From: Octopus vulgaris
Lineage: Eukaryota
Assembly (NCBI GenBank): GCA_951406725.2
Contig: OX597822.1
Location: 97,650,001-97,714,000, forward strand
Direction of reading: 5' to 3'
Length of the DNA: 64,000 nt
A model generated the notes under the pieces. The model did not search any database. It saw only the letters and a program-made list of their open reading frames with translations, and was not told where the DNA came from. The position numbers were made by a program, and so were the translations under genes. Position 1 is the first letter of the stretch. Each line of letters starts with the position of its first letter. This document shows, piece after piece, positions 1 to 64,000 of the stretch.

Positions 1-377
1 GTTTCAATGTGTCCATGCCCAGGGAAATAAGGCGTTTGGTCAAAGAAAATCTACCACAAAAAATCTAGTCTGTCTATGCAAACATGTATTTGTAGACATT
101 AAAAAAAAATGATGATGATGATGAAGTTACCAACTAATGAGGGTATCACAAAGAAGTTACACAACCTGCCAAGTAATATTGTAATATTGTAACAGATTTC
201 AATATTACACACAGAAGTTACAAGCCAATCACAGAGGCCCTATGAAGATGCACAACCTGCTAAATAATATTGTAACATACATTTCTATGTTACACATAGA
301 AATTACTAACTAATGAAAGAGCCAATTGAAGTTATGCAAGCAGGTGGGTAATAGTGTAATACACATTCTCTTGAAAA

Positions 378-700
378 ACGCCGCTGCCGTGGTGATCTCA
401 TTCTCGCCCACAACATCATAAGCGGAAAGTGTAACCTCTCGAAAGAGCTCTATCTGCGACGATTTCATCTCAATCAAAGGAGAGGGGCTTTCTCCGTCCG
501 GGTTGCGGATCCATGGAATAAGCTGCCGGACGAGATAGTGAAGATGCCGACGACTGCTCGGTTCAAAGTCTCTCTTGACCAGAAATGGCCTGAACTCTTT
601 GCATGAACGCCCTCCCTGTACATAACTCCATGTCCCCCTACATGGCCTTGCTTTTTGCTTTTTGAGCCAAAAAATTAACTTAACTTAATTTAACTTAACA
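378..700 (+). mobile_element. CR1-like LINE 3' end
   Basis: Translates ...RRGAFSVRVADPWNKLPDEIVKMPTTARFKVSLD*, followed by a 3' UTR and a (TTAAC)n tail. Confidence 0.75.
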
Positions 701-1788
701 TTGTTATGTTACAAGCCAAAGTTGATTTTAACCCAGTTTCACAGAACAGAATGCACATGACCTAGCTGTTATGGTGTTGCACTCATGATAAGAAGGTTGT
801 GGTTTCAATTCCTGAACTGGGTCATGTGTGTGTTCTTTTAGCAAAACACTTTCTTTTATGCCGCTCTGTGATCACTTCAACATGTGACATTTGGCACACT
901 GTGCGCCAGTTCAGGCAATTTTGATTTGATGGAGAGAGTGACCAAATGCACAGCACAAACATTTGATCTCGACAAACAAAATATTTGTGCAGGTTGTTCG
1001 GCATGAAGAGGCAGAACCTTCATCTGTTACATATGACAGAAGAGTGTAGCACATAGAAAAGATGATTTGTAAGAGGCACCCAGTACACTCTGTGGAGTGG
1101 TTGGCATTAGGAAGGGCATCCAGCCATTGAAACTAAGCCAAACAAACTGGAGCCTGGTGCAGCTCTTTGGAAAAATCTAATGCTGAATAATGATGATGAT
1201 GATGACAATGATAATAGTGATGATGATGATAATGGTGATGATGATGATGATGGTGATGATGATAATGGTGATGATTATATTTCTTTCACTTTCTTTTGCA
1301 TATTTCTGTCATTTAACTGTGGCCATGCTGGAACACCAACTTAAAGGGTTTTAGTCAAAGGAATTGATCCCAGAACTTATTCTTTGTAAGCCTAGTACAT
1401 ATTCTATCAGTCTCTTTTGCCAAACCACTAGGTTGTGGGGACATAAACACACCATCATTGGTTGTTAAGCAATGGTGGGGATAGGGTGGGGGACAAACGA
1501 AGATATACACACATAAATACACATACATACACACACGCACACACTCACACACACACACACACACATATATGTATATATATGACAGGCTTCTTTCAATTTC
1601 CATCTACCAAATCCACTCATAAGACTTTGGTTGGCCCAAGGCTATAGAAAAAGACACTTGCCCAAAGTGTCATGCAATGGGACTGAACCCAGAACCATGT
1701 GGTTGAAAAGAAAGCTTCTCACCACCCAGCCACACCTGCACCCAAAGAAGATTATTTAATAAAAGAAAAGCTCACACAACAGACTTAC

Positions 1789-2102
1789 CTTTAAAGTTGC
1801 ATAATATTCTCGACCATCTTTTAGAACACTCTTATCACCAATCTCTGAAAATTCTTTAAACTGTTCATAGAAAGCCATTACGTTATCTTGAAGTGGAAGA
1901 GTGCCAATACCCAGCATTTTGGAAATGATTCCACTTTCTTGGTCTGTGAAACCATTCCAGTAAATGGTTAGTTCATTGGTATCAATATAATGAAAGTGAC
2001 CAGTGGCACTGCCGATATTTAAAGTTCCATTTTGTGGTGGACTTACATCGATGATGACAGCTTCAGATGTTGCATCTACACTGAGACCAGACAAGTCATA
2101 GG
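1789..2102 (-). CDS. Constant exon 12 (AYDLSGLS...YYATLK); gene continues beyond the window start
   Basis: Acceptor tacttgcAG, donor AAG|GTAAGT; 314 nt; phase 1-0; motifs IDVSPP and WNGFTDQESGI; no stop codon reached. Confidence 0.9.
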
Positions 2103-2155
2103 CTGCAAGTATTTTAAGAAGGAAAACATAAACATGCTTTTTCTTGTAACATAAA

Positions 2156-2558
2156 CTAGCAGTATCGCCCGGCGTTGCTCGGGTTTGTAAAGGAAATAAC
2201 TATATAAGCATTTTTAGAAAGGTATAGCCAAAAAATAGCAAAAAAAATGCATTAAAAATGGAAAAAAAATGATGGTAAATTTTTTTTTAAATCGTTGACT
2301 CATCGTAGACATTTTTAGAGAGTTACTTCCCTTATATAATAGCGAAAAAAAAAATGCATTAAAATGGAAAAAAATGATGGTAGATTATTTTTTAAATCGT
2401 TGACTCATCGTAGACACGCGCTAATACCCAGAATAGCTCGATATGAATCACGACTATAAGATACCCGCTTTTGGTTACACTGCACTGCAAAATGTGGGAG
2501 TAGTTAGGAATCTAAATCGTAGGAGACAGACACACAACTTGACTTTTATATATAAAGA
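2156..2558 (-). mobile_element. Non-autonomous Helitron
   Basis: On the minus strand: 5' A|TC start, 3' hairpin CCCGAGCAACGCCGGG, then CTAG|T; internal ~116-bp duplication. Confidence 0.8.
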
Positions 2559-2935
2559 TGTAAACAAATTAATTGAGAGAGGAAAAGAGAAAGACAGACA
2601 ATTATGTACATGTATATATGTGTCCCCACAACCTCCTCTATTCTATATACCCAGGTTTCATCTTCAACTGCATTTCCCACCACCACACTCTTTGCTTCCT
2701 TGTGAAGTCCCTACTCCATACTCAAACAGACTTCACAATTAACAATGTCACATAGAAAGCACTCAGTCCACTCGGTGGGGTGGTTGGTGTTAGGAAGGGC
2801 ATCCAACCATAAAAACCATGCCAGAACAGAGACTGAGGTCTGGTGCAATCTTCTGCCAAGCCAGTTCCTGCCCAACCATTGCTAACATAGAAAACAGATG
2901 TTAAATGATGTTGATGATGATGTATATATATATAT

Positions 2936-3324
2936 AGTGGCTGTGTGGTAAGTAGCTTGCTTACCAACCACATGGTTCCGGGTTCAGTCCCACTGCGTGG
3001 CACCTTGGGCAAGTGTCTTCTACTATAGCCTCGGGCCGACCAAAGCCTTGTGAGTGGATTTGGTAGATGGAAACTGAAAGAAGCCTGTCGTAAATATATA
3101 TATATGTGTGTGTGTTTGTGTGTCTATGTTTGTCCCTCTAGCATTGCTTGACAACCGATGCTGGTGCGTTTATGTCCCCGTGACTTAGCAGTTCGGCAAA
3201 AGAGACCGATAGAATAAGTACTGGGCTTACAAAAGAATAAGTCCCGGGGTCGAGTTGCTCGATTAAAGGCGGTGCTCCAGCATGGCCGCAGTCAAATGAC
3301 TGAAACAAGTAAAAGAGTAAAAGA

Positions 3325-3325
<1 letters not shown>
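2936..3325 (+). mobile_element. tRNA-derived SINE family A; other copies ~1300-1741(-), 6911-7340(+), 14300-14990(+), 29960-30352(-), 33121-33560(-), 36920-37055(-), 47095-47525(-), 62985-63330(-)
   Basis: A/B-box head TGGCTGTGTGGTAAG...GGTTCAGTCCC, internal (TA/TG)n, shared tail ...AAATGACTGAAACAAGTAAAAGAG. Confidence 0.85.
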
Positions 3326-3415
<90 letters not shown>

Positions 3416-3589
3416 GGAGTAAACACATAAATGTGAAACAAGGTGGAAAAAGAGTACTCAAATACCAGAGGTAGAGTAATATGCATTATTTAAAAGCAGC
3501 AGAAATTTAACAAAAGCTGTTACTTGGAGTTTATATTACAAAGCATTGCATCAAAGACCCTTTAATCTGTGAATTGTTCGTAGATTCAT

Positions 3590-4220
3590 CATCATCAGCA
3601 TCATTTAACATTTGTTGTCCATGCTGGTGCGAGTTGGCGAGCTGGGGAGCTGCACCAGACTCCGGTCTGATTTGGCATGCTTTCTATGGCTGGATGCCCT
3701 TCCTAATGCCAACCACTTAATAGAGTATGCTGGGTGCTTTTACATGGCACCACATGGGCGCCTTTACATGACACTGCATGGGCACTTTTACATGGCACCA
3801 CACGGGTGCTTTTACATGTTGCCACACTGGTGCTTTTACATGATGCTGCCACAAGTGCTTTACACCACCAAAAGGATTGATCTTAAAACTTCTGCTGTGA
3901 AGTATGGGTCTTCTTGAGTATGGCAAGGTGCCAGATATCTTGGTCCTTTGTCATCTCACCTGAAAGGGTCAATTTCCTGAGGTCGTTCTTCAGTACTTCA
4001 TCCCATGTCTTCCTGGGTCTTCCACTTCCATGTGTTCCATCCACTTTGAGAGATGGAACTCTTGGCATCCATCCACATCACATGACCAAACCAGTGCAGT
4101 CTTCTTTCTTGCACTCAGTGACCAATTCCATTTATGCCTAACTTCTCTCTCAGAATACTGACACTCTGTCAAACATGTACACTTATATTACACATCCAGT
4201 GGAGCATATTAGCCTTACGT
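3590..4220 (-). mobile_element. RTE-clade LINE 3' fragment
   Basis: GRPRKTWDEV...DLR..L motif, 3' UTR with 21-bp repeats, (GAT)n tail. Confidence 0.8.
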
Positions 4221-4868
4221 TACACATTCAGCAGAGCATACTAGAATTCAACATTTAAAAATACTAGCCACCTATTCTTTAACACTGTTCAAAAAAAAAT
4301 ATTCCCAAACTTTCTGATTTTATGAAGTTGTGAAATACTTTAGATATTAATTCATTTAAAATGTTAGAGTACCACAAATGCCTGACTCATAAGGGCTGGT
4401 TTCCCGGTTTCTTGGTGTATAGGTTCCCCACAGGTGAGCTGCAAGATGCAGGAGGAAAGAGTGAGAGAAAGTTGTGGCGAAAGAGTCAGCAGAAGTTTCG
4501 CCATTACCTTCTGCCAGAGCTGCATGGAGCTTAGGTGTTTCGCTCATAAACACACACATCGTCCGGTCTGAGATTCGAACCCGCGATCCCTCGACCGCGA
4601 GTCCGCTGCTCTAACCACTAGGCCATGTGCCTCCACAGTACCACAAATGAAGGAGAACTAAATGTCTTGCAAGACTGCATTCAATCTCTATATATTTCGA
4701 ATTAAAATCCAGTTAGGATTTTCATTGTCTTTTGCCCAGATCCACATAAGCCAGTAAAATAAGTACCAGTAATACTATAATGTGGTTGATTCAAATAATA
4801 ACTGCTTCCTTACAAACTGGTGGCTTAGTGTCAAGTAAAGAATAAATAAATAAAAATATAGTAAATAC

Positions 4869-4985
4869 CTGTAACAGTTACAAAGATCTGTTGACCATTT
4901 GGAAGAGATAATTTTTCACATACTGCTTGACTGGTTACACCAACATCAACAGGAGCAACAATATCATGAGTTCCTGGATAACTGC
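4869..4985 (-). CDS. Constant exon 11 (GSYPGTHDIVAPVDVG...IFVTVT)
   Basis: Acceptor tatattttAG, donor G|GTATTT; 117 nt; phase 1-1; completes the repeat begun in exon 10. Not in the ORF track. Confidence 0.88.
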
Positions 4986-6065
4986 CTAAAATATACAGGC
5001 AAGAGACAAAGATTGTTTATAGGTAAGCATCTCATGCTAGGATATCAAAGAAGGAGCTTGATAACAGGCAATACTCTATTTTATAAAGGGAGGCATTTAT
5101 GAAAAGTTTGATTCACAGCTGTTGAGGGATGAAATAGATGACCCAATGGTATGCTCTCAAATTAATATAACAGAATGGCCTGTCAATGACAATGCATTTC
5201 TTTGAACATTTTATTTTCTTGCTTCTATTTGAAAAGGGGAACTTTTTCCCAAAATATTATGAAGTCATTCAACAACTTATGAAATTTAATACAATATTTT
5301 CCTCTTTGTTTTTAACTATTGACACCACCTTAAATATTTTGCCTAATTTCTCACATTGCTCAAATGTTTTTCTAAATATTTATATCATTTATACATAAGA
5401 CCAAACTTCAAGCAAATTACGACACAACATTGTATTACTATTTTATTTGATCAGAAAGCTGATAATGTAACCATTGAAAAATCCAGCCTGGGTAACGCCA
5501 GCTTAATAATGATAGTGTTACAAAATTCTTGGTTATTTTCAAAATTAATTGAAACAAATGCAGCGTGTCTCAGCAGAAATTTGGTAACCAAAAGGTTAAC
5601 ACCTTCGCTGGCTAGTGCATTACATATAATACAATTGACATATTTCCCAGCAACCGTGCATCATATATGATACCTATTCCAAATATTTTTCAACCACCAG
5701 AGTAACTTGGGAGTTATGAAAGGAAAGTTTTATATATCTCAGAACATATGAAACATGGGTTAACTAGAAGTTTCAAAGCAAGCTTAGACATTTAAGAAAA
5801 GCTCACGAAAATGCTTTGGACTTGCAAAGGGTTAAAAGAAAAAATATATACTGCTGGCTTACATACAGTTTCAGTCTACCAATTCCATTCACAAGGCACT
5901 GGGTGGTTTAATGATATGATAAAATACACTAGCTGGAGGTGCCACACAATGGGACTGAACTTAAAGCAGCAAGGCTGTGAGGTTAACTGCTTAACCACAC
6001 AGCCATACATGCCAGCACTTATCGTTTATATAACAATCAAAGCAGTTAAGCAAAAGTGAACTTAC

Positions 6066-6753
6066 CTATAGAATATGAATAAGAAGCAATTCGAGGATAA
6101 AACGGATTTATAAATACAGTGTTTTTATCAGTGAAGCCATCCCAGTGGATAACAATGGTATCAAGAGTACTAAGAAAACCATTGTAAGAGTTCTCAATCA
6201 TGACATGTCCTTTTAATGGTGGGTCAGCATCAACTAAGAACCCATCTCCACAAGAACCATATGGCTGGAAAATGCCTGAAGGCAAGCTCTTCACTCCTTT
6301 AACACATATGTAATATATCTTATTTGATGGTATGTCTTTGATATCAAATATTATTGTTTTACTGTTTGATTTCAAAGTTTTCAAACAGTTTATTGTACTG
6401 GAACATTGATCTACGGGTGGTTCTGCCACAAACATCAAAAACCAGTCTGAGACAGTGACAGTAGACTCTGTTAGAATGGCACCAACTTGGCCATTCGTAT
6501 GTGAGATGAAGTCAGTTTCATTATGGCTGCAGAAACGATCAATCACTTTTGGATCAGTCACAGAGTAAAGATTTACAGAAGCAGCAAGGTCAGTCCTGAA
6601 TTCACAGATCTCGACGTTGGTATCACTAGTTTTTGAATCTTGATTGTCAATCAAGAGTGGAACTTTCGTTTCTCTGGTCAGACCTGACAGACAATAAGTT
6701 GTCAAGCTTATAGTTTCAGTCCCTCGGAGAGTATGATTGAACATAATCTGGTC
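6066..6753 (-). CDS. Constant exon 10 (DQIMFNH...YSYSI)
   Basis: Acceptor ctttcAG, donor G|GTAAGT; 688 nt; phase 0-1; motifs VDADPP and WDGFTD. Confidence 0.92.
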
Positions 6754-7090
6754 CTGAAAGAAAGAGAAGATCTAGCAATAGTAAGGATGATAATGATAAT
6801 GATGATGATGGTGATAATGATGAATAAGTGTGATGATGATGATAATAATGACAATAACGATGATTTAAATATATTCTACTGATATACATTGAATTCATTT
6901 TGCTGTCTAAGGCGCAGGAGTGGCTAAGGCACAGGAGTGGCTATGTGGTAAGTAGCTTGCTAACCAACCACATGGTTCCGGGTTCAGTCCCACTGCATGG
7001 CATCTTGGGCAAGTGTCTTCTGCTATAGCCCCGGGCCGACCAATGCCTTGTGAGTGGATTTGGTAGACGGAAACTGAAAGAAGCCTGTCG

Positions 7091-7121
<31 letters not shown>

Positions 7122-7660
7122 GTGTGTGTGTTTGTCTGTCTGTGTTTGTCCCCTTAGCATTGCTTGACAACCGATGCTGGTGTGTTTACGTTCCCGTCAC
7201 TTAGCGGTTCGGCAAAAGAGACCGATAGAGTAAGTACTGGGCTTACAAAGAATAAGTCCCGGGGTCGATTTGCTCGACTAAAGGCAGTGCTCCAGCATGG
7301 CCGCAGTCAAATGACTGAAACAAGTAAGAGAGTAAAAGAGTATATACATAAGAATGTAAGTAATGCAAATTTATGCTGTTGTGAGGTCCTTGTCTTGTGA
7401 GCTCATGGATGCTGGTGCAATGTAAAAAGCACCTGTGCTGGTGCCACATATAAAGCACCTGTGTTGGTGTCACTTATAAAGTATCCATGGTGGTGCTACG
7501 TATAAAGCACCCAGCATACTTTTAAAGTGATTGGCATTAGGAAGGGCATCCAGCCATAGAAACTATGCCAAAACAGACAACTGGAGCCCAGTGGAGCCCT
7601 CCTGCTTGTCAGCTCATGTCAAACTGTTGAATCTATAGTAGCATAGAAAATAGTCGTTAA

Positions 7661-7710
<50 letters not shown>

Positions 7711-7711
<1 letters not shown>

Positions 7712-8056
7712 GTGTGAGACGACTGCTGTTATCGCTAGGCCTAACCCATCGTAAAGTCAATACCACCATGACCGATATCCAATCTACAGTGGAGAAGGCT
7801 AGCCACTGGATTTGGTTAAAAAGAGACGATGAGCGATGGCTAGAAGGATATTGAGCTTAATTTAATAACCAGCTGATCTAGCAAGTGGGGCCTCATATCA
7901 GTGAGGGGGGGAGGCCGGTGCGCATTGATGCCATTGAGAGGTAGGCCCCCGAAACGGCACACATTCTCTCCTGATGACCCCATACACTTGCTGGCTTCCG
8001 GTATATGGAATTATTGACTGGTAGCACTTGCATGTGCAAGTTGTTTGCAAGACATT
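7711..8056 (+). mobile_element. HERO-like (RLE) non-LTR element 3' end
   Basis: VEKASHWIWLKRDDERW C-terminus; homologous to 55250-55590. Confidence 0.7.
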
Positions 8057-8086
8057 TTATATATATATATATATATATATGAGATA

Positions 8087-8318
8087 AGGTGGCAAGCTGG
8101 CAGAAACGTTACCACGCCGGGCGAAATGCGTTGTGGTATTTCGTCTGCCGCTACGTTCTGAGTTCAAATTCCCCCGAGGTCAACTTTGCCTTTCATCCTT
8201 TCGGGGTCGATTAAATAAGTACCAGTTATGCACTGGGGTCGATATAATCGACTTAATCCATTTGTCTGTCCTTGTTTGTCCTCTCTGTGTTTAGCCCCTT
8301 GTGGGCAGTAAAGAAATA
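8087..8318 (+). mobile_element. SINE family C; other copies 23385-23611(-), ~54545-54740(+), with degenerate ones near 30740 and 39120-39470
   Basis: Repeated GCTGGCAGAAACGTTA...GAGTTCAAATTCC...GCCTTTCATCCTTTCGGGGTCGA. Confidence 0.8.
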
Positions 8319-8321
8319 TAT

Positions 8322-9637
8322 ATGAGAGGGTACCCAATAGAAACTGGAATTTTGCAATGTTATGCTATTCACTTAGTTTTACATGTTTACACTTTTATCA
8401 CTTTCAAAGTATTCTCCATTTGAAGCAATGAATCAATCCAGACACGATTTTCCACTGTTCAAAGTAGTACTGGAATTCTTGCAGAGTAATGCTTTTTAAT
8501 GCCTCCCTCATTTTTTTCTTCACCTCTTCCACATCTACAAATTCCGTAGCATCCGCTTTCATCACCAGTGATGACCTTCGAAAAACTGGTCTAGATCAAC
8601 TTCCTACTGTCCTTTCCGTTCATGTCATGTATTCAGTCATAACTACTTTTGATCTTCCATGAGCAAGCGAGGCATAAATTTTGCAACAACCCTGTAAGAG
8701 TTAGCACTTCCTTCTCCAAGGCTTGGAGAATTAAGTAGTAACTTTGTTGCAGTATGTCTATCTTTCTAGCTGTTTCACATATTATAAATACAAGGGAAAA
8801 CAGAGAAAGAAACACAATTGGAGCTGACACACCAGCCGACAGATTTATCTTGTTCCGCGTTTTGAAGATGACAGATAAAATACCTACAGGCTACTGTTTC
8901 AAATGATTCACGCACGCACCCACACACACAAACATATTCATCTTTATTATGTGCTCTATACAAGCAATGCGTAGCATTTGCTTACAGTTTTATGTAGTGT
9001 ATTTATAATCCATGTAAATAAACCCCTTTTTAATCATGAATCAGTTTATGTATTTATTTACGCACACACACATCCACTACAACCCTTTACATTTGTAATT
9101 CCTCACTCAAAATTCGTTGGCAAGAGCTCCAGGACACACCAATTATATCAACAAGTTTTATCAATTGTTTGGAGATGGTCCTCCAAGATCAGTTCATGAA
9201 TTTTCATGATGTGTTTCATTTTCTCAGAAGGTCGACGGTTGCTCTGAATGAGGTCGGTCTTCAAACAACAAGTGACTATTTCTAAAGCATGAAAACCACT
9301 CATAAACTTGTGCTTTGCTCATGGCAGCATCCTTGTAAGCTGTTTGAAGCAAGAGAACTGTTTTGGGTGCTGTTTTCCCCAGCAGAAAACAGAGGCAGAA
9401 AATTTCAGGGAAGCACACTGTTTCTTCAATTTTAGCCATCTCAAAAATCAATGAACAAGAGAGAAGCACTGCAAAACATAGATGCACCATGTGGAAGTGC
9501 GACTTCACTGGACACCACCAGTCAGCAGACTGATGACTGAGAGTTGCATCAACAAGTGGTTTCTAGTGGCAGAAGCGCAGACTACAATGGGCTTGTCCCA
9601 CACAGAATGTTTCTGGTTACTTCCGGGTACCCCCTTG
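8322..9637 (-). mobile_element. Degenerate mariner transposon
   Basis: Imperfect TIRs (GAGAGGGTACCCAATAGAAACTGGAA / TTCTGGTTACTTCCGGGTACCCCCTT); HTH remnant LGKTA...AYKDAAMSKAQVYEWF...EDRPHS. Confidence 0.75.
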
Positions 9638-9643
9638 TGTGTG

Positions 9644-9679
<36 letters not shown>

Positions 9680-9682
<3 letters not shown>

Positions 9683-9920
9683 CATCATCATCATCATCAT
9701 CGTTTAGCGTCCGCTTTCTATGCTAGCATGGGTTGGACGGTTCAACTGAGGTCTGGGAAGCCAGAAAGCTGCACCAGTCCCAGTCTGATCTGGCAGTGTT
9801 TCTATGGCTGGATGCCCTTCGTAACGCCAACCACTCCATGAGTGTAGTGGGTGCTTTTCACGTGCCACCGGCACAGGTGCCAGACGAGGCTGGCAAACGG
9901 CCACAATCGGATGGTGCTTA
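9680..9920 (-). mobile_element. RTE 3'-UTR remnant; similar copies at ~1075-1200, 2750-2920, 7420-7710, 37300-37620, 46390-46730, 52315-52525, 53800-54100, 63390-63830
   Basis: Shared core GGTTGGCGTTAGGAAGGGCATCCAGC...GGAAAGCGGACGTTAAACGATGATG, matching the tails of the two long RTEs. Confidence 0.8.
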
Positions 9921-10274
9921 TATATATATATATTGGTAAAAATGGTAAGATAACAAAAGAAAGAAAGAGACCTCAATATTATGTAAATAGAGGAAATTTA
10001 TCTGTAAAATAATATGTGACAATTATTCAATAGCCAAGATAAAACTCTGAGTTTCAGATGCTGAAGTGGAAATCCACACCACCATCTCTTCGGTTATCTG
10101 GAAAAGTGGATATAAAAGTGATGATGATGATGATGATGATGAGGAGGAGGAGGAGGAGGAGGATAATATATGGGAAACTAAAAGATAAGGTTCTAGGGAA
10201 ATTTCAAAGAAAATTTTTATCAGATTTTATGTGGTTTTAGCAAATACATCACCATTTTATAGTTTAGTACATAC

Positions 10275-11665
10275 CTGAAATACTTTTTGGTTTTTAGGGT
10301 TCATAATATAGTGAGCAGGATGGAACAAAGATTGGTTTTGGTAAAAGGCATTCAGTTGAAATACGATAGGATCTGTCACATGACTGCCAGATATGCAATT
10401 AAACCCTTCCCACTGAACTTTGATTTGTGACCCATTTTGAGAAGTTAACAAATGAGCTTGGATCTTGCCTTCAATAGGAATTTTATCAAGGATTAAAGCC
10501 CCAGCAGACAAAACTGGTTTTGTGCAGCCAGCTTCTCCTGCACAAGCCTGTATTGAAAAGCTATATTTATGACCACTTATTAAATTTAAGTTCTTCTGAT
10601 TGGCATGAAACACTTTCTCCAAATGACGAGGATTCATCACAGAACATATTTTCCCACCATTGTTCAGACAAGTTCTGTCTACCAACCTTAGCTGAAAGTG
10701 GGTCACATATTGTGAATAAGGTCCCTTTATTTCCCAGTTAGCTGACATCTGGTGTTTTGATGTTTGGAAATTGACACTGACTGGACATGTTCTCAATATC
10801 GGTTGAGGAATCTTGCTTCTGTTAGTTAGTCCCAATTTGAATGATACTTGAATGGTGGGTCTTGGATTCAATGCAATAAAAGACCGATAGACAGTGTTAT
10901 CGAAAGAAACTGATTGGTGTGGCATTGTTTTGACCATATTGCCACTCACATTGAAATGTCCATCAGCTGCTTCAAAGCCTATCATGTACAAATGTCCAAC
11001 AACAACGTCCTGTAAAAACTTGACCTCAAATATTTTTGTTTTGTTATTGTTGTGGAATGATATTTTAATGGAGTCATTGTGTGAACATCCATTCTGGCCA
11101 TTGAAGATGTTAACCTGTTTCTCAATTTTCTGTTGATCAATGATAATAAATCCATCAGATGCGATAAGCAAGCTCCGTGAATGCATTGTCATATTAACGA
11201 CCGTGAAATATTTGTGGAAACTTTTAATATTAGGACTGGATATGCAATGGCGTCTCTTGTTGGTCACAGGTTGAAATGGTACCACATCTGCAGTGAACCG
11301 ATTTGAACCTATTCCAACAAGCAATTTCATGCTGGGATGAAAATCTTCCAGACTTATGCAAGCTTTGTTGAGGGTACTATGCATATGAATTTGCTTGTCT
11401 GATTCAGAGGCTGGATTTAAGTCAATAACTCTGCCATGGTTAAATGGATGTTTCATTGGGAGATGGAAAGGAGGAGAAGCTGCTGTTGTGAAGAGACCAG
11501 CCATGTTAAATATGTTAAGTTCAAAGAAATATGAGAGAGAAGTGTCTGGCTCTGCAATACCCATCTTATCAATGTTCAGCTTTATGCAATGAAGTCCTCC
11601 AGGACAGATACTATGTCCCTGTGCAGTCCACTTGGGTGTCACAGCTTCTTTAGTTAAACTGTTCT
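10275..11665 (-). CDS. Constant exon 9 (KNSLTKEAVTPKW...QKVFQ)
   Basis: Acceptor ttttcacAG, donor CAG|GTATGT; 1391 nt; phase 1-0; 461-aa ORF. Confidence 0.92.
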
Positions 11666-13246
11666 CTGTGAAAATTTAAAAAAATATTAAAAATATTGAT
11701 TTATTAATATTATCATTGTTAGTTGTTTTTATTATTTCTATTATTTATATAATAAGCATAGGCAAGGCTATATGGTTAAGAAATTTGCTTTGCAAACAAC
11801 TGATTTTAGGTTCCCTTGGTGATCCATGTGCCTATCCAAAGGGTCAATAAACACCTGAAACAATTTTAAGCATTAATGGTGCTGAATTGTAAGTGAACCA
11901 AACCAGGAAAAAACACAGTAATTTAAGGTTAAAACTTACCAATTTGCAGTCAAATATCAATGCAATAATATGTATTAACCGAATAGATATTTCATATTAT
12001 ATATTCCAACTGTGCTAATATAATACAATATGACTCAATTTTTATTGTTCTTTATCAGTTTCATTAAATATTTTCATTTAATTTCTTTAAATATTTCTTA
12101 TTAAAAGCCATAATAACTCAAGAAGTACTTATAGCATTTAAATCAAGAATTTTTTTACTTCATTATATATCGTAATCTTAATTTGGAAATTTACATGATG
12201 GTGATCGACAAGTTACCAACAATTCCTTGAAAGGATCAACAATACAAGAAGTATGCTGACCCCGGTTTTAGACTGTGCCATTAACACTGAGAGGAAGATT
12301 CTGGTGCCACTTCATACATCCTATCCACACTTGTGCCCTGAAGTGGTCACTTCATCACCACTTTGAAAAGTTGTCAAAACAGGGTTGAGATATGGTCACC
12401 CCTCCTGTATTGGGCTGCAGTTCTTGGTCCAAAATTCTTTTGTCTTTTAAGACAGTTAGTTGCTAGGCAAAGAAAATATGTACCAGTTTGTGTGTGGTGT
12501 GGTTTGAGACTGGTACATGTACAGTGAAGGCCCAGCTTTTATACACTATGTTTTAGAATTAGATTATTAGTTACTGCACCTCCTTATCTTAATTCTAGGG
12601 AATCACTAAATAAACCAGATGTAAACATTTTACTCTCAACGACCTTGACCAAGCAGTTATAAACAGACATTGATAATAGGTGGGGAGGGAAATATGAAAC
12701 AAGACGAAAGCATGTGTGGAATTGGCCCTGTACCTACCAAAAATCAGACTCATTCTCCACTGTATGACCTGTATGGAATTTTTAATTAATTTAAATTTCA
12801 AATTTCTCTCCCTTGTTATTCTTGACAAAAATTGTCATGAAAGCCCATGAATTTTCTTTGTATTGGATTGTACGTATCCAATAACATATTAGATGTAATT
12901 TCAATTGATTGAAATTTTGTGTGTGGGAGGGCCACTACATTCAATATGTTAGTTTGTTGTTAACTGAAGGAACAGATAATGATAGAAGATTGTATGAGGA
13001 AAGTGTAGTTCATGAATTTGTTTTTATGAGTGTCGCATTAGCTTCAACTGTTGGACTCCAACATTTCTATGGTCCAGAAGCATGGGAACCCTCAAGGACA
13101 ATAATTCTCATCCCCACTGTCTTTTAACATATATGTCCCATGCTGACATGGATTGGACACTTTGACAGATCCAAGAACTGCATCATGCTCCATTGTCTAC
13201 TTCAGAATAGCTTATAGAGCTTTGTGCCCTTCCTAATGTCAACTGT

Positions 13247-13629
13247 GGAGGTGCAATGGCCCAGTGGTTAGGGCAGCGGACTCGCGGTCATAGGATCGCG
13301 GTTTCGATTCCCAGACCGGGCGTTGTGAGTGTTTATTGAGCGAAAACACCTAAAGCTCCATGAGGCTCCGGCAGGGGATGGTGGCGATCCCTGCTGTACT
13401 CTTTCACCACAACTTTCTCTCACTCTTACTTCCTGTTTCTGTTGTACCTGTATTTCAAAGGGCCGGCCTTGTCACTCTCTGTGTCACGCTGAATATCCCC
13501 GAGAACTACGTTAAGGGTACACGTGTCTGTGGAGTGCTCAGCCACTTACACGTTAATTTCATGAGCAGGCTGTTCCATTGATTCGGATCAACCGGAACCC
13601 TCATCGTCGTAACTGACGGAGTGCTTCCA
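13247..13629 (+). mobile_element. tRNA-derived SINE family B; other copies 4381-4636(-), 18916-19225(+), 27955-28328(+), ~40000-40296(-), 50289-50585(+)
   Basis: A box TGGCCCAGTGG, B box GGTTTCGATTCC. TSDs: TAATGTCAAC (13234/13630), ATACAAAAGGG (27942/28329), AGTACCACAAATG (flanking the 4.4-4.6 kb copy). Confidence 0.9.
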
Positions 13630-13824
13630 TAATGTCAACCACTTTACAGCATGTTTTGAGTGCTGTTTTGTGCCACCCCAAAATATTGATGAAATATTTT
13701 TGACCCCCCACTCCACCTGTCATCTCATTTTATTATAAATGGACCTTACATTCATATAATTTTTCTTTCTTCATTATGGCACTGGACGAATTTTAAAATT
13801 CACAATTCCTTTAAAGTAAAGACC

Positions 13825-14130
13825 CGCTTTGATCATAAATGACCATGGGATTGCACCTAGAAAGTTCCCCTTCAAAATACAAGTCTGGGCAAGGTTGTTT
13901 ATGAAAGACCAGCCTCCCCTCTCCATGCTACCAACACTCTCCAAGAGAAAAGCAAAGGCTGATACAGCTTGACACCCTTGACATCGAAAATCATTTCTAC
14001 AGCTAAGTGAACTGGAAGGATGTGAAATAAAGTGTCTTGCTCAAGAACACAACAAACAGCTGGGTCAGGAAATTGAACTCACTACCTCATGATTGTGAGC
14101 ATGACATTCTAACCAATGAGCCATGTACCT
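13825..14130 (-). mobile_element. SINE-like repeat family D (second copy ~54160-54470)
   Basis: Two colinear diverged copies with a tRNA-like head on the minus strand. Confidence 0.6.
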
Positions 14131-14533
14131 TTAATTTTACTTAACATGGCAATATGTCCTCCCATATTTCAGCCCTCACAGGCCCCACCCTTAGTGATAC
14201 TCCAGCAATACGCAAACTGTAGTACTTCAATGATTTGGTAGTTTACAAGATATACAACTATAATTATGCAAGTGCAAGACAAAGAAAGATGCACATCAGG
14301 TGCAGTAGGGGTATGTGGTTAAGACGTCTGCTTCTCAACCTCATGGTCCCAGGCTCACTTCTAAGGTACAGCATCTTAGGTGCCTTCTGCTATAAGCTTG
14401 GGTCCACATAAGCCTTGTGAGTGAATTTGGTAAACAGAGATGGTGGAAACGTGTAGTGTGTGTGTGTGTGTATGTGTGTATATACTTTTGTTTGTATATA
14501 TATATGTGTGTGTGTTTATGTGTGTATATATGA

Positions 14534-14571
<38 letters not shown>

Positions 14572-14665
14572 GTAAACACATAATTGTGAAACAAGGTGGA
14601 AAAAAGAGTACTCAAATATCAGGGGTAGAGTAATATGCTTTATTTAAAACCAGCTTTTAAATAAA

Positions 14666-14714
<49 letters not shown>

Positions 14715-15027
14715 TATGTATGTGTGTGTGTATATGTATATATATATTTCATATTTGCATGTGTATATGTATGTAAATGTGTGTGTGTGTGTGAATGTGT
14801 GAATCTGTGTGTGTGTGAAAGTGAGCATCGTTTGTTTGTTGTGCACTGCTTGGCAACCAGTCTTGGTTTATTTACATCCCTGTAACTTAGAGGTTTGGAA
14901 AATGGAGACTGATAGAATATATTATAAGTATCAGTTTTAAAAATAAATGATGGGCTCAATTTGTTCGAGTCCACAATCAAATGCCTAAAGCAAGAAAAAA
15001 AAAATTAAAGAATAGCAAAGAACTTAC

Positions 15028-16222
15028 TTATTTGGTAAGTGATGAGGAGATCACTATTTTCCTCTGGGTCATAAAAGGAGTCATTATGCCACAAAACATT
15101 AATGAATTCATCATTCAAGCTTACATTTAAGCCCCCATTATAAAGTGGGGGAGACTGATCGTAAACTAAGGGTCCAATAACTGTTGTTTTACTATGCATA
15201 GCCTTGTTCACTGATCGGATGAAAATGTAGAATCTGTCTCCTGGTTTAATGCCCAATCTGTGCTTCTGGAATCTAGTCTTCTGGTTGGTTGATGTGTATG
15301 CCATGATGTCAGGGTGCTGTTCCAACTGATGGCTGCTGCTTATACCAACAAAGAAGTCAAGAATCTCACTCTCATCTTCTATGTATTTCCAAGACAAGTG
15401 AATATTGTTAGATGGAATACCAATTAGATTAATCTGTGATGAAGAGAAATTGTTTGGACAAATATTTGCTTTGACCATAGTGTCGCTAATTCTTTCTTTC
15501 AGGATTTCTAGAATTGAATTGGAAGCAATAGAACTACAGTTCTGAAAGCAGACTTCAGCTGGGGTTAAAAGCTTCTTGGTTAAATCAAAGTTTATTCTCC
15601 AAACCTTTCCATTATAGCAAGCAACAGTCTCCTGTGTTTTAGCTCCAGTAAGTACAACATCCTTTAGTTTTGGTGGGGTCTCATCATAGACCACTCCATC
15701 TGAGCATACTGCATCAGATGCCTCCAAAGCATAATTGTAAGCGATAACAGTTGAGAAGTACTTTCCAGCTTTTTTAAGTGAAAACTGAGCAGAGGTTTTC
15801 GTAGTATTTATGATGTCATATGAGATATTACAGGAATAACATGGACTGGTCAGTTCTAATTTGGTTAAGCAACGTGGTGCAATGCCAACAACATAATAAT
15901 ATATATCAGATTCGTGATCAACAAATCCATTCCAGTTCACAGTTAAATTTTCACTTCCTGTGAAATCTAAATCAGGAAGTGTATTTTTTCCTTCCTTGAC
16001 AGAACCTGTGCTGGGAGGAGATTCATCCAAAACTATATCCAGATGTTCTTCGTTGAAAAGACCTGCCATATTTTCAACTCGGATAGCAGCAAAATAACGT
16101 CGATTGTGCTGACCCTTATGAGTTCTTGCTGCTATGAGGGCATTGAGTGTGAGCGTAAAGTTTTTCATTTGACACGGCCCATGTTGTGGGCAATAGCAGG
16201 GAGTTTCAGGGGTACATGAAAC
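15028..16222 (-). CDS. Constant exon 8 (VSCTPETPCYCPQHGPCQ...LITYQI), FN3/Ig-like repeats
   Basis: Acceptor ctttctAG, donor A|GTAAGT; 1195 nt; phase 0-1; motifs LDESPP, WNGFVDHES, YDETPP, YDQSPP. Confidence 0.92.
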
Positions 16223-16358
16223 CTAGAAAGAAAAAAAAATTTAAATATAAAACTTCATGTATTTTAAGTAAATAAATTCAGGAGTAAAAAAGAAAACAAA
16301 ACAAAACTCTGAAAAAATATAACCTAAGTAGTTCGTTCAATTTTAAAACAAATTAATT

Positions 16359-16401
<43 letters not shown>

Positions 16402-16593
16402 TAGTTAATCCAAACAAGAAAACACAAAAAAACACAACGCGAGGACGTGGAACAAATATAGTATTATTGGACGTTCAGGAAAGAAGGAGGGCTTAACGTT
16501 TCGAGCGGAGCTCTTCGTCGGACACATAGGAGAAGGAAAGATCCAGAGAAGGAAGACAGAGGAAAAAAAAATCGCCAACGCTACACACGAGGT

Positions 16594-16645
<52 letters not shown>

Positions 16646-17256
16646 TATATATATCACGTGGTCACGTGACCGACCAGACCATCAGATGTTGTTACACATC
16701 GCTGGTCACAATGCGTTCGAATTGTTTTAGCCTTTGAATGACGCCACCCCGCTGGCTAAGCGAGCAGGCCAATATATATATATACACACATATATATATA
16801 TATATGAATTCATTAAAGTTTGTTTTTATGTTATAACAAAAATAAGTTTGCATTAATTTGATGGGTTACTCTATACTTTTGTAGATTACAAATTTATTAT
16901 TTTTATACAAGAATGTTGTTGATGGTGACTTCAAAGTTTTGGCCACTGAAGCCATCAGTGTTCAACACATATATTTATATATATAAACATAATTAAGGGT
17001 TCAGCAAAAAGTTGCTTCACTACATACCGAAAATTTAGAAATAGCAGTCAAAACGGCTAATTCTTCTAACTACAAAATATCTCCACTGCTATGTGGTGAA
17101 GCAACTTTTTGCTAATCCTTTAATTATGTTTATAATTATAAAAAAACTTTTTGTATAAGTTTTTATCAATAATGGTTTTTTTTTCCATATGAAGTTATTT
17201 GGTAAAATTTATTAATTATCAAATTAATAATTATTTACCCTATATCTATAATATAT

Positions 17257-17374
17257 CTATATGGCCATATCATGTTGAAAGCAACGGTTCTCATCCAATC
17301 ACCGAAGTTAAGCAACATTGAGCCTAGTCAAAACTTAGATGGGTGACCGCTTGGGAAACCTAGGTGCAGTAAGC
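17257..17374 (+). pseudogene. 5S rRNA pseudogene or 5S-derived head
   Basis: GGCCATATCATGTTGAAAGCAACGGTTCTC...CACCGAAGTTAAGCAAC...ACTTAGATGGGTGACCGCTTGGGAA matches the metazoan 5S consensus with substitutions. Confidence 0.85.
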
Positions 17375-17822
17375 GTAACACATTGCCCATGCCGGTGGCA
17401 CGTAAAAAGCACTCACTACACTCTCGGAGTGGTTGGCGTTAGGAAGGGCATCCAGCTGTAGAAACACTGCCAGATCTGACTGGCCTGGTGCAGCCTTCGG
17501 GCTCCCCAGACCCCAGTTGAACCGTCCAACCCATGCTAACATGGAAAGCGGACGTTAAATGATGATGATGATGAGGATGACACCAATATTTCAATCCCTG
17601 TCACTTAGTGTGCCTTTAATTAATCACAATTATCTGGCAGGTTGAATAAAAATTTATCATGAATGGCAGAAACAGTATTAGTTCAAAATGGCAATGTTTA
17701 TTTAAAATCATAACAAAAGAAACATACCATCCTCACACAATATATATTTATTAGCCACAAAAATAGCATTAATACTGAGAGGTAATATTTACCCCCCACT
17801 TAGATGTGGATGTTCTATTAGA

Positions 17823-17982
17823 ACAAACTATACTGTGGTAGATATCATGAGAGAAACTCTCATGTTGGCTTCTAGTAGTCTTGGCACTGGAGGTGGCAGG
17901 GATATGTTTCCCCATTAGTGCATTTTGCACCAAAAGCCAATATGAGAGTTTCTCTCATGACATTTACTGCAGTATGGTTTGT
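17823..17982. repeat. Inverted repeat, ~50-bp arms
   Basis: acaaactatactg...catgagagaaactctcatgttggctt pairs with aagccaatatgagagtttctctcatg...cagtatggtttgt. Confidence 0.85.
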
Positions 17983-18074
17983 AAGACATAAAGCATCCAA
18001 ATTTAAGAGAGGATAATATATTCACACAAAAATAACATAAATAGATAGACAAAAATATTATCTGAAAATCTTAC

Positions 18075-18541
18075 ATAATCACCAAGTTTAACTACTGGAA
18101 GTGAACCAGCCCCAATATCATTGGAACCATCTTTTGTTCCCAAAATCCACTGAACTTGTTTTAAACCACTGTGTTGATCAATAGCATCAATTTTAACAAC
18201 CATTGAGGATAAATCAGAAGAATTATGCATATACAATCTTTGGTGCCCATCTTTGGTCAATGAAAATTCTTCAATAGAAGGAGCACTTCGGTCAATATAT
18301 ATCATTATATTCTTGGACAATGTCTGGTTCATAATGTCTCTTGCAGTCACCCATATTCTCAGAGAATCTCCGTCTTGTAAGGTATCTTGGAAACATTGTG
18401 TCTGGTTGTTATTAGGTGAAGTCAAATTTTCTACAGAAATATTCCCATTATTCACTTGGAAACGGTAAGTGAATTGATCTATTCCTTGTATGTTTTCAGT
18501 ACCATTAATGTTGAGTAGACCAGAAATGTGGTCATACTTTT
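18075..18541 (-). CDS. Constant exon 7 (EKYDHISG...KLGDY)
   Basis: Acceptor atcatttcAG, donor TAT|GTAAGA; 467 nt; phase 1-0; motifs IDRSAP and WILGTKDGSNDI. Confidence 0.9.
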
Positions 18542-18810
18542 CTGAAATGATATAAGACAATATTTAAAATGAGTAAACATACTGAAGAAAGTTTTCCTCA
18601 AAACTGGAATTTTTCAATTACTATTTTGACATCTGTTGTTTAGAGTAGTACAGGGATGTGGCCGAGAAGTTTGCTTCCCAACCATATTGATTTGAGTTCA
18701 ACCCTACTGCATGGCACTTTGGGTGAGTGTCTTTTAACTATAACCTTGGGGCTAACCAATGCCTTGAGAATGACGTTGCTAATTTGGTTGATAGAAAATT
18801 CATGGAAGCT

Positions 18811-18916
<106 letters not shown>

Positions 18917-19224
18917 GAGGCGCAATGGCCCAATGGTTTGGGCAGCAGACTCGTGGTCGTAGGATCGCAGTTTCGATTCCCAGACCAGGCATTGTGAGTG
19001 TTTATTGAGCGAAAACACCTAAAGCTCCACGAGGCTCCAGCAGAGGGTGGTGGCAATCCCTGCTGTACTCTTTTGCCACAACTTTCTCTCACTCTTTCTT
19101 CTGTTGGCCTGCTTGGTTAGCCAGCAAGGTGGAGTCATTTGAAGGCTAACACAATGCGAAGCGCATTGTGACCAGCGATGTGTAGCAACATCTGATAGCC
19201 TGGTCGGTCACGGTGATCACAGTG

Positions 19225-19261
<37 letters not shown>

Positions 19262-19306
19262 TCATATATATGTATGTATGCATGCACATATGTATGTTTG
19301 TATGTA

Positions 19307-19348
<42 letters not shown>

Positions 19349-19351
19349 ATT

Positions 19352-21100
19352 GACTATCTGGTGGTCAATGCGGAAACTGGGATAGACGAGTGGTTGATAA
19401 GAGCTGTACAAGCCCTGTACAAAGATGCTGTCAGTAAGGTGAAGGTTGGCAACGAGTATAGTGAAGAATTCGGAGTAGAAGTAGGAGTTCACCAAGGATC
19501 AGTCCTCAGCCCCCTCTTATTCATTATAGTCCTCCAGGCAATAACAGAGAAATTCAAGACAGGCTGCCACTGGGAGCTCCTCTCTGCTGATGATCTTGCT
19601 CTAATAGTCAACTCACTGCCAGAACTAGAGACAAAGTTTAGGGTGTGGAAGCAAGGTCTAGAATCAAAAGGCCTTAGGGTTAACCTAGCAAAAACTAAAG
19701 TCTTAGCAAGTAAGAAGGCTGGCAAATCACAAACCTCTTCAGGTAGAAATGGCATGGTAGGAACTCCATATGATGTACCCAGTGTAAGCTATGGACACAT
19801 AAAAGGCACAGCAATATCACAGGAAGGTTAACTGGGAAGATAGTTTTTGTGTGGCAGATGCACAGGGGCAATAAACACTGAAGATGTACAGAAAGCAGAC
19901 ACCATCACATGCCAGGGGGAGAAACTAGAAGTAGTTAATAGCTTCCACTATTTAGGTGACCAAGTCTGTAGTGGAGGTGGTTACTCTGAGAGTGTAATGG
20001 CCAGAAGAAGAATAGCCTGGGCAAAGTTCAGGGAGCTCCTACCTCTGCTGGCAACTAAGGGCCTCTTGCACAGGATGAAAGTTAGACTGTATGATGCATG
20101 TGTGCGAACTGTCATGCTACATGGCAGTGAAACATGGGCCATGACTGCTGATGACATGCGTAGGCTTGAAAGAAATGAAGCTGGTATGCTCTGCTGGGTG
20201 TGTAATGTCAGTGTGCATACACAACAGAGTGTAAGCACCCTGAGAGAAAAGTTGGACATAAGAAGCATCAAATGTGGTGTGTAAGAGAGACGATTGCACT
20301 GGTATGGTCATGTATTATGTATGGATGAGGAAAGCTGTGTGAGGAAGTGCCATTCCCTAACTGTGGAAAGAACCTGTGGAAGCAGTAGACCAATGGAAGA
20401 CATAGGATGAGGTGGTGAAGCATGACCCTTGAACATTGGGCCTCACAGAGGCAATGACAGGAGACTGAAATAGGCTGTGATTGAGAAGACCCAGCAACTA
20501 AAGTGAGATCACAGCCATGCATGTCTGGCCTAGTTAAGAGTACTCCTGATGTGTTGGGTGATATGATATGCTTGAGAAGACCTGTTGAGTCAAATAAAAC
20601 CAATATTGTAGCTGTAGCCAGTTGCCCCTGACTGGCTCTCATGCTAGTGGCATGTAAAAAGCACAATCCGAACATGGTTGATGCCAGGTCCACCTGACTA
20701 GCTCCTGTGCCAACGGCATGTAAAAAGCACCATCCAAATGTGGCCAATGCATGGTACCTCCTGACTGGCTCCTGTGCCAGTTGCTCATAAAAAGCACTAT
20801 CTGAACGTAGCCAATGCCAGTACTCCCTGACTGGTTCCCCTGCCAGTGACATGTAAAAAGCACTATCCAAACATGATTGCAGCCAGGCCCGGCTGACTGG
20901 CTCCTGTGCTGGTGGCACCTAAAAAGCACCCACTACACTCACGGAGTGGTTGGTGTTAGGAAGGGCATCCAGCTGTAGAAACTCTGCCAGATCAGATTGA
21001 AGCCTGATGCAGCTGCTGGCTCCCCAGTCCTCAGTCAAACTGTCCAACCCATGCCAGCATGGAAAACGGACGTTAAGCAATGATGATGATGATGATGATA
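19352..21100 (+). mobile_element. 5'-truncated, frameshifted RTE-clade LINE
   Basis: GVHQGSVLSPLLF, LSADDL, AWAKFRELLPLL, LHGSETW; tandem-repeat 3' UTR and (GAT)n tail. Confidence 0.92.
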
Positions 21101-21714
21101 AATGCATTGTATCTGATATGCTAACAACTGTACAAATTTGCCACTTTAGTCATAGTGACTACCTTCATTACAGTAGTAATTTCAAATAATTGAGAAATGC
21201 TTTTGCTCAATATATTATACATATTAGCATTCAACTGACCATTGTACACCAGTCCTTTTGCACTAGATTTTTGGCTCTCTGGAAATTCCTCTTAGAGCAT
21301 GTCATTCTTACTGGCGTTGACTTATAGAAGTTCGAAAGAAACATTAATGATAGAAGTTCGAAAGAAACATCAATGATATCAATCTCACTTTGAAGGCCAT
21401 GAGCATTGCTTCTCTCTTCTGATGTAGCAAATACAAAAAAAAAAAAATCAAAAAATCATATGTTAATTAGTTAATTGCTTCTTGTTATTATATTCTTAAC
21501 GTATTGTAGAAAATTTTTTATGTTAAAAACTCAATCCTGTGATGATTTTGTTAAAGCATAGTAATGATTAATGGAAGAAGAAAATGAGAGCCCATTTCAT
21601 TGAAAATAAATGTAAATACAGTTAGTATCTTTTTCAATGGCTAGCTAATATATATATTGTCAGTTGTCTGTGGTATTTTGCCATATAGAAAGTTAAGAGT
21701 GAACAGTTAAGTAC

Positions 21715-22388
21715 CTGGTATAGTATTATCTTCCTTTATTGGTTTCAAATACGTTTCAAGAAAAGTGTTCATAAAAAGATTGTACCATGTGATACAGGCG
21801 TTTTCTTCATCTGAATACCAAGGGATGTCACTTCGACCAGTTTTTGAAATAACTTTCGGTAGAGGAATATTTCTGGCTTCAATCAAGGAACTGTTGTCAT
21901 AGAGAAAGAATTTGCGAGCATACTGGGCATTGTGAGCAAAATCTTTGATGGTGAGATATACCGCATAAACTCCTGGTGCTGCAGACAGACTTAACTCTAA
22001 AGTTGTTTCATTAAAACTCTCATACTTATAAAGTGTTTTCGTTTGATCTACTTGCAGTTTATCTCCTGCTACTGTCATAGGATGGACTACAACTTCATAT
22101 GATTCAACGCCGTTGTTTCCAATTCCATTTCTGTAGACATTACCATCAAACCAACCATCGAACATAATTGTAACATTTGGTGATCGGGAAAGAGTTGGAA
22201 TCACTTTCAAAGGCTCTGAACCACACTTTAATGTCTCGCTACAGTGTTGAGGAGGTTTTCTATCGTATTGGAAGCATTTCGTTTCTGTCGATGCAGTTTG
22301 TCGGTAATACTGTGTGGGTGATGGACTTGAATTGATGGGTTTAACAATCAAGTAGCCTCCACCATAGGAGGTAAACTCTGTACACAAT
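21715..22388 (-). CDS. Constant exon 6 (RLCTEFTSYGGG...DNTIP)
   Basis: Acceptor ttctctttcAG, donor G|GTACTT; 674 nt; phase 2-1; 226-aa ORF containing YDRKPP. Confidence 0.9.
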
Positions 22389-22489
22389 CTGAAAGAGAAG
22401 AAATTGTTAATGACTTATGACAAATTGCAACGTATACAAGACACAGGAATTATGATACCAGCCAACCCTACTTCCTTCTCCAGCACTTT

Positions 22490-22849
22490 GCCTCCTCCTC
22501 CTCCTCCTCCTCTCCTCTTCTCCTCCTCTCCTATTCTCCTCCTCTCCCCCTCCCCTATTCTCCCTATCCTCCTCCTCCTCTCCTCCCTCCCTTCCCCTCC
22601 CCCTCTCCCCCTCTCCTATTCTCCTCATCTCCCCCTGCCCTATTCTCCCCCTCATCTCCCCTTCTCCTCCCCCTCCTCTCCTCTTCTCTCCTCCCCCTCT
22701 CCTCCTCTCCTATTCTCCTCATCTCCCCCTCCCCTATTCTCCCCTCCTCCTCCTCCTCAACTCTCCTCCTTCTCATCATCATCAATGTCATCACTGTTAT
22801 TATTGTTACCATCACTCTCATCATTGTCATCATGCTCAACCTCACTGCT

Positions 22850-22893
<44 letters not shown>
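22490..22893. repeat. Polypyrimidine (CCT/CTC) tract followed by (CAT)n
   Basis: Directly visible low-complexity sequence. Confidence 0.9.
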
Positions 22894-23818
22894 TCTCTCT
22901 TCAAATCAATTTTGTAGCTTGCCCTGGGTGCCTTTTACCCCAGCTGTGCCCTTGGAACAGATTTAGAAATTGCTACCTTTCTAAATGTTGAAAGCACTTT
23001 TGTACACAAAATTTGAATAGAGTTGGAAGCCTCAGGCAGCAATATTTCTGGTTTATCAAAAATATAAAATCATTTTTTAAATATTTGGACACCGTAAAGG
23101 CATCACAAGTCATCCAACAACTTCAAATGTTATCAATGATGATCCCAGAAAACCAATGAGAGCCATCACCAAAGAACTTTAAGAATTGGAATGTATTATC
23201 GGAACTGTGGTACATGAGGACATTTGATACATGTCATATGAGGAGAGGTCAATTCATGTCTGTAAAAACACGGGAAAACCTTTTAGCACATACCAAGTGG
23301 CTATTTCATAAGATTAAAAACTCTTTCGACATGGCATACTTTGGTTCTTCTCTGATGAGAAAAACTTTGACCACGACCAAATATCTATTTCTTTACTACC
23401 CACAAGGGGCTAAACACAGAGACAGACAAACGAGGACAGACAAACGGATTAAGTCGATTACATCGACCTCAGTGCGTAACTGGTACTAATTTAATCGACT
23501 CCGAAAGGATGAAAGGCAAAGTCGACCTCGGCGGAATTTGAACTCAGAACGTAACGGCAGACGAAATACGGCTACGCATTTCGCCCGGCGTGCTAACGTT
23601 TCTGCCAGCTCAAATATCTAACAGGAAAAATGACAGATAGTTAATTGCAGATTTTTCTGATGTGCCAAAAGTAAGAACATATTGGATGATAATGGTTGGA
23701 ATATTTTTGATCATAGACCTGTCCAGGCTGACCTGGTGTTAAACAATAACAACAGCAACAGATCATATTTTACTTTCATATGTGTACATCCCTAATATGA
23801 CAATATTATGAGTCTCAC

Positions 23819-23963
23819 CTGTCTCCATGTTCCATTGTAAAGTTCCCTAACTGGAATGCTCTAGAACAATGAACTTTTGACTTGGAAGGGAATCCTTGAC
23901 TGAAGTTTCTGTTGCAGGTACCCTCTTCAGGCAGCTTCATGATTTTAAGAAAAGATATGTTAC
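23819..23963 (-). CDS. Constant exon 5 (GNISFLK...MEHGDR)
   Basis: Acceptor ctttatcattAG, donor AG|GTGAGA; 145 nt; phase 1-2. Confidence 0.8.
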
Positions 23964-23979
23964 CTAATGATAAAGATAA

Positions 23980-24416
23980 ATTTATTATTATTATTCTATG
24001 TTTGACTTTTGCTTTATATTTGTACAAGTTGGCTCCAAGTCTCACCCAGAGACCTCAAGAGACAACAGGTTGGAAGTTAATGTTGTTGTTATGCCTAGTG
24101 TGCCATGTATTTGGTTTTTTTCTTTTGGTGTTGTACTAGTGAATGTCCAAAAAAAAAAAACGAAAATTTTGTTTGTTTTAAACCCTGAGATTACATAGAA
24201 AGTATTTTGCGTAGGATATGAGCAGTTCCCATGAGCACTATCTTTTGAATTTCTGCCATTTTTGGGTTTCCTGGTATCTGAGTTAGGTAGCAATCAGCCC
24301 CTTTTGCTATCATTCCCAGGGCACCTATGACAACAGGTATTGTTTTAGTTTTCAGGTTCCACATTTTGCTTATTTCTATTTCAAGATCTTTATATTTGCT
24401 CAGTTTTTGGTAGGTC

Positions 24417-24456
<40 letters not shown>

Positions 24457-24895
24457 AACAACAACAATAATAAGGTGCTAGAGCATAACATTGGACATAG
24501 TAGTCCAAGATACACCACATATGTTATACAGCTGATGTTGCATGCCCCTTTGACCTATGAATAGTCAAGAAGGAAGGCATAAAAATTGATAAAAACAACT
24601 CCCTTATGTATGAAATAGGCCAGCTATAGAAAATGAAGAAGGTGAAGATAGTGCCAACTATTGTTGGGTCCTTGGGGTCAGTATCAGAAGGCATCAAAAA
24701 GAATATAAAGGAAATCGGAATAGAGTGCCCAGTAGAACTGTCACAAAAGGTTTGCTTCCTTGGTACAGCCGGAATAATCAGAAAAGTATTAGATAGTTGA
24801 AAAGAACAGATAGCATGGTACTGTAGACGGCAGATAGCAAGCCTGCTACATATGTATGACTCCAGGAATTCCAACAAAACCTGTGATAAGAAGAA
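23980..24895. mobile_element. Further R4/Dong 3' fragments in both orientations (23980-24140 and 24290-24420 minus; 24510-24895 plus)
   Basis: KLSKYKDLEIEISKMWNLKTKTIPVVIGALG and IVPTIVGSLG...LGTAGIIRKVL; (AAT)n/(ATT)n tracts. Confidence 0.75.
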
Positions 24896-24913
24896 ATAAT
24901 AATAATAACAAGA

Positions 24914-24979
<66 letters not shown>

Positions 24980-26160
24980 CAAATGACTAGATGCTAAAGT
25001 CTTGAAATAATGAATGACTGGATGCTAAAGCTCATGGAAAATCATGAGAGATGAAAGAAGCTTCATTCTATCATAAAGGAAAGCAAAAAATTTGCTATTG
25101 ATCTCGTGCAGGATACCCAAACTGAACAACCCGAGGGAAGTACGGCAACTATTGAAGCAAAGAAGGTGAAAATAATGGCAATGAAAAAAGCGCACGAGAA
25201 ATTGGCTGATAGGTGGGAGGAGAAACCTCTGCACGGTAAATATGTGGCCCATAGCAAACAAGCTGATGTTGACCAGAAGCAAACCCATCAATGGCTACGG
25301 AGCTCAGGAATAAAAGCAGAGAACGAAGGTTTCATCCTGGCTGCTCAAGATCAAAGCCTATTAACCCGGAACTACCAGGCCAATGTGATGAAAAATGGAG
25401 CAGACCCAAAATGCTGATTCTGCAACGACATGATTGAAACAGTGGACCACCTAATCTCTGGATGTAAAGTCTTAGCACCAGTGGAGTATAAATTAAGATA
25501 TGACAGAGTTGGCCAATATCTACACTGGCTAATAAGTCAGCATTACAATATCAAAACTGCTGACAAGTGGTATAATCACCACCCTGAGGCTGTAACTGAT
25601 GGAGAAAATGTAACGATTCTGTGGGACTTTCCAGTACGTACAGACCGAACCATTAAAGCCAATAAACCGGATATTGTTGTGAAAGACCAAAACAATAAAG
25701 TTTGCTTATTGATCGACATGAGCATCCCCTGTAATCATAATATCTCGGCGAAAGAATTTGACAAGCTCAGAAAATATAAAGACTTGCTCATTGAAATTGA
25801 GAAAATGTGGCATCTCAAGGCGTTTACAATACCAGTGATCGTAGGAGCACTAGGAATGATCAAGAAGGGAACCGAAAATTATATGAGAATGATCCCTGGC
25901 TTACCATCCCTGCAAGAAGTGCAAAAGATTGTCTTAACTGGTACATCACACGTATTGAGAAGAGCATTGTCGATGTGAGAACTATTGCTACCCATGTATT
26001 TTAATTTAACTTTATTTCTATCAAAAAAAAAAAAAAATGAACGAACTTGTGAGTTTAGTTTAATGGTCTACCAATGTATACAATGAGTTTCTTTGCCCTA
26101 GGAGTCGGGAAGACACTCGGCAAGAAATGGAAGCAAATTTGAAAGAAGAAGAAAAACCCA
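24980..26160 (+). mobile_element. R4/Dong-clade non-LTR element 3' portion, inserted in (AAT)n
   Basis: KPLHGKY, AAQDQSL, ETVDHLISGC, ILWDF...ANKPDIV, KYKDL...IPVIVGALG; (AAT)n on both sides. Confidence 0.9.
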
Positions 26161-26165
26161 TAAAC

Positions 26166-26227
<62 letters not shown>

Positions 26228-26545
26228 TAATAATTCTTTTAACACAAGGGTAGTGGAAATGTGTGTGTGTATGTGTATACATGCATGTATACATACATAC
26301 AGACATACATATATACATTTCCATGACACAAGGTTGATGGACATGTGTGTGTGTTTGTATCTGTATACATGCATGCATGTATACATACATACATACATAC
26401 ATACATACATAAAAAATCTGCAAGGCCTTCTTAAGATTTAAAGGATGATGGTTAAAACAAGATGATTTCCTTCGTGACCTTGCTACCATGTAGGTGGCTG
26501 GTCAAGATTTACTCTAAATTCAAAAGCGAAAGAGAACACACACTT

Positions 26546-26618
<73 letters not shown>

Positions 26619-26659
26619 TACATACATACATACATACATACATACATTATCATACTGAT

Positions 26660-28980
26660 GAGAAAATGCCTTGATCTGGTTACAACATTCTCAAAGGATA
26701 TTGGCTTGAGTTTGGTCAGGATAAATGTAGCTATATGGTTGTGAAATGAGAGAAAACTGTAAACCAGCAACATATCCATCAATGACTTGATTGTTCCTGC
26801 TATATCTGATGAGGAATATTACAGGTATCTAGGGGTTGATGAAAACATATCTTACAATGGCACCAGATCTTTTCAGTTTGAACGGCAGTTTTTTCTAGCG
26901 GTGTCATATGAAATTGTCCCCCATAATTATGACCCTAGTATCGATCTATTGCATTTCAATCTATTTTAGGGTTAGGGTCAGTTAGGGTTAGGGGTGGGGG
27001 GAAGGGTATCTTTTTTTCTTCACAAATGTAAATAAACCCAATCTGTTTCTTAAACGAGAGACATATTCATACGTCACAGAATGCTGTTCACCTCAATGGA
27101 CGTCAGTGATTTGTTGAAATTGCAGAAATTGAAGAAAAAAAAAAACAACAAATATCTTACAAACTATAGAATTTTCTCAATAAAGCCAAGAGAAAAAGAT
27201 GTCTTATAAACACATTCTACCAGTATACGAAGTTTAAAATTTTTTAGTTACCTAGAAATTATGTTAAAAACTGTCGTTCAAACCGAAAAGATCCATGGCA
27301 CCTGTAACAAAATACACATCACTAAAGAATATTACAGTTGAATAAACATAATTTTGACCTTGGAACTCACTGCATTCAATAAAATAGTGGCCCACAATGT
27401 ATTTGCAGTACTAGTACTTATACAAACATTTGGGCTACTTGGTGAGCTATTGACATAAAAACCCGGAAGATACTAACCAACATACATAATTTTCACATCA
27501 ACAGTTATGTAGACCACCTCTACCTAAAATGAAAACAAGGTGACAGAGACTTAACTTCAATTCAGACTGCTTTTGAATGTCATATGATATCCCTTCGGCA
27601 ACATCTATTACCCACAAAGTGTCGAAATGCATTCCTTGATGAAGATAGAATTAGATGAAGGTGATAACATCATAAGACTTGGAAAGTAGCTCCTTGAGTA
27701 GCATTCCTTGTCTGATAGTCTCAGATACATACCCAAAGAAGTCACATGACTCTACCACAATGTATCATCTGGTGAAAGGATGAGCATACGTGAACAGAAG
27801 ACCATACAGAAAGTTCTGGGATGATAGTAACATTGATCATCAAAGCAGTCTATCAGGGACCAACAACCAGATTACTACCCCCCACTTCGAAAAGTATGCA
27901 TTTGCAATGAATGAACAGGAAATATAGACCAAAAACCTGATATACAAAAGGGTTGGAGGCGCAATGGCCCAGTGGTTAGGGCAGCGGACTCGCGGTCATA
28001 GGATCGCGGTTTCGATTCCCAGACCGGGCGTTGTGAGTGTTTATTGAGCGAAAACACCTGAGGCTCCAGCAGGGGATGGTGGTGATCCCTGCTGTACTCT
28101 TTCACCACAACTTTCTCTCACTCTTACTTCCTGTTTCTGTTGTACCTGTATTTCAAAGGGCTGGCCTTGTCACTCTCTGTGTCACGCTGAATATCCCCGA
28201 GAACTATGTTAAGGGTACACGTGTCTGTGGAGTGCTCAGCCACTTACACATTAATTTCACGAGCAGGCTGTTCCGTTGATTCGGATCAACCGGAACCCTC
28301 ATCATCATAACCGATGGAGTGCTTCCCCATACAAAAGGGACAGAAATGCAGGAAAAGCAGCAAAATATGACAACTGTTGAAGCCTTTGTGGAGTTAACAC
28401 CAAAGATATCATCCACATCATAAGCAGTTGTCTGAAAATGTTATCACGGTATTATCTGCCAATGAGACATAATGTTGTAGCTAGAACACTGTATAACAAG
28501 ATCTGTCCGAAGGATAACCCTGAGAACAGAGAAATAAGAACCCACAGTATGATGGAAGCCATAACCACTCATGATAAAAAGGAATACTAGTGGAATGTCC
28601 CAATGAAAACCTTAATAAAATGTAAACACGATAGATCTGACATAATGATTTGGGATAGAGAAGAGAAACTGTGTACAGTTGAGGAAACTGACTACCCAGC
28701 AGATATTAGCATGCAACTAGAGATCAGTGAAAAAATAAACATACCTACACTAAACTGTTAAGAAATTTGCAGTTACTCTATTCAGATTACAAGTTCAAGT
28801 TTATACCTCTAATTATTGGGGCACTGGGATATGTAACACACTGTCTAAATAACAGTCTTGAGAAATTAGGCTTCTCAAAACCAGAAAGGAGAAAGCTGAT
28901 TCATAGACTACAAATCCAGTTCATATATACTTAAACGATAAAAATCTGTAAAACTTTCCAGAAGTTTATCGTTTAAGTAT
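26660..28980 (+). mobile_element. Highly degraded R4-like non-LTR element, interrupted by a MITE and a SINE
   Basis: VTTFSKDIGL, YRYLGVDENI, DIMIWDREEKLC, FIPLIIGALG remnants. Confidence 0.65.
26865..27294. mobile_element. MITE with ~29-bp TIRs and an 8-bp TSD
   Basis: TIR RGATCTTTTCRGTTTGAACGRCAGTTTTT; TSD ATGGCACC at 26857 and 27295. Confidence 0.88.
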
Positions 28981-29022
28981 ATATGAACATGTCTAGACAT
29001 ACAACTATATGCGTGAGAAGAT

Positions 29023-29416
29023 GTACATACATACACACATACATACATACATGCATACATACATACATACATACATACATACATACATACATACATACAT
29101 ACATACATACATACATACATACATACATACATACATACATACATACATACATACATACATACATACATACATACATACATACATACATACATACTTACAT
29201 GCATGCATGCATGCATACATACATACATACATACATACATACATACATACATACATACATACATACATACATACTTACATGCATACATACATACATACAT
29301 ACATGCATACATACATACATACATACATACATGCATGCATGCATACATACATACATACATGCATACATACATACATACATACATACATACATACATACAT
29401 ACATGTATACATACAT
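29023..29416. repeat. (TACA)n microsatellite
   Basis: About 390 bp of TACA/TGCA units. Confidence 0.97.
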
Positions 29417-30428
29417 GGTAAAATTGATAAAAAAACATGTGGTACATGGGGGATGGAAAACCTTTTTAAGAGAGTCATTCTTCAGGAAAAAATTTAAAGG
29501 ACAGAAATTAATGAGTGACAACAAAGTTGTATTACATGGAAAAATGCGAACATGAAAAGTATTAATCTTAAGATTATACACCTGGACAAATTATTACACC
29601 TGGAAAAGTATAGAACAAGCTATACACTCACACACACACACAAGAACATTGTAGTTTGCTTGAAGCATTGTAATGTTAAAGAAAGTAAAAAGAGAGAAAT
29701 CAGAAGGCTTCTGACAATGTGGGAAGTTTTATAAAACTTTTATATTTCAGGCACAAAAGCCCATCTTCAGAAAAAGAACAACCAGGGAAATTTCCAGTCT
29801 AGCAGGTCCCGTTAACTTATTCAAATCTCCTGGCATGATGTAAAGCTTTCTATTTTCTCTCTGTTTACCTTCTTTGATAGCATCACAAACACACACACAC
29901 ACACACATATGGCATACATAAAGTGTTCATAAAAAGGGCATATTTATATACTCTTGACTCTCTTTTACTTTTTTATTTGTTTCAGTCATTTGACTGCGGC
30001 CATGCTGGAGCACCGCCTTTAACCAAGCAACTCGACCCCGGGACTTATTCTTTGTAAGCCCAGTACTTATTCTATCGGTCCCTTTTGCCGAACCGCTAAG
30101 TGACGGGGACATAAACACACCAGCATTGGTTGTCAAGCAATGCTAGGGGGACAAACACAAACATACACGCACACATATATATACATATATACTACGGGCT
30201 TCTTTCAGTTTCCGTCTACCAAATTCACTCACAAGGCTTTGGTCGGCCCGAGGCTATAGTAGAAGACACTTGTCCAAGGTGCCACGCAGTGGGACTGAAC
30301 CCGGAACCATGTGGTTGGTAAACAAACTACTTACCACACAGTCACTCCTGCACCTATATAAAGCACATATATAAAATGTATACATAGAATATATATATAT
30401 ATAAAGTATAAAAAGTGTAAGCATTGAC

Positions 30429-30683
30429 CTGAAGGTGATATTTTCTTTACAGAAAGACTTCCAGAAACAACACCCATTGTAAATTTTACAACGTGTGGCA
30501 TTAGTGGCATGGTAACTTTCAAGGTTAAAAGTGACTCTATTTGCAAAGAAATAGCATTTGGGATGAATTTAACAAAGATGTCTTGTTCACTGTGACAACC
30601 ACTTGAACTCGTGAAGTTAGAGATGTCGCCATACTGACTCTGGATACCAAAATCACAAGCCATTAAATTCGGTCCCTTTTCAA
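30429..30683 (-). CDS. Constant exon 4 (LEKGPNLMACDFG...KKISPS)
   Basis: Acceptor ttcttttcttattgcAG; donor G|GTCAAT is weaker; 255 nt; phase 1-1; open frame. Confidence 0.75.
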
Positions 30684-30929
30684 CTGCAATAAGAAAAGAA
30701 AAATTATTTATTATATATATTTTTCAAACCAGTGCAATGGATGGGCAGAATTGTTAGTGTTGGAGAAAATACCTTGTGGTGTTTATTCTTGTCCTTTTAA
30801 TTCTAAGTTCAAATTCTGTCAAGATCAACTTTGCTTTTCATTCCTCCAACATTGATAAAATAAAATATCAGTCACATAGCCATATTAGTTGAAACTTCTC
30901 TGTTAAATGAAGGATTGCACCAAATTATC

Positions 30930-31720
30930 TTTCTCTTTCTGGCTTTTGAGGTGGTTGGGGTAGGGTGTCCTCTCTATATACTAATGTCTCAGTGAATTCA
31001 CTCTTTGTTAATACCTTGTTGTTGTGGGAGGTGGCCCTGTTGAAGATCTCTCTGTCTGCTGAGAGTTTAGAGATTCTTCTACTTATCCCTGTGACAAGGT
31101 TGTTGATTACAGCTGAGAGATGGTTAGAGTTTCTGTAGATGTAAACAGTTTCCTCATTGAACATTCTGTAAGGGTGGTCCTCACCTGTTATATCCTGTCA
31201 GTCAACTTTTGTCAAATTAATAGTAACTGTAATAGGTTAGCCAAATTCTTTGAAGATTTGTATTAAATCCTACCTAAAATTGTCTCTGATGTGACCTTTT
31301 ATAGGGCTTGAGGTTGCCTGACCATCATTCCTATACAGGGCCAAGCTATGGGAGTGTGAGCACTTCTCCAAAGTATCCAGGATAAGTTACTTGACAAGGG
31401 CAGTGATTTCAGCCCTGCTGTACTTCCCTATAGATATATCAAGCAGTGGGTCACCTTCCTGCTTTATCCAGTTTGAATCTTAGTGAGCCAAGATCGACTT
31501 TCTAGCATTCATGGCGATACTGATATTGTGTTCACTGATTTTAGTGAATTGTCTCCCAATGTCTAAGGCCTTCGGGAGGAACGATTTTAATACTGAAGGT
31601 TAGAAATCCATAATGTTGAAGTGGGTGATCTTACAGGTTGCTTTATTTTCGATGTCACAGAACCAGTCAATTACTGCAGTGATGCAACCCCATTGGATCA
31701 ACCTCATAACCCTTCTAATA
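30930..31720 (-). mobile_element. Penelope-like element RT relic
   Basis: TAVIDWF, ARKSIL, YIYRNSNHLSAVINNLVTGISRRISKLSADREIFN motifs. Confidence 0.7.
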
Positions 31721-31932
31721 GTGGAGCAGACAAAGAAATGAACTGGTATCACTTCCACAGCATTAACACTATGTGACCTTAGCTACTAAAAGAGCCATTT
31801 CGAATTTGTCTCAAATCCTTTACTCTTCTCCTGATATAAGATGAGACGGTCCTGTCCATGAAACTTTAAGCTACTTGGTGCTGAGTAAAACTGTTAAGAT
31901 ATATACAAGCGTTTGTATTTACAGTTTATACA

Positions 31933-31966
<34 letters not shown>

Positions 31967-31976
31967 CGTATAAATA

Positions 31977-33682
31977 TATGAGGGTAAGTAAAAAATCATC
32001 TGCACTTTTGCCATAACATATCGTTATTATTGTCCCACTGCCTTCTGTGCGTGTGTGCTTATAGTTGGTATTATTGTGCTCACAAGATCAAAGTTTGAGC
32101 CTGATTGCACCAGTTTTCTCTCTGGCTTTACAGTCTAAGCATGGCCACTCCACTAACAATGTGCACCAAAGAAGAACAAAGAGTAGTGATCTGATTTCTC
32201 TGGTCAAGTGTGTCATCGACGGCTTTTAGCACAATTGGTTAATGGTTTCAATGGTTTGGGCGACCATGTCTGGGCAAGCATTGTCATAAAACAACAAAAC
32301 TTTCTTTAACAATAGGCGTCAGCATTTGGTGTGAATTGCTGGCTTCAGTTTGTTGGCCAGCAAAACACTGTATTTTACACTGTTGATCATACACCCTTTT
32401 CCAGGTAGTCTTCCAGTACAGGCCCTTTTAAGCCCCGCAAAAGGGTTAGTATCTCCTTTCTCGCAGAAGACTGTGTCTTGAATTTCTTCTTCAATGGAAA
32501 GCCAGGATGTTTCCACTCCATACTCTGTCTTTTGGATTCAGCCTCATAATGATGGACCCACGTTTCATCTCCTGTAACTATTCTGCTCAAAAATTTTTTG
32601 CCCTCATTGTTGTATCAGTTGAGTAAATGTTGGCAAACTCAAGATGTTTGTGCTTGTGCTCTGCAGTAAGCTTTCTTGGCACCTTTCTTGCACAGGCTTT
32701 ATGGCAGGGTTAGGGTTAGGGTTAGCTGATTTGATAGGCAGAACCATGACTAATCAGCAGAGAACGAGCTACCTCATTGATGAAAGCTCACCAGTTCGCC
32801 ATTACCATTACCATTTCATAAGCTTGCTGAATCTTCTTGTCAGTGGTGGAGGTCGACAGGCATCCTGCTCCCTCCTTGTGCATCATGCTTATCTGGCTAC
32901 TTTTAAACTTCTCAATCCACTCATACACACTTCTACATGGTAGTGCACTGTCCCAATATTATGCAAAAAGCTTCCAATGTATTTCAGCACCTGACACACC
33001 TTCAGACCAGAGAAATCGGATCACTGCTCTTTGTTCTTCTTTGGTGTACGTTTCTAGTGGAGTGACCATGCTTAGACTGTAAAGCCAGAAAGAAAAATGG
33101 CATGGTCAGGCTCAAACTTTACTCGTTTACTCTTTTATTTGTTTCAGTCATTTGACTGTGGCCATGCTGGAGCACCACCTTTAGTCGAGCGAATCGACCC
33201 CAGGACTTATTCTTTGTAAGCCTAGTACTTATTCTATCGGTCCTTTTTTGCTGAACCGCTAAGTTACGGGGATGTAAACACACCACCATCGGTTGTCAAG
33301 CGATGTTGGGGGGACACACAAACATACACACGCATAAACACACATACACACACAAACATACACACACACACACATGCACATATATATATATAAATATACA
33401 TATACACGACAGGCTACTTTCAGTTTCCGTCTACCAAATCCACTCACAAGGCTTTGGTCGGCGAGAGGCTATAGTAGAAGACACTTGCCCAAGGTGCTAC
33501 GCAGTGGGACTGAACCCGGAACCATGTGGTTGGTAAGCAAGCTACTTACCACAGCCAATCCTACGCCTTTGATCACATGACCACAATAATACCAACTGTA
33601 GGCATGCATACACAGAAGGCAGTGTGATAATAATAACAATATGTTATGGCGAAAGTGCAGGTGATTTTTGTTTTCCCTCATA
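31977..33682 (-). mobile_element. Mariner derivative with ~235-bp inverted termini, interrupted by a SINE
   Basis: RIVTGDETWVHHYEAESKRQSMEW motif; 31977-32215 is the reverse complement of 33005-33120 plus 33571-33682. Confidence 0.85.
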
Positions 33683-33690
33683 CATACATG

Positions 33691-33733
<43 letters not shown>

Positions 33734-33736
33734 GTA

Positions 33737-33932
33737 TATATAATACAAGTAAGGAAATGGAGAAACAAATTTGGTTTGTTCATCAACTTCCGGATATTAT
33801 AATGTTGGAATATTTATTCATTTTAGATTCGTTAAACAAATCTAAAATGAATAAATAATCCAACATCATAATATCCGTTAAGCTGATGAACAAACCAAAT
33901 TTGTTTCTCCTTTTTCTTATTTGTATTATAAA
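33737..33932. repeat. AT-rich hairpin, ~90-bp arms
   Basis: ggagaaacaaatttggtttgttcatca...cattttagatt pairs with aatctaaaatg...tgatgaacaaaccaaatttgtttctcc. Confidence 0.9.
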
Positions 33933-34323
33933 TTTACGGTAAAACTATTTCTTTATCTTCACCTGTTTAATACAATAAATTACTTAATTGCATTGCAATG
34001 AAAAACATTTATGTATTAAGAATTTGGGTACTTTACCAACAGTATATTGGATAAATGATATCTCATAGTGGGTTACACCCATAACCCCTATCTTACTTTG
34101 TACTATATATATATATATATATATATGTATATTCTTGTGTCTAGGGAGAGTCATTATGTCAATATAATTAATACACACACTGGTTCAATTCCACTCATTA
34201 AACATCCGATTGTTTTGTTTTTGTTCGTTAAAGCTCTTTTATTGCTTCTTGCAATCTTCTCAATGCTGACTATGCAGTTCACTAAAGTCATTTTCTTCTA
34301 TGAGCTATCATATAGAACATATA

Positions 34324-36820
34324 TCATCATCATCATCATCATCATCGTTTAACGTCCGCTTTCCGCGCTAGCACGGGTTGGACGGTTCGACCGGGTCTGG
34401 GAAGCCAGGGGCCGCTCCAGGCTCCAGTCTGAATCTGGCAGAGTTTCTACGGCTGGATGCCCTTCCTAACGCCAACCACTCCGTGAGTGGATTGGGTGCT
34501 TTTTACGTGCCACCTGCACAGGGGCCGGAGGATCCGGCATCGTCACGATCAGTTCGAGCATTTTAACGTGTCAGCGGCACGGGGGCAACGAGGTCCGGGG
34601 TACTTTGGGGATCGGGGTACTTTGGGGATCCAGGGTACTTTGGGGATCCGGGGTACTTAGAATGGGTAGGGGGTATGTGGAATTGCTGCAGAAAGCAGCC
34701 CGGGTCTTTGTAGTCACAGCATATCTCCAGAGATCTCGGTCCTTCGCCATTGCCTCAGTGAGGCCCAATGCTCTGAGGTCATGCTTGACCACCTCATCCC
34801 ATGTCTTCCTGGGTCTACCTCTCCCCCTGATACCTTCAACTGTTTGGGAGTGGCACTTCTTCACACATCTCTCTTCATCCATCCGCAGCACATGACCATA
34901 CCATCGCAAGCGTCGCTCTTGCACACCACATCTGATGCTTCTTATATCCAGCATTTCTCTCAGGATACTTACACTCTGTTTTGCGTGCACACTGACACTA
35001 CACATCCAGCGGATCATGCTAGCTTCATTTCTTTCAAGTCTACGCATGTCTTCTGCAGTCACAGCTCATGTTTCATTACCGTGAAGCATGGCTGTTCGCA
35101 CATGCATCATACAATCTACCTTTTGCTCTGAGGGAGAGACCTTTTGTTGCCAGTAGGGGTAGGAGCTTTCTGAACTTTGCCCAGGCTATTCGTATTCTAG
35201 TGGTGATACTCTCTGTGCATCCACCTCCGCTACTAACTTGGTCACCCAGGTAGCGGAAACTATCAACTACTTCTAGTTTCTCTCCCTGGAGTGTGATGGA
35301 ATCTGTTTTCTGAGTGTCTGTTGTGTCTATTGTCCCTGTGCATCTGCCGCACATGAAAGCTATCTTATCTGTTAATTTCCCTTTAATGTTGCTGCACCTC
35401 TTATGTGTCCATAACTTACATTGGGTGCATCTTATGGAGTTTCTACCTGTACCTTTCCTACAGGTTGAGCAGGGCCACCTACCCGAGGGGATGTGTGCTG
35501 AGTACCTCTTGCTGCTTACTAATACTTTGGTCTTTGCTACATTTATTCTAAGGCCCTTTGATTCCAACCCTTGCTTCCACACCCGAAATTTCTCTTCTAG
35601 TTCCGGTAGTGATTCTGCTATGAGAGCTAGGTCATCGGCATAGAGGAGCTCCCAGGGGCATCCTGTTTTGAATTCCTCTGTTATTGCCTGAAGGACTATG
35701 ATGAATAAAAGGGGACTGAGGGCTGAGCCCTGGTGCACACCTACTTCTACCCGGAATTCTTCACTATATTCGTTGCCAATCCTAACCTTGCTGACAGCCT
35801 CTCTGTATAGAGCCTGTACAGCCCTTATTAGCCATTCTTCAATCTCCAGTTTCCGCATCGACCACCAGATAAGGGAACGGGGAACCCTGTCAAAGGCTTT
35901 CTCCAAGTCTACAAAAGCTATGTAGAGGGGTTTATCTTTAGCTAGGTACTTCTCCTGCAGTTGTCGGACCAGGAATATAGCATCAGTGGTGCTTCTACCT
36001 GGTACAAAACCGAACTGCATTTCATCTAAACAAATTCTCTCCCTAATGAGATTGGTTATGACCTTCTCTGAGACCTTCATCACCTGGTCCAACAGTTTGA
36101 TACCTCTGTAGTTATTTCTATCTAGAGCATCACCCTTACCCTTGTAGCAGTTGACTATGGTGCTGCTGCACCAGTCATTGGGTATGACTCCATTGTGAAC
36201 TACCTGGTTTACAATGCGGGTGACTATGGCATAGCCCACATAGCCAGCTGTTTTAAGCATCTCAGCAGTGATTCCTGATAGGCCAGGGGCTTTGCCTGGT
36301 TTCATATCCTTAATTGCCTTATCTACAAGGGAGCTGTCTATTCGGGTAGCTGGTCCCTCTACTGGGTCAACATTTGGCAGGCTCTCCTCCTCCCATTCAT
36401 TCTCCTCATTCAGCAGTCTTTCATAATGGCTTCTCCAAGCCTCTTTCTTTTCACTAGTAGTAAAAGCAAGTGCCCCATCATCCATGCGGACACATTTCTC
36501 TCCTATAACATCGCTATTTTCTCTGACACACTGTCTGGCAATCCGAAATACTTCAGCTCTTTGATCCTCGCGACGCTGGACATTGGCAAACTTCTTCTTT
36601 TCTGCTACATCTTTGGCAATGTATACCTGCCGTCCAGCCTCCCTTTTGGCTATCTGGTACAGTTCCCTGCTGCCCCCATCCTTCCAGGCTTTCCAGGCCC
36701 GTCTCTTTTCACAGATGGCTTTATCTACTGCACTATTCCACCACCACGTAATTCTAGGTCTGGAAGGGACTTTGCACCATCCACAGACTTGGTCTGTGGC
36801 ACTCAACAAGCTGTCCCGTA
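34324..36820 (-). mobile_element. Young 5'-truncated RTE-clade LINE (RT nearly intact, one frameshift near 35090)
   Basis: 614-aa ORF with QFGFVPGRSTTDAIF, FVDLEKAFDRV, QGSALSP, YADD; C-terminal GRGRPRKTW; 3' UTR ending in (GAT)n. Confidence 0.95.
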
Positions 36821-36823
36821 GGA

Positions 36824-36855
<32 letters not shown>

Positions 36856-37875
36856 CTCTCTCTTTTGGAGAGGCACTGAGCAGCTATACGCACACATACA
36901 CACACTGCAGTAACTTCCACCTACCGAATTCAATCACAAAGCTCCGGTCAGCTCGGGGCTATAGCAGAAGACACCTACCCAAAGTGCCACGCAGTGGGAC
37001 TGAACCCGAAACCATATGGCTAGGAAGCAAGCTCCCTAACCACACAGCCATGCCCACACTTCTTCTCTGGATACCCCTCTTTTTCTCTGGACACACCTCT
37101 TCTTCTCTGGACACTAAACTCTGCTTGCGAAGACCAGTTGAGGCAAGCGAAATCGAAGTCAAAATCAAACTCAGTGACTGGCATCCATTGCTAGTGGAGC
37201 ATTAAGAGTACCATACGAGTGAGATCATTGCCAAAACAACAAGCTGGCATGTTTAAGCACACCATTCAAGTGTGATCGTTACTGCGTCGCCTTACTAGCA
37301 CTTGTGCTGGTGGCATGTGAAACATTCGAGTGAGGTTGTCGCCAGTGCCACTGGACTGGCTCCTGTGCAGGTGGCATGTAAAAAGCACCATTTGGGCATG
37401 GCCGTTGCCAGTACCACCAAACTGGCCCTTGTGCTGGTGGAACGTAAAAGCACCCACTACACTCTCGGAATGGTTGGCATTAGGAAGGGCATCCAGCTGT
37501 AGAAACTCTGCCAGATCAGATTAGAGTCTGGTTTGCCAGACCTCAGTCAAATCGTCCAACCCATGCTAGCATGGAAAGCGGACGTTAAATGATGATGATG
37601 ATGATGATGATGATAATGATGTGTTCCACATTTATGTTTGGTCATTAATTCTATGCTGACTGGGTGATTGCAAAGGTTGTTTATTGGCTTATGAACTATT
37701 TGTGGTATGATATCAGATTATTTGTTTGAAAATATGATATTACTGTTTGGTACCCCTAATATGTATGATAGTTGTGTAGAAGTATATAGAAATACATTAT
37801 AGAGTATTTATAGAGTTCTACAATAAATGTATGATAGGTGTATAGAAATATATAGAAATATTATAGAGTACTTAC

Positions 37876-38001
37876 GTTCACATTTTGTGTTTTGGTTAGT
37901 CTTATCCACGACAAAACCTTGATTGCACTGACAATTTCTGGCAAGGTGACTTTTGCCACATGTGCCAGGCCAGCAGTTGTGGTTGAACCAGGAACATGTA
38001 G
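37876..38001 (-). CDS. Constant exon 3 (EGF-like: TCSWFNHNCWPGTCGKSHLARNCQCNQGFVVDKTNQNTKCE)
   Basis: Acceptor ctttacAG, donor C|GTAAGT; 126 nt; phase 1-1; six Cys with CxC-x2-GF spacing. Not in the ORF track. Confidence 0.85.
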
Positions 38002-39506
38002 CTGTAAAGTAGATTTAAAATAATAAATTTAATAGGATTTCAGAGCAAAATCAACAAACAAAACAAGACAATTATAATAGGAATAGTATTTTCATTATTT
38101 CAGACCCATAATTTTATTTGCATTCAGATTACTCAGTTAGATGTAATTGTTTTGAATTTATCCAGCTTTATTTTGTAGCTTTGAGATTTCAATGATGTGA
38201 TTGTATATTTTTAGACTGACCTTGTAGGGTAGATCATGATAGTCTGAACATAAAACAGGTAGAATATTTTGGCTGGATGTGGCCTGTTTAAATGCTAAAG
38301 GGTGAAAGGTTAGTACTTTTACTTAGTACTTAGCTGTGTTGTTGGGTTTGCTAAAACCTGTGTGATCCCAGACAAATGTATCTTTGACAATCTCCACATC
38401 AAGTTATACCTCACAGAGAGGGGTTTTTTTAAAAAAAAATTCAGATTTGATTGGGTGCTGAACAGAGATCACTCAAAAATATCTAATAGGGTTGAAACCA
38501 TTAGTACCCTGGTGGTTGTGCTGTATGTAGCCAGTTGTAGTCCAATTTTCAGGAACCAGATTACTGCACTGTACAGTGACATCTGCTTGGTGGTAGTCAT
38601 TGTGGCAAATGGTCATTGACATTATCCACCCTGTTCTTTTCAAGTGGGGAGCCAAATGGATCGTTTTTGGTTTTGCAGTCACTGAAGTGAAGCCCAAGCA
38701 AAACATGGACGGCCCACCATGCATCGTGATTTTGGCCACATGTTCCATATAGGTAGATAGTAGGGAAGCAGTTACTTAATCTAGGTTAATTCTGACTGAG
38801 CAGACTTATGATTTAAATGCATTCCAGATGTGACCATCCAATATTTATCCATGTGCAAGGATTCCAGGATGATACTAGCCAACATCTTTTTTTTTTTTTA
38901 CAATAGTAGGCTCTGATTGGTTGGAGATGTGGCTGCTACTTCTAGCAGGTCAAGCAACTGCATAGAGGCAATTTTTACACAGAATATAAAGAGCTGAAAT
39001 AAAATGTCACTAAGCATGTTGTCTGATACACAAACTTTTCTGCCTGCTCACCATCATTATAATAATACTTTCTAGTTTTGGCTAATGGTCAGCAATTTAA
39101 GAGGTGGAGGCAAATTCTATCACCCCTGAAGAGATAAAAAGGCAAAGTTGACCTCGATGGAATTTTGAGCTTAGAATATAAAGAAGATGGAAGAAAAACT
39201 GCTAAGCATTTTGTCTCAGATACTAATAGCCCGTCCAGGCCATTGCCTAAATAATAGTTTCAAATTTTGGCCCAAGTCAAGATGTCTTAGTGGGAGAGAA
39301 TTAGTTGATCATACTAACCCTAGTACATGACTGGTATTTGATTTTATTGACCTCAAGAGAATGAAAGGTAAAATCAACCTCTGTGAGTTGTGCACAGAAT
39401 GTAAACAAATGGAAGAAATACCACTGAATATTTTGTCCAACGTATTTATTATTCTGCCAGCTCACTAGCTTATAATAAAAATAACAACAAAAAATTATGT
39501 ACTCAC

Positions 39507-39647
39507 GATTGCATTTGAGTGGTCCTTCAGGCCAGGCCATAGAAAATTCTGCTCCTCTCACATTGTACTGTTTACATGTAGAACAGAAAGGTCTTTGATT
39601 GCTGTTGCAACTCATGGTTTGACAATTGTCAATATAGTTTGAACATT
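39507..39647 (-). CDS. Constant exon 2 (Cys-rich, QCSNYIDNCQTMSC...LKCN)
   Basis: Acceptor tccctgtctctAG, donor C|GTGAGT; 141 nt; phase 1-1, compatible with all V exons. Confidence 0.85.
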
Positions 39648-39897
39648 CTAGAGACAGGGAAGTAAATATCATGGTAAATTAGAATAAGGGAAGTAAATAT
39701 CATGGTAAATTAGAATATATAGGGAGAGTTTACGAAAAAAACAAAAACAACAAAAGACGAAGACAGGTGGTGTACAAAACAAACAGATGTAATAGTATAA
39801 TGCTCAGGAATAGAAAAAGTATTTTACGTTTCGAGCCTACGCTCTTCTACAGAAAGGGACACAGAAAAAACAAGGAGAGAAAAAAATGTGTGTAGTG

Positions 39898-39957
<60 letters not shown>

Positions 39958-40789
39958 ATAAATTATTATGATGTTGATAATGATGACGATGACAATTTGT
40001 TGTTTGTTCCTTCTCGAGCCACGCCTGGCTCATAAGGGCTGGTTTCCCGGTTTCCTTGGCGTATAGGTTCCCCACCTGGACAGGACACCGGTCCGTCGCA
40101 GGTAAGCTACAAGAGGAAAGAGTGAGAGAAAGTTGTGGCGAAAGAGTCAGCAGAAGCTCGCCATTACCTCCTGCCGGAGTAACGTGAAGCTTAGGTGTTT
40201 CGCTCATAAACACACACATCGCCCGGTCTGAGATTCGAACCCCGCGATCCCTCGACCTCTAGTCCGCTGCTCTAACCACTAGGCCATGTGCCTCCGCACG
40301 ATGACAATTGATAACAATGAAGATAATAGCAATAATAAATCATGATGGTGATGATGGTGATGATGATGATGATGATGATGATGACGACGACGAAGTTGAT
40401 AACGATGATGACAATGAGAATGATCAAAATAGTAGTGATGGTGGTGGTGCTGATGATGATTATATCAAAGATGATAATGGCTATGACAATGATAAAAATG
40501 ACGATGGGGATGATGATGATTATGGAACTGACATGGTCATCATCCTGCAGAAATAAGACAACTTATACCGAAGTGACAGCACGCAGTATAGCGGAGCGAA
40601 TAGGAAAAAAAACTGGCGGAAGCTCAAAGAGGAGAAAAGCTTGTCAGTGTTCTACCAGCATGCTCAAGTAGAACATAGATGCTCGGTTATTAACATAGAG
40701 GTTAAGGTATTATCAACACATAGAACAAAAATGGCACTGTTCCAGTTCGAAAGGGATGCCTCGCAACTGTTTCATTTTCCGCAGAATTT

Positions 40790-41070
40790 GCTCTAGAGCC
40801 AACATTTACAGAAGAGGTGACAACAGGTAGCCTTGATAGACAGAGCATGTGTAGCAAAATGGTTCCGATAGGTGGCCATCTACTTTGACTCCCGAGCAGG
40901 TTCCGCTGTGCATTGAAGCAATCCAGCGATGGTCGACTCTTTTGAATGCTTTGCATTGACCCAAATTGATCAGTTTCCCACGGAAGCCGGCTTTGGTTCC
41001 AGCCCTCTCTATGATGTGTCGCATAAGGTGGAGTCTGTCGTGGATAGATCTGTTGTGTAACACAAGAAGC
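40790..41070 (-). mobile_element. L1/Tx1-like RT fragment
   Basis: RSIHDRLHLMR, LINLGQCKAFKRVDH, VDGHLSEPF, SVYQGYLLSPLL. Confidence 0.7.
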
Positions 41071-41074
41071 CAGT

Positions 41075-44000
41075 GCCATTTTGTACGAGATCTCGCCGGC
41101 AGCCATTACCATGTCCGAAACACGCCTACAACCATGTTGCCATGCGCGAGACCACAGCGAGACTCTCGTGGGCAACATCTATTTAAGAAGGCGTATTAGA
41201 TGACCTGTGCATCTACGTCGCAAAGTTCGGGGTAAAGGCAATAAAGTACAAACAATCATGTAGCTTCGAGACCCCTTCACCAGCGACCCAGAGAAACTTC
41301 AGGGGCCAGCCGACATTGAACGCCCTGGTGGCCGGCAGACATGACCAAATACTCCTCTATGTCTGCAATTGCAGCTCCAGGCGCAGGCTCCTAATCGACA
41401 CAGGAGCAGAAGTCAGCGTGATCGCGGCATCGGCAAGGGACCACCATCATGGAAAGCGGAGCCAACCTTTAACAGCCACCAACGGGTTCACAATCGAGGC
41501 ATACGGTCGTTGCACCCTTTCTCTAAACATTGACTCACAAAAATACAAATGGTCATTCACCATGTCCTTCAACCCATAATCGATGCAGACTTTCTTTGAG
41601 CACACTTACTACTGGTTGATTTGGGTGGGGGAGACGATTCCTCGACAACAACACATACGCTTCTGTGCCTCTTGCAACATCTGCTCATGCCTCCCCTCAC
41701 ATAGCAACCATCTCGCAGACCAAAAACGAATTCTCGGATCTTCTTGTAAGTAGCCCCAATCTCACCACCCCGACATTTTCCAAACTTACAGCCCATCACA
41801 GAGTGACACACCACATCTCTACCACCGGCCCCTCCCCTCAATGCACAGCTGCACACGTCGTCTATCACCTGACAAATTTGCAATCGCAAAGGCCGAGTTC
41901 GACAATATGGAAGCATCGGGCATAGTTCGCTGATCAAGCAGTCCCTGATCAAGCAGTCCCTGATCATCACTCTTGTGTATGGCCCCCAAATCCAACTGAG
42001 GTTATCGACCCTGCAGAGATTACCGCCGTCTCAAAGTGGATACGACACCTGACTGCTACCCCATTTCGCCCATACAGGATTTTTCAGCCCAGTTAGCCGG
42101 GAGCTCGGTTTTTTCCAAGGTTGACCTCATCCGCAGATACCACCAAATACCAGTACAAGACGACGATGTACCGAAAACTGCTGTGATCACTCCTTTCAGT
42201 CTGTACAAATTCCTACGTACACCTTTTGGGCTGAAAAACGCAGCACAAGCCTTCCAACGCCTCGATTTTGTCTTTTGCATACTTAGATGATATCCTTATT
42301 GCAATCCCAAATGCAGAGCTACATAAGAGGCACTTAGTGACCCTTTTGGATAGGCTGGAACAGTATGGTTTAGTAATTAACCCGGTCAAGTACATTTTGG
42401 TGCGACAGAAATCGACTTCTTGGGACATCGAACTACAAGTGCCAGCACTACACTCCTGCCAGAGAAAGTGAAAGCTATCCTATCCGTTCCATGCCCCACC
42501 ACAAGCAAGGCTCTACACCAATTTGTGGGCATGGTAAACTTTTACTATCGTTTCATTCCTTCTGCAGCAAAAGTGATGAGATTTCTATACAAGGCACTGT
42601 CAAAAGAGGGTTCAAAAAGACAAGTGGAGTGGGATAGTACAATGGCCCCAGTCTTCGAATCCGCAAAACAAGCCCTGGCTCAAGCAACCATACTGTCCCA
42701 TACTCATATGTCAACTTGGACTGCACTCACAGTTGACACATCTGACGCAGCCAATATGGGCGTTTCGGAACAACACATCTCGTCTTCTTCAGCCGACAAC
42801 TACGACCCCCTGAACAAAAATACAGTGCTTTTGACTGGGGACTACTGGCTGTCCATCTAGGTGTCCGCCACTTTTGCTATTTCCTTACAGTATACACGGA
42901 TCACAAACCACTCACCTTTGCTATGAGCAAGCTCTCAGAGCCTTGGTTGGCACGCCACCAACAAATGCTATCGGCAATTTCTGAGTACTCTACAGACATC
43001 CAATACATAGCTGGCAAGGGCAACCCAGTTGCTGACGCACTCTCTCGTGCTCCTACCTGCTCTCACACCTACCTAGCACCAATAACGGAAGGTTGGATTA
43101 TGAAGCTATGGCTGCAACCCAACAGATAGATGACGAGATAAGGGCCTACCGCATTGCTATCACATCACTTTCTTAGCAGGATGTACACTTTGGCTCTAAC
43201 TGCAAAACCCTACTGTGTGACGTATCCACTGGGAAGCCACGACCGATCGTCCCATCAGCCTGGCGTAAGAAAGTTTTCCACATCGTTCGCGGACTTTTCT
43301 ACCCAGGTACTAAATCCACACGGCGGCTGCTGTCAAGCAAATTTATCTGGCACAATATGGCCAAGCAAATCGGGGACTGGACCAGGTCCTGCGTCTCCTG
43401 TCAACAAGCTGAGGTCCATCAACATACCGAAGCACCCATCGGCAACTATGAACCACCTCAGGCCCGATTCAGCTATGTCAACATCGACCTTGTCGGCCCC
43501 CTACCACTTTCACAGGGTTCCTCGTATCTACTAACCTTGGTAGACCGCTACACCTGAAGCTATGCCTCTCCGCTGCACGGAAACACAAGAAGTCAGCCGA
43601 ACCTTCATCGCAAACTGGGTTGCCCGTTTTGGTGTTCCAGATAGCATCTTATCCGATCGGGGTCCACAATTCACCTCAAAGCTATGGAATGACATGTGTG
43701 ATCTTTTCAGAATCACAATGAATCGTACAACAGCCTTCCACCCACAGACCAACGAATTAGTGGAGAGACTTCACCGCCGTCTGGAGGAATCCCTGACAAC
43801 CAGACTTAATGGACCAAATTGGATTGATCAACTCCCGTGGGCGATGCTAGGAATCTGCCCTGCCCCAAAAGAAAATCTCGGCACTTCCTCCGCGGAAATG
43901 GTGTACGGTGCTACTCTTACAGTGCCAGGAGAGTTCCTTCCGAATACGAAGTCGGATCTGGAATTCAAACGGTACTTCGCTCAACTGAGAGACAGTGTGG

Positions 44001-44589
44001 GCCAGTTCGCCTTGTTCCCACGTCAACACACGGTATACCCGGATCATCCGTACCAAATGACATCCGCACGGCTAACTTTGTGGTCGTTCGACGTGACACA
44101 CGACGAAAACCCCTCTAGTCACTCTACGATGGTCCATATCAAGTCATACATCCGGGAGATGAAACATTCCAACTCCTAATTGGAGGATGACAAGACAGTC
44201 TTCATCGATAGAGTGAAACCAACCCATCTCGATATTGACAGCCCCGTTCAAGTGGCCCAGACACCAAACAGGGGCCGTCCTAGACAGATCACACCAACTC
44301 TTGACAAGGAACGGTCACCAAATAACCGAGTAACCACACGCATGGACGGGGCAATTAAAATGCCTTCCCGTTTCCAATGATAGTCAACAGTTCTTGGGGG
44401 TGGGGTAGCTATGTAGGGCAGGGATTCGTGACAGACAAACTGTAGACAGGAACTTCGCTGCGGGCTAGCTAAATGAACTAAGCAGAAATAACTGGCGACT
44501 TAAGCCCTGGTGTACATAAAGTAATAAACCTTTGATAAATGCGTTCTTTTCTCCACTAGTTTGTTTGCGTATAGCTTAACAAAACTATA
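41075..44589 (+). mobile_element. Degenerate Ty3/gypsy LTR retrotransposon (gag end, PR, RT, RH, IN, 3' LTR)
   Basis: LIDTGAEVSVI, FSKVDL...YHQIP, PFGLKNAAQAFQR, YLDDIL, YTDHKPL, IDLVGPLP, SDRGPQFTS in gypsy order. G-rich PPT at ~44396-44408. LTR 44412-44589 (TGTAG...CTATA) with AATAAA. No 5' LTR seen. Confidence 0.92.
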
Positions 44590-45729
44590 GGGTGATCATT
44601 ATAAAAGTTTAGCTTGTCATTCTTCTGGCTTCTTGCTCGCTGGTGATTATATCAGCTACCGTCCTATATTGTAAAGTATAATAGCCATCTCAATATGGCT
44701 AACCACAAAGGGTGGGTGTTACTGTAGCTTTTAGCCCCAGGAGATCATCGTCTCCAGCTGGCTTTAGGCACACTATCTGTGCCCTTATGGTATTTGCAAA
44801 GGGAGGCCATCCCTTTCTCGTAAGCCTAAGTGATACGCACGGGCCGCAGTTTCGAGGTTGTTGCCTCTTGTCAACGGGCGGTAATCACCGGTTTACGATG
44901 AAAGGGAAAGCCTGTATGCAAATACTTAAGTGTTTTTCTAGTAACTTCCGTCACTGATTTCGAAAAACTGTCTGCAAGCATTAATAAATCTCTGAACGAG
45001 ATTCCCGTCCTATATTATTTTCCTTTATATATGTGTAGCACTGAGGGCCACACACCTTGAAGGTATTTTCCTGTTTCTGCCGGTGTAGGAAATTTACCCT
45101 TCATTAAGCAACAGAACACCTGGTTTTGCTATATCATTTTTGTACTAGAGGATTTTACCTAGATCTTGCATCCGATGCACAGTTCACTGGCTAACTGCCT
45201 TCTAAAAAGATAAAAGGTTGCTTTTTTTTATGTTGCTATTGTTGTTTTCCACGTTTTTTGACGTTATTACTACTGTTCTCCGTGATATCTGCATTCTTGT
45301 TTTCGTTTTCACTCTTTATTGTTCACACTGTTGCTGTTGTTATCGTTGTTGCTGCTTGTTTGTTTGTTGAGCGCCTGGGAGAAGTCCGAAGCGTGGTCCT
45401 TTGCTATTCGTAAGACCCACAGAAGAGAAAGCAGGTCAACCGCCGACACCGAGAGCATCGACGGATGGACGAATGCTCATCCAGGCTCACATCCACACAC
45501 ACATACATATATGCATAACTATACATACTTACATACATACATATATACAGATATGCATGCATACACACACATGTTATTTGATAACACCTAGAAGAAGGTG
45601 CTTTATTCCACTCAACAAAATGAATGGAGAAACTGATGTCATTAGACAGTATCCAATATTCATTGGGTGTTTTGACCCTGAACCGTAATACCCTCACATT
45701 GGTGGGTCAACAGAAGTGGCCAAATCTCT

Positions 45730-46332
45730 GCTTCTCATCTCCTCTTGGCTTCCAGCTTAACACCTCTCTCTTGCTCCATAACCAATAAGAGGCTCTTTCA
45801 GCTGCTTCTCCCATCCTGTGCACAAACACCCTTCGCCCCTTTCCTCTCATTCCAGTGGCTGTAAGCATCATCCATACCTATCGGTCAGGGAATCCCCTAG
45901 AACCAACTTCAACCGGCAAAAGCCACAACTGCCACCCCTTCTCTCTGCCATCCCTTCAGAAGGCTCTCATACTTGGTATGCTTCAGTTTGTGGGACTGAT
46001 AACAACTTTCTTCCCACAGGACTGTAAGCTCAATCAAAATAATTTTCTTAGTCTTTTCATAACCACTTCTGGTCTCAGGGTTGTATGGATGACTTAGGGA
46101 AACTGCAGTTTCCCCACCAGGTCCACTTTCATATCCCATGATTGGGATCTATGTAACAAGCTATATGTCTTTTCTGCTGTCCTTACTGGCCTCTCTCCCT
46201 CTTTTGCGAACTTAATTATGGCTGTTGTTTTCCCCTGATGAAGATGTTCCTTGAGACTTTTCCGCTGCAAGATGTGAGCAAGTGTTGCAAGCATCCTATC
46301 ATGGCACCACTTGTATCTCCCTTGAGAAAGTG
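45730..46332 (-). mobile_element. HERO-like non-LTR fragment
   Basis: ALSQGRYKWCHDRML, WDMKVDLVGKLQFP, IILIELTVLWEE, LPVEVGSRGF. Confidence 0.8.
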
Positions 46333-46347
46333 CTATTGAGCTATATT

Positions 46348-46386
<39 letters not shown>

Positions 46387-46739
46387 CGTCGCCTTACTGC
46401 CACTTGTGCCAGTGGCACATGAAAAACCATTCGAGCGAGGTCGTTGCCAGTACCACCTTACTGCCACTTGTGCCAGTGGCACATGAAAAACCATTCGAGT
46501 GAGGTCGTTGCCAGTACCATCTGACTGGCCCCCGTGCCAGTGGCACGTAAAAGCACCCACTACACTCTCGGAGTTGGTTGGCGATAGGAAGGGCATCCAG
46601 CTGTAGAAACTCTGCCAGATCAAGATTGGAGCCTGGTGCAGCCATCTGGTTCGCCAGTCCTCAGTCAAATCATCCAACCCATGCTAGCATGGGAAGCGGA
46701 CGTTAAACAATGAAGATGATGATGATGATATATAAATAA

Positions 46740-46795
<56 letters not shown>

Positions 46796-47314
46796 GATAG
46801 TTTTTTACCCCTTTCTGTCTGCCAAATTCCTTTATAAGGCTTATAATTGGCATTTTTTATAGCAAAGTATTTTTATTTAGCAACATATTTTTTTACAAGA
46901 AGAAAAGAAAGAAAAAAATTAAAAGTATAAAATATTAAATTATTAAGATCCACCCCACCCATGCCAGAATTACTTCACCTAGGACACAAAGCAAAGGAAA
47001 AGTGGAGGGGTGGAATTAAGCAACAAAGGATGGCAGGGGATGGAGTAACAGGTTGTACATTCTAGTCCAAATGATATGCTCAGCCATGCCTCTCTCTTTA
47101 CTCTTTACTCTTTTACTTGTTTCAGTCATTTGACTGTGGCCATGCTGGAGCACCGCCTTTAGTCGAGCAAATCGACCCCGGGATTTATTCTTTGTAAGCC
47201 CAGTACTTATTCTATCAGTCTCTTTTGCCGAACCGCTAAGTGACGGGGACATAAATACACCAGCATCGGTTATCAAGCAATGCTAGGGGGACAAACACAG
47301 ACACACAAACATAT

Positions 47315-47361
<47 letters not shown>

Positions 47362-48224
47362 TACGACAGGCTTCTTTCGGTTTCCATCTACCAAATCCAC
47401 TCACAAGGCATTGGTCAGCCCGGGGCTATAGCAGAAGACACTTGCCCAAGATGCCACGCAGTGGGACTGAACCCGGAACCATGTGGTTGATAAGCAAGCT
47501 ACTTACCACACAGCCACTCCTGTGCCTCATGGACATAAATGCAAAGATGTTGCCATGGAGAATGCCCAGTGACACTTGCAACATCCATTCCACCTTGCGG
47601 GGCTCATTTCTCAAATGTGTAGCAGTCATCTTGATTTTGCTAAGGAAATTAGCTGTATGGGGTCCGAAGTCTTGACAGGAGCCTGTACAAATGACACACA
47701 GTGGGACTGAACCTGAGATGACGTGATTGGGAAGCAAGCTTTTTATGACACATGACCATGGTTGTGCTGCACTGTGTAATGAGATTTACTTTATTTTAGT
47801 CTCTGGTCAGTAAGTGTTGTTTCCTAGTTGCCTCTATCTAGAAATCAAAGGAAATGACTACTATTCCCTTCAAACTTTGCTTTTGTGACTTGGACATCAA
47901 TGTTTTGAAACTGACCAATTTTCCATTACATTTCAGACAGAGTCAGCACTGAGTTGCTGAAGCAGAAATATCGTTATATCAAATATTCTGCTCAATACCA
48001 CAGATTTGCTTGTCAGTTGCTTGACCTTAACCACTTAAGCATATCTCTTAATGGCTGACAGAATTGGCATCTCTGATCGTGAGCAGGAGTAGTGAGGGAT
48101 CATTATAGCCATGTGCTGAGAGGTATTTTTGGGGTTTGAATAACTGTAATAGATGCAAAGTTTAAAGGAAATATTAGCCATTTTTCATACTTTCTAAGGG
48201 TAAGTAAGTAGGAAATGACTGTTG

Positions 48225-49768
48225 CTACCCAACGACAAAGACCTTGTTACACGGTGTTATTGAAATCAGTAAGAAAATGCTCAGAGTATTATAATGTAAT
48301 GAGTACTCACGATTTGGACAACAATATTGTGATGAGTGGCAACCACTAGGATAACATGCCTTTGATGTTCTGGTGTCTGAGATACCACATACTGAAGCAC
48401 ATTGTTGTAAGTTATTTCCATAATCTGTGCAAGAGGCACCTACTTGTCTTCTAGAAATATCTCCACATCTATGTGTGCAGGCAGACCATTGAGTAATTCG
48501 TTTAGAAGAACATTTGTTTGGAGGTTTGCTACGGCCTTTACCCAGCCACCATGTTTGCACCGGTTGGAGACAGACTAAAACAATTATCGTTAGCCATCGA
48601 GTGCTATGCATTGTTTATGAGATAAATAATTCTTTCTTCACACAATTATTTTCTTCAATTTTTGTGCACAATTCAATCCTTTAATAGTTACTGCACCAAA
48701 GTTTGGTATTGAAAGTCATTCCTAGTTGACTTACCCTCTGTAATGGACACTGAAAATCATTTTGCAAAGTGCTTTGAAACATGCTGAGGAACGCAGCAAA
48801 AATCTCATTGGTCAGAGATTAACATTAACTTGAGCCACTAAAAGCTCTTTTAATCAAGGGGGATCAATTCAGTTTTGAGAATATGAATAATAGTTATCTG
48901 AAAAACATTTCACGTTTTTGTTTTCTTTTTGATTGGAATATAGGTTATCAATGTTGTCAACGCCCCAGCGATTAGTTGCTTCATATTACTTGTTGTTGCT
49001 GTGGTGGTGGCTGGGTAGAGGGTAGAAGAGGAAGATGATGATGATTGTATGGGGTGGTCAGACAGAGGGTGATGTAGGAGTGGATAAGGTGTTGGTAGAA
49101 GGTGATCAAGAAGTATATGGGGTAGAGGGTGGCTGTAAAGCAATCTAGTTGGTGGGTAGTGGTTGGTAATAAAGGGCAAAAAGAGGCTCATATGGAGGGT
49201 GAGTAGAAAGCAATACAATAGTGGGTGGGCAAAGTTTAATGTAGTGGGTGGACCGAAGGGTAGCAGGGAGGAAAAAGGTGTTGTAGTGTGTGCGTAGAAT
49301 TAGGGTGACTGCAATTTTGTTAGTGGGTGGAAGGTAGGGAAGTGAATAAATTCCAAGGTAATATCATGTATCCTCAGTTCCAGTGGATATCTGTGGGTTA
49401 ACCTTGCAACAGATTGGGGTACCATCTGTACTAGTGGCAGTTTGTGGGTTAACCTAGCAAGAAATTGGAGTACCCTCAGTATCAGTGGCAGCTGATAGGT
49501 TTACCCTCAGCAGACTACTTTACCCTCACTCCTAGTGGCTGTTGGTAGCTAAAGCCTACAACAGACTGGCATCATCAGTACTAGTGGTAGCTTGGTGAAA
49601 TAGTCTTGCAACGGACTGGCTGTGTGGTTAAGGAGCTCATTTTCCCAACCATGCAGTCATGGTTTCAGTACCACTGCATGGTTCCTTGGGCAACGGTTTT
49701 CTCTTATAGCTCTGGGCTGATCAAATCCTTGTGAATGGATCTGGTACATGGAATCTGAAAGAAGCCCA

Positions 49769-49770
<2 letters not shown>
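48225..49770. repeat. Older, more diverged paralog of the triplicated cassette (V5 unit)
   Basis: Colinear with about 59300-60760: exon, upstream aagtcattcc-gttgactta block, G/T-rich tract, ~41-bp minisatellite, SINE head. Confidence 0.88.
48311..48611 (-). CDS. Variable first exon V5, proximal (signal peptide + TSP1-like domain, 100 aa + 1 nt)
   Basis: ATG at 48611; MHSTRWLTIIVLVCLQPVQT signal-like; WSACTHRCG...CCPN; donor C|GTGAGT, phase 1 (301 nt). Confidence 0.9.
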
Positions 49771-49811
<41 letters not shown>

Positions 49812-50087
49812 TACACACACACACACTCATGTAAATGTGAAGGCATGTAGCCAAGTGGTTAAGGTGTTCCACTCACAACCGCTAGATTGTGAGTTCAGTT
49901 CCTGGACCAGGTGGTACATTATGTTCTTGAACAAAGTACTTCATTTCACGTTGCTATGCAGGGGGAAGACTGGCAAAATCACTGGCATATTAGCAGAAAA
50001 GCTTTACAATATATTTTCCAGCTCTCTACATTCTGAGCACAAATCCAGCCTGTCTGGAGAAGGTAATAGGAAACCACTCCAGTATTC

Positions 50088-50290
<203 letters not shown>

Positions 50291-50621
50291 CGCAATGGCC
50301 TAGTGGTTAGGGCAGCGGACTCGCGGTCGTAGGATCGCGGTTTCGATTCCCAGAGCGGGCGTTGTGAGTGTTTATTGAGCGAAAACACCTAAAAGCTCCA
50401 CAAGGCTCCGGCAGGGGGTGGTGATCCCTGCTGTACTCTTTCACCACTCTTTCTCCCACTCTTTCTTCTGTTGGCCTGCTCGCTTAGCCAGCGGGGTGGC
50501 GTCATCCGAAGGCTAAAACAATGCGAACGCATTGTGACCAGCAATGTGTAACTACATCTGATGGACTGGTCGGTCACGTGATCACTATATATATATCACG
50601 TGATCACGGGATATATATATA

Positions 50622-50914
50622 TAGTAGTTGTATACTGTCAACTCAACGTCCTGTAACAGGAATCACATCACCGCTATTTAGCCCTAAGAAGCATCGATGC
50701 TTCCTATTGGCTTTGACACATGTCCTGTGTCCTTATATTTGCAAAGGGGAGGCAAGCACACCTGCCAGCTAGGATTAGCACCCCTTTGCAAATATAAGGA
50801 CACAGGAAATGTGTCAAAGCTGACAGGAAGCGTCGATGCTTCCTAGGGCTGAATAGCGGTGGTGTGATTCCTTTTACGGGACTGTCACGTTGAGTTGACA
50901 GTATACAACCACTA
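50622..50914. repeat. Foldback inverted repeat, ~125-bp arms
   Basis: tagttgtatactgtcaactcaacg...tttgcaaagggg pairs with cccctttgcaaa...cgttgagttgacagtatacaacca. Confidence 0.9.
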
Positions 50915-50986
50915 CATCGCCCCACCACCGCTCATGTCTCTCTGAGACATTTAGAAATTCAATATTTTTAATATATATATATATAT

Positions 50987-51205
50987 TAGTGGTTTTCAAC
51001 CAGGGTTCCTCGGAACCTTAGGGTTCCGCCAGTACAGTCCAGGGGTTCCGCAAGAAGTTACAAAACTGCTAAAATCGGCAGTAATTTTTAATTCTCCTGT
51101 GCAGATATGTGTGCATAAGACTATTAAATTATTGCACAGGGGTTCCTCGAGCCAGTGGAATGTTTCCTTGGGGTTCCACTCCAGAAAAAAGTTTGAAAAG
51201 CACTG
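50987..51205. mobile_element. hAT-like MITE in (TA)n
   Basis: TIRs TAGTGGTTTTCAAC / GTTTGAAAAGCACTG. Confidence 0.75.
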
Positions 51206-51451
51206 ATATATATATATATATATATATGTATGTCAAAAATGAGGGTGAAAAAATTGGATATTAATTTAATAACATCAATTTAAACACCAGTGGTCTAGCA
51301 CATAAAAGACTGAGATTCAGTAAATATTATTAATACACAAATATGAGAGAGAATCCACTATGATCCGCAAGGGTTCTTAGTGGTTGGGACCCTTGCGGAT
51401 CTATCTCTAGCGTAAGAGCGTCCACATAGTGGATTCTCTCTCATATTTGTA

Positions 51452-51487
<36 letters not shown>

Positions 51488-52679
51488 TGTATGTATGTAT
51501 GTATGTATGTATGTATGTATGTATGTATGTATGTATCAATGTGGGTGTCTTTGTGCCTGTGTTATATTTGTTCCACACTGCTACTTGACAACTGGTGTTA
51601 CTTTGTTTACATCCCCATAATTTTGCACTACAGTAAAAAAACTTATAGAATAAGCACAAAGCTTAAAAATAAGTGCAGGGGTTTATTGGTTCCATTAAAC
51701 ATTTCAAGACAGTGCACGTGCATGGCTGTAGTCCAGTGAGTGAAGCAAGTACAAGACTAAACAATAGACTTTATCATTTAACATCTATACTGTGTTTGTA
51801 GAAGCTTTGGTATTGGGGTACTGTTGTGGTAGTGGTGATGGTTGTATTGGTAGTGGGTTGATGGTGTTGTAGTGGTGTTTTCTAGTGTTATGATGATAAT
51901 AGTGTTGGTGGTGGTGATGATGATAACGATGATGATGTTGGTGGTAGTGGTGCTGGGGATTGTCATGATGATGATGATGATGAAAATGACTGTACGGTTT
52001 CACTACCGCTACTGCTGATATTTATGAGGATGATGATGATGATGATGATGACGATGATAGCGATGATGATGGTGGTGGTGGTGATGATGACAATGATGAT
52101 GAAGATGGTGATGATGACGATAACACCACTGATGATAATGCTAAGGATGTCATGCTAATGTTGCTGCAAGTAATGATGATGATAATGATGATAACGATGG
52201 CAGTGATTGTGATGATACAGATGATGATGTAGAGATAGTGATGGAGAGATGATGAAGATGGTGACATAGACCATTGTTAAAGTTATACTATACAATTATT
52301 ATGATGTTATATGGTCGTACCGCCTTACTGGCCCTCGTGCTGGTGGCATGTAAAAGCACCCACTACACTCTCAGAGTGGTTGGTGTTAGGAAGGGCATCC
52401 AGCTGTAGAAACTCTGCCAGATCAAGATTGGAGCCTGGTGCAGCCACCTGGTTTGCCAGTCTTCAGTCAAATCGTCCAACCCATGCTAGCATGGAAAGCG
52501 CACGTTAAACGATGATGATGATGTTTATATTGTACAACAGGCAGGTATGTGAGATTAAGGAATGTCTTGGTTATGACATTAAACTGCATCCAGTCATGGA
52601 ACCCTCTTAGCCACTATTGCTTCCAGGCCTACTTTAATCTGGAGTCGTAACACCTCTCAGGGTCCCAGGTATAAGGTAA

Positions 52680-52899
52680 CCCTTTAGCATTCAGATTATT
52701 TTGTCAAACATAATGCTTATTTATTCATATGGTTTTGATTTAATCATGCATCATCTTGCAGCTTAGCGATTTTGAGGATGTGATTGTTTATTTCTAGAAT
52801 GACATTGTAGGATAGGTGTGAGAGTCCAGATATGGCCAGTTTTAACATAAAACAGGTAGAATATTTGGGCCAGATATGGCTGGGTTAAATTTTAAAGGG
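52680..52899. mobile_element. piggyBac-like MITE (second, degenerate copy ~38120-38303)
   Basis: CCCTTTAG...TAAAGGG termini with GTAA/TTAA flanks. Confidence 0.6.
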
Positions 52900-54737
52900 T
52901 TAACAGGCTAGTCAAACAGACAGATGGAGCTCATTAACCTGGAGGTGATGGGGGTCAACCCAGCTAAGAGAAGGGAAACTCTGATTCCAATCTCACCCCC
53001 ACTGCCATGGGAAAGGCTTCAGGAATTAACCCTAGGGAAAAATCAGGAGTCAGTGTCTCTGAATCTCTTTGATGTTGTCTACAATCTTAGTCTGGTAATT
53101 TCTGTAGCAACGTTGGTGCTAAATTGTAATGGCTGTGCTGTTTCTTTGGACCCATCAGTGATGTGGAGGGTTTGGGACCCACTGGCATGGGCTAAGACCT
53201 ATTCTGAATAACATACTGTCCAGATTTAGATCCTATTGAACACTCTATACTGGGGAGATACAACTGGATATCACACTGGAGAGTACAATTCAAACATCAC
53301 TGGGACAGTTCACTAGAGTAACTTGTGTGACACTGACTGCCATTTCCATATTTAAGGGACATAATTTTCTTCTACTTGAACCTTGTCACACTTAACTAAA
53401 AGCTGGTCCCTTGAAAACATCCCAGAGTACAGGAGATCCCAACATCTAAAGTCGTGATCATATAAAAGAAATGATAAGATATTTTTGCCCCTTAAATATA
53501 TTTGAAGATTTCCCAAGAAATATTTTTCTCAAATTATAACCACTGCTTATGTATCATAATGAACCCCTGTAAAAGGCCCAGTGAGAAGGCTTACAGTGGA
53601 TTTGAACTCCCGACCCATAATTTGTTGATCTATTTGCCCCTATCGTTGCTGCCACCACTGCTACTGCCTTTGCTGTGACTAAAACCACAGCTACCGGCAC
53701 AACTGCTGTCCCCCCCCAACCCACAGCTGTCACATCTGCTGCCACAACCCCTTCTGTAGCTCCCACCACCTCTGTCAGTGTCATCAACGTCACTGTTATC
53801 ATCATCATCATCATCATCATCATTTAAAGTCCATTTTCCATGCTGGATGGTTTGACAGGAGGTGGCCAGTTGGAGAGCTGCACCAGGCTCCAATTATCTG
53901 TTTTGGCATGGTTTCTACGGCTGGATGCCCTTCCTAATGCCAACCATTCTACAGAGTAAACTGAGTGCTTTTAACGTGGCACCGGCCACAGTACTATTAC
54001 ATGGCACCAGCATGGTTGCTTTGTATCTGGCACCATCATGAGCACTATTTACGTGGCACTGGAACAGGTGCTTTTTACATGCCACTGGCATGGGTGCTTT
54101 TTATGTGACCCTATATTATCTGTAATTATGTGGCCATATATTATCTGTAATTATAAAGGACCACCGCCATTGGTCATGAATGACCATAGGATTGCACCAA
54201 GGAAGTTACCTTCTGTGGCACGAGTCCAGGCCAGGTTGTTTATGGAAGACCAGCAGTTGCCCATTGATGCCAGCTGCCTCTCTCCATGTCACGACGTTAT
54301 CCAAGAGAAAGGCAAAGGCCGATACAGCTTGGCACGAGTGACATTGCAACTCATTTCTACAGCTGAGTTAACTGGAGCAATGTGAAATAAACTGACTTGC
54401 TCAAGAACACAACACACAGCTTGGTCTGGGAATTGAACTCACTACCTCATGATAGTGAGCCTGATTCTGAACACAGTTTACATTTTTGATACTTTATGGA
54501 GACTTATTGTGGATTACTGACAAGGCTTTGGTCATCCTAAGGGCTACGTCAGCACGCCGGGCGAAATGTGTAGCCGTATTTCGTCTGCCGTTACGTTCTG
54601 GGTTCAAATTCCGCCGAGGTCGACTTTGCCTTTCATCCTTTCGAGGTCGATAAATTAAGTACCAGTTACGCACTGGGGTCGAGGTCGATGTAATCGATTT
54701 AATCCGTTTGTCTGTCTTTGTTTGTCCCCTCTGTGTT

Positions 54738-54899
54738 TAGTTTCCGCATCGACCACCAGATAAGGGATCGGGGAACCCTGTCAAAGGCTTTCTCCAAGTC
54801 CACAAAAGCTATGTAGAGGGGTTTATCTTTAGCTAGGTACTTCTCCTGCAGTTGTCGGACCAGGAATATAGCATCAGTGGTGCTTCTACCCGGCACAAA
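54738..54899 (-). mobile_element. Internal RTE RT fragment
   Basis: Nearly identical to 35848-36010 (FVPGRSTTDAIFLVRQLQEKYLAK). Confidence 0.9.
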
Positions 54900-55084
54900 A
54901 TGAAATATATAGTAGACAACAATTGTTGAAGGTATCACACAGTGGGAATGAACCCGAAGCCATGTGATTGGGAAGCAAGCTTTTTAGACACACAGCCACA
55001 GTTGTGTGTGTTTAAATAATAATAAACTTATTACTGAAATTAGGAAGAGAATATTAATAGTATTATAAAGTAGTGAGTACTTAT

Positions 55085-55126
55085 GGTTTGGACAATGATA
55101 TTGCGATGAGTGACATCCATCAGGAT
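55085..55126 (-). pseudogene. Pseudo-exon psiV4: 3' remnant of a variable first exon
   Basis: Translates HPDGCHSSQYHCPN versus YPSGCHSSQYCCPN. The donor is mutated GTGAGT->ATAAGT. The downstream intron resembles that of V5. The 5' part is replaced by a HERO LINE fragment. Confidence 0.8.
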
Positions 55127-55590
55127 GCCACTCAGGATTGAAAGATCGACTGCTATAAAAACCTCGTTGAGGAATCTGAAAACGCAGGCTGGAAAACAGT
55201 GCATTTTCCAATCGAAGTTGGATGTAGAGGATTTGTTGGAAACATTGTGAGGCGACTGTTGTTGTTGTTGTTGCTAGGCCTAGCTCATCATAGAACAAAT
55301 ACCACTATGAGTGATGTCCAGACTACAGTGGAGAAGGTGAGCCACTAGATTTGGTTAAAAAAGAGACTATGAGCAAGAAAGAATATTGAGCGAAACCTAA
55401 TAACCAGTTGGTCTAGTAAGCAGGGCTTCATTTCAATGAGGGTGGGTGGTTTGCAAAATGATGCCACCGAGAGGAAGGCCCCAAAATGGCACACATTCTC
55501 TCCTGATGACATCATAAACTTGCCAGCATCTGGTGTGCGGAACTTTCAACTGGTAGCCCTTGTACTTGCAAGTTGTTTGCAATATATATA
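55127..55590 (+). mobile_element. HERO-like non-LTR 3' fragment; the 3' part is re-copied at 57123-57430 and 58967-59275
   Basis: ENAGWKTVHFPIEVGCRGFVG...VEKVSH*IWLK motif. Confidence 0.8.
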
Positions 55591-55651
55591 TATTGCATCT
55601 TCAAGTAGTCTGCAAACAATATTAAAAAATTATAAAACAGTAAGTACTCAC

Positions 55652-55916
55652 GATTTGGACAACAATATTGAAACATGTGGCATCCACTAGGATAACATGG
55701 TTTTGATGTTCTTATGTGTGATAATCCACAGAGTGGAGCACATTTCTCTGAGTTGTCTTCATTTTGTACGCATGCGGTACTTACTTCTCTTTTAGAGATA
55801 TCTCCACATCTATGTCTGCAGGCAGACCATGGAGACATTCCTATGATCATGCACGATGTCTGCACTGGTTGGAAACAGTATAAAGCAATTATCATTAACC
55901 ATAGAATGTTATGCAT
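55652..55916 (-). CDS. Variable first exon V3 (signal peptide + TSP1-like domain, 88 aa + 1 nt)
   Basis: ATG at 55916; open frame to CCPN; donor C|GTGAGT, phase 1 (265 nt). Confidence 0.8.
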
Positions 55917-56494
55917 CCTTTATGAAATAAAGAATTTCTTTTGACCAAATTCGTCTGCACAATTCAATTCTTTAAGTAATAACTTTGAAATCAAAAGTCA
56001 TTCCTTGTTGACTTACCCTCTGCAATGGACAGAATGAAGAGTTTTTCACAAACTGCTTAGAAATATGACAAGGAATGCAGTGAAAATTTTGTTGGTCAGG
56101 AAGTAACAGTTGCTTTAGCCACTAAAGCTCTTTTAATCATAGTGGACCAGATTAATAGATATTTAAAATATATTTTGTTGTGTTTAGATTCAAGAAATTT
56201 ATGTTATCAATGTTATCAACATTTCCTTGATTTATATTACGTGTTATTGCTGTGGTTTTGGTTGAGTAGAGGGTAGAAATGGGTGAAGATGATGACGACG
56301 ACAACGACGATAACGATGATGATGATGACAATAATAACGACGATGATGATGTGAGAGTGTGGGTGGATGGATGGAGGGTGATGCATGGTTGGGTAAGAGG
56401 GTAAGGGGTAAGGTATAGACAGACGGCGCTGTAGAAGTGAATGGCGATCACAATCTAGCTATTGGGTGGAAGGTAATGCAGTGAATGCATTTCA

Positions 56495-56880
56495 GGGTGA
56501 TGTGGTGTACCCCCAGTACAAAGTGGCTGTTTGTTGGTTAGCCCATCAAGAAACTGGATTATCCTCAGTTCCAGTGGCAGCTAGTGGGTTAAACTATTAG
56601 CAGATCGGTATACCTTCAGTACCAGTGGAAGCTAGTGGGTTAACCCATCAATAGGCTAGAGTACCCTCAACATCATTAGCAGCTAGTGGGTTAACCTATC
56701 AACAAACTGAGGTATTATCAGTACATATGGCAGCTAGTGGATTTTACCTATCAATAGACTGTGTTACCCTTAGTATCAGTGACAAATGACGATTTCTCCC
56801 TCAATAGACTAGTTTACCCTATTACTAGTGGCTTAACCCTGCAACAGACTAGTACATCATCAGTACCAGTGGTACCTTGT
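56495..56880. repeat. Degenerate ~41-bp minisatellite upstream of V3 (also ~58355-58740, ~60250-60630, ~49360-49620)
   Basis: Repeated unit approximately gtaccctcagtaccagtggcagctagtgggttaacccatcaacagactg. Confidence 0.8.
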
Positions 56881-57013
56881 AAATGACATGGCTGTGTACT
56901 TGAGAAGCATATTTTCCCAATCATGTGACACTTTGGGCAAGTGTCTTCTATTATAACCCTAAGCTGACCAAAATTCTGTGAGTGGATTTGGTAGATGGAA
57001 ACTAAAAACCCAT

Positions 57014-57084
<71 letters not shown>

Positions 57085-57491
57085 TTTATTTAAAGCAGCA
57101 GAAAATTCAACAAATCCTGTTACTCATCATAGAACAAATACCACTATGAGTGATGTCCAGACTACAGTGGAGAAGGTGAGCCACAAGATTTGGTTAAAAA
57201 AGAGACTATGAGCAAGAAAGAATATTGAGCGAAACCTAATAACCGGTTGGTCTAGTAAGCAGAGCTTCATTTCAATGAGGGTGGGTGGTTTGCAAAATGA
57301 TGCCACTGAGAGGAAGGCCCCAAAATGGCATATATTCTCTCCTGATGACATCATAAACTTGCCAGCATCTGGTATGCGGAGCTTTCAACTTGTAGCCCTT
57401 GTACTTGCAAGTTGTTTGCAATATATATATATATTGCATCTTCAAGTAGTCTGCAAACAATATAAAAAAATATATAACAGTAAGTACTCAC

Positions 57492-57756
57492 GATTTGGAC
57501 AACAATATTGTGATGAATGGCATCCACTAGGATAACATGGTTTTGATGTTCTGGTGTCTGGGATTCTAAAGACTGGAACACCTGTCTGTGAGTTGTATCT
57601 ATATACTGCGCATTTGGCAATTACGTGTCTTTTAGAGATATCTCCACATCTATGTCTGCAGGCAGACCATGGAGACATTCCTGTGATCATGCACGATGTC
57701 TGCACTGGTTGGAAACAGTATAAAGCAATTATCATTAACCGTAGAATGTTATGCAT
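57492..57756 (-). CDS. Variable first exon V2 (signal peptide + TSP1-like domain, 88 aa + 1 nt)
   Basis: ATG at 57756; open frame to CCPN; donor C|GTGAGT, phase 1 (265 nt); paralogous to V1/V3/V5. Confidence 0.8.
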
Positions 57757-58879
57757 CCTTTATGAAATAAAGAATTTCTTTTGACCAAATTCGTCTGCAC
57801 AATTTAATTCTTTAAGTAATTACTTTGAAATCAAAAGTCATTCCTTGTTGACTTACTCTCTGCAATGGACAGAATGAAAAGTTTTTCGCAAACTGCTTAG
57901 AAATATGACAAGGAATGCAGTGAAAATTTTGTTGGTCAGGAAGTAACAGTTGCTTGAGCCACTAAAGCTCTTTTAATCCTAGATGACCAGTATAGTTTGG
58001 ACAATATCCTGATTAATAGTTCTTTAAAAGATATTTTGTTGTGTTTAGATTCAAGAAATTTATGTTATCAATGTTATCGACATTTCCTTGATTTATATTA
58101 CGTGTTATTGCTGTGGTTTTGGTTGAGTAGAGGGTAGAAATGGGTGAAGATGATGACGACGACAACGACGATAATGATGATGATGATGACAATAATAACG
58201 ACGATGATGATGTGAGAGTGTGGGTGGATGGATAGAGGGTGATGCATGGTTGGGTAAGGGGGTAAGGGGTAAGGTATAGACAGACGGCGCTGTAGAAGTG
58301 AATAGCGTTCACAATCTAGCTATTGGGTGGAAGGTAATGCAGTGAATGCATTTCAGGGTGATGTGGTGTACCCCCAGTACAAAGTGGCTGTTTGTTGGTT
58401 AGCCCATCAAGAAACTGAAATATCCTCAGTTCCAGTGGCAGCTAGTGGGTTAAACTATTAGCAGATTGGTGTACCTTCAGTACCAGTGGAAACTAGTGGG
58501 TTAACCCATCAATAGGCTAGAGTACCCTCAACATCATTAGCAGCTAGTGGGTTAACCTATCAACAAACTGAGGTATTATCAGTACATATGGCAGCTAGTG
58601 GATTTACCTATCAATAGACTGTGTTACCCTTAGTATCAGTGACAAATGAGGATTTCTCCTTCAATAGACTAGTTTACCCTATTTCTAGTGGCTTAACCCT
58701 GCAACAGACTGGTACATCATCAGTACCAGTGGTACCTTGTAAATGACATGGCTGTGTACTTGAGAAGCATATTTTCCCAATCATGTGACACTTTGGGCAA
58801 GTGTCTTCTATTATAACCGTAAGCTGACCAAAATTCTGTGAGTGAATTTGGTAGATGGAAACTAAAAACCCATCATGTA

Positions 58880-58928
<49 letters not shown>

Positions 58929-59334
58929 TTTATTTAAAGCAGCAGAAGATTCAACAAATCCTGTTATTCATCATAGAACAAATACCACTATGAGTGATGT
59001 CCAGACTACAGTGGAGAAGGTGAGCCACTAGATTTGGTTAAAAAAGAGACTATGAGCAAGAAAGAATATTGAGTGAAACCTAATAACCGGTTGGTCTAGT
59101 AAGCAGAGCTTCATTTCAATGAGGGTGGGTGGTTTGCACAATGATGCCACCGAGAGGAAGGCCCCAAAATGGCACACATTCTCTCCTGATGACATCATAA
59201 ACTTGCCAGCATCTGGTATGCGGAACTTTCAACTGGTAGCCTTTGTACTTGCAAGTTGTTTGCAATATATATATATTGCATCTTCAAGTAGTCTGCAAAC
59301 AATATAAAAAAAATATATAACAGTAAGTACTCAC

Positions 59335-59632
59335 GATTTGGACAACAATATTGTGATGAGTGACATCCACTAGGATAACATGATTTTGATGTTCTGGTGT
59401 CTGTGATTCCACAGACTGGAGCACATTTCTGTAAGTTGTCTTTATGATGTGTGCATATGGCAGCTACTTGTCTTTTAGAGATATCTCCACATCTATGTCT
59501 GCAGGCAGACCATGGAGTTATGTTTTTGGCTAGGCATTTGTTTGGAGATTTTTTTTTATTCCAAAGCCACCATGTCTGCACTGGTTGGAAACAGTATAAA
59601 GCAATTATCATTAACCATAGAATGTTATGCAT
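59335..59632 (-). CDS. Variable first exon V1 (signal peptide + TSP1-like Cys-rich domain, 99 aa + 1 nt)
   Basis: ATG at 59632. Hydrophobic N-terminus MHNILWLMIIALYCFQPVQT, then C-x7-WSACRHRCG...CYPSGCHSSQYCCPN. Donor AAT C|GTGAGT at 59335/59334, phase 1 (298 nt). Confidence 0.85.
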
Positions 59633-60800
59633 CGTTTATGAAATAAAGAATTTCTTTTGACCAAATTCGTCTGCACAATTTAATTCTTTAAGTAATTACT
59701 TTGAAATCAAAAGTCATTCCTTGTTGACTTAACTGCTGCAATGGACAGAATGAAGAGTTTTTCACAAACTGCTTAGAAATATGACAAGGAATGCAGTGAA
59801 AATTTTGTTGGTCAGGAATTAACAGTTGCTTGAGCCACTAAAGCTCTTTTAATCATAGTGGACCAATATAGTTTGGACAATATCCAGATTAATAGATATT
59901 TAAAAGATATTTTGTTGTGTTTAGATTCAAGAAATTTATGTTATCAATGTTATCGACATTTCTTTGATTTATATTACTTGTTGTTATTGCTGTGGTGTTG
60001 GTTGAGTAGAGGGTAGAAATGGGTGAAGATGATGACAATGACAAAGACGATAATGATGATGATGATGATGACAATAATGACGACGATCATGACGATGATG
60101 ATGTGTGAGTGTGGGTGGATGGATGGAGGGTGATGCATGGGTGGGTAAGGGGGTAAGGGGTAAGGTATAGACAGACGGCGCTGTAGAAGTGAATGGCGAT
60201 CACAATCTAGCTATTGGGTGGAAGGTAATGCAGTGAATACATTTCAGGGTGATGTGGTGTACCCCAAGTACAAAGTGGCTGTTTGTTGGTTAGCCCATCA
60301 AGAAACTGGATTATCCTCAGTTCCAGTGGCAGCTAGTGGGTTAAACTATTAGCAGATTGGTATACCTTCAGTACCAGTGGAAACTAGTGGGTTAACCCAT
60401 CAATAGGCTAGAGTACCCTCAACACCATTAGCAGCTAGTGGGTTAACCTATCAACAAACTGAAGTATTATCAGTACATATGGCAGCTAGTGGATTTACCT
60501 ATCAATAGACTGTGTTACCCTTAGTATCAGTGACAAATGATGATTTCTCCTTCAATAGACTAGTTTACCCTATTACTAGTGGCTTAACCCTGCAACAGAC
60601 TGGTACATCATCAGTACCAGTGATACCTTGTAAATGACATGGCTGTGTACTTGAGAAGCATATTTTCCCAATCATGTGACACTTTGGGCAAGTGTCTTCT
60701 ATTATAACCGTAAGCTGACCAAAATTCTGTGAGTGAATTTGGTAGATGGAAACTAAAAACCCATTATGTATATATGTATATATATATATATATATATATA

Positions 60801-61110
60801 CTTTATTTAAAGCAGCAGAAAATTCAACAAAACCTGTTACTCTGAGTTTCACGTTGCCATTTGTCGGACAGTTTTTGCTAGAATAGTTTTGCTATTCTAG
60901 TAAAAACTGTCCGATGAACGGCAACTTGAAACTCAGAGTAACAGGTTTTGTTATTCTAGCAAAAAACTGTCCGACGAATGGCAACGTGAAACTCAGAGTA
61001 ACAGGTTTTGTTGAATTTTGTGCTGCTTTAAATAAAGCATATTACTCTACCACTGGTATTTGAGAATATCTTTTTTCCACCTTGTTTCACATCTATGTGT
61101 TTACTCCAGT
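60801..61110. repeat. Palindromic element with a partly duplicated right arm; related pieces at 3414-3532 and 14568-14650
   Basis: ctttatttaaagcagcagaaaattcaacaaaacctgttactctgagtttc... is mirrored by ...gaaactcagagtaacaggttttgttgaattttgtgctgctttaaataaag. Confidence 0.85.
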
Positions 61111-61137
61111 ATATATATATATATATATATATATATA

Positions 61138-62884
61138 CAAGCAGAGATACCCGGCTTTGCCCGTATGGCATGCAATTGAAGAATTAGTCTTTTCTTTTGT
61201 ATTTTCTCAGAACTGGAATACATATGATTTGAATTTCATTAAAATTGCAGATTAATAGTTTTAATGAAGGTTCTTTCTCTCTTTACACACCCTAACAAAA
61301 ATTCTAATCATAACATATTTATCCCATACTACTCACCTTTATGCCCAGATTCCAAAATCCAAATCTTATGAAACCTATTCAAAGGTTTTTCCTCCTGAAA
61401 AATGGAGCACATGGAGCTTTAAAACGTATGAGTTAAGGCTCATTTTGGGGCGGAGGTCTTAAAGTCAACCAGAGAAGTTGAATTGTTGGGAATCTTTTTT
61501 AACTTAGGTCTTATATCTATTGTTCAAATTTCTTTGAAATCAGAAATATATGAATGTTCACTGGTTTTGTAAAAGAGAGTAAAGCTACAGGAAACCCAAA
61601 GACAAATGATCACAATAAGCAGTCAGCTATTCTATCCTAGTAATTACCACCCCTCAATGTAGGATTCCTCACCATACAGGAGACAGGCACAGCTGTAAGA
61701 TGCATTACGTATCTACAGCAATTGGAAAAGTATGACCCAACTCAAATAAACTTTAACAACTGTGTGACGTGAGGGCTAAGGAGAAATGAAAATGTCACCT
61801 CTGGAGTTTGTCAATGATCACTATACTCATAAGTAACTGGGCAGAATAAATTTGCAATCTATAAATTTCTTTGAATGGCCAGTCACTTATCTGGGAAGGG
61901 CTTGAAATCAATGTTACCATCTGGGGACTATCTCTGACCCAATGATAATAAAAAGACTCAAAGGAGGTCTGCAACTCAAAAAACACTTTGCAACTGAATC
62001 AGTGGAGGCAGAGATGCCTCTCCTTTACTTGACAATTTATGCACCACATTACAGAAATCACAATCTAAGTATATCTCAAAGCAAAGTCTTTCACTGTCGT
62101 ACCATTGAATTACAAATAACGCTCATCTTGTATGCTTGGGTGACTCTACAGCTTCCAAGAGTACAATTGTATTTGTCTTGGCTTAGGAAAAAAATGACTA
62201 AATTGTAGGGGTTAAGCCCCCATTAAGCAGTCTTACTAATGCCTAAGAAGTTGAAATTTTAGAAATATTTCTTCATTTGTGTCTAATATCTATGGTTAAA
62301 ATTTCATCAACAGCAAAAATATATGAATTTTCATGGGGGTTATGGCCTCATTTATGCCCCCTCACTTTCAAACATATACTGCATTACATCTGTCCTTATG
62401 CACAGAATATAATTTTAAAATTTCATAAAGATCCATTCAGTACTTTTGACCTAGTTTTGAATCATAAAAGAAATGACTAAAATTTGGGAGTTAAGGCCCC
62501 CATTGGGGAGTCTTAGAATCTTCATGAGGAGCGGAAACTTTGGGAGTACTTCTTGGGAATACTTCTTGATGTGTGTCAATTACCTATGGTTGAAATTTCA
62601 TCGACATTGGAAATTTATGAATTTTCATGGGGGTTCTGCCCCCTTTAAGCCACCTCAAATTCAAACCAAACATACTGCATTATACCCGCATTGAATCTAA
62701 GTTCCAAATATCATAAGGATCCATTCAGTAATTTTGGTCCATGAAATTGTATGAAACATACAGCATCACCCTTCTCCCTAGGCTTGGATTTTGTGTTCCA
62801 AATTTCATTAGGATTGGTCAGTAGTCTTTGAATCTATAAGTAACACACGAACACACACAAAGACATTGACTTTTATATAATAGA
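61138..62884 (-). mobile_element. Degenerate non-autonomous Helitron
   Basis: Same terminal architecture as 2156-2558 (TCTATTATATAAAAGTC start; GGGCAAAGCCGGG and CTTG end). Confidence 0.6.
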
Positions 62885-63109
62885 TATAAATATGCACATA
62901 TACATACATGTATATATGAGTGTGTGTGTGTTTGTGTGTGTGTATTATATATACACAGAAAGATAGTAGTTTTTTTTTTGATAAGCCTGGTAATTATTCT
63001 ATCAGACTCTTCTTGTCAAACCAGTAAGATATGAGGATGTAAATAAGCCAACAGCAGTTGTCAAGCAGTGATGAGGGAGAAACACAGACACAAAGACACA
63101 CACATACAC

Positions 63110-63173
<64 letters not shown>

Positions 63174-63334
63174 GATTGATTTCTTTCAGTCTCTGTCTAT
63201 GAAATCCACTCACAAGGCTTTGGTTGGTCTGAGGCTATAGCATAAGACACATGCCAAGTTACCACATGGTGGGACTGAACCCAGGACCATGTGTTTTGGA
63301 ACTAAGTTACTTACCACACAGCCATACCTGCACC

Positions 63335-63391
<57 letters not shown>

Positions 63392-63913
63392 CATCATCAT
63401 CGTCATCATCATTTAGCGTCCGCTTTCCATGCTGGCATGGGTTGGACGGTTCAACTGGGGTCTGGGAAGCCAGAAGGCTGCACCAGGCCCAGTCTGATCT
63501 GGCAATGTTTCTACAGCTCGAATCCCTTCCTAACGCCAACCACTCCATGAGTGTGGTGGGTGCTTTTTATGTGCCAGACGAGGCTGGTAAACGGCCATGA
63601 TCGGATGGTGCTTTTTACGTGCCACTGGCACAGAGGCCAGGCAAGGCTGGCAATGGCCACGATCGGACGGTGCTTTTTACATGCCACCGGCACGGAGGCC
63701 AGCCAAGGCTGGCAATGGCCACGATTGGATGGTGCTTTTTACATGTCACTGGCACGGAGGCAGTTGGGGTGGTGCTGGCAATGGCCATGTTCGGATGGTT
63801 CTCTTATGTGCCACCGGCAATGGTATCACAGCTACGATTTCCATTGTTGTTGATCGATGTACATATGTGTATATATATATAAATATATGGATGCATGTAT
63901 ATATGTGTATATA

Positions 63914-64000
63914 TTGGGTTGTCCGGAAAGTTTGTGCCAATTTTTAAAGGAAAGAAAAAGGTCAATAAATACTTGCCATTACATTTTTAGTCAACCAAAA
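63914..64000. mobile_element. Probable mariner-type TIR at the window edge
   Basis: TA|TTGGGTTGTCCGGAAAGTT resembles a mariner TIR start; the partner end is outside the window. Confidence 0.4.

Follow-up and report, generated by a model that had tools for sequence, protein, structure and literature searches.

Which process could exchange most residues of one short stretch of an exon while leaving the DNA around it nearly unchanged? This question is raised by a locus of Octopus vulgaris, which we analyzed within a window of 64,000 nucleotides (C9:97,650,001-97,714,000), the whole stretch of DNA under study. The window holds four copies of a candidate variable first coding exon, all on the minus strand, as are the tandem units, the degenerate copy and the shared exons described below. 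Two are long forms, V1 (59335..59632; 99 codons plus 1 nt) and V4 (48311..48611; 100 codons plus 1 nt), and two are short forms of 88 codons plus 1 nt, V2 (57492..57756) and V3 (55652..55916). V1 runs from its ATG through a predicted signal peptide and a putative TSP1-like, Cys-rich domain to a phase-1 splice donor; an own ATG, a hydrophobic core (KD11 2.3-2.6, the signal peptide being judged by hydrophobicity) and an identical donor context and phase 1 were found in all four copies, with 8-10 mature cysteines within the exon (10 in V1, 8 in V2 and 10 in V3). V3, V2 and V1 lie in three tandem units of about 1.85 kb each (55260..60800) with an overall identity of 92-94%. V4, in turn, shares 68% identity with them over exon and flanks, marking it as the older copy, and lies closest to the exons that all copies may share. 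Protein and DNA searches of the 2.8-Gb genome (227 contigs) returned these four matches, all inside the window, and no further copy in the 40 kb upstream or 60 kb downstream of it. Directly behind a repeat fragment, we also noticed a degenerate element (55050..55126) that takes in the final portion of a V exon together with the start of the intron but lacks the GT donor, which is either a relic V copy or an insertion by-product.

The divergence is confined to a loop of 25 residues, located at 59396-59470 in V1, 57553-57627 in V2 and 55713-55787 in V3. Recounting reproduced the figures of the initial annotation exactly: 26 of 80 nucleotides differ between 55711-55790 and 57551-57630, and 20 of the 25 residues are changed, as compared to 6 differences in 200 nt upstream (55921-56120 versus 57761-57960). 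Its roughly tenfold coding excess came out as about nine-fold when the 75-nt loop, with 26 differences (34.7%), was set against the complete non-coding alignment of the V2 and V3 units (56 differences in 1,479 columns, 3.8%; Fisher p=1.5e-16). Among 42 sliding windows of 75 columns, all 36 outside 55888-55613 showed 0-6 differences. The loop is free of indels, stops and frameshifts, and its character indeed shifts from acidic in V3 (four D/E, one K/R, no aromatic residue) to basic and aromatic in V2 (one D/E, three K/R, three aromatic residues), with two of three loop cysteines lost in V2. The C-terminal Cys block, described as nearly invariant, deserves this label with one reservation, as V3 reads HMFQY instead of HSSQY and 6 of 61 nucleotides differ.

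The same pattern extends to two copies beyond V2 and V3. V1 and V4 differ at 9 of 25 loop residues despite surroundings of only 68% identity, and the V4 loop differs at just 4 of 25 residues from that of a homologue recovered from Logan (P0002), showing that it is conserved. Private loop changes numbered 4 in V1, 10 in V2 and 12 in V3, which argues for a burst of change on V2 and V3. As a second difference between the copies, V2 and V3 have lost 11 codons in frame directly behind the signal peptide (57696-57757 region versus 59540-59575 in V1), and with them a WWL/basic leader kept in V1 and V4.

Codon-level comparisons indicated that these loop changes are almost all replacements. Replacement and silent differences (Nd/Sd) amounted to 24.5/1.5 for V2-V3, 17.5/0.5 for V1-V2 and 18.5/1.5 for V1-V3, with a loop dN of 0.39-0.62 and dS of 0.03-0.10 among V1-V3, as opposed to a dN of 0.02-0.04 outside the loop. 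By codon position, the V2-V3 differences are distributed 14/9/3. The silent-site count is low, with P=0.035 for at most 2 of 17 under equal silent and replacement rates. Complementarily, we fitted an own GY94-type site model to 79 gap-free codons, leaving out the indel region and choosing no window. M2a was preferred over M1a (LRT 12.2, p=0.002) with an omega of 6.6 on 16% of sites; 10 sites reached a posterior above 0.5, seven of them in the loop, and all four sites above 0.9 were loop sites. In a branch test, for which the loop was picked after the fact, omega greatly exceeded 1 on the V1-V3 branches (p=4e-4), although its point value of 32 is poorly bounded; the loop gave 0.35 on the V4 branch, and the exon outside the loop gave 0.62. 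These tests rest on four sequences with few silent sites and on a codon model of single-base changes; within this frame, positive selection on the V2/V3 loop is supported. The accelerated, selection-driven change proposed in the initial annotation and its implication that the copies are functional are supported by the same statistics.

Could the contrast between loop and flanks have arisen without positive selection, with gene conversion or unequal crossing-over evening out the flanks of old, divergent alleles or paralogues? Tandem units of 1.85 kb readily undergo conversion, and the tree signal does shift along the unit, with V2 and V3 being closest in the 5' part of the exon and V1 and V2 in the intron; in contigs from another sequencing run (X4), moreover, a V3-like loop is joined to a V2-like 3' flank. 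Old loops should, however, carry silent changes, and the high loop dS that the initial annotation had named as pointing to such exons was not observed: the values of 0.03-0.10 among V1-V3 are compatible with the 3.8% non-coding divergence (P=0.13), as opposed to 0.32-0.57 in comparisons with the old copy V4. This low silent divergence therefore speaks against old exons with converted flanks, as do the 9 of 25 residues separating V1 and V4 at 68% surrounding identity, compared to 20 of 25 for V2 and V3, and no donor sequence was found elsewhere in the assembly. Although conversion may well have evened out the flanks, it offers no explanation for a loop in which nearly every change is a replacement, and we regard this account of the locus as improbable. 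We give still less credence to the idea that V2 and V3 are decaying or unexpressed and owe their cluster of changes to a local mutation hot spot or to multi-base mutations. Two conserved cysteines are gone from V2, several codons differ at two or three positions, and a possible relic copy lies in the window; yet a hot spot should strike third positions equally, 26 changes accumulated without a single stop or indel, and the two cysteines were lost together, keeping their number even, as may be expected if they pair with each other. A short-form contig in a run that we guess to be RNA (X1) adds a weak argument in the same direction.

An assembly artefact, that is haplotypes stitched together in tandem or a faulty loop consensus, is the least credible of these explanations. 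The non-coding divergence of 3-4% is near plausible allelic levels; however, three distinct young units and V4 reside in one contig, and errors would not spare silent sites. Other samples also show some of the copies. We aligned four of the 21 listed sequencing runs, to V3 only and as single low-depth contigs. A contig of X4, a run labelled as another organism, spans the V3 loop and differs at 3 of 135 nt, which speaks against a consensus error in V3. Low consensus quality, the other objection anticipated by the initial annotation, is thereby cleared for V3; the V2 loop letters are without an independent sighting in another sample. In all, X4 shows two different loops, one of them 3 and the other 19 differences away from V3, enclosed by flank contigs that they share, and V4 flanks are present as well. 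X5 holds a short-form unit with a loop of the same length that is too diverged to align, again alongside V4 flanks, and X2, a second run guessed to be RNA, yielded a long-form V1-like contig with 12 differences from V3 in the loop region. The X1 and X2 contigs (164 and 207 nt, depth 3-5) end before the V donor, and none of the reads or contigs links a V exon to C2, the next exon downstream; no sample is recorded as RNA.

What, then, do these exons encode? The sequence beyond the V donors behaves as an intron, because the read-through tails share neither one frame nor one length (104-145 aa in total, with a stop after 16-46 more codons) and because V4 and its homologue P0002 differ at 13 of 28 tail residues, compared to 14 of 100 exon residues. 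The next exon, C2 (39507..39647; 141 nt, phase 1 to phase 1), fits the V donors in phase and continues their cysteine pattern with six cysteines. It is followed by an EGF-like exon, C3 (37876..38001; 126 nt, phase 1 to phase 1), with Pfam EGF-type matches below cut-off, and by shared exons at 21715..22388, 18080..18541 (ends approximate), 15028..16222, 10275..11665 and 6066..6753, the last one located in the window being 1789..2130 (start approximate). The exons at 15028..16222 and 10275..11665 contain FN3-like stretches, repeated in the former, where fn3 reached E=0.004, below cut-off. The gene runs on for about 33 kb to the left of the window, through L005-L007, where the last exon located (L008:6897-6626) closes with a stop codon; the gene spans about 93 kb in all. 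Located exons total about 3,220 codons, a lower bound, as the exon list is incomplete. Both C2 and the 21715..22388 exon are single copy, with one genome match each, and a single distant paralogue was found for the exon on L007. None of the nine shared exons tested contains a 19-residue window above KD 1.4, as a membrane-like stretch would, and no polyA signal lies within 1 kb of the final stop. The donor context AATC/GTGAGTAC of the V exon ends recurs at the end of C2 (39507-39515), which may reflect an old duplication of exon ends or chance. LINE-like reverse-transcriptase frames occupy gene introns at 34574-36920 and 19355-20456; a LINE-like open frame of 614 residues lies at 36920-35079, and a second copy is 79% identical.

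We consider it likely, though by no means certain, that V1-V4 are alternative first exons of this one gene for a giant secreted protein, that V1-V3 are recent and that their loop is under selection. Each V exon, with its own start codon and signal peptide, would probably be driven by its own promoter and spliced to the same shared exons, so that the secreted protein, at least 3,200 residues long, could exist in as many as four versions, alike except for an N-terminal domain of roughly 70-80 residues. TATAAAT occurs 320-341 nt upstream of the ATG in V1-V3 and in degenerate form in V4, the upstream DNA having been duplicated with each exon. V4 would represent the old, conserved version, and V1-V3 would stem from a recent tandem triplication of the 1.85-kb unit, after which selection would have rapidly altered the 25-residue stretch in V2 and V3 with the cysteine frame and splice donor held fixed. 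The long FN3-like body could then act as scaffold or spacer for a small set of interchangeable binding tips. As for possible upstream exons, a GGTAAGT ahead of the ATG was rejected as a 5'-UTR donor: it is not conserved in V1, an acceptor common to all copies is missing, and the X1 contig is unspliced 48 nt upstream of the ATG.

The main competitor to alternative first exons is that V1-V3 are stand-alone, single-exon genes for small secreted, Cys-rich peptides of toxin- or antimicrobial-like type, derived from the giant gene's first exon, with V4 alone still serving that gene and selection acting on the free peptides. Each exon has its own ATG and signal peptide, its mature cysteines are even in number (10, 8 and 10), read-through meets a stop after 16-46 codons, and AATAAA follows about 400 nt into the intron in V1 and V2. 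A conserved frame around a variable core is, moreover, the pattern of the mussel MgCRP-I peptides in the parts consulted of their description (PMC4558851). Against this, the GT donor context is intact in V1-V3, the tails are mutually frameshifted by microsatellite slips, and AATAAA appears only at about 950 nt in V3 and beside an AT microsatellite in V1 and V2. No closing stop codon for a conserved mature peptide was found within the exon, and the read-through tails are unconserved. The comparison with toxins, one of three drawn in the initial annotation, is therefore not supported as the main reading, given the conserved donor, its phase fitting the next exon of the giant gene and the intron-like sequence behind it; V2 and V3 probably do not stand alone as toxin-like genes, and the scenario for V1-V3 as a whole appears unlikely to us.

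Returning to alternative first exons, we asked which fold the variable domain might adopt. The spacing W-S-x-C-x3-C-G, R-x-(R/V) and C-x4-C is present in all four V copies, and the nearest ESM Atlas clusters are TSP1 (0.82-0.89, to be read as a lead only). Profile searches retrieved only the V4-like Logan cluster (P0002, P0004 and P0005) and, as the sole distant match, P0003, a six-repeat TSP1 protein (E=3e-6). Scored against the P0003 six-repeat profile, V3 reached 19.1 bits, V1 14.5, V2 9.9, P0002 7.6 and V4 6.4, with 7.0 for the best of 1,000 shuffles, a comparison that is partly circular. A stacked Trp/Arg ladder was not seen, with one core Trp in all V copies versus two or three on strand A of TSP1 repeats, and Pfam TSP1 gave at best 13 bits against a cut-off of 41 (E=0.05-0.12, for V3 only, one of seven members matching). 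Two AlphaFold models built on 7-row alignments were helical with mean pLDDT of 48 and 55; Foldseek with these low-confidence models returned no match at E<=0.001, a PDB sequence search returned one chance match (E=0.6), and neither of two candidates was a full-length V-exon homologue. Since the Trp ladder is missing and scores stay below Pfam cut-offs, we call the domain TSP1-like, a tentative description that claims no family membership. A metagenome match (L036) proved to be an off-frame chance match in a bacterial-looking contig, and an ShK-like reading of the loop (C-x3-C-G) was dropped, as the closing cysteine is missing and Pfam gave no match.

The closest resemblance within the TSP1 class is to the F-spondin-like group 2, which, in the sections consulted of its description, likewise has a Cys before W-S-x-C-x3-C-G, followed by R-x-V and a closing C-x4-C (PMC2173040). 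The V domain departs from TSP1 in having one core Trp in place of the ladder, extra loop cysteines, scores below Pfam cut-offs and a fold not recovered by AlphaFold. Besides the loop, a second variable patch may lie directly after the signal peptide (55830..55856, codons 21-29 of V3), where V1 differs from V2 and V3 at seven of nine residues. Differences in other samples hint at the same patch: all five in the short-form 5' part from X1 change amino acids, four of them in codons 23-27, and seven coding differences in a flank contig of X4 produce six residue changes, five in codons 21-27. If the domain is TSP1-like, the loop would reach from the end of strand B across the B-C loop into the beginning of strand C, and the second patch would sit at the start of strand A. 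According to the same portion of the group-2 account, a disulfide ties the start of strand A to the top of the domain, beside the B-C loop (PMC2173040), so that under this fold both variable patches would meet at one, outer end of the domain, which would be the free N-terminal end of the protein.

Our best guess for the selective partner is something foreign and variable, such as a microbial or parasite surface met by a sensor or decoy, which we hold at somewhat below even chances; a gamete, egg-coat or self-recognition partner seems unlikely, and another kind of partner is conceivable, with a probability nearer one in three than one in two. Because the copies diverge within one genome beside a conserved V4, the pattern by itself is more easily reconciled with a repertoire widened against a changeable partner from outside than with one pair of sperm and egg proteins. 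The more ambitious proposal, a molluscan diversified-recognition locus in which promoters select from an array of first exons that gains and loses members, with strong allelic and copy-number variation between animals, and in which interchangeable hypervariable tips on a giant secreted scaffold serve an immune or self/non-self role, is speculative and in our view doubtful. If true, it would amount to a protocadherin-style diversity generator on a secreted cephalopod protein and offer the first functional handle on a widespread protein family. Independently of this proposal, the locus narrows an intense selection signal in an uncharacterised protein of more than 3,200 residues down to about 25 of them and supplies the conserved V4 as a built-in control, which renders the function of the family directly testable: four small domains can be expressed and compared for binding.

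Related designs are known. In UGT1 and the clustered protocadherins, as far as the consulted passages of one account go, tandem variable first exons of near-equal length share a frame, carry their own signal sequence and join common downstream exons, copies undergo birth and death, and positively selected sites fall in hypervariable patches of the variable exon (PMC1885805). The octopus locus resembles them in these features of layout and selection, and three of five features of a variable-first-exon locus were found here, namely the same frame and phase, shared phase-compatible exons and an own start with signal peptide. It differs in showing no sequence relation, in comprising only four exons, in that promoters and splicing are inferred from genomic sequence, and in that the variable part makes up 2-3% of a giant secreted protein instead of most of an ectodomain or an enzyme half. 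Chelicerate sDscam, according to the portions consulted of a report on tandem 5' cassettes, segmental duplications including the promoter and species-specific expansion (PMC4835542), is comparable as an invertebrate case of 5' duplications with a variable N-terminal domain on a constant body; its cassettes, however, comprise two to four exons encoding Ig domains of a cell-surface receptor, as opposed to one Cys-rich, TSP1-like exon in a protein in which no membrane anchor was found. Mytilus MgCRP-I combines, in the parts consulted, a conserved signal region and cysteine frame with positively selected residues after duplication (PMC4558851), a pattern of MgCRP-I or conotoxin type that the V exons share; those are free short peptides of multi-gene families, whereas the V exons end in a donor fitting a giant shared body. 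The passages found of an octopus protocadherin paper mention no variable/constant exons in cephalopods (PMC6339937), and our searches of the open-access literature, supplements aside, returned no account of such a locus for a cephalopod or for this protein family. With the design already established in vertebrates (Pcdh, UGT1) and chelicerates (sDscam), the novelty lies in its candidate occurrence in an unnamed secreted protein family.

The shared body itself is akin to unnamed giant FN3/Ig-like repeat proteins of molluscs and hemichordates, whose repeats are joined by D-x-[ST]-P-P linkers. The 15028..16222 exon is homologous to an 'uncharacterized protein' of Ptychodera flava (P0001; E=1e-41, 32% identity over 59% of the exon), which looks N-terminally incomplete, and look-alike clusters of the 21715..22388 exon in the ESM Atlas (0.93-0.96, recognition value below threshold) are unnamed and mostly molluscan. 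A distant paralogue-like giant FN3-repeat gene was noticed at C26:38,554,000-38,631,000 (L027, L028, L030, L033 and L034). It has an open exon of 929 residues, cadherin-like and EGF-like stretches, a further stretch that we take to be PAN-like, and a C-terminal hydrophobic segment; ending in a predicted membrane segment, it is unlike the V-locus protein. No V-like N-terminus was evident among its open frames of at least 110 residues, and it seems to belong to a different subfamily.

Finally, we noted several repeats around the V units. A degenerate 51-bp tandem repeat is located about 600-900 nt upstream of every V exon (49312-49600, 56500-56870, 58365-58730 and 60280-60620) and, being present upstream of V4 too, predates the oldest duplication. 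A repeat fragment sits right behind the V1-V3 donors (55130-55593, 57123-57434 and 58968-59276) and occurs again at 7724-8068; the breakpoints of the tandem units fall in this donor-side fragment and the adjacent AT microsatellite. Just upstream of V1, at 60800-61140, short inverted repeats and 60-bp tandem repeats related to the unit-boundary sequence possibly mark the end of a small DNA transposon.
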